A stretch of DNA of 27,966 bases from a virus (Duplodnaviria; Caudoviricetes): the IMG/VR virus record IMGVR_UViG_3300049137_000036, positions 1-27,966 of that record. One strand, given 5' to 3'. The position numbers were made by a program, and so were the translations under genes. Under the pieces are notes generated by a model. That model searched no databases. It was not told where the DNA came from and saw nothing but the letters and a program-made list of their open reading frames with translations. Below are positions 1 through 27,966 of the stretch, in pieces; within the stretch, counting starts at the first letter, position 1, and each line of letters begins with the position of its first letter.

Positions 1-1
1 C

Positions 2-337
2 CTCGCCGAGGTGCTGCCCCTCCAGCCCACCCTCACGCCGGCCTTGACTCCGATCGCCGAAGTCCTTCACCGCGCACTCGGCGTCCTCAACGAGCGCGGC
101 TGGACCCGCGGCAGCCTCCGCGACGAGCAGGGCGCCGTGTGTATCGTCGGCGCCATCCGGGCAGCCGCCGGCACCCGCGGACAAGCAGACGACGCGTGCG
201 CCATCGTCCTTGACGCCATCCAGCGCCAGTTCGTCGCCGACACCGTGCCGTCGTGGAACGACCAGCAGAGCAGCGCTGGACCCGTGCTTCGCATCCTCGG
301 CGTGGCCGCCGACCTGGCCAAAGATCGAGGGATGTAA
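2..337 (+). CDS. Hypothetical protein, DUF6197-like (probably 5'-truncated by the window edge)
   Basis: Frame is open from base 2. The motifs GWTRGSLRDEQGAVCIVGAIRAAAG and SWNDQ resemble a Streptomyces mobile-element family as I recall it. Confidence 0.6.
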   Translation, partial: LAEVLPLQPTLTPALTPIAEVLHRALGVLNERGWTRGSLRDEQGAVCIVGAIRAAAGTRGQADDACAIVLDAIQRQFVADTVPSWNDQQSSAGPVLRILGVAADLAKDRGM

Positions 338-342
338 CCGCC

Positions 343-525
343 CTACCTGCGGCCCTCGCCCGATACGGCGGGGGCTGTCGGCGTCGCGCGGGCAAGCCAC
401 CGGTCCGTGCCCGGCGACCGCACCGGCGAGAGCAGCGGCCGCAGCCCAAGCGCCGCACACAAAGCCGCCAACTGCCGCTCGCACTCATCCCGAGACGCAG
501 CCTGCACAGAGAACACCGTCGGCAT
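343..525 (-). CDS. Small hypothetical protein (60 aa, MPTVFSVQAASRDECERQLAALC...)
   Basis: ATG at 525 with no SD; GACACT lies 7 nt upstream, so possibly leaderless. Plausible protein composition; converges on the upstream gene. Confidence 0.55.
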   Translation of the reverse strand: MPTVFSVQAASRDECERQLAALCAALGLRPLLSPVRSPGTDRWLARATPTAPAVSGEGRR

Positions 526-566
526 AGGGGCAAGTGTCCCCGCGCGCGTGGACCTGCGAGACCCAC

Positions 567-595
567 TTGTCAAGATTCAGAACAGTCTGTAATCT
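567..595 (+). promoter_or_regulatory. Sigma70/HrdB-like promoter (candidate late promoter)
   Basis: TTGTCA (567-572), 17 nt spacer, TAATCT (590-595) in an AT-rich intergenic patch. Confidence 0.55.
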
Positions 596-634
596 CCGGA
601 ATTGAAGATGGAACATCCATCGCACAAGCCTCTG

Positions 635-660
635 AACCCCCGCCACCGCGCGGGGGTTTC
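635..660 (+). terminator. Intrinsic terminator/attenuator-like hairpin
   Basis: AACCCCCGC (635-643) pairs with GCGGGGGTT (650-658); followed by TCTGCGTT. Confidence 0.55.
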
Positions 661-677
661 TGCGTTCCGGGGGTGGC

Positions 678-956
678 ATGAAACCGCTGCGCATCGTCAA
701 CCCCATACCGCGAGAGACCTACCTCAAGGACATTGGCACCCTCGACGAAGCAGCACGGATCGCCGGAGTGAAGCCCGGAACTATCCGAGTCTGGGAATCC
801 CGCGGCAAACTCACTCGCCTCCGCATCGCGGGCGGCGAGCCGCTCTACCACCTCCCGACCGTGAACCTCATAGCGGCCGACGGCCGGAAGAACACGCCAA
901 GCGACCCGGCGAAGAACAGCCGTCGACCACACCGGCACCGGCCCAAGGCCGCCTGA
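678..956 (+). CDS. Helix-turn-helix DNA-binding protein (MerR/excisionase-like HTH)
   Basis: TLDEAARIAGVKPGTIRVWESRGKL fits the HTH pattern; G-rich RBS upstream. Confidence 0.7.
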   Translation: MKPLRIVNPIPRETYLKDIGTLDEAARIAGVKPGTIRVWESRGKLTRLRIAGGEPLYHLPTVNLIAADGRKNTPSDPAKNSRRPHRHRPKAA

Positions 957-958
957 TC

Positions 959-997
959 GTCCCGCCGCTGATCGGGCCCCCGCCGCGGCGGCGGGAC
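959..997 (+). terminator. GC-rich hairpin after the HTH gene
   Basis: GTCCCGCCGC (959-968) pairs with GCGGCGGGAC (988-997); followed by TTC. Confidence 0.5.
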
Positions 998-1088
998 TTC
1001 GGGCATGTCACGGAACCGTCATTCCGCTTCTGCCGAACCCTGCGATACGTGATGATGACAACTTCATCAGCCCGATCCTGGGGGGATC

Positions 1089-1469
1089 ATGTTCGGCAGC
1101 AAGAAGACTGACGAAGAGAAGGCCGCAGCAGCACGCCAGCGCCGGATCACCGGAGCAGCCGCATCCGCCGGCCTCACCGTCATGGGTGGCAAGTTCCGTG
1201 CACCCAACCAGGAGCCCGTTCCTGTCGAGGGTGCGCGCATCACCATTGAGCGCGGAGAAGAAGCAGGAAAGCGTGTCACCGCTAGCCGCGTACTCCTCAC
1301 AGGCGTATTCGCCCTTCTCATCAAGAAGGACATGAACCAGCTGTTCATCACCATCGAGAACGGCGACCAGGTGATGATGTGCCCCGTGCCCGCCAAGAAA
1401 GAGGGCGCCGCGCGCATCCTCGCCACCATGGTCAATGGTGAAGCCACCGGGGTGGACACCCCCCAATAG
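1089..1469 (+). CDS. Hypothetical moron-like protein with a short hydrophobic segment
   Basis: GGGGGA RBS and good codon usage; contains KRVTASRVLLTGVFALLIKK; flanked by hairpins. Confidence 0.7.
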   Translation: MFGSKKTDEEKAAAARQRRITGAAASAGLTVMGGKFRAPNQEPVPVEGARITIERGEEAGKRVTASRVLLTGVFALLIKKDMNQLFITIENGDQVMMCPVPAKKEGAARILATMVNGEATGVDTPQ

Positions 1470-1479
1470 CGAGAGCCCC

Positions 1480-1511
1480 CACCCTGGCCGTCATTCCGGA
1501 GGGCCAGGGTG
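1480..1511 (+). terminator. Hairpin after the moron-like gene
   Basis: CACCCTGGCC (1480-1489) pairs with GGCCAGGGTG (1502-1511). Confidence 0.5.
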
Positions 1512-1542
1512 AGCCCCGCCTCATAATCCAGGGGGTGCGCCC

Positions 1543-1923
1543 ATGCCCACCGCGCCACCCTCACGATGCGGACGCGTCGGCTGCACGAACCTCGCCACCA
1601 AGCGAGGGCGATGCGACGACTGTCAGCCTCAGCCCTGGGCCAACAGGCCGCGCAAGCAGGACCGGTACGGCATGAGCTCAGGCTCCATGCGCGCACTCAA
1701 GCGACGTGTCGCAGCGCGCGACAACCACTGCTGCTATGTCTGCGGACGCGAGCAGCAAGAGGACGAGACGTTTGACCTCGAGCACATCGAGCCCATTCAC
1801 AGGGGCGGTTCGACGGACTCGATGGACAACCTCGGGCTCATCTGTGCCGAAGACCATGAGATCAAGTCCAAGGCTGAGGCTGCTGAAGCGAATCGACAGA
1901 GATCCCGCCGGAAAGACTCCTGA
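1543..1923 (+). CDS. Terminase-associated HNH endonuclease (HK97 gp74-like)
   Basis: RDNHCCYVCG...LEHIEPIHRGGSTDSMDNLGLICAEDHEIKS motif; lies directly upstream of the small terminase. Confidence 0.88.
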   Translation: MPTAPPSRCGRVGCTNLATKRGRCDDCQPQPWANRPRKQDRYGMSSGSMRALKRRVAARDNHCCYVCGREQQEDETFDLEHIEPIHRGGSTDSMDNLGLICAEDHEIKSKAEAAEANRQRSRRKDS

Positions 1924-2044
1924 TCTTCTCGAATCCTTCTGATCTTTCAGGGGGAAGGGGAGTCTAAATCCCTGGAAGATTTCCCAGGGGGCCCGCCGCG
2001 GTCAGTGAAGAAGACGCCTGCACAGAATCCGGGATAGGGGGTCT
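1924..2044. other. Putative cos/packaging initiation region
   Basis: Non-coding gap between the HNH and small terminase genes, the usual cos position in HK97-like phages. Contains GGGGGAAGGGGAGTCTAAATCCCTGG and an imperfect inverted repeat CCCTGGAA/TTCCCAGGG (1970-1989). Confidence 0.5.
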
Positions 2045-2050
2045 GTGATC

Positions 2051-2506
2051 ATGGGTCGTACCGCGCAGCCCGCCGCCCTGAAGTTGATCAAGGGTCGTGG
2101 TGACGGCAAGGACACCGCCGGCCGCCCGGTCAACCAGGGCCCGGCGTTCAAGAGGCTTCCCCCGAACCCTCCGTCGTGGTTGTCGCGTGAGGCGGCGGCC
2201 GAGTGGAAGCGGGTCGTGCCTGGCTTGTCCCGTCTGGACCTGCTGAAGCCGGAAGACCGTGCTGGCTTGGCAGCGTACTGCGAAGCGTGGGCAACGTTCG
2301 TGCAGGCGACGCGGACTGTGCAGGACGAGGGCCAGGTCATTGAGGCTCGGCAGGGGAAGCTGGCTCACCCGTGTGTGGGCATAGCGCGGAACGCCGGCAG
2401 GGAGATGCGGAGCTGGGCGGCGCACTTCGGTCTGACGCCGTCGACGGAGCAGGCCCTGGCAAGGGGGGCCGACGATGGCGACGAGGAAGACAACCCGTTC
2501 GGTTGA
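2051..2506 (+). CDS. terS: Terminase small subunit, P27 family
   Basis: PPSWLSREAAAEWKRV...LAAYCEAWATF...HPCVGIA...HFGLTPS pattern. Alternative GTG start at 2045. Confidence 0.9.
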   Translation: MGRTAQPAALKLIKGRGDGKDTAGRPVNQGPAFKRLPPNPPSWLSREAAAEWKRVVPGLSRLDLLKPEDRAGLAAYCEAWATFVQATRTVQDEGQVIEARQGKLAHPCVGIARNAGREMRSWAAHFGLTPSTEQALARGADDGDEEDNPFG

Positions 2507-4214
2507 GATTCCGGACGCGGTGGAGCTGGAGCGGCTGAAGCTGTCGCCGGAGGTTGCCTGGTATCTGGCATCGCGCGGCATTCCGCTGCCGGACTGTCCG
2601 CCGCTCGTTCAGACGCCGTCGCCGGGCGAGGCGCCGGGTGCGGTGTTCGATGCGGAGCGCGTCGACAAGGTCATCAAGTCGTTCTCGCTGCTGCGGCACA
2701 CGCAAGGCCAGTGGGCGGGGCAGCCGCTGAAGCCGGATCCGTGGCAGGTGGCGTACATCCTGGCGCCGGTGTTCGGCTGGGTCCGCTGGGATGACGATGC
2801 GGACGCCTATGTGCGGATCGTGCGCGAGCTGTACGTGGACGTGCCGAGGAAGAACGGCAAGAGCACCCTGGCTGGCGGCATCGCGATCTACATGACGTGC
2901 GCGGATGGCGAGCAGGGTGCCCAGTGCATCACCGCGGCGACGACGAAGGAGCAGGCGGGGTTCGTTTTCGAGCCGGTGAAGAAGCTGGCGGAGGCGGCGC
3001 CGGCGCTGAAGCGGCATGTGAAGCCGCTGAAGGGTGTGATTCTGCACCCGAAGTCGGGCTCGTACTTCAAGCCGATTTCGTCGGTGGCGGGCGCGCAGCA
3101 CGGTGCGAACATCCACAACGCAATCATCGACGAGCTGCACGAGCACAAGACGCCCGAGCTGGTGGAGACGATCGAGACGGGCACCGGTTCACGCCGGCAG
3201 TCGCTGGTGGTCATCACCACGACCGCGGACGCTGGCAAGCGGGAGTCGGTGTATGACCGGAAGCGGCAGCGCGTTGAGAAGCTGGCCCGTCGGGTGTTCG
3301 TGGCGCACAGCGTGTACGGCGTGGTGTGGGCGGCGGAGCGGGACGATGATCCGCACGTTGAGGCGACGTGGCGGAAGGCCAATCCCGGCTATGGGGTGTC
3401 GCCGACGCGTTCGTACCTGCAGGCCCGTTCTGATGAGGCGAAGCAGTCTCCGGCGGACTTGGCTAAGTTTCTGCGCCTGCACCTGGGGCGACGGACTAAG
3501 CAGGAGACGAAGTTCCTCACTCTGGAGTCCTGGCATCGCAATGCCGGAATGGTGGATGAGGCGAAGCTGGCCGGCCGGGAGGCTTACGGCGGGCTGGACT
3601 TGGCGGCCACGTCTGACCTGCTGGCACTGTGCTGGCTGTTCCCGGACGACGAGCTGGGCGGCTTTGATGCGATCTGGCGTCTGTGGACGCCGGAGGACAA
3701 CGTGGATGCGCTGGATCAGCGCACGGCGGGCGCCGCATCGGTGTGGGTCCGGGAGGGCCTGCTGGTGGCCACGCCGGGGAACGTCGCTGACTACGACTAC
3801 ATCCAGCTGCAGATCGAGCGGGACCTGGACGCGTTCGACGTCCGGTCGATTGGCTTCGACCCGTGGTCTTCGGTGCCGCTGACGAACAAGTTGGCCGAGT
3901 CCGAGGCGCCGATGGTGAAGGTGCGGCAGGGCTTCATCACCATGTCGCCGCCCCTGAAGGAGCTACAGCGGCTGCTTCTGAAGGGCACGCCGGAGCAGCC
4001 TCAGCTTCGGCACGGTGGCAATCCCGCAGTGACGTGGATGGTCGACAACCTGGCTGTGGCCATGGACCCGGCCGGAAACGTGAAGCCGGACAAGGCCCGC
4101 AGCGCGGAGAAGATCGACGCCGTGTCGGCTCTGGTGACTGCCTTGTCCGAAGCGATGACCCGCGAGGCGCCGGTGAAGAGCGCATACGAGGACGGCGACC
4201 TGATGGTCCTGTGA
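2475..4214 (+). CDS. terL: Terminase large subunit
   Basis: Walker A VPRKNGKST, Walker B IIDELHEH, ITTTA coupling motif, nuclease motifs GGLDLA and KIDAVSA. Confidence 0.97.
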   Translation: MATRKTTRSVEIPDAVELERLKLSPEVAWYLASRGIPLPDCPPLVQTPSPGEAPGAVFDAERVDKVIKSFSLLRHTQGQWAGQPLKPDPWQVAYILAPVFGWVRWDDDADAYVRIVRELYVDVPRKNGKSTLAGGIAIYMTCADGEQGAQCITAATTKEQAGFVFEPVKKLAEAAPALKRHVKPLKGVILHPKSGSYFKPISSVAGAQHGANIHNAIIDELHEHKTPELVETIETGTGSRRQSLVVITTTADAGKRESVYDRKRQRVEKLARRVFVAHSVYGVVWAAERDDDPHVEATWRKANPGYGVSPTRSYLQARSDEAKQSPADLAKFLRLHLGRRTKQETKFLTLESWHRNAGMVDEAKLAGREAYGGLDLAATSDLLALCWLFPDDELGGFDAIWRLWTPEDNVDALDQRTAGAASVWVREGLLVATPGNVADYDYIQLQIERDLDAFDVRSIGFDPWSSVPLTNKLAESEAPMVKVRQGFITMSPPLKELQRLLLKGTPEQPQLRHGGNPAVTWMVDNLAVAMDPAGNVKPDKARSAEKIDAVSALVTALSEAMTREAPVKSAYEDGDLMVL

Positions 4215-4227
4215 CAGGAGGTCTGCC

Positions 4228-4449
4228 GTGTGGGGTTGGTTCCCTTGGCGTCGAACCGCGGTTCGTAAGCGCGTGGTCGTGAATCTGGAAGACAAGGCGT
4301 TCGCCGGGGCCCTGTGGGCGAAGCGGGGCCCGCTGCTGGTGCTGCGGGACGTGACGTTGATGCAGCACGGCGCTGCAGATACGCCGATGGACGGCGAGGT
4401 CGTCATCGAGCGGTCGAGGGTTGAGTTCATCCAGGTGGCGGGAGGCTGA
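4228..4449 (+). CDS. Small hypothetical protein with a predicted Sm/LSm-like fold
   Basis: AGGAGG RBS; KRVVVNLEDKAFAGAL...LLVLRDV...GEVVIERSRVEFIQV. The gene call is solid; the fold is inferred. Confidence 0.75.
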   Translation: MWGWFPWRRTAVRKRVVVNLEDKAFAGALWAKRGPLLVLRDVTLMQHGAADTPMDGEVVIERSRVEFIQVAGG

Positions 4450-4450
4450 C

Positions 4451-6412
4451 GTGGCGTTCGTCGTCTCCCAGGGGCAGCTGTCGGCGGTGTCGGTGTCTCC
4501 GTCGCTGGTGTCACCGGCCTACATCCAGCTCGCCGACAATGTGTTCCACGAGTACGGGCATCTGTACCGCAAGCAGGCGCAGATCCGCACGGTGGTCAGC
4601 TTCCTGGCGAGGAACATCGCCCAGCTAGGGCTGCACACCTACCGGCGGGTGTCGGATACGGACCGGGAGCGGCTGACGGATCATCCGCTGCCGCGGATTC
4701 TGGCGGCGCCGGGCGCGAGGCTGTCCCGGTACCGGCTGATTGAGCGCCTGGTGTCGGACATCGGGATCTACGACAAGGCGTTCTGGGTCAAGGTCCGCAT
4801 GGAGTCGGGCGAGCTGCTGGGTGTGATCCCGGTGCCGCCGTCGCGGATGGAGATCCGCGGCGACAACTGGCTGGAGCCTGAGCAGTTCGTGGTCCATGGC
4901 TCGAAGGGTGACCTGAAGCTCGACCCGGATCAGGTGGTGTACTTCCACGGCTACGATCCGGACGATCTGCGCGAGGGGTCGTCGCCGATCGAGGCCCTGC
5001 GGAGCATGCTGCAGGAGGAGTACGAGGCGACGCGGTCGCGGGAGCAGATGTGGCGCAATGGCGGCCGGCTTTCCGGTGTGCTGAAGCGGCCGTCGGACGC
5101 ACCGCCGTGGGCGCCTGAGGCGCGGGCCAGGTTCGGTGAGTCGTGGCGCTCGTACACGTCAGGCGGCGGGTCTGCCGGTGGCACGCCGATCCTCGAGGAC
5201 GGCATGGAGTACGAGCAGATCGCCCTCGATCCGGCGAAGGCCCAGTACATCGAGGCCCGCAAGCTCACCAGGGAAGAGGTCGCGGCGGCGTACCACATTC
5301 CGCTGCCGATGGTCGGGATCCTCGACAACGCGACGTTCTCCAACATCAAGGAGCAGCACCAGCATCTCTACCAGGACACGCTCGGCCCGTGGCTGCAGAT
5401 GATCCAGGAGGAGATCGCTCTTCAGCTGATCCCCGACCTGCCGGACTCGGGCGACGTGTATGTCGAGTTCAACCTGCAGGAGAAGCTCCGCGGGTCGTTC
5501 GAGGAGCAGGCCGCGCAACTGCAGACCGCGGTCGGTGCTCCGTGGCTGCTGAGGAACGAAGCCCGGGCGCGGATGAACCTTCCGGCGATCGACGGCGGGA
5601 ACGAACTGATCACTCCGATGAACGTGCTGGTCGGAGGTATGGCGTCGCCCACGGACACGGCACCGAGTCCGGCGCAGGCTTCGCTCCCAAAAGAGCGGGG
5701 CCGCCTGGTGCTGATGAAGGCGGCGCCGGAGCGGCCTGACGGCTTGGGTGACTTCGACGAGGAGCAGGAGCGGTTCGCCGCGGCGCTCGAGCGGTGGACG
5801 AAGCGCCAGTTCGGCCGTCTGGTGGATCGTGCTGGTGCGAAGGCGGACGGCGTCCCGGATCTGCTGTCGTGGTGGAGCGAAGGCTCTGAGGAGCGGCTTG
5901 TCGAACTGACGTCGCTGCTTGCCGAGCATGGCTACCGCATCGCGCAGCTGGGGGCGTGGGGTGTCCTGGCCGACTTCAATCCGGAGGCGGCCGGCTGGGA
6001 TCCGGAAGTGATGCTGCCGTGGCTGCTGGCCGCAGCGGAGTCACACGCCGACCAGCACGAGTCGGCCGGCCACGACGCTGTCGCCGCTGTGGACGACAGC
6101 GGAGACGGCTGGCAGGAGAACCTCAGGCACGCGGGCGAGCTGTGGGTGACAGCGGCAGCGGTACGCGCCCTGACGGCGTCCACGGAGGCCCGCAGCTTCG
6201 GCTCGCATGACGCGGCCGGCGCCTCCGGGGTGACGAAGAAGATCTGGCGGACCGGCGGGAACAGCCCGCGGCCGTCTCACCGAGCGCAGGATGGCGAATC
6301 CGTCTCGATGGATGACGTGTTCAGCAACGGCCTCCGGTGGCCCGGGGACGGCAAGGGCGAGGCCAAGGAAACCGCGAACTGCAAGTGCCGTCTCGACTAC
6401 GCAACGGAGTGA
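4451..6412 (+). CDS. HK97-family portal protein fused to a MuF/minor-head-like C-terminal domain
   Basis: GGAGG RBS then GTG at 4451. Portal motifs GSSPIEAL, ILEDGMEY, EEVAAAYHIP, NEARARMNLP. C-terminal KIWRTGG..RPSHRAQDG..LRWPGD..ANCKCRL is MuF-like. Confidence 0.9.
   Translation: MAFVVSQGQLSAVSVSPSLVSPAYIQLADNVFHEYGHLYRKQAQIRTVVSFLARNIAQLGLHTYRRVSDTDRERLTDHPLPRILAAPGARLSRYRLIERLVSDIGIYDKAFWVKVRMESGELLGVIPVPPSRMEIRGDNWLEPEQFVVHGSKGDLKLDPDQVVYFHGYDPDDLREGSSPIEALRSMLQEEYEATRSREQMWRNGGRLSGVLKRPSDAPPWAPEARARFGESWRSYTSGGGSAGGTPILEDGMEYEQIALDPAKAQYIEARKLTREEVAAAYHIPLPMVGILDNATFSNIKEQHQHLYQDTLGPWLQMIQEEIALQLIPDLPDSGDVYVEFNLQEKLRGSFEEQAAQLQTAVGAPWLLRNEARARMNLPAIDGGNELITPMNVLVGGMASPTDTAPSPAQASLPKERGRLVLMKAAPERPDGLGDFDEEQERFAAALERWTKRQFGRLVDRAGAKADGVPDLLSWWSEGSEERLVELTSLLAEHGYRIAQLGAWGVLADFNPEAAGWDPEVMLPWLLAAAESHADQHESAGHDAVAAVDDSGDGWQENLRHAGELWVTAAAVRALTASTEARSFGSHDAAGASGVTKKIWRTGGNSPRPSHRAQDGESVSMDDVFSNGLRWPGDGKGEAKETANCKCRLDYATE
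5686..5724 (+). other. Candidate -1 ribosomal frameshift signal in the portal gene
   Basis: In-frame C_CCA_AAA heptamer (5686-5692), 7 nt spacer, stem GCCGCCT/AGGCGGC (5700-5706/5718-5724). Confidence 0.55.
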
Positions 6413-6414
6413 CG

Positions 6415-7254
6415 ATGCGAATCAAGAGCTGCCCCGTGCGCATCAAGGCGGCGGGCGAGAACGAGGGGACCGAGGAAGGTGTGTTCGAGGCGATCGTCGC
6501 CGCGTACAACCTGGACTCGGTCGGGGACAAGATCACGCCGGGGGCTTTCGCGGAAACCCTCGCCACATGGAAGGCGACGGGCGATCCGATTCCGGTCCTG
6601 TGGTCGCACATGTCGCACGACCCGGAGTACCACATCGGGGAGGTGCTGGAGGCGGAGGAACGCCCGGAGGGCCTGTGGGTGAAGGCCCGCATCGACCTCG
6701 ACGAGGGCTCCAAGGCTGCCCGCGTGTACAAGCTGCTGAAGGGTCGGCGGGTCACCCAGTTCTCCTTCGCCTACGACGTCGAGGAGGGCGCGTGGGTCGA
6801 CGAGAAGGACGGCGAGGGCTACTACGAGCTGCGCAAGCTCAAGCTCTACGAGGTCGGCCCCACGTTGATCGGCGCGAACCAGGCGACGGAACTGCTGGAC
6901 GTGAAGTCCGCCGACGGCGCTACCATGCGCATCGCGGTCGAAGGCGCTTCCGCCGCGCAGACTGAAGAACTTCGCCACGCCCTCTCGGGGGCCATGGCGG
7001 CGAAGGCTGGGCGGACACTCAGCCAGAAGAACGAGGAGCGCGTCAAGGAGATCGCGCGACTCGCCAAGGAGCTGCTGGACTCCCTGTCTTCCAGCGCTGA
7101 TGACGATGAGAAGGCCACGCCGACTCCGCCCGAGCAATCCTCGCCGCAGCTCCCTGCGGCGAAGGAGGCTCCGGCCGGTCCGAGCCCCGCCTCGCTCCGT
7201 CAGCTCGCCGACCTGCAGGCCCTCGAGGCCGAGGTCTCCACGCTCACGGGATGA
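6415..7254 (+). CDS. HK97-family prohead protease
   Basis: DSVGDKITPGAF, PVLWSH, GLWVKA, FSFAY and LYEVGPTLIGAN motifs; GGAG RBS. Confidence 0.92.
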   Translation: MRIKSCPVRIKAAGENEGTEEGVFEAIVAAYNLDSVGDKITPGAFAETLATWKATGDPIPVLWSHMSHDPEYHIGEVLEAEERPEGLWVKARIDLDEGSKAARVYKLLKGRRVTQFSFAYDVEEGAWVDEKDGEGYYELRKLKLYEVGPTLIGANQATELLDVKSADGATMRIAVEGASAAQTEELRHALSGAMAAKAGRTLSQKNEERVKEIARLAKELLDSLSSSADDDEKATPTPPEQSSPQLPAAKEAPAGPSPASLRQLADLQALEAEVSTLTG

Positions 7255-7262
7255 GGAACCCC

Positions 7263-8600
7263 ATGCCTATCAAGACTGACGAGCTCCTCGACGAGCTCAC
7301 CCACCACCTGAAGGAAGCCCGGGAGATCGCGGCGAAGGCCGAGACCGAGGACCGAGACTTCACCGACGAGGAGCGCACGCGCCTCAACGAGCACATGGCC
7401 AAGGCCAAGGAGGCCAAGGCGGGCCTGGAGAAGGCCAAGGCGACCGCCACGATGCGGCAGGCCCTCGCGGACCTCGGCGACGGCGTCGAGCTGAACGAGA
7501 AGTCCGGCGAACGCCGGACCGCGTCCGGGCTGATCGTGCCGCCCGACGCGGGCAGCCTCGGCGAGTCCTTCGTCAAGAGCGGGGCCTACGCCGGGCTGAT
7601 GGCGCAGGCGCCGCGCGGCGGCTTCGGCGCGAAGTCCCGCGTCCAGTCCATGCCGGCCAGCTACAAGAGCCTGGTCACCGGCGCTTCGGACACGTCTGCC
7701 GGCGGGTTCGTCACCAACGACATGCGGGGTCTGCAGGTCGGGCTCAACCTGTTCGAGCGCCCGCTGCGGCTGCGCGATGTGGTGGCCAACGGCACGACCG
7801 GCTCCGACACCATCGAGTACGTGCGCGTCACCTCGACCACGAACAACGCGGCCCCGGTGGCGGAGGCCACGACCGCGGCAGCCCCGACCTCGGGCGGCAC
7901 GGCCGGCCCGCTGGTCCAGGCGGCCGGCGGCGGCTACAAGCCGGAGTCGGGTCTGGCTGTGGCGAAGGTCACCACGCCCGTGCGCACGATCGCGCACTGG
8001 ATCCCGATCACGAAGCGCGCCCTGTCCGACGCCGCGCAGATCCGCACCCTGATCGACTCCTTCCTGCGCTACGGCCTGGAGGAAGAGCTCGAGGACCAGA
8101 TGATCTCCGGTGACGGCACCGGGGAGAACTTCGAGGGCCTGGCCAACGTGTCCGGAACCCAGGCGCAGGCCTGGGACACCACCGGCACGGGCGCGGACAT
8201 GCAGCGTCTGCGCACCCTGCGCAAGGCCAAGACCAAGGTCTACACCGTGGGCCGCAGCGTGCCGAACGCCTACCTGCTGAACCCGGCCGACGTCGAGGCG
8301 ATCGACCTGTCCGTGAACGGCAACGCCGACTTCTACTTCGGCGGCCCGGGCTCGGCCGGCACCGCGACGGCGCTGTGGGGCCTCCCGGTCATCCAGACCG
8401 AGGCGGTCTCCGCGGGCACCGGCTACGTCGGCGACTTCCGCAAGGCGATGCTGTGGGACCGCGAGCAGGCGTCCATCACCGTCACCGACAGCCACGCGGA
8501 CTTCTTCGTGCGGAACCTGGTGGCGATCCTCGCTGAGATGCGTGCAGCGTTCGGTGTCATCCAGCCGTCGGCGTTCGTCGAGATCGACCTGACCGCGTGA
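7263..8600 (+). CDS. Major capsid protein, HK97 fold with N-terminal coiled-coil delta domain
   Basis: Charged helical N-terminus; YK|SLVTGASDTSAGG resembles the HK97 K103/S104 cleavage context; also ITKRALSDA, GDGTG, LWGLPVI, FVRNLVAILAEMR. GAGGA RBS favours 7263 over 7251. Confidence 0.95.
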   Translation: MPIKTDELLDELTHHLKEAREIAAKAETEDRDFTDEERTRLNEHMAKAKEAKAGLEKAKATATMRQALADLGDGVELNEKSGERRTASGLIVPPDAGSLGESFVKSGAYAGLMAQAPRGGFGAKSRVQSMPASYKSLVTGASDTSAGGFVTNDMRGLQVGLNLFERPLRLRDVVANGTTGSDTIEYVRVTSTTNNAAPVAEATTAAAPTSGGTAGPLVQAAGGGYKPESGLAVAKVTTPVRTIAHWIPITKRALSDAAQIRTLIDSFLRYGLEEELEDQMISGDGTGENFEGLANVSGTQAQAWDTTGTGADMQRLRTLRKAKTKVYTVGRSVPNAYLLNPADVEAIDLSVNGNADFYFGGPGSAGTATALWGLPVIQTEAVSAGTGYVGDFRKAMLWDREQASITVTDSHADFFVRNLVAILAEMRAAFGVIQPSAFVEIDLTA

Positions 8601-8926
8601 CGCTCCTCAACTCGCGGATGACTCGAGGGCGGTGTCCCGTGTGCGGCGGCGAGCACGCCGCATGCGGACCGCCCTCGGGCTCCGTGCCCGTCGACCAGAA
8701 TGTGGAGGTGGCCACCGTGGGTGGACCGCTGGAGAGGTACGAGGTCACGCTGCCGGGCGGCAGGGTGGCGACGATGAAGCTGAACGAGGACGACGCCCGG
8801 CGCTACGGCGTCCTCGAGAAGCCGAAGGCCGAGGCCGAGAACTCGACCGAGGCGGACGTGTCCTCGAAGTCCCGCACGACGACTCGCAACAAGGCCCGCA
8901 CTGCGTCCGACAAGGGCGATGGCTGA
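8597..8926 (+). CDS. Hypothetical protein with N-terminal CPVCGGEHAAC metal-binding motif
   Basis: Overlaps the capsid stop (GTGA). A second in-frame start (GTG 8717) has a GGAGG RBS. Confidence 0.65.
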   Translation: MTLLNSRMTRGRCPVCGGEHAACGPPSGSVPVDQNVEVATVGGPLERYEVTLPGGRVATMKLNEDDARRYGVLEKPKAEAENSTEADVSSKSRTTTRNKARTASDKGDG

Positions 8927-9464
8927 GCCGCTGGCCGATCCTGCCGAACTGGCCGCGTCGCTCGGCGTACCTGCCACGGATCCGAAGCTGGTGTGGGCAC
9001 TGAACGCCGCCTCGCGTCGGTTCCGTGGCGCGGTGCGGCATCCGGTGTCCGCGGTGACCGGGGACAGCTTCGTCCTGGACGGCGGCGGACGCGAGTCGGT
9101 GCTGCTTCCCGCGGCGCCCGTTACGGCGGTCAGCTCGCTGACGCTGAACGGCGAGTCTCTTGCGGAGGGCACAGACTTCGAGTGGTCGGCGGACGGCTTC
9201 CTGCGGCGCCTGGGCGGCTGCTGGCCGGATCGGCTGCGTTGCATCCAGGGCGTATATGACCACGGCTACAACCCGGTGCCGGAGGACATTGCCGAGGTTG
9301 TCATCGACCAGGCCCGGGCGTTGTACCGGATCGACCCGGGGGTCCAGCAGAAGACTGTCGGCAGCCAGAGCGTGACCTTCGGCGCGCAGGCGGCGACCGG
9401 CGTCACAGCCCAGTGGGCCGCAGTAGTCGACCGGTACCGGCTGAACCGGGGTGACCGCGCGTGA
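8919..9464 (+). CDS. Head-to-tail adaptor
   Basis: PLADPAELA...AASRRFRGAV...YDHGYNPVPEDIAEVV pattern; synteny. Confidence 0.8.
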   Translation: MAEPLADPAELAASLGVPATDPKLVWALNAASRRFRGAVRHPVSAVTGDSFVLDGGGRESVLLPAAPVTAVSSLTLNGESLAEGTDFEWSADGFLRRLGGCWPDRLRCIQGVYDHGYNPVPEDIAEVVIDQARALYRIDPGVQQKTVGSQSVTFGAQAATGVTAQWAAVVDRYRLNRGDRA

Positions 9465-9808
9465 TGTTCAACCAGACCGCGGTCCGGGTGCGGGCTGGCA
9501 CCAGGACGGACCGCGGCGGGAACACCGTCGCCGACTGGTCACCGGCTGCGGTGTCCCGCCTCACCGTGATGATGCTGAACATCCAGCCGAACAGCCAGGC
9601 CGAGTCCGTCGACGAGGCGCGCAACGCGGTGGTCACCGGCTACCGGGTGCAGTCGGCCGAAGGCACCCGCCCCGACATCACCGCGGCCGACCGTATCGAG
9701 TGGCGTGGCGAGATGTACGAGGTGGACGGGGATGTCGCCGAATGGCCCGAGCTGTTCACCGACACCGTCCACCACATCGACTTCGTCATGGTGCGTGCCA
9801 CCGGATAG
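9461..9808 (+). CDS. Head-to-tail stopper / head closure protein
   Basis: DRGGN...DITAADRIEWRGEMYEVDG pattern; synteny. Confidence 0.78.
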   Translation: MMFNQTAVRVRAGTRTDRGGNTVADWSPAAVSRLTVMMLNIQPNSQAESVDEARNAVVTGYRVQSAEGTRPDITAADRIEWRGEMYEVDGDVAEWPELFTDTVHHIDFVMVRATG

Positions 9809-9817
9809 GAGGCGGTC

Positions 9818-10099
9818 ATGCTCCTCGACTTCCGTCTCGACGCGGCCGGCGTTCGGGAAATCCTGCGCGGCGAGGAGGTGCGCGACCTGATCGACGGCAA
9901 GGCGCAGGAGGTGGCGGACAACGTCAAGGCGCTCGTCGACTCCGGCACCCCCATCGAGGTGCGCAAATACACCACCGACCGTGGGGCTGCCAGCGTCGTT
10001 GTCGCAGATGTCCGCGCCATGGCCTGGCAGGCCCGGGACGGCATCCTGACCCGCGCGGCGGCGTTCGCCGGCCTTGAGGTCAGGGCGTGGCAGCGGTGA
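9818..10099 (+). CDS. Neck/tail-completion protein (HK97 gp10-like position)
   Basis: AGGAGG RBS; LDAAGVREIL...DGILTRAA; synteny. Confidence 0.65.
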   Translation: MLLDFRLDAAGVREILRGEEVRDLIDGKAQEVADNVKALVDSGTPIEVRKYTTDRGAASVVVADVRAMAWQARDGILTRAAAFAGLEVRAWQR

Positions 10100-10521
10100 A
10101 GCCGCTGGTGGTTTTCGGCGACGTGCAGTCCTCCGGCGCAGGGGTGCTGCGTGAGGCTCTTGCCGGGCGCCTGGAGCCTTACGCAGCCGGTGTCACGGTC
10201 GGTACGAGAGTGCCTGGCGACCGTTCTCCGGAGACGCCTCGCCTGCCTTACGTGCTGGTGCGCAAGGACGGCGACCTGCCGCACCCGTCGATGGCGAACG
10301 CACGGTGCACGCTGCGCGTCACCATCTGGCATGAGGATGCCGACCAGGCGCACGACCTGGCGATGCTCTGCCAGGGGCTGCTGCTCGTCCATTCAGGCCC
10401 GGTGATCCGCGGCGTCCGCCCCGGCACCGGGCCGCTGCCCGCAGTCGACGACGAGAGCGATACCGACTTGTCGACGTTCACGGTGCTCGCCAACGTCAAG
10501 CCCCAGCCTCTCTCGGCCTGA
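10087..10521 (+). CDS. Tail terminator protein
   Basis: PYVLVRKDG...LRVTIWH...AHDLA pattern; lies just upstream of the major tail gene. Confidence 0.72.
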   Translation: MAAVKPLVVFGDVQSSGAGVLREALAGRLEPYAAGVTVGTRVPGDRSPETPRLPYVLVRKDGDLPHPSMANARCTLRVTIWHEDADQAHDLAMLCQGLLLVHSGPVIRGVRPGTGPLPAVDDESDTDLSTFTVLANVKPQPLSA

Positions 10522-10574
10522 CGTCCATACGCCGAACTGCGACTCAATCCCTGTACTGATAAGAGGAGGACGCC

Positions 10575-11345
10575 GTGGCCGGCGACCCGCTGAAGGCAAA
10601 TCTGTGGACGGACGCGGACGTCTACATCTCAACGAATCTGTCCGCGACCCTGCCCGCCAACGCCAACACCGCATTCGGCGTGGACTGGGAACTCGTCGGC
10701 CTGCTCGACGGCGACGAGGGCTTCCCCGAGTCCCGCGACGAGGACACCGACGACAAGTTCGCGTGGGGCGGCATCCTTGTCCGCACCTCGCGGAACCACT
10801 TCAAGCTGACGAAGAACTTCACCGCCCTCGAGGACAACGAGACGACCTACAGCCTCCTGTGGCCGGGCTCGTCCGCGACGCAGATCGTCGTACCCCGCCC
10901 GGCGAAGGTGCTGGTCGCCTTCGAGACGCGCGAGGGCGACAAGGTCCGCCGCCTCATCACCGCCAACTACGCCGAAGTCAGCCTCGACGGCGACCACGGC
11001 GAGAACGAAGCAGACCTCGAGTCGATGACGTTCGCCGCCACGATCTACCCGACCGGCGCCGGCGTCCTCTTCAACCGACAGACCACCCCGATGCTCGAAG
11101 TGATCACTGTCGCCCCCTCGACGCTGAGCATCGCGGACGGTGAGATCGGCTCCCTGACCGCAACGGCCACCTACGACGACGCCTCGACGGCGGACGTCAC
11201 AGCCCTGGCGTCGTGGGTCTCGTCCGACCAGACGAAGGCCACCGTCTCCGCGGGCTTCGTGACAGGCGTGGACGCCGGCTCGTCGACCGTGACCGCGACC
11301 TACCTGGGGCAGTCCGACACCTGCGCCGTGACGGTCACCGTCTAA
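10575..11345 (+). CDS. Major tail protein with C-terminal Ig-like (Big_2-type) domain
   Basis: GAGGAGG RBS; WELVGLLDGDEG, FTALED; C-terminal ITVAPSTLSI..LTATATYDD..WVSSD..GFVTGV..TVTATY. Confidence 0.88.
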   Translation: MAGDPLKANLWTDADVYISTNLSATLPANANTAFGVDWELVGLLDGDEGFPESRDEDTDDKFAWGGILVRTSRNHFKLTKNFTALEDNETTYSLLWPGSSATQIVVPRPAKVLVAFETREGDKVRRLITANYAEVSLDGDHGENEADLESMTFAATIYPTGAGVLFNRQTTPMLEVITVAPSTLSIADGEIGSLTATATYDDASTADVTALASWVSSDQTKATVSAGFVTGVDAGSSTVTATYLGQSDTCAVTVTV

Positions 11346-11347
11346 GC

Positions 11348-11422
11348 CGCCGGGGCGCGGGAGTTCGTCGCGGTTCGGCCGCGCCCCGGTGCACCACCTT
11401 CCGAACCGCGAGGAGCCGCGAC
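11348..11422 (+). promoter_or_regulatory. Structured cis-regulatory RNA (hairpin whose loop is complementary to downstream sites)
   Basis: Stem 11350-11360/11379-11389. The loop is complementary to 11401-11411, 11413-11422 and 11791-11805. Confidence 0.6.
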
Positions 11423-11776
11423 ATGCAGGTCAAGTTCACTGACGAAGACATTCGGGCCGAAGCGGAACGCCTCGGCCTCGTCACGCCCGGCGGCGAGATG
11501 CCACGCCATCTCCGCAGCCGCGTAGTGGCCGTCCTGATCGAACGGCAGACCCAAGCCGCGCCAGGCGGCTCCGCAGCGGAGCCGCAGCTGGCGAAGGAGA
11601 TCGTCATCCAGCCTGGCGGAGTCATCCTCATCGACGGCGAGACGTTCCCGTGGCTGGTCGCCAGGGAGCCGATGGACATCCGCGTCAGCCCCGACGCCGT
11701 CAGCACCGTGCGCCTGACCCTCATGGCGGGCACCGTCCAAGTCCTCAAGACCGAACCGCACCCGGAGAGCGAGTAA
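11423..11776 (+). CDS. Hypothetical protein between major tail and tail chaperone
   Basis: AGGAG RBS at 11411-11415, ATG at 11423 (MQVKFTDEDIRAEAERLG...). Confidence 0.72.
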   Translation: MQVKFTDEDIRAEAERLGLVTPGGEMPRHLRSRVVAVLIERQTQAAPGGSAAEPQLAKEIVIQPGGVILIDGETFPWLVAREPMDIRVSPDAVSTVRLTLMAGTVQVLKTEPHPESE

Positions 11777-11779
11777 GAC

Positions 11780-12124
11780 ATGGCCACCACCCGAACCGCG
11801 ACGAAGCCGGCTGACGACCAGCCCTTCGACTTCAACCTCGACGCCGTCCGCTCCGAAGTCGACCTGGCCCCGTTCCGGGTCAACTTCAACGGCCGACGCT
11901 GGGAGTTCGCCCACATCGAAAGCCTCGACATCTGGGACCTCGTCGACGCTGCCGAAGGCGGCGAGATCAAGGCGATGACCGGCGTCTTCCGCATCTCCCT
12001 CGGTGACGACTGGGAGGACTTCCGCAAGGTCAAGCTGCCGCAGTTCAAGATGAAGGCCCTGTTCACGGCCTACCGGAAGCACTGCGGGCTGGAGCCGGGG
12101 GAATCCGAAGCCTCCGGCACCTGA
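11780..12124 (+). CDS. Tail assembly chaperone (gpG-like)
   Basis: FDFNLDA...APFRVNFNGRRWEF; ends near the slippery site (EPGES). Confidence 0.85.
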   Translation: MATTRTATKPADDQPFDFNLDAVRSEVDLAPFRVNFNGRRWEFAHIESLDIWDLVDAAEGGEIKAMTGVFRISLGDDWEDFRKVKLPQFKMKALFTAYRKHCGLEPGESEASGT

Positions 12125-12543
12125 TCCGGAGGCATGGCAGAGCCCTCGAGGCAGACCTGCGCAGCGAGTACGGCGTCAGGCTGCGGGACCTCACGAACGG
12201 GGACATGACCTACCGCGAGCTCGCAAGCTACGTACAGGGCCTGTCTCCGCAGTCACGAACCCGCACCGCCTTGAACGACGGCCTCGTCGAGCCGTCGCCG
12301 GAGACGGTCGTGCTCGCCGACGTCTTCGACGCGATCACGATCCACGACTGGCACTTCGCTGCGGTCAACACTGACGACAAGAAGCCGTCACCGAAACGCC
12401 CGAAGCCGTATCCGCGCTGGTGGACGGCAGGCACCGCCAAGACCAAGCCCGCACAGAGCTCGCAGCGGGTGGCGCGCATCGAGGATGCACGTCGCCGCAG
12501 GCGCGAGCGCGCCCAAGCCATCGCCGAGGGCCGCATCAGCTGA
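11780..12543 (+). CDS. Tail assembly chaperone, -1 frameshift product (gpGT-like)
   Basis: G_GGG_GAA at 12097-12103. The -1 frame is open (IRSLRHLIRRHGRALEADLRSEYGVRLRDL) and runs into ORF 12205-12543 with a KRPKPYPRW motif. Confidence 0.85.
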
Positions 12544-12546
12544 TGC

Positions 12547-12568
12547 TGTCAGTGGGCGTCGATAGGCT
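12547..12568 (+). promoter_or_regulatory. RecA-NDp/PafBC-type DNA-damage-inducible promoter motif
   Basis: TGTCAGTG, 8 nt, TAGGCT matches the mycobacterial tTGTCRgtg-N8-TAnnnT consensus. Confidence 0.55.
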
Positions 12569-12583
12569 TGACGGGCGATCAGA

Positions 12584-12614
12584 GCCCCGGCGAGTGCGCT
12601 AACACTCCCGGGGC
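12584..12614 (+). promoter_or_regulatory. Leader hairpin of the HNH gene
   Basis: GCCCCGG-C-GAGTG / loop CGCTAA / CACTC-CCGGGGC (12 bp with one bulge). Confidence 0.55.
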
Positions 12615-12639
12615 ATGGCCAACCTGGTGAGAGGTCGAC

Positions 12640-13314
12640 ATGGCCAAGCGTAGCCGTATCTGCCTGGGCTGCGGAAATGCCCTGGATACTCAGGGAAGAA
12701 GGGTCTGGCCGGAGTACTGCTCCGAATCGTGCAAGCCTCGGTGTTCAGTCGCAGAATGCGGCGGCCCGGTGCGCAAGCGGGGTTGGTGCGGAAGCCACTA
12801 CGCGCAATGGCAACGAACGGGCGCTGACCCCACACCCTTCAAGTGGAAGTGGTCGGAGCATCAGCCTTGCACTGTCTGCGGCAGCGAGGATCGGACTCCC
12901 GAACTCCGGCGGTTCTGCTCCTGGGCGTGCCGACAGCTCCACAGAACGTACAGAGGCAAGCCTCCAGTCGCTGTCGGCTGCGTGCTGTGCGGCACAACCA
13001 TAGATCTGACGGTGCGAGGCAAGGGTGGCCAGCGCAAGAAGGCATGCACCAAGCTGTGTCGCCCGTGCCGTCAGGACTACAGCAAGTACAAGGCGACTGC
13101 CCGCCAACTGGCGCTGCGCGATGGGGCGTACTGCGGCCTCTGTGCGCAGCGGGTCGACATGAGCTTGTCCCGCGTTGTTGACAGCAAGTGGTGCCCATCC
13201 GTGGATCACGTCATCCCTCGAGCGCTTGGCGGATCGCATGAGGCGGACAACCTTCAACTCGCCCACCTGTACTGCAACCAAGTGAAGAGCGACCTGCGGG
13301 GTGCGCTTCCGTAA
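12640..13314 (+). CDS. Free-standing HNH (homing-type) endonuclease with Cys-rich zinc-binding N-terminus
   Basis: RDGAYCGLC...SVDHVIPRALGGSHEADNLQLAHLYCNQVK; CSVAECGGPVRKRGWCGSHY; codon usage differs from neighbours; interrupts the chaperone-tape measure synteny. Confidence 0.88.
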   Translation: MAKRSRICLGCGNALDTQGRRVWPEYCSESCKPRCSVAECGGPVRKRGWCGSHYAQWQRTGADPTPFKWKWSEHQPCTVCGSEDRTPELRRFCSWACRQLHRTYRGKPPVAVGCVLCGTTIDLTVRGKGGQRKKACTKLCRPCRQDYSKYKATARQLALRDGAYCGLCAQRVDMSLSRVVDSKWCPSVDHVIPRALGGSHEADNLQLAHLYCNQVKSDLRGALP

Positions 13315-13335
13315 CCGAATACGGGGGGTGACGTA

Positions 13336-16300
13336 ATGCCCAACGTTGGTTACGCTACGATACAAATTATACCCTCAGTTCGAGGCATTTCGGACGAGCT
13401 GCGACGGCAGTTGGCTGGCCCGGCGGCCGACGCGGCGGACCGGGCCGGTGAGGAGTCCGGCTCGAGGTTCAGCGACAAGTGGAAGGCTGGTCTGGCCGCT
13501 GCTGGAGCCGCGGCCGGTGCGGTGCTCGTTGCGGCGACCGTGTCAGCGGTCGAGAAGGAGCGGGTCGCTGACCGTCTGGCCGCGCAGCTCGGCCTGTCCG
13601 GCAAGGGCGCGAAGCAGGCCGGCAAGGTCGCAGGTGACCTGTACTCCAAGGCCGTCGTGGACTCCTTCGAGGACGGTGCCGCAGCGGTCAAGGCCGTCAT
13701 GAGCTCAGGCCTGATCCCCGAGAAGGCCACGACCAAGAGCATCGAGGCCATCACCACCAAGGTCGCCGACCTTGCCAACACCTTCGACCAGGATCTGACG
13801 GGCACGGCGAACGCCGCAGCCCAGATGATCCGCACCGGCCTGGCCAAAGACGGTGCCCAGGCTCTCGACCTGCTGACCACCGGCTTCCAGTCCTCCGCTG
13901 ACAAGGCGGGCGACTTCGTCGACACGATCAACGAGTACGGCACGCAGTTCAGGAAGGCCGGCCTCGACGGCGCTTCGGCGATCGGACTGCTGAACCAGGC
14001 CATCGCGGCCGGCGCCCGGGACGCCGACATTGCCGCGGACGCCATCAAAGAGTTTTCGATCAGGGCCGTCGATGGGACGGAAGGCACAGCCGACGGCTTC
14101 AAGGCCCTGGGCCTCAATGCCGATGACATGGCCAAGAAGTTCGCCCGGGGCGGCAGCGCCGCGAACGGCGTGCTCGACCTGACGCTCGACAAGCTCCGCG
14201 GCATCAAGGACCCGGTCAAGCAGTCACAGGCGGCGGTCGCGCTGTTCGGCACCCAGGCAGAGGACTTGGGTGCGGCTTTGTTTGCCATGGACCCCTCGTC
14301 CGCAGCAGCGGGTCTGGACAAGGTCGGCGGTGCCGCCAAACGCGTCGGCGACACCATCCGCGGCAACACGTCGACCGAGCTGAAGATCCTGCAGCGGCAG
14401 ATCACCGGCGCTCTCGGCGACCTCGTCACAACTGTGGTCCTGCCTGCGCTGAGAGGCCTCAACGATGCCCTGGCTTGGGTCGGCGAGGCGGTCGCCGCAG
14501 TCGGCCGCTGGTTCCGCGAGTGGGGTGCCTGGCTGGCCCCGGTCGCCATCCTGATCGGCGGGGTGACGCTGGCGCTGAACGCTCAGGCCATCGCCACCGG
14601 CCTGGTGACGGCCGTCTTCTCCGCATACCGGGCCGCGATCCTGGTGGGCACCGCGGTGACGAACGGCTTCGCCGCAGCGCAGGCTCTGTTGAACGCGGTG
14701 ATGGCGCTGAACCCCATCACCCTCATCGTGATCGCTCTGGTCGCCCTCGGCGCCGCCCTCGTCGTCGCCTACAACAAGTCGGAGACGTTCAGGAGCATTG
14801 TCCAGGCGGCATGGTCCGGCATCCAGACTGCCGCTCAGTGGGCTTGGCAGAACGTCCTCAAGCCCGCTCTGGACGGCATCGTTGTCGCCTTCCAGGCCGT
14901 GGCGACGGCTGCGACGTGGCTGTGGCAGAACGTCCTGAGCCCGGTCTTCACGTTCATCTCGACAGCCGCGCAGATCCTCATGACCGCGGTCGTCGTGATC
15001 GCACTGCTGCCGATTATCGCGATCTTCAAGCTGTTGGCGGCAACGGCGACGTGGCTGTGGCAGACCGTCCTCAGCCCTGCCTTTACAGCCATCGGCGACC
15101 TCGCTGTGTGGCTGTACAGCACGGTCCTGAAGCCGGCGTTCGACAACATGGTCGCCGCGATTCGCCTGCTCGGCTCCGTGGCCTCGTGGCTGTGGAAGAA
15201 CGTGTTCTCGCCCGTCTTCACCTGGATCGGAAGCAAGATTTCGCAGGTCTGGACGGGGATCATCAAGCCCGCCCTCGACTTCCTGCGGATCGGTCTGCAG
15301 GTTACGGGCGACAAGGCGCGATGGATCTGGGACAAGGTCTTCAGCCCCGTCTTCACCTGGATCGGCGACAAGGGCAAGTGGCTGTGGGACAAAGCCCTGC
15401 GGCCCGCGTTCGACAACGTGAAGAAGGGCGTCGAGAAGGTCGGCAAGTCCTTCGAGGACGCCAAGAACTTCATCGGCAAGGCCTGGTCGGGCGTGCAGGA
15501 TCTGGCGAAGAAGCCGGTGAAGTTCGTCATCGACAAGATCTACAACGCGGGCATTGTGCCCACATGGAACCTGGTCGCCAAGGCATTCGGGGCTCCGACC
15601 ATCAAGCCGATGAGCCTCAAGGGCTGGGCGACGGGCGGCGTCCTGCCCGGGTACACGCCGGGCCGTGACGTGCATCTGGCCGCCCTGTCCGGCGGCGAGG
15701 CCGTGATGCGGCCCGAGTGGACGCGCGCCGTCGGCCCCGGCTACGTCAACAGCATGAACGCTGCAGCCCGCCATGGTGGCATCAAGGGCGTGCAGCGTGC
15801 CCTCGGGCTGCCCGGATTCGCCGACGGCGGCATCTTCGGCTGGGTCAAGGGAGCCGCTTCCAAGGGCATCGACCTGGCTAAGTCTGGCGTCTCCTGGCTG
15901 AAGGACGGCATCAAGGAATCAGCGATGGCCGGTCTGAACTCTGTCGTCCGACCCCTCATCGACAAGATCGCGGGATCTGCCTCGATGTACCGGGACATGA
16001 TCAGCGGCGTCCCGAAGCGGATGCTGAACGCCGTCTTCGACTTCTCGGGGAAAGCGGACCGCAAGCTCGAGGCTGCTGGCGTCGGCGGCAAGGGCTACAA
16101 GGCAGGGTTGTCGTGGGCGCGCACGCAGGCGGGCAAGAAGTACCAGTGGGGCGGCAATGGCAACCCTTCATGGGACTGCTCCGGTTTCGTCTCCGCGATC
16201 GAGTCCGTCATCCGTGGGCAGAAGCCGCACCGCCGCTGGGCTACTGGCGCCTTCTCTGGTGCTACCGCCCCGGGCGGCTGGAAGCTCGGGGCCCGCTCCC

Positions 16301-16710
16301 CGTACATGATCGGCATCACGAATGCCGGCGTCGGCCACACGGCGGGAACGCTCAACGGCGTCAACGTCGAATCCAGGGGCGGCGACGGCGTCATCGTCGG
16401 CAAGCGGGCACGCTCCTACCTCGACCCGCTGTTCACCCACCGGTATGGCCTCAAGTACGACAACGGCGGGTGGCTCCAGCCAGGAGTCACCGCAGCGGTC
16501 AACGCAACCGGCCGCCCGGAAGCTGTCCTCACCGCGCGCCAGTGGGAGATCGCTGGAAGGGCCCTGTCCTCGAGTGGCGGCCTGCAGCCCGGCGCCAAGG
16601 TCCGGCTCGTGGTCCGCGACCGTGAATTCGAGGCGTACATGGAAGAAGTCGCCGACGGCCGCGTGGATTCTGCCCTGACAACAGTGCGCCGCGCTGCGCG
16701 GCACGGATAG
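13336..16710 (+). CDS. Tape measure protein with C-terminal NlpC/P60-like peptidase domain
   Basis: 1124 aa, Ala-rich; DTINEYGTQF..ADAIKEFSIR..ALFGTQAEDLG core; Trp-periodic amphipathic repeats; YQWGG..WDCSGFVS..GHT. Confidence 0.93.
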   Translation: MPNVGYATIQIIPSVRGISDELRRQLAGPAADAADRAGEESGSRFSDKWKAGLAAAGAAAGAVLVAATVSAVEKERVADRLAAQLGLSGKGAKQAGKVAGDLYSKAVVDSFEDGAAAVKAVMSSGLIPEKATTKSIEAITTKVADLANTFDQDLTGTANAAAQMIRTGLAKDGAQALDLLTTGFQSSADKAGDFVDTINEYGTQFRKAGLDGASAIGLLNQAIAAGARDADIAADAIKEFSIRAVDGTEGTADGFKALGLNADDMAKKFARGGSAANGVLDLTLDKLRGIKDPVKQSQAAVALFGTQAEDLGAALFAMDPSSAAAGLDKVGGAAKRVGDTIRGNTSTELKILQRQITGALGDLVTTVVLPALRGLNDALAWVGEAVAAVGRWFREWGAWLAPVAILIGGVTLALNAQAIATGLVTAVFSAYRAAILVGTAVTNGFAAAQALLNAVMALNPITLIVIALVALGAALVVAYNKSETFRSIVQAAWSGIQTAAQWAWQNVLKPALDGIVVAFQAVATAATWLWQNVLSPVFTFISTAAQILMTAVVVIALLPIIAIFKLLAATATWLWQTVLSPAFTAIGDLAVWLYSTVLKPAFDNMVAAIRLLGSVASWLWKNVFSPVFTWIGSKISQVWTGIIKPALDFLRIGLQVTGDKARWIWDKVFSPVFTWIGDKGKWLWDKALRPAFDNVKKGVEKVGKSFEDAKNFIGKAWSGVQDLAKKPVKFVIDKIYNAGIVPTWNLVAKAFGAPTIKPMSLKGWATGGVLPGYTPGRDVHLAALSGGEAVMRPEWTRAVGPGYVNSMNAAARHGGIKGVQRALGLPGFADGGIFGWVKGAASKGIDLAKSGVSWLKDGIKESAMAGLNSVVRPLIDKIAGSASMYRDMISGVPKRMLNAVFDFSGKADRKLEAAGVGGKGYKAGLSWARTQAGKKYQWGGNGNPSWDCSGFVSAIESVIRGQKPHRRWATGAFSGATAPGGWKLGARSPYMIGITNAGVGHTAGTLNGVNVESRGGDGVIVGKRARSYLDPLFTHRYGLKYDNGGWLQPGVTAAVNATGRPEAVLTARQWEIAGRALSSSGGLQPGAKVRLVVRDREFEAYMEEVADGRVDSALTTVRRAARHG

Positions 16711-16720
16711 GGGGTGCCGC

Positions 16721-17599
16721 ATGCCGATGATCGTGGATTTGGATGCGCCGCTGATCGAGCCGCCGGAGACGGTGACGTCTCCGGACGGCTGGTTCACGGC
16801 CGTGGTGGACGCCCTGTGGGCTGGCGTGGTGCTGGGCGTGGACTACACGGCTGGCAGTCCGTTGGCGGATGCGGCCGATGTCATGCGGGTGCGGATCGTG
16901 CGGCAGGATCCGGGCGCCTCGGCTGTTCCAGTCCGCAGCGCGGACACGGCGTGGGCGATCGAGGGCGTGGGCACTGCCTACGACCATGAGGCGCCGCTCG
17001 GGGTGGCGGTCGTCTACACGGCGACCGCGATCTACGCGGACGATACGGAGGGCCCGTCGTCGTCTCTGTCGATGACGGTGCCGGCTCCGGATCCTGGCCC
17101 ACGCGACGTGTGGATCAAGTCGGTGGATGAGCCGGGCTTGTCGGCCCGGGTGACGGTCCGGTCGTGGCCTGAACTGACGTGGGCTGCGCGGATCGAGCAG
17201 GCCAGTGCGGAGGGCAGCCGGTTCCCCATCGCGTCACAGGACGTGTATACGGCGGCTGCGTCGACGATCGTCCTCGACGCGGTCGGGTCGCAGATCGAAA
17301 CGCTGGAGCGGCTGCTTGCCACGCCGGGCGTGCGGCTGATCCAGACCCGGCCCGACTACCATCGAGCGGATCAGTTCGTGCTGTTCGGGGATGTGCAGCA
17401 GGTCATGGACAGCGTGCCGACGGAGTCGCGGTCATATCAGGCGTCGGTCATGCAGGTGGCCCGGCCGGACACGGAGGGCCAGCCGCTGCGCCTGCCTGCC
17501 TGGTCGTGGGATGCACTCGCGCAGCAGTTCGCGACGTGGGATGCGGTGGCGGCCTCATACCCGTCGTGGGCGTCGCTGTCGGTGAACGGAGCTCTGTAG
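16721..17599 (+). CDS. Minor tail protein (distal-tail position)
   Basis: First gene after the tape measure; YDHEAPLGVAVVYTA; C-terminal WSWDALAQQFATWDAV repeat. Confidence 0.72.
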   Translation: MPMIVDLDAPLIEPPETVTSPDGWFTAVVDALWAGVVLGVDYTAGSPLADAADVMRVRIVRQDPGASAVPVRSADTAWAIEGVGTAYDHEAPLGVAVVYTATAIYADDTEGPSSSLSMTVPAPDPGPRDVWIKSVDEPGLSARVTVRSWPELTWAARIEQASAEGSRFPIASQDVYTAAASTIVLDAVGSQIETLERLLATPGVRLIQTRPDYHRADQFVLFGDVQQVMDSVPTESRSYQASVMQVARPDTEGQPLRLPAWSWDALAQQFATWDAVAASYPSWASLSVNGAL

Positions 17600-18759
17600 T
17601 GCTCCCGATGCCAGCCGCTGCGCTCGCGGCGCTGACGGGGGCTTGCCGTCGGCCTTACCGGGCGGAGTGGTCGAACGACGGCGGCGTCACGTGGACGGCG
17701 TGCGGCCTGCTGGCCGGCTCGGCGCAGGTGCAGGCGTCACGCACCAGCGACACCCGCTACTCCGGGTCGGCGACGCTGACAGGCGTGCCCCTGGGGCGGG
17801 ACGGCATCAACCCGATCTCGACGAACGTGCGTCTGTGGCAGGGCATCACACCGCCCCGCCTCGACACGGTGTGGGTGCCTGCCGGCCGGTACACGGTGAA
17901 CCGGCCGCGGGAGACGAAGACCGGTATCAGTGTCGAGCTCGACGGGCTCGAGGACGAGATTCAGGCAGCGGCTTTCCCGGTGCCGCGGACGGTCGGCCCG
18001 GATTCGGCGCGCGCCCTTGTAGCGGTCCTCGTCGGCGAGGCGCTGCCGGGGGTGCCGATCGCATGGCGGGCTGGGGTGAACCCGGATACGACGGTGCCGC
18101 AGATCGTCGCCTCGGAGGACCGGTGGGCAGTCTTGGCGGGCGGCGCGGACAGTGCTGGATCGGAGACGGGTATCGCGGCGGCGTTGGCTGGTGAACTGTG
18201 GGTGGATGCCCGGGGGGTGGTGACGGTCGGGCCGGTGCCGACCCTGTCGGATCCGGTGGTGTGGCGTATCGGCCGCGGCGAGGGCGGGGCGCTGATCCTG
18301 CCGCAGCCCGAGCAGTCCGCCGAAGGGCTCGCGAACGTATGGGTCGTCTCCGGTGATGCCGGCGACGGGGCGCCCGCGGTCGGCCCGGTGTACGCCTGGG
18401 ACGACGACCCGAACTCGCTGACTTACGCGGGCCCGGACCCTGTCAACGATCCGCTGGCGCCGCAGCGCGAGGGCCTGGTGTGGGTGCGGGTGCGCACGGA
18501 GCGCTACTCGTCCGGGCTGATCACCACCGTGCACCAGGCGGAGGAGGTCGCGGCCGCCAAGCTGGCCGACAGCCTGGGCGTGCAGAACACCCTGTCGCTG
18601 ACCGCCGCCTGCAACCCGGCGCTGGAGCCGGGCGATGTGGTCGAGGTCGAGACGGCGGCGGGCGTGTGGGAGCGGCATCTCATTGACTCCCTGTCGTACA
18701 CGCTTGGCGCCCCGTCGATGTCCTGCTCGACTCGCACGACGACGAGGAGGGTCACATGA
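17599..18759 (+). CDS. Minor tail/baseplate hub protein (DUF5047-like)
   Basis: GTG overlaps the upstream TAG; WVPAGRY, LWVDARG, NPALEPGDVVEV motifs. Confidence 0.72.
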   Translation: MLPMPAAALAALTGACRRPYRAEWSNDGGVTWTACGLLAGSAQVQASRTSDTRYSGSATLTGVPLGRDGINPISTNVRLWQGITPPRLDTVWVPAGRYTVNRPRETKTGISVELDGLEDEIQAAAFPVPRTVGPDSARALVAVLVGEALPGVPIAWRAGVNPDTTVPQIVASEDRWAVLAGGADSAGSETGIAAALAGELWVDARGVVTVGPVPTLSDPVVWRIGRGEGGALILPQPEQSAEGLANVWVVSGDAGDGAPAVGPVYAWDDDPNSLTYAGPDPVNDPLAPQREGLVWVRVRTERYSSGLITTVHQAEEVAAAKLADSLGVQNTLSLTAACNPALEPGDVVEVETAAGVWERHLIDSLSYTLGAPSMSCSTRTTTRRVT

Positions 18760-19682
18760 CCTCGGCAGCTGACCAGCTGGGCAAGCAGCTACACCAGGCT
18801 GGCCGCCAGGACACGGCATCGGTCACCGCCCAGGTCGTCGATGTCACCGAGACCGGCGTCAACTTGGACTATCAGGGGGCGCTGCTGATTGATGTGGCCT
18901 GCCCGGACTCGTACCGGAACCGGCAGGCCGGGGACTGGGTGGCCGTGCGGCCGGGCACGGTGCCGGTGGTGCTGTGGCGCCTCGGCGCCGACCCGGGCGA
19001 CACCTCCGACGAGCACATTCAGGAGATTGCCGAGAACGCCGCGGCCGACATGCAGGTGGTGCGGGCGTTCACCTGGGGTACCGCCGCACCGGCCGGAACC
19101 GGATGGCAGACCGGCACCACCGTCCACGCCCGGAAGAACGCGCAGGGCAAGGTCGAGGTGTACGTGCAGCTGGCGAGCGTCACCGATCCGTCGCCTACCG
19201 CCCCGGGCGAGCGGGCCCCGTCCCCGGTCACGGTCAGCCCGACGGACTCGGGCACGTGGCGCAACAGCCGCCCGGACGACTATTCGTCGGCTCCTACCCA
19301 GGGCGACTGGACCGGCAGAGGCAACCGCCGCGGCGGCTGGTTCTACGGCTCCGCCATCCAGAACGCATGCGCCGGTAAGACCGTCGCTTCGATGACGGCC
19401 ACGTTCACGCGCAAGACCGGGGCCGGCGTGAACGCCAAACGGCCCATGCACCTGTACCTGCATGCGCACTCGAGCGCCCCGTCCGGGCAGCTCACCTTGG
19501 GCGACGGGCCCATCGACAACCTGCGGCTCTCGGCCGGCGCCCGCGGTTCGATCACCCTGCCGGACTCGTGGCAGTCGCAGCTCGCGTCCGGCGCCGCGAA
19601 AGGCCTCGCGATCTACGCGAACGGCTCCACCGACTACGCCTCCTTCACTGGCGGCTCCATCCGCATCACCTTCACCACCTGA
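18756..19682 (+). CDS. Minor tail protein
   Basis: GGAGG RBS with ATGA coupling; OB-like N-terminus then a beta-rich domain (QGDW..RGGWFYG). Confidence 0.68.
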   Translation: MTSAADQLGKQLHQAGRQDTASVTAQVVDVTETGVNLDYQGALLIDVACPDSYRNRQAGDWVAVRPGTVPVVLWRLGADPGDTSDEHIQEIAENAAADMQVVRAFTWGTAAPAGTGWQTGTTVHARKNAQGKVEVYVQLASVTDPSPTAPGERAPSPVTVSPTDSGTWRNSRPDDYSSAPTQGDWTGRGNRRGGWFYGSAIQNACAGKTVASMTATFTRKTGAGVNAKRPMHLYLHAHSSAPSGQLTLGDGPIDNLRLSAGARGSITLPDSWQSQLASGAAKGLAIYANGSTDYASFTGGSIRITFTT

Positions 19683-19695
19683 TAGGGGGCCCATC

Positions 19696-20313
19696 TTGGC
19701 GACCATCGGATACGCCGAACTTCCCGTCCCGGGCGGAGGGGACGCGCCTGTCGGGCCCGGCAACCTGGCCGACCTTGCGACGGCGATCGACCCGCACCTG
19801 TGGCAGCACGCCGACGACCAGGCCGACCGGGACAGCCTGTACTCCAGCGCCCCGGTGCAGACCGTCGTCGTCGCCCTCGACGGCACCGTATGGGTCAAGG
19901 TGTCGACAGCGAACACCTGGATCACCGTGTGGGAGCCGGAGCCCGCGTGGCGCACCCTGTCGCTGAACGCCAGCTTCGAGGCGGGGGCGATAATCCCGGA
20001 GATCCGCCGTAAGGGCAATCAAGTCTTCCTGCGGGGCCGGGCCGAACGGGTCGACGGGCAGGTCATCGTCGGCACCAACGGCATCGAGATCGCGACCGTA
20101 CCCGACGACTGCAAGCCCGCCCAGCAGGCCACGTCACCCGCCTTCTACTCCCTGACCGGCAGCCCGGTGATCGGCGCCGGACGGAACGAGATCTACAGCA
20201 ACAGCGACCCCAACCCGGCCAAGCTGTACTTCTTCTCCCAGGACGGCGCCCAAGACGGCGGCACCGTCGGCTGCGTGTGGGTGGACCTGTCCGGCTCCTA
20301 CTGGATCGACTGA
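19696..20313 (+). CDS. Minor tail/fibre-associated protein
   Basis: AGGGGG RBS with TTG start; LPVPGGGDAP..LATAID; IRRKGNQVFLRG..IATVPDDCKP C-terminal tail-fibre-like motif. Confidence 0.65.
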   Translation: MATIGYAELPVPGGGDAPVGPGNLADLATAIDPHLWQHADDQADRDSLYSSAPVQTVVVALDGTVWVKVSTANTWITVWEPEPAWRTLSLNASFEAGAIIPEIRRKGNQVFLRGRAERVDGQVIVGTNGIEIATVPDDCKPAQQATSPAFYSLTGSPVIGAGRNEIYSNSDPNPAKLYFFSQDGAQDGGTVGCVWVDLSGSYWID

Positions 20314-20322
20314 GGGGACGGC

Positions 20323-22332
20323 GTGGCTCTCTACACCTTCGGCGGCAACCCTGCCGCAGTCCTCACCACCGCCACAGGCGACGTGGTGCCCGACTATCCG
20401 GTGCAGGTCAAGGTCGCCGGCACTGGCGCCACGGTGACCGCCCTCTTCGAGGAGGACGGCACCACCCCGATCTCCGAACTCCGCTCCAACGGCGCCGCGT
20501 CGTCGCAGCCGGGCGCGATCCGCACGTTCAAGGCGCAGGACGTGCAGCAGATCTACTACGAATACCTCGACGCCAGCAGCCAGCCGGTCCGCTGGTACGA
20601 GACCGGGCGCGAGGTCGCCATCTCCGCCCTGCAGGCAGCGCAGACCGCGCAGACCGACCTGGCTGGGAAGTTGGACAAGACCGGCGGCACGGTGGCCGGG
20701 GCGCTCACCGTCACCGGTTTCACCACGCACCAGGCGGGCGCCTCGTTCGCTGGCGACGTGGCCTTCGCCGGGGCGGTCACCGGTGTGCCGAGCGTGGAGG
20801 AGATGCGCTGGCACAACGTGCTCAGTTACGGCGCCACCGGTGACGGGACGACGGACGACACGGCTGGCATCCAAGCCGCCCTCGATGCCGCGTACACCGC
20901 AGGCGGCGGCACGGTCGTCTTCCCGGCGGGCAAGACGTACTGCGTGACGACATTCCTGGTGTGCAGGTCGAACACCACGGTCATCGCCCACGGGGCCCGC
21001 ATCAAGTCGATCTACGCAACGCGGGGCGTGTTCAGGAACTTCTTCCCCGAGGACTCGGTCAGCGCCTACGCCGGATACTCCAACATCCGCGTCTACGGCG
21101 GCACGTGGGATGGCAACGCGTTCAAGTCCAGCGACAGCAGCGGCGTGGTCACGGGCACGACGAACATCATGACGTTCATTCACTGCTCGAACATCATCGT
21201 CAAGGACGCCGTCTTCCTGGACTGCTCAGGCGCTCACGCTCTCGAGCTCAACGCAGTTTCCGGCGCGCGGATCGAGGCCTGCCGCTTCGAAGGATTCGTC
21301 GACAACACCGTCGACCAGTCGCGGCTCACATCCGAGGCGATCCAGATCGACATCGCCAAGTCGGGCAGCAGTGCGATCGGCGCGTTCGACAACACCGCCT
21401 GCCGAGACGTATCCGTCGTCGCCTGCTACTTCGGCCCATCCGCCCGTCTCGGGCAGTGGGGCCGCGCGGTAGGCACGCACGCCATCGCCGCCGGGTCGTA
21501 CTACGACCGGATCACCGTCCGCGACTGTGAGGTCGTCGGCGCGAACGATGTCGGGATCAGGGCCTCCTACTGGCGGAACAGCCTCATCACCGGCAACAAG
21601 ATCGTGAACACCGGCGAGTCGGGCATCTACGCCACCACCGACGGCACCGCCGCGCAGGCCTGCAACGGACTCGTCATTTCCGACAACATCGTCGACAACG
21701 CGCAGAACGATGCCGGCATCCGAATCGTCGGACTCGTGAACGCCGTGTGGAACGACGTGGTCATTCGCGGCAACGTCGTTCGCCTCGCCGACGGGTACGG
21801 CATCCGCGCCGACTACTGCCCCAGCGTCATCATCGCCGCCAACCGCATCTCCGACCCGGTCGGCGGCGGCATGCTCGCCCAGGAGTGCAACCGAGCCACG
21901 GTCACCGGCAACGTCATCAGCTCGGCCGGCTCGAACGGCATCAACATCGCCGGCTGCGCGTATGGCATCGTCGAAGGCAACCTGATCGACGGCACGGACG
22001 CCAACCACGGGATCACCGTCGGCGCGGCAACATCCGCTGGCGGGAACGTCGTCGTCGAGGGCAACCAGATCCGTGCCGCGGCGAACGCAGCCCTGCGCAT
22101 CGCGACCACCGGCTGTTTCCTCACCAGCAACCAAGTCCGCAAGGACGCTGCGGGCGGCGGCGTGACCGTGAACGGCGTCAGCCTCGCAGCGGGGGCGACG
22201 GGCTGTGTCATCGCGGGCAACGACCTGTCGGGCAACGCGTGGGCGGCCGGAACGGCGCTGTCGCTGTCGACAGCAGCCCCCAAGACGGACTTCGCGGGCG
22301 GTACCACCAGCCCCGGCCACAACCTCATCTAG
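20323..22332 (+). CDS. Tailspike/receptor-binding protein with pectate-lyase-like right-handed beta helix
   Basis: NVLSYGATGDGTTDDTAGIQAALDAA..GGTVVFPAG cap motif and many I/V-x-G-N-x-I repeats. Confidence 0.85.
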   Translation: MALYTFGGNPAAVLTTATGDVVPDYPVQVKVAGTGATVTALFEEDGTTPISELRSNGAASSQPGAIRTFKAQDVQQIYYEYLDASSQPVRWYETGREVAISALQAAQTAQTDLAGKLDKTGGTVAGALTVTGFTTHQAGASFAGDVAFAGAVTGVPSVEEMRWHNVLSYGATGDGTTDDTAGIQAALDAAYTAGGGTVVFPAGKTYCVTTFLVCRSNTTVIAHGARIKSIYATRGVFRNFFPEDSVSAYAGYSNIRVYGGTWDGNAFKSSDSSGVVTGTTNIMTFIHCSNIIVKDAVFLDCSGAHALELNAVSGARIEACRFEGFVDNTVDQSRLTSEAIQIDIAKSGSSAIGAFDNTACRDVSVVACYFGPSARLGQWGRAVGTHAIAAGSYYDRITVRDCEVVGANDVGIRASYWRNSLITGNKIVNTGESGIYATTDGTAAQACNGLVISDNIVDNAQNDAGIRIVGLVNAVWNDVVIRGNVVRLADGYGIRADYCPSVIIAANRISDPVGGGMLAQECNRATVTGNVISSAGSNGINIAGCAYGIVEGNLIDGTDANHGITVGAATSAGGNVVVEGNQIRAAANAALRIATTGCFLTSNQVRKDAAGGGVTVNGVSLAAGATGCVIAGNDLSGNAWAAGTALSLSTAAPKTDFAGGTTSPGHNLI

Positions 22333-22341
22333 AAGGACTTC

Positions 22342-22608
22342 ATGCCGCTCACCCAACCCACGTATGCCAGCCCGTCCGACCAGTGCACGGTCATGGTGCA
22401 GTCCGTCGATGCCGGATTCGCCACCGGGCTCACGCTCACCGCCGCGCAGGTCGCGGCCTGGTCCGACCAGGACCTCGAGGACAAGGTCACCGCACTGAAG
22501 ACGGCGATGGCCGCCTTCCTCGCGCCCGGCCAGGACATTCAGGTCAACGTCTCCTGGCGCCGCTCTGCCTCCGAGTCCGTCATCCACACCGCCGAGACGG
22601 TCAGCTAG
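22342..22608 (+). CDS. Hypothetical protein
   Basis: AAGGA RBS; tightly packed between tailspike and endolysin. Confidence 0.65.
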   Translation: MPLTQPTYASPSDQCTVMVQSVDAGFATGLTLTAAQVAAWSDQDLEDKVTALKTAMAAFLAPGQDIQVNVSWRRSASESVIHTAETVS

Positions 22609-22620
22609 CAAGGAGCATCC

Positions 22621-23472
22621 ATGAAGCTCGTCACCCGCGCCCAGTGGGGGGCTCGTAACTACCGGCTCCCGTCCGGGGCCACCCTCTACGGGGGGAGCCG
22701 CCGCCGCGGGGTGAAGCTCCACTACCTCGGGAGCGCGTACAGCGACCGCACCCACGACAAGTGCGACGACTACGTCCGCTCGCTGCAGGCCTCCCACATG
22801 GATGGCAACGGCTGGTCGGACATCGGCTATTCGTTCGTCGTCTGCACCCACGGCTACGTGTACGAGGGCCGTGGCCTGCGCCGCCGCAACAGCGCCAACG
22901 GGAACACGACCCTCAACGAGCAGGACTATGCGGTCTGCCTGCTCGTCGGCTCTTCCGGGCTGACGCAGCCCACCGACGCCCAGCTCCACGGCGCGCGTGA
23001 CGCCATCGACTACTGCCGCAGTGAAGGCCCGGCCGGCACATGGGTCGGCGGTCACCGCGACGGCTTCGCCACCAGCTGCCCCGGCGACCCCATCTACGTG
23101 TGGGCGAAGAAGGGCGCACCTCGCCCCACCACCACCAGCGCCCCTGCACAGGAAGACGAGGACCCGATGGCCGGCATGACGAAGGACGACATCTACAACG
23201 CGGTCTGGCGGCTCGACAAGATGACCCCGCCGACCGGGACGGAGACGAAGGACAACCCGACCTGGGCTGCCGAGTCCGTGCTCCGTGACGCGGCGAACCA
23301 GGCGAGGGCGCTCCGTGCGACGGTCACCGCGCAGGGCGCCGCGATCGAAAAGCTCGCCGGACTCGTCGGCCAGGACAGCGGCAGCACAGCCGAAGTCGTC
23401 AGCGCCGTACAGAAGGCCATCCGCGACGCCGTCATCCAGGTCGACGTCGACATCACCGGCACCACCACCTGA
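22621..23472 (+). CDS. Endolysin, N-acetylmuramoyl-L-alanine amidase (Amidase_2/PGRP-like)
   Basis: VTRAQWGAR, KLHY, GWSDIGYSF, VYEGRG, GHRDGFATSCPG motifs; AAGGAG RBS. Confidence 0.92.
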   Translation: MKLVTRAQWGARNYRLPSGATLYGGSRRRGVKLHYLGSAYSDRTHDKCDDYVRSLQASHMDGNGWSDIGYSFVVCTHGYVYEGRGLRRRNSANGNTTLNEQDYAVCLLVGSSGLTQPTDAQLHGARDAIDYCRSEGPAGTWVGGHRDGFATSCPGDPIYVWAKKGAPRPTTTSAPAQEDEDPMAGMTKDDIYNAVWRLDKMTPPTGTETKDNPTWAAESVLRDAANQARALRATVTAQGAAIEKLAGLVGQDSGSTAEVVSAVQKAIRDAVIQVDVDITGTTT

Positions 23473-23491
23473 CGCATAGAACGGAGAACCC

Positions 23492-23719
23492 ATGTCCAAG
23501 GCCCCCGTAGAGAAGAAGGTCACCTGGGCCAGCGTCGGCGCCTACCTCGGTAGCACCGGCCTGCTCGCCATCCTCACCGCCGTGCAGGGCGATGCGGGCC
23601 TCGTCGCCCCGCTGCCCGACCCGGCCGAACCCTTCGCCCTCGCCCTCATCCCGGCCGCGATCACGTTCGCCGCCGGCTGGGCCGCAAAGCACACCCCTCG
23701 GCGCCCGACAAGCGTCTGA
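23492..23719 (+). CDS. Holin
   Basis: 75 aa, two hydrophobic segments, APVEKKV...AGWAAKHTPR; follows the endolysin. Confidence 0.8.
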   Translation: MSKAPVEKKVTWASVGAYLGSTGLLAILTAVQGDAGLVAPLPDPAEPFALALIPAAITFAAGWAAKHTPRRPTSV

Positions 23720-23737
23720 TGAACGGAGCGCCACCTG

Positions 23738-24031
23738 ATGGTTGATGAGCCGACCCCCGGGGAAATGGTCCGACGCCTTGAGGATCGGCTCGCCGACGTC
23801 CGGGACGACATCCAGCAGATCGGCCGCCGCCTGGACGAGAAGGTCGACCAGAAGGTCTACGACCTGCGGCACGAGGCGCTCACCTCCCGGGTCGGCACCC
23901 TGGAAACCCTGCGCGAGAAGGATGCCGAAAAGCTCGTCGCCACCCGCCGCTGGCTCATCGGCGCCGTCGTCATCCCCCTGCTGTCCGTGCTGATGCCCGT
24001 CATCATCCTGCTCTCGAAAGGGGCGTCATGA
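23738..24031 (+). CDS. Lysis-cassette membrane protein (coiled coil plus C-terminal TM helix)
   Basis: Heptad-like charged N-terminus; RRWLIGAVVIPLLSVLMPVIILL. Confidence 0.72.
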   Translation: MVDEPTPGEMVRRLEDRLADVRDDIQQIGRRLDEKVDQKVYDLRHEALTSRVGTLETLREKDAEKLVATRRWLIGAVVIPLLSVLMPVIILLSKGAS

Positions 24032-24678
24032 GCCGTATCCAGCTGCGCGCAGAAGAACGAAGGTGGCGACGTGGCGATGCCCTGGTCCTCGCCATCGCCA
24101 TCGTCGTCGGCTGCGCCCTGGCCTGGATCGTGCTCAGCATCCAAAGCCTGGCGATGGAGCTCCGCACCGCAAACGAGGCACGGGATGCGCTCGCCAGCCA
24201 AGTGGAGCAGCTCGGCGAGTCCCCGGTAGCCGGCCCGCCCGGCAGCCGGGGGCAACCCGGGAAAGGGAAGCCCGGCCCGTCTGGTCCGCCTGGGCCACCA
24301 GGTCCCGCGTCGACCGTCGCAGGGCCGTCTGGCCCGCCGGGAAAGCCGGCTCCCACCATCACGCCGAAACCCGGCCCGCCCGGTGCCTCCGGTGCACCTG
24401 GCGCCCCTGGCGCTACGGTGACCGGCCCGCCCGGCGAGGCGGTCACGGGGCCGCCGGGAGCCCCTGGCAAGGACGGCCGGGACGGAGCCGACGGGAAAGA
24501 CGGCCGGGACGGTAAGGACGGGCAGACCTGCCCGGATGGGTACAGCTTGCAACCGCCGCCTGGTGATCCCGATGCACTCGTCTGCCGACGGGCTGGCGCC
24601 ACCGACCAACCGCCGGCGGAGCAGGGGCTCCTCGGGCTGGGGGCTCTCGCCGCGACCGTCGCGTACAGGAGGTTGTGA
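24028..24678 (+). CDS. Membrane-anchored collagen-like protein
   Basis: N-terminal TM helix, short coiled coil, G-X-Y runs (GPPG, GKDGRDG), CPDGY..ALVC, hydrophobic C-terminus. Confidence 0.8.
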   Translation: MSRIQLRAEERRWRRGDALVLAIAIVVGCALAWIVLSIQSLAMELRTANEARDALASQVEQLGESPVAGPPGSRGQPGKGKPGPSGPPGPPGPASTVAGPSGPPGKPAPTITPKPGPPGASGAPGAPGATVTGPPGEAVTGPPGAPGKDGRDGADGKDGRDGKDGQTCPDGYSLQPPPGDPDALVCRRAGATDQPPAEQGLLGLGALAATVAYRRL

Positions 24679-24857
24679 TGACTGACTATGTGTCGCCGAC
24701 TGCGCGGCCGGCGAGGCGGAGGGTCGACGAGACCGCCGCGGATGTGGGGACGCTCGCAGATATGGGCGTCGTCGAGGAGCCGACCCCGCCCGTGCCGTCC
24801 ATTGCCCCGTTCCTCGAGCCCAGCTTTCCGCCGCCCGAGCCGGAGGATCCTTCCTGA
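24678..24857 (+). CDS. Small Pro/acidic hypothetical protein
   Basis: AGGAGG RBS (24667-24672); ATG overlaps the upstream TGA. Confidence 0.6.
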   Translation: MTDYVSPTARPARRRVDETAADVGTLADMGVVEEPTPPVPSIAPFLEPSFPPPEPEDPS

Positions 24858-24864
24858 CGAACTC

Positions 24865-24907
24865 GCGCCCCCTGTCCTGGCCTACGCGGCCGGGCAGGGG
24901 GCGCTTT
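24865..24907 (+). terminator. End-of-late-operon terminator
   Basis: GCGCCCCCTGTCC...GGGCAGGGGGCGC long stem followed by TTTGCT. Confidence 0.72.
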
Positions 24908-24927
24908 GCTCTGTCTAGGCTGGCGCC

Positions 24928-25287
24928 ATGACAGAGGTAGAGATGATGCAGCAGGTCGTGGCAATCCTCACCCAGACGCGGGAGATATCCGACAACCTAG
25001 AGGACATCGACGAGGACTCCGATGTCAGCGAGGCGAGCTTGCGGGCGGGCGAACTCATCGCCGAGGTGCTGCGTGTCGATGGCATCACCATCTCGGACCC
25101 CCACCCGCAGGCCGTGTCCGATGCAGTGATGGCCGCCCTTCAGCCGCGAGTGGGCCTGTTGGCTGCCAGCTTCATCGCCGCTTTTACACGGCTGGCCATG
25201 GTCCACGACAACGGGGAGGCCACCTCCTCAGCCGACGTGCTCCGTGATTTGGCGTTGGAGTGGGCGATGACCGAGGAGGACGAGTGA
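24928..25287 (+). CDS. Acidic helical hypothetical protein, probably leaderless
   Basis: TAGGCT (24916-24921), 6 nt, ATG; no SD. Confidence 0.65.
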   Translation: MTEVEMMQQVVAILTQTREISDNLEDIDEDSDVSEASLRAGELIAEVLRVDGITISDPHPQAVSDAVMAALQPRVGLLAASFIAAFTRLAMVHDNGEATSSADVLRDLALEWAMTEEDE

Positions 25288-25293
25288 GCAGCG

Positions 25294-25313
25294 GCCCCTC
25301 CTTCGGGAGGGGC
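25294..25313 (+). terminator. cUUCGg hairpin
   Basis: GCCCCTCC-TTCG-GGAGGGGC directly after the stop codon. Confidence 0.6.
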
Positions 25314-25379
25314 GCAGCACTGCGTCCGGTACTACTTACAGCCTGCTTGTAGCTTCGAGCCTTCAAGTAGAAGTCACGC

Positions 25380-25427
25380 ATGAAGTTCCCTGTAGCGCCC
25401 CCGGTTGGGCGGTCGCACTCTCGATAA
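25380..25427 (+). CDS. Candidate 15-aa micropeptide MKFPVAPPVGRSHSR
   Basis: ATG..TAA between two hairpins, preceded by AT-rich promoter-like DNA. Weak support. Confidence 0.25.
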   Translation: MKFPVAPPVGRSHSR

Positions 25428-25440
25428 CATGCCATATCGC

Positions 25441-25470
25441 GGGCCCCCGCTCCTCCTCGGAGCGGGGCCC
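25441..25470. terminator. Hairpin, possibly a bidirectional terminator
   Basis: CCCCGCTCC (25445-25453) pairs with GGAGCGGGG (25459-25467), extended by GGGC/GCCC. Confidence 0.6.
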
Positions 25471-25486
25471 TTCTCCATGGCCAGGC

Positions 25487-25666
25487 TCAGTGATCGTGGC
25501 ACTTGCACCACGAGTCGCCACACAGGTAGCAGCTGGGCTTCCCGTTGCAGCGGTTGCAGCGCTTCGATGTCTCCGCGCAGTACACCGGCTCAGTGTGATG
25601 CTTGACCGCCTCCTCGTTCGTTTCGTCGTAGTCGCGGCGGCACGTGGGCGTGGTGCATGTCGTCAT
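25487..25666 (-). CDS. Cys/His-rich 59-aa metal-binding miniprotein (absent from the ORF track)
   Basis: Hand translation MTTCTTPTCRRDYDETNEEAVKHHTEPVYCAETSKRCNRCNGKPSCYLCGDSWCKCHDH; CACACT-6nt-ATG leaderless signature; GC3-rich; terminator downstream. Confidence 0.65.
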   Translation of the reverse strand: MTTCTTPTCRRDYDETNEEAVKHHTEPVYCAETSKRCNRCNGKPSCYLCGDSWCKCHDH

Positions 25667-25700
25667 GGCGCGAGTGTGGCAGAGCGAGGCCTGGGCGACG

Positions 25701-25816
25701 TGTCCGCAAACGAACGTCTGTCGTCAGCCGCCGCGTCTACTCCGTTTCTGCAGCACAGATATGACGAAAACTCATGTCCTTAACTACGTCGCGCAAACCC
25801 CCCATTGCGCTACGCT
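25701..25816. promoter_or_regulatory. Putative res site and resolvase promoter
   Basis: Degenerate TGWC..AAAC half-sites (25701-25711, 25762-25771, 25775-25784); inverted repeat GCGCAA/TTGCGC (25791-25810); -10 TACGCT (25811-25816). Confidence 0.45.
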
Positions 25817-25822
25817 AAAGCC

Positions 25823-26395
25823 ATGAGAATCGGATACGGGCGGGTCTCCACCCGAGACCAGAACCCCGAAGCGCAGGAGGACGCACTCACGGCCGCCGAC
25901 TGCGATCGCATCTTCGTCGACAAGCTCAGCGGCAAGCTTGCTTCACGGCCCGAGCTGGACAAGGCGCTGTTGTCGGCCCGCGACGGCGACCAGTTCGTGA
26001 TCACCAAGCTGGACCGGCTCGGAAGGTCGCTGAAGAACCTCATCGAGTTGTCCGAGCAACTGCAACAGCAGGGCGTCAGCCTCGTCGTCTTGGACCAGGG
26101 CATCGACACCTCGACACCCGTGGGCCGCATGTTCTTCCACATCCTCGGAGCCATTGCGGAGTTCGAGCACAGCCTGATGGTCGAGAGGACGAAGGAGGGG
26201 CTGGAAGCAGCGAGGGCCCGGGGCCGCCAGGGTGGGCGCAAGCCTGTGCTCCGGAAGCGACAGGTCGAGCTTGCGCAGCAGATGTACGACGAGCTGGGAG
26301 ACGACGGCAAGCGCAAGCACACCGTGCAGGACATCGCCGACGAACTCGGCGTCGCCCGCACCACCATCTACAGGTACCTGGAAAGAGAGAAGTGA
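25823..26395 (+). CDS. Small serine recombinase (resolvase/invertase family)
   Basis: IGYGRVST catalytic Ser, [21 protein letters not shown]-terminal [19 protein letters not shown]; leaderless start. Confidence 0.95.
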
Positions 26396-26396
26396 C

Positions 26397-27290
26397 ATGG
26401 GACGTGAAGTACGCCGAGTACCCCTCGACTTCGACTGGCCGCTCAACAAGGTCTGGGAAGGGTTCCTGAGCCCCGACAAGTTCGACGAGGAGCCGTGCCC
26501 AGACTGCAAGAACGGATACTCGCCGCGCGCCGAGAATCTTTATGACCTCTGGTACGGCAGGCTGCCGTTCGATCCGGCCAGCACCGGCTCGACGCCCTGG
26601 CGGCACGATAGCCCGGCGGTGCGCGCCTTCGCCGAGCGGAACCTCAGTAACGCTCCGGACTACTACGGCGGGGGCGAGATGGCGCTCATGCGTGAGGCGC
26701 AGCGACTCGCCGACCTGTTCAACGAGGGATGGTCGCAGCACCTCGCCCAGGAAGACGTGGACGCCCTTGTCGCTGCGGGTCGACTGCGCGACTTCACCCA
26801 CACCTGGAGCCGCCAAGAGGGCTGGCAGAAGATCGAACCAGCCGTCACGCCCACCGCCGAGCAGGTCAACGAGTGGTCCCTGCGCGGCTTCGGGCACGAC
26901 TGCATCAACGCCAGCGTCGCAATCCGCGCTCGCTGTGAACGTGAGGGCATCGACGACACGTGCCCCACATGCAAGGGGCACGCCAGCCTGGAGAAGTACG
27001 AGGGACAGCGCGCCGAGGCTGAAGCCTGGGAGCCAACCGACCCGCCGAAGGGCGACGGCTGGCAGCTCTGGGAGACCGTGTCTGAGGGGTCCCCGGTCAG
27101 CCCTGTCTTCGCGACGGCCGACGGGCTGGCCGGGTGGATGTCCGACCCGGCGCGCGGCGACCGCTGGGTGCCGGGGGACGTGGCCCGCAAGTTCATCGAC
27201 GACGGCTGGGCTCCGACCGGGGTTGTGACGCCTGGGCGCGGCTACTCGTCAGGCGTCGAAGCCGTCGGCTGGGGTAACAAGGAGGATTGA
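26397..27290 (+). CDS. Phage hypothetical protein with split CxxCxG zinc-finger motifs
   Basis: ATG 1 nt after the resolvase stop; CPDCKNG and CPTCKGH; [18 protein letters not shown] motif. Confidence 0.75.
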
Positions 27291-27302
27291 CCGCAAGCAG
27301 CA

Positions 27303-27337
27303 CGGCGCCCCGCCCAGGGAAAGTGGGCGGGGCGCCG
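27303..27337 (+). terminator. 14-bp hairpin terminator
   Basis: CGGCGCCCCGCCCA pairs perfectly with TGGGCGGGGCGCCG. Confidence 0.7.
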
Positions 27338-27369
27338 CTGCGTCAGCATAAGGGTGCGGACATGCGAAC

Positions 27370-27397
27370 GCCCCCACAGCCGACCGGCTGTGGGGGC
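27370..27397 (-). terminator. 12-bp hairpin terminator downstream of the 8-aa ORF
   Basis: GCCCCCACAGCC pairs perfectly with GGCTGTGGGGGC; followed by GTTCGC on the minus strand. Confidence 0.65.
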
Positions 27398-27416
27398 ATT
27401 CTGCTGTCCACGGGGC

Positions 27417-27443
27417 CTAGCCCCAGCCGCTGTCGTCGCTCAT
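27417..27443 (-). CDS. Candidate 8-aa micropeptide MSDDSGWG
   Basis: GGGGAGGGAAC-ATG AGC GAC GAC AGC GGC TGG GGC TAG; all codons end in G/C; in-frame TGA upstream; own promoter and terminator. Confidence 0.5.
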   Translation of the reverse strand: MSDDSGWG

Positions 27444-27533
27444 GTTCCCTCCCCATGTTCAGGTGCGGCCCGCCGAGCGCCCAGAAGGGCCCCGCCCCGA
27501 AGGTCGGTTGCGAACTTGACGGGCCGCGCAGCT

Positions 27534-27563
27534 ACGGTAAGCCGTCCTTCGCTCCGTTGTCAG
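27534..27563 (-). promoter_or_regulatory. Sigma70/HrdB-like promoter for the micropeptide unit
   Basis: Minus strand: CTGACA (27563-27558), 18 nt, TACCGT (27539-27534). Confidence 0.45.
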
Positions 27564-27589
27564 CCCCTCGCGCCTCTCGACGGAGGGGC
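27563..27589 (-). terminator. Hairpin downstream of the minus-strand gene
   Basis: GCCCCTC (27563-27569) pairs with GAGGGGC (27583-27589). Confidence 0.4.
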
Positions 27590-27598
27590 GTTCGCACG

Positions 27599-27823
27599 TC
27601 ACGCCGCGTCCCACTGGTGAGCGCGGCCGCCGCGCCATTCAATCCAGGTCGGGTCGTCGATGATCCGCTCTGGGTCGAGGATGCCCGCAGCCTCGAGGAA
27701 CACGACCAGGTCGTGGTCGCTGTGGGCGAGGCCGAGGATTTCGTCGCGGCCCTGCCGTCGCACGGTGACGCGCCGGCCGCCGGTGGAGGACAGCCGGTGG
27801 ACGACGATTGGCGCGCTATCCAT
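27599..27823 (-). CDS. Hypothetical protein (74 aa), probably leaderless
   Basis: MDSAPIVVHRLSSTGGRRVTV...ILGLAHSDHDLVVFLEAAG...WIEWRGG; CACGAT-6nt-ATG. Confidence 0.7.
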   Translation of the reverse strand: MDSAPIVVHRLSSTGGRRVTVRRQGRDEILGLAHSDHDLVVFLEAAGILDPERIIDDPTWIEWRGGRAHQWDAA

Positions 27824-27883
27824 GGATCCATCGTGCCCCTGGTCGCCGCTCACAGCAGCCCGGCCCCGTCTACGCTCGACCCG

Positions 27884-27966
27884 GTGAGCACCGACGCCAT
27901 CCCCGATCCCACCCCTGCCCGCCCGTGGTCGCCCGACGACGGGCCGGAGCCGAAGGTCACGACGTG
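27884..27966 (+). CDS. Hypothetical protein, 3'-truncated (MSTDAIPDPTPARPWSPDDGPEPKVTT...)
   Basis: TACGCT-7nt-GTG; frame is open to the window end. Confidence 0.5.
   Translation, partial: MSTDAIPDPTPARPWSPDDGPEPKVTT

Follow-up and report, generated by a model that had tools for sequence, protein, structure and literature searches.

A synonymously recoded tape measure gene start beside an HNH endonuclease gene in an actinobacterial siphovirus, and candidate ribosome hops in its relatives

We identified a probable mobile homing cassette in the siphovirus head-tail operon of a virus record (operon assigned by profile matches across the window, the whole stretch of 27,966 nucleotides that was analysed). 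The putative cassette reaches from the stop codon of a tail assembly chaperone gene (12543) to about codon 18 of the tape measure protein (TMP) gene and contains an HNH endonuclease gene; the A/T-ending codons at the TMP start would make the cassette's own copy resistant to the enzyme. About half of the relatives that carry an HNH gene of this family at the same position have a short insert in the TMP start instead. It is quite possible, although we hold this view tentatively, that this actinophage homing HNH family has driven repeated natural ribosome hops over 3-9 nt, true stop-hops among them, with the help of a hairpin, and that recoding is the other route of escape.

The HNH gene and the recoded tape measure start

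The closest named TMP relatives of the window phage are Streptomyces phages and prophages. The order of genes is second tail-chaperone ORF, HNH gene and TMP gene, with the following features:

11780..12124, + strand, tail assembly chaperone, first ORF (phrog_22068, phrog_10551)
12205..12543, + strand, tail assembly chaperone, second ORF (phrog_3656, 393; aligned with L002, L006 and L015)
12547..12568, + strand, promoter-like site matching the PafBC consensus tGTCgg(N10)tA(N3)T with one low-conservation mismatch
12584..12614, + strand, predicted leader hairpin before the HNH gene (centroid fold; z of the whole leader only -1.5)
12640..13314, + strand, 224-aa HNH endonuclease (PF01844, 33.4 bits, above the cut-off of 21.4 bits)
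13315..13335, + strand, replacement spacer and ribosome-binding site of the TMP gene
13336..16710, + strand, uninterrupted TMP gene, 1124 aa (PF10145; many PHROG TMP families)
13345..13389, + strand, A/T-recoded TMP codons 4-18, the putative immune version of the HNH target
13366..13371, - strand, TATAAT hexamer formed opposite codons 11-12

The HNH gene lies outside any intron or intein, between the chaperone and TMP genes, which abut in close relatives without HNH. Since the stop of the second chaperone ORF in these relatives aligns about 20 nt 5' of the TMP start, the chaperone stop was taken as the left edge of the insertion. The presence of the HNH gene is patchy among close relatives, as it is absent from L002, whose TMP is 90% identical to that of the window. 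A contig of depth 44.5 spans 12000-14200 with 0 differences from the window; it probably comes from the source sample. In a contig from X3, whose depth of 2.5 is too thin to count, the HNH end and the leader show 13 differences, whereas about 13334-13358 shows none. Among the sequencing runs listed as containing the region, there was no RNA run.

Profile searches agreed with the identities given to the HNH and TMP genes in the sequence-only reading. The HNH protein consists of Cys-rich N-terminal modules, likely zinc- or DNA-binding, followed by the HNH domain at the C-terminus. Residues D189, H190, N204, H209 and N213 are invariant in 48 homologues, indicating an intact nuclease domain. A fold search with the structure model (pLDDT 84) gave weak matches only, of which the best was a Geobacter HNH nickase (E 0.02), and no match at E<=0.001; PADLOC gave a weak PtuB match that is limited to the HNH domain. 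An RNA-guided HNH of the IscB type was rejected (NF040563, 21.2 bits against a cut-off of 175). Terminase-associated packaging HNH proteins are short HNH proteins beside the small terminase; this identity was rejected as well, as a second, short HNH (1543-1923) holds that position before the small terminase and the 224-aa gene belongs to the tail operon. No notable Rfam match was obtained in 11000-15000 of the window or in six relatives. Elsewhere in the operon, the portal ORF (4421-6412) shows a weak MuF-like match at its C-terminus. The best PHROG family of the TMP (phrog_971) and several RefSeq records carry the label 'endolysin', and TMP residues 933-954 give a weak NlpC/P60 match.

The leader motif of the HNH gene (12584-12630) matches 40 viral contigs (L324-L363), and in the loci that were read it mostly precedes Cys-rich endonuclease-like ORFs by terminase, portal, protease or tail genes. 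By these matches, many of the endonuclease-like genes in these phages share the predicted leader hairpin. The PafBC-like site, for which the consensus was taken from the accessible text of PMC8635444, is the only match in the window (0.10 expected; 9/100 shuffles give one). Such sites are also found in L156, L252 and L317, but not across the HNH family; the site is a weak lead that may tie HNH expression to DNA damage.

In TMP codons 4-18, 11 of the 15 codons end in A or T, compared to a fraction of 0.130 in the remaining 1106 codons of the gene (binomial 1.5e-7; Bonferroni p = 2.3e-4 over 5756 windows of 15 codons in 20 phage genes). The gene has only two ATA codons, both within the patch, and the other genes reach at most 8/15 in any stretch of 15 codons. 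The sequence-only reading had thus quoted the codons correctly and rightly described the rest of the gene as G/C-ending and the other genes as free of so extreme a patch. The TMP ribosome site (13321-13350) is predicted to be closed in the window and in 28 relatives (13.9-25.7 kcal/mol), which together with the nearby upstream stop suggests coupling to the upstream gene.

To compare the patch with relatives, TMP-homology searches were performed, which gave 80 and 74 TMP loci; the L067 contig is the only one with an HNH gene before the TMP gene. The HNH-less comparison set consists of 62 distinct TMPs with a related N-terminal motif. For the same or a closely related peptide these use G/C-ending codons, as the sequence-only reading had predicted, the number of A/T-ending codons of 15 being 0 (8 loci), 1 (11), 2 (19), 3 (17), 4 (6) or 6 (1). 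The synonymous mismatch in codons 4-18 between the window and 23 close HNH-less relatives is 0.80, compared to 0.41 among those relatives themselves, and in eight later codon bins the two agree throughout (0.36-0.64 for the window and 0.37-0.60 for the HNH-less pairs). Because the excess sits in codons 4-18 and the later bins are at control level, the rewriting is local and synonymous. Seven of the patch codons of the window are used by at most one of the 23 close relatives, and codon 18 is ATT in the window against ATC in 23/23. This confined excess of synonymous divergence lends comparative support to the earlier proposal that the patch reflects homing-site immunity.

Distribution and movement of the HNH family

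A search for homologues of the HNH protein (E<1e-17) yielded 39 rows representing 35 distinct homologues, of which 30 directly precede a TMP-like gene. Most of these TMP-like calls are backed by PHROG matches (31 proteins scanned), with none for L167, L169, L246 and L251; L245, L247 and L250 were too short for the PHROG scan and their call rests on the N-terminal motif. The other five are located before a major tail gene (L172), before an apparent major tail gene (L256), at a contig end (L241) or elsewhere (L162 and L254). The HNH profile matched only the centre genome among 401 phylum-wide genomes and gave 2 matches in 401 Streptomyces genomes.

Recoding is variable within the family. The nearest carriers have 6 (L156), 8 (L317) and 6 (L252) A/T-ending codons of 15. 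The 19 HNH-adjacent TMP starts that are intact (see below) show an A/T excess of 0.17 compared to 0.04 in controls (p 5e-5; the loci are not independent), and some of them show little or none (+0.05 in L166 and L167, -0.12 in L379). In the patch, 11 of the 13 codons for residues shared by the window and L252 differ. As HNH carriers recode differently from one another, there is no single immune allele.

Several observations are consistent with movement of the HNH gene together with the adjoining TMP start. The intact HNH proteins of the nearest carriers are 73-77% identical, versus 47-63% for the TMP bodies. The 5' part of the TMP leader is common to the window and L317 despite 47% identity of the TMP bodies, and L252 and L317 have residues 2-18 in common with only 47% identity over the TMP body. 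In a TMP tree of 43 rows from which codons 4-18 were excluded, the HNH label needs 4 changes, at least two of them forced, and HNH carriers never formed one group in 200 bootstrap TMP trees, a conflict that ordinary phage mosaicism can also give. In L157, L165, L169 and L248 TMP-like codons stand at the beginning of the HNH ORF, and a second TMP start is located downstream of the HNH; the first four codons of the L157 HNH ORF are those of the HNH-less L460/L461. Because their HNH ORFs start TMP-like, these elements appear to have entered the 5' end of the TMP gene and brought a replacement start, as MobA did. The window cassette, by contrast, begins right after the chaperone stop.

In L252 (445-657) an internal deletion that is in frame and keeps start and stop has left an HNH of 70 aa, and the TMP start is still recoded. 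The deletion could preserve translational coupling or could be an assembly collapse. A sister HNH (37-40% identical) is found before the major tail gene in L172 (1818-2570), L316, L008, L082 and L114 (partial), and these loci keep a G/C-coded TMP start. Endonucleases directly precede the TMP gene in the Gordonia phages Phistory and Getalong (endonuclease VII) and in Microbacterium phage Footloose (HNH); Periwinkle has no annotated endonuclease at this position. The TMP starts that follow the distant endonucleases of Footloose and Phistory are intact and, as judged by eye, show no obvious patch.

Short inserts in the tape measure starts of relatives

The HNH-adjacent TMP starts comprise 36 distinct loci: the 30 mentioned above, the window, L173, L317, L372, L379 and L449. 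While 19 of the 36 are intact, 17 have an insert of 3-9 nt after codon 9-14, within the region that is recoded in the window. Insert lengths are 3 nt (2 loci), 4 nt (4), 6 nt (6), 7 nt (4) and 9 nt (1). The triplet after the take-off codon is a stop in 12 of the 17, TTA in two (L248 and L449) and AGA, CCA or CAA in three. In 13 inserts the last three bases repeat the take-off codon or a synonym of it in register, for example CTT TAG CTC, GTT TAG GTC and TAC T TAC, and eight of these 13 matched pairs run from a U-ending to a C-ending codon read by one tRNA; in the remaining four inserts two of the three landing bases fit. Insert boundaries were placed by eye, which favours codon matches, and HNH-less homologues fix the insert length in several cases (prophi62-3 for L159, Sleepyhead for L163, Malibo for L236). 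The conserved TMP motif continues on both sides of the insert, and downstream of the landing codon the frame stays open as far as the available DNA extends in 17/17, for at least 385 codons in 10. The TMP of the window itself has no insert, no matched take-off and landing codons and no UUA.

Inserts were absent from all 136 distinct HNH-less TMP starts (133 with a ribosome-site-matched in-frame start and three left undecided); four incomplete loci had been dropped from this count, and motif-bearing rows were already intact by selection. The difference between 17/36 and 0/136 (Fisher 7e-14) is inflated by kinship, since p-values overstate independence when loci are related. A reverse test in which two insert patterns were scanned gave 2 and 11 matches. 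The six true TMP matches all have an HNH upstream (2/2 and 4/4) and represent five distinct loci that were already in the set, and the other seven are non-TMP chance matches. Among the cultured phages searched, none had an HNH of this family plus an insert.

A predicted hairpin with a 4-bp stem and a 6-nt loop, which begins 33-35 nt upstream of the start codon, is present in 11 of the 17 insert loci, in 0/19 intact carriers and in 0/62 HNH-less controls. All 44 cells pair, and three of the four pairs change on both sides, with a different locus for each pair; the sequences used for covariation are the same ones from which the structure was read. Its distance is fixed relative to the start codon and not to the take-off codon. 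Scanning 401 and then 7 bacterial genomes with the hairpin pattern gave two matches, both inside host genes and attributed to chance. Predicted folds are somewhat more stable in the insert loci (mean z -1.59 versus -0.34; below -2 in 7/17 versus 5/62), and no single structure is common to those that fold stably. A long hairpin from the leader to codon 16 was considered as a special feature of HNH carriers and was dropped because HNH-less relatives are equally closed. A small gene right after another HNH (L438, 2316-2460) appears to shift frame at a TTA, resembling the UUA inserts of phage Hau3, and no matched landing codon was seen there.

Mechanism, alternative explanations and relation to known systems

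By analogy with MobA and MobE, the HNH would bind the conserved TMP-start sequence via its Cys-rich modules and nick it, in the HNH-less allele of a co-infecting phage or of a prophage. Repair from the HNH-bearing genome would then co-convert the HNH gene, the new leader and the recoded codons, and the A/T-ending codons would spare the phage's own copy with the peptide unchanged. In the relatives, the insert of 3-9 nt would protect the same site in the manner of the T4 gene 60 insert, and ribosomes would hop between the matched codons. Because the peptide cannot change, escape would have to come from silent changes or from non-coding bases that the ribosome skips.

The fact that leader and N-terminal peptide follow the HNH gene, as in L252 and L317, and that carriers differ from each other within the patch, would also fit a TMP start that travels with the cassette without being its target, the A/T codons being drift, foreign codon bias or repair scars of recombination junctions. 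We consider this unlikely: foreign codon bias fails because only 26% of the codons of the HNH ORF end in A or T, compared to 73% in the patch, and drift leaves unexplained why 17 loci have frame-breaking inserts at the same codons with an open frame downstream. It is quite improbable that the A/T codons were selected to open the TMP ribosome site or to adjust early elongation once the HNH had changed the leader. Of the versions resampled with the codon usage of the gene, 99% indeed have a stronger 78-nt fold than the native one, and HNH-less TMPs also show a slight 5' A/T excess (0.14 versus 0.10). However, opening positions -15 to +15 would take 18.8 kcal/mol compared to 19.7 ± 2.1 in resampled versions (31st percentile) and 21.1 ± 3.2 in 28 HNH-less relatives, whose range of 13.9-25.7 kcal/mol includes the window value. 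Of the resampled L156 starts, 96% are more open than the native one, and a patch of this kind is absent from the other genes of the window. These opening energies give no support to an unstructured translation start, which the sequence-only reading had offered as its alternative. An antisense promoter within the patch that damps the HNH gene is very improbable. The TATAAT is the only one in the window (0.20 expected) and is directed into the HNH gene, but 17/100 shuffles yield one, no promoter with a -35 box was found, the hexamer is not kept in L156, L252 and L317, and it accounts for two of the eleven codons. Against homing itself stand the single HNH-less TMP that also reaches 6/15, the near-zero excess in several of the 19 intact carriers, the differing recoding among carriers and the five of 35 homologues not seen before a TMP gene. 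In addition, the cuts made by free-standing enzymes are often hundreds of bases away according to the accessible part of PMC2988022, and in the available text on MobA, polymorphisms alone did not block nicking (bioRxiv 2022.08.31.505936).

The inserts may have an explanation other than hopping, namely readthrough, +1 frameshifting, restart downstream, removal at the RNA level or dead phages; we find this doubtful, yet give it considerable weight. Inserts of 3, 6 and 9 nt stay in frame, so that readthrough would suffice, a fully matched landing codon is missing in four loci, a start codon lies at most 7 codons from the landing site in 5/17, some inserts resemble decayed two-codon duplications, and the search of cultured phages returned no insert-bearing member. 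Hopping is favoured by the in-register matched codons, many of them for one tRNA, by the motif that continues across the insert, by a next start at least 20 codons away in nine loci, by the long open frame downstream and by the covarying hairpin at a fixed distance.

The arrangement resembles the seg/mob genes of T4-like phages, as far as described in the accessible part of PMC2988022, in having an HNH gene between conserved genes, patchy presence in relatives, a structured leader and a predicted target in the neighbouring essential gene. It differs in that the hosts of the element are actinobacterial siphoviruses, that no more than tens of bases separate the predicted site from the HNH gene and that the HNH domain is C-terminal behind Cys-rich modules, whereas mob genes are described there with a distinct C-terminal binding region. 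MobA, according to the available text of bioRxiv 2022.08.31.505936, has both a diverged version of its target and a bypass insert with a protective role. As in the part of the T4 mobA/gene 60 work that was available, an HNH element here appears to enter an essential gene and to supply a diverged target copy, and the relatives of the window phage carry a frame-breaking insert with matched codons. Compared to what that part describes, the gene is a TMP start and not a topoisomerase, it is unsplit and the gaps are 3-9 nt and not 50; the window phage is recoded only, without an insert. In the terminase of Streptomyces phage Hau3, a 10-nt UUA bypass (7-nt in a prophage) was shown by mass spectrometry in E. 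coli, as given in the accessible text of PMC10732093. The likeness to that account lies in short frame-breaking blocks in an actinophage morphogenesis gene. The difference is that the gene is the TMP gene and not the terminase, that a stop follows take-off in 12/17 and UUA in only 2/17, and that the inserts are tied to an HNH; the accessible text of PMC10732093 mentions neither HNH nor tape. Synthetic 'stop-hops' have been made in E. coli, and a 2016 review, in its accessible part, knew no natural in-frame stop hopping (PMC5009743). If confirmed, the inserts of the relatives would be natural cases in an essential gene.

In the literature examined, part of it available only in extract, utilised bypassing comprises T4-type gene 60, Hau3-type terminases and yeast mitochondria only. 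Our literature search, mostly of openly accessible papers, found no report on TMP bypassing or on HNH targeting of TMP starts. Bypassing in actinophage terminase or TMP genes may already have been reported elsewhere. Taken by itself, the patch is one more example of a principle already known, and the surprise lies in the short candidate hops of the relatives. For this uncharacterised nuclease family, the patch offers a candidate target of 45 bp, and the relatives provide 17 compact sites of candidate bypassing within an essential gene. If these sites work, annotation tools will mis-call such TMP starts, short hops would be common in actinophages, and nuclease escape would be a general origin of recoding.

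Follow-up and report, generated by a model that had tools for sequence, protein, structure and literature searches.

A conserved phage micro-ORF as a candidate intracellular mimic of a Streptomyces peptide signal

The phage proteins Aqs1, from DMS3, and Qtip, from VP882, are quorum-sensing jammers; they are folded, several dozen residues in length and are not copies of a signal. In the arbitrium system of Bacillus phages (AimP-AimR-AimX) the signal, AimP, is a secreted pro-peptide encoded beside its own TPR receptor. The cross-talking arbitrium signal of a lysogen brought about a tenfold rise in lysogeny by a superinfecting phage (bioRxiv 10.1101/2025.10.13.681967). Systems of the RRNPP type are recognized by an exported pro-peptide of 10–100 amino acids adjacent to a TPR receptor of 250–500 amino acids, and the signals of Actinomycetota are described in the same source as typically small molecules (PMC10075063). 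Streptomyces is unmentioned in passages of a further report (PMC13389391). Neither the peptide family described below nor its Streptomyces pro-peptide/regulator pairs appear in the literature searched, at the level of titles and abstract openings, and supplementary smORF or Ribo-seq tables could list the ORF.

The virus record that concerns us, IMGVR_UViG_3300049137_000036, consists entirely of the 27,966-nt stretch analysed here (the window), with an estimated completeness of 59% and a GC content of about 0.68. It encodes terminase, portal, capsid, tail, amidase lysin and serine resolvase genes and its named relatives are all Streptomyces. A small unit encoding a peptide of eight residues occupies the right end, on the minus strand and convergent with a gene of approximately 296 codons (26400–27290, plus strand) that lacks a family match; the serine resolvase/invertase is at 25805–26395 on the plus strand. 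One DNA contig spans 26400–27720 with zero differences to the window, and is not independent support because it is possibly the window's own source. A second accessory gene on the plus strand (24928–25287) also lies between the lysin and the unit, and neither it nor the gene at 26400–27290 has a Pfam or PHROG match. Upstream is a gene of 75 codons (27599–27826, minus strand; phrog_17005, function unknown). It was considered as a partner and rejected, since the micro-ORF occurs within 450 nt after only one of 16 relatives. The homologue of this gene in the Chymera record (17644–17883) is on the opposite strand to the annotated gp23, which is possibly mis-annotated.

All elements that an initial annotation had listed for the unit, namely two promoter hexamers, a Shine-Dalgarno sequence, an ORF and a hairpin, are present on the minus strand, as is the in-frame TGA six codons 5′ of the ATG. 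The predicted −35 hexamer, CTGACA (27558–27563), is separated by 18 nt from the predicted −10 hexamer, TACCGT (27534–27539), which is 90 nt from the ATG. Most homologues carry a similar −35 hexamer 17–18 nt before the −10, and a −10-like hexamer is found ahead of 40 of 45 cassettes. A strict scan of the unit for a sigma-70 promoter and a U-tract terminator found neither, the −35 hexamer being missed, so that the promoter and terminator labels are predictions resting on conservation among the homologues. A structured leader RNA of about 70 nt follows (27462–27533), with a long closing stem and inner hairpins. The Shine-Dalgarno sequence GGGGAGGGA (27446–27454) precedes the micro-ORF itself, MSDDSGWG-TAG (27417–27443), for which the predicted mature form is SDDSGWG once the methionine is removed. 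Hairpin 1, the predicted terminator (27366–27401), has 12 perfect pairs (27397–27370), or 16 when G-U pairs are included, and a folding z of −7.5; a like hairpin comes after most homologues. Beyond it are a second copy of CCGCACC (27353–27359; the first is at 27468–27462) and hairpin 2 (27300–27341; z −6.2), the likely terminator of the convergent gene.

The initial annotation had overlooked both this second strong hairpin and the fact that the leader is a conserved structure. Of the hairpins that it proposed as insulating the unit on both sides, the downstream one is strong and the upstream one weak (z −1.9, with 9 of 200 shuffles as good). The leader alone gives a z of −2.1 and the whole unit −4.5. 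Rfam covariance models gave two matches far under the gathering score, neither of them on the leader. The window contains one instance of a Shine-Dalgarno sequence followed by a short ORF that ends in DxxWG, a combination that also arises in one of 150 shuffles; the pattern was chosen after the ORF had been seen and the homologues are therefore the real test.

Two further features of the unit deserve mention. At 27411–27425 the W-G codons can pair with a run of C after the stop, which would leave a small loop around the stop codon; a similar C-run occurs in many homologues and in several pro-peptide genes, a hint of common origin. In many homologues, L001, L024 and L031 among them, a CAGT(G/C/T)TGGCACG box, absent from the window, is conserved just upstream of the −35 hexamer. 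Its opposite strand resembles the extended −10 of a divergent promoter; alternatively it may be an operator.

When viral contigs and GTDB genomes were scanned by pattern, 45 more cassettes came to light in phages and prophages of Streptomyces type; the 46, with the window, encode 19 different peptides if a GTG start is translated as M. The family peptide is M-S-(D)-D-T-x-W-G, where x is A, W, G, T, S, Y or D; the D-S of the window peptide is unique within the family. Homologues are of 6–15 residues, as against eight in the window, and a hydrophobic segment is absent. Residue 2 is serine or glycine; such N-termini are substrates of methionine aminopeptidase, which would remove the first methionine. 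Seven of the 46 are in-frame tandems, for example MSDDTTWGNSDTAWG, and DTTWG is joined to DTAWG in five tandems and in L464. In 44 of 46 cassettes GGAGG is separated by 4 nt from the start codon, though GGAG or GGAGG was itself part of the search patterns. Twelve of the 19 GTDB genome matches are Streptomyces; of the other seven only one (L222, Prevotella) has an in-frame short ORF, and it was dropped as in frame by chance, with the flanking elements absent. No whole cassette occurs among cultured phages and PLSDB plasmids, which yielded the upstream gene, in Chymera, and otherwise short matches resembling hairpins. A scan of 401 Streptomyces genomes restricted to TAA and TGA stops found the micro-ORF in none, which, with two TAG copies known in that set, marks the element as rare among species representatives.

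Is the ORF maintained as a coding sequence? The search patterns had fixed some codons and the count was accordingly limited to copies whose search left T-x-W-G-stop free. A scan with a pattern ending at the third codon found a −10-like hexamer upstream in 25 of 46 loci; a short DTxW peptide is encoded at 24 of these, and leader-only searches contributed four more copies, for a total of 28 ORFs. All but one end in WG, the exception (L054, MSDTAW) being excluded from the codon count. The remaining 27 all have the same residues at D, T, W and G and a stop in the same place, x varies freely, and all three stop codons are used. The row differences are 30 synonymous and none non-synonymous, one of the 30 falling at D, which the pattern partly fixed. 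All six distinct alleles are synonymous against 18% by chance (rough P 3e-5), a figure to be read with the caution that the copies share descent and the rows are not independent events. No broken-frame copy is among those found. The initial annotation had put forward conservation of the Shine-Dalgarno sequence, ATG, motif and stop with synonymous variation as a check on its proposal, and the ORF is indeed conserved with synonymous variation among the homologues. The micro-ORF family is real, rare and conserved in phages.

The cassette is usually flanked on one side by the lysis genes and on the other by a terminal accessory region containing GntR, DUF6233, LexA-like and unnamed small genes. 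A convergent tyrosine or serine recombinase is the usual downstream neighbour (31 of 45 loci), as in the window, and families of unnamed small genes recur nearby (C0 at 29, C1 at 27 and C3 at 23 of the 45 loci). No neighbour is common to every one of the 45. A TROVE-domain gene lies within 4 kb of the cassette at five of the 45 loci (L171, L020, L061, L229 and L231).

The unit had been presented as self-contained, but it is not indivisible. The 45 cassettes comprise 29 with a long leader, 11 with a short leader and five lacking the −10 hexamer, so that in 16 the ORF occurs without a long leader; in L198 and L215 it abuts a DUF6221 gene and the leader is absent. Leader-only searches recovered intact ORFs in L410, L443, L448, L464, L476/L500, L488 and the seed genome. 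Eight further loci from these searches (L407, L408, L413, L419, L495, L505, L523 and L528) have promoter and leader but no Shine-Dalgarno sequence, ORF or hairpin 1, and such loci make up about half of the distinct matches in searches independent of the ORF. The two whose surroundings were scanned are prophage-like. ORF-less copies are scattered in the tree, forcing at least three changes, and L495 is 98% identical to the ORF-bearing L443. In L407, L408 and L419 the end of the leader runs directly into the sequence after the window's second CCGCACC, a junction that fits a deletion between these short repeats. The initial annotation had named loss of the ATG or frame with conserved flanks as evidence against a peptide, and the eight loci go part of the way towards it; what they lack is the whole module, cleanly, and the frame is never broken.

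The closing stem of the leader is paired in 94% of cells and two pairs are changed on both sides, with a covariation score within the range of shuffles (109 of 500). Weak leader matches (L409, L414–L416) and 107 of 118 metagenome matches unconfirmed by the leader profile were left out. Comparison of the leader model with the pro-peptide loci and with stretches of Chymera and pSAM1 gave nothing convincing, the one match being weak (E 0.02). The leader may be a message stabiliser or a small RNA in its own right, and the ORF-less loci imply that the peptide can be dispensed with or that the RNA serves a function of its own. Promoter and structured RNA of about 70 nt without the micro-ORF constitute a candidate stand-alone phage small RNA that is absent from Rfam.

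Where else does the motif occur? D-[TS]-x-W-G is the repeat unit of pro-peptides with signal-peptide-like N-termini (assigned by eye) that are encoded back-to-back with LuxR-HTH regulators. A search for ORFs ending in D-[TS]-x-W-G-stop led to a pro-peptide with four DTSWG repeats in a prophage-like element of genome G005, back-to-back with a regulator of 333 residues. Scanning viral sequences for two DTxWG repeats gave 22 loci, of which four low-GC chance loci and three further loci were left out; eight are such pro-peptides, with the regulator beside all eight. One over-loose pattern, with matches at control level, was excluded. A single regulator query proved too insensitive and a profile was used instead; the regulator alignment identified 17 viral loci, mostly of 65–97 kb, in a clade made up mainly of phage-plasmids. 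All 17 have a pro-peptide with D-[TS]-x-W repeats encoded divergently from the regulator. Six have DTTWG only, five DTAWG only, two are mixed with DTGWG, and DTWWG, DSTWG, DTSWG and DTGWN occur once each, this match in motif class being partly built in because the regulators that seeded the alignment were themselves neighbours of DTxWG peptides. An identical pro-peptide counterpart exists for 50 of 53 micro-ORF units; DTYWG, DTDWG and DTAW are without one in our sample. These pairs are candidate signalling systems, as yet unproven.

The plasmid pSAM1 of S. ambofaciens carries ParAB, capsid, tail and lysin genes together with the regulator and a pro-peptide with three DTAWG repeats; it is expressed in one medium and almost absent from particles (PMC11302927), so that it may be defective. 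The regulator (SAM23877_RS36290) and pro-peptide lie at 19474–21077 (NZ_CP012383.1), and the plasmid also has a coupling protein alongside the genes for partition and phage structure. In the cultured temperate phage Chymera a regulator and a pro-peptide with two DPGWG repeats adjoin the integrase and repressor (6173–7448, NC_073457.1, gp29–gp30); both genes are annotated as hypothetical.

The regulator model (pLDDT 87) matches TrmBL2, TrmB and PLD folds, while Pfam recognizes only GerE. TPR regulators, once suggested as the target, can be set aside, as the model is of a TrmB/PLD-LuxR protein with no TPR fold. A search with Pfam TrmB (PF01978) led to no pro-peptide loci in two genomes. In the sample of 401 Streptomyces genomes 14 match the two-repeat pattern and 10 of these are pro-peptide/regulator pairs, eight being DTGWG in chromosomal settings (NRPS clusters, dnaK-clpB, signal peptidase). 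The chromosomal pairs at L559, L560 and L563 (genomes G397, G375 and G374), DTGWG or DSGWG, adjoin NRPS genes; those at L558 and L562 are between dnaK-dnaJ and clpB. The exact DSGWG of the window is found in one chromosomal pro-peptide, L548, within an NRPS cluster. The initial annotation had proposed a likeness to the ends of secreted peptides encoded beside LuxR-HTH regulators, and the D-[TS]-x-W-G repeats, with L548 as the exact case, bear this likeness out. Motifs of the window's own type, D-[TS]-G-W-G, turn up more often at chromosomal loci (eight of 401 genomes) than in the phage-plasmid clade (two of 17), and a well-supported branch of the regulator tree splits phage-plasmid from chromosomal regulators.

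A DxxW micro-ORF is absent from the examined stretches of pSAM1, Chymera and 26 other regulator loci, and from three whole phage-plasmid records. Conversely a 16-sequence profile found the full-length TrmB/PLD-LuxR regulator in none of 37 micro-ORF phage records (36 and the window), 18 of which are at least 90% complete. The positive control, the seed record, was detected, and in a local run the same profile scored phage-plasmid regulators at E 1e-80 or better. Seven micro-ORF records have matches to the LuxR-HTH only, mostly in small HTH proteins. The window, as a 59%-complete fragment, could encode its own regulator beyond its ends.

DTxWG pro-peptides are present in two of 13 micro-ORF genomes and in 10 of 399 others (p = 0.051), at most a suggestive association. 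In G047 a micro-ORF and a pro-peptide with its regulator, on separate contigs, share the motif DTGWG; in G005 the motifs are mismatched, DTWWG against DTSWG. At L103 and L130 the element's own pro-peptide, with two DTHW repeats, and regulator are followed some 30 nt downstream by a Shine-Dalgarno-led micro-ORF, MIDPGWG (L103 3013–3036, plus strand; L130 624–647, minus strand), with one synonymous difference between the loci. DPGWG is foreign to these systems and matches Chymera gp30. A foreign motif behind a DTHW system hints that the trick arose more than once, although two loci are thin evidence. The MIDPGWG ORFs may represent a second micro-ORF family.

We lean, by a little, towards an orphan micro-ORF whose peptide imitates the signal of another element inside the cell and probably steers phage-plasmids that compete with its carrier. 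This extends the phage mimic idea of the initial annotation, which gains from the absence of the regulator from micro-ORF records, as a mimic would predict, and from synonymous conservation of the ORF. The grounds are the coding-type variation, identity of the motif with pro-peptide repeats, and absence of both a signal sequence and the regulator; in addition DTTWG and DTAWG, the units joined in tandems, are the two commonest motifs of the phage-plasmid clade. The prophage would transcribe the unit from the predicted promoter, and the peptide, once translated and relieved of its first methionine, would fill the cytoplasm with a mature-like ligand of a rival's regulator. The rival's own pro-peptides would by our reasoning be secreted, processed and re-imported, with the PLD-like domain of the regulator as the presumed peptide-binding site. 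A co-infecting element, most likely a pSAM1-like phage-plasmid, would then read high infection density and stay dormant; the direction of this effect is taken by analogy with arbitrium cross-talk. Dormancy of an entering or resident phage-plasmid would protect the lysogen, and tandem ORFs could cover two codes, DTTWG and DTAWG. A possible objection is that an acidic peptide of seven residues may be quickly degraded in the cytoplasm. We consider it an even question whether Streptomyces prophages in general spoof signals in this way, by making a rival's mature peptide in the cytoplasm with no export or re-import and no receptor, and with two codes stacked.

Several other explanations should be weighed against the mimic of a phage-plasmid signal. 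Might the target be a chromosomal regulator of the same family, the prophage rewiring metabolism or stress genes of the host? The chromosomal DTGWG pairs and the exact DSGWG at L548 lend this some weight, and each of five hosts examined has several full-length regulators. The commonest micro-ORF units, however, are DTAWG (22 of 53), DTTWG (10 of 53) and DTWWG (8 of 53), which match the phage-plasmid clade and not the chromosomal group, and the chromosomal pairs in five micro-ORF hosts have different motifs (DVGW, NSSWP, DLVWG, NTSWP, DSTW and DAGWQ). We regard a host target as unlikely overall, yet a serious rival for the window's own DSGWG. It is also conceivable, and rather less probable, that the working part is the promoter-driven RNA of about 70 nt, acting as a small RNA or as a barrier to the convergent recombinase transcript, with the ORF a captured pro-peptide 3′ end. 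The eight scattered ORF-less loci, with the near-identity of L495 to L443, and the conserved closing stem fit such an RNA, but a bystander ORF sits poorly with in-frame tandems; the intact frames, synonymous variation and ORFs without a long leader argue that both modules are selected separately.

Alternatively, related phages could use the peptide as a genuine signal to one another, freed by lysis or by a route that needs no Sec signal, and read it with a receptor of their own that escapes our profile. There is precedent in RRNPP pro-peptides that exit without Sec (SHP, PrgQ via PptAB; PMC10075063), and the unnamed small genes that recur near the cassette might be relevant. Yet the peptides, of 7–15 residues, contain neither a hydrophobic nor a basic segment for export, no single neighbour accompanies every cassette, and the motif belongs to systems whose regulator the micro-ORF phages lack; we think a kin signal less probable again. 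An attenuator leader peptide or a RiPP precursor is suggested by the very short, Trp-containing ORF and its flanking hairpins, but is very improbable. The next gene is convergent in the window, as is the recombinase at most loci, leaving nothing to attenuate, and a RiPP-modifying enzyme is absent from the 28 scanned of the 30 commonest neighbour families.

If mimicry of a phage-plasmid signal is correct, the micro-ORFs provide independent genetic support for the DxxW repeats as active ligands of an undescribed peptide signalling system, and name the likely mature ligand, about SDTxWG, which is synthesisable. They would represent a counterfeit-signal defence against actinobacterial peptide signalling and a new mode of phage–phage conflict, conducted through genes of 6–15 codons that gene callers and functional screens miss. 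Since some chromosomal regulators of the family lie in NRPS clusters, such peptides could switch silent biosynthetic genes. Experimental handles exist in pSAM1 of S. ambofaciens ATCC 23877, with its three DTAWG repeats, and in Chymera, with two DPGWG repeats, on S. venezuelae.

How then does the locus compare with the known systems? Its D-[TS]-x-W-G units are identical to those of the DxxW pairs, and the D or S in front of them is often the same too; those pairs have a signal-peptide-like N-terminus, repeat spacers and a divergent regulator, whereas the micro-ORF lacks all three and has its own promoter and hairpin. With Aqs1 and Qtip it would share the principle of a small phage product acting on a regulator inside the cell. 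The likeness to RRNPP systems lies in a short peptide ligand, a cytoplasmic regulator and a common occurrence on mobile elements, but by the published definition of size, export and adjacency (PMC10075063) the micro-ORF falls outside the class, and the candidate receptor lacks the TPR fold. The likeness to arbitrium is that the short peptide of one phage can shift the decision of another, and that a prophage gains by driving a superinfecting phage into lysogeny (bioRxiv 10.1101/2025.10.13.681967). In contrast to AimP the peptide here is encoded at the length of a mature signal and lacks an export signal, and its receptor is missing from the phage that encodes it; a TrmB/PLD-LuxR protein is the candidate for that role, and the host is one of the Actinomycetota. 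By analogy, the micro-ORF may work like arbitrium cross-talk without membership in RRNPP.
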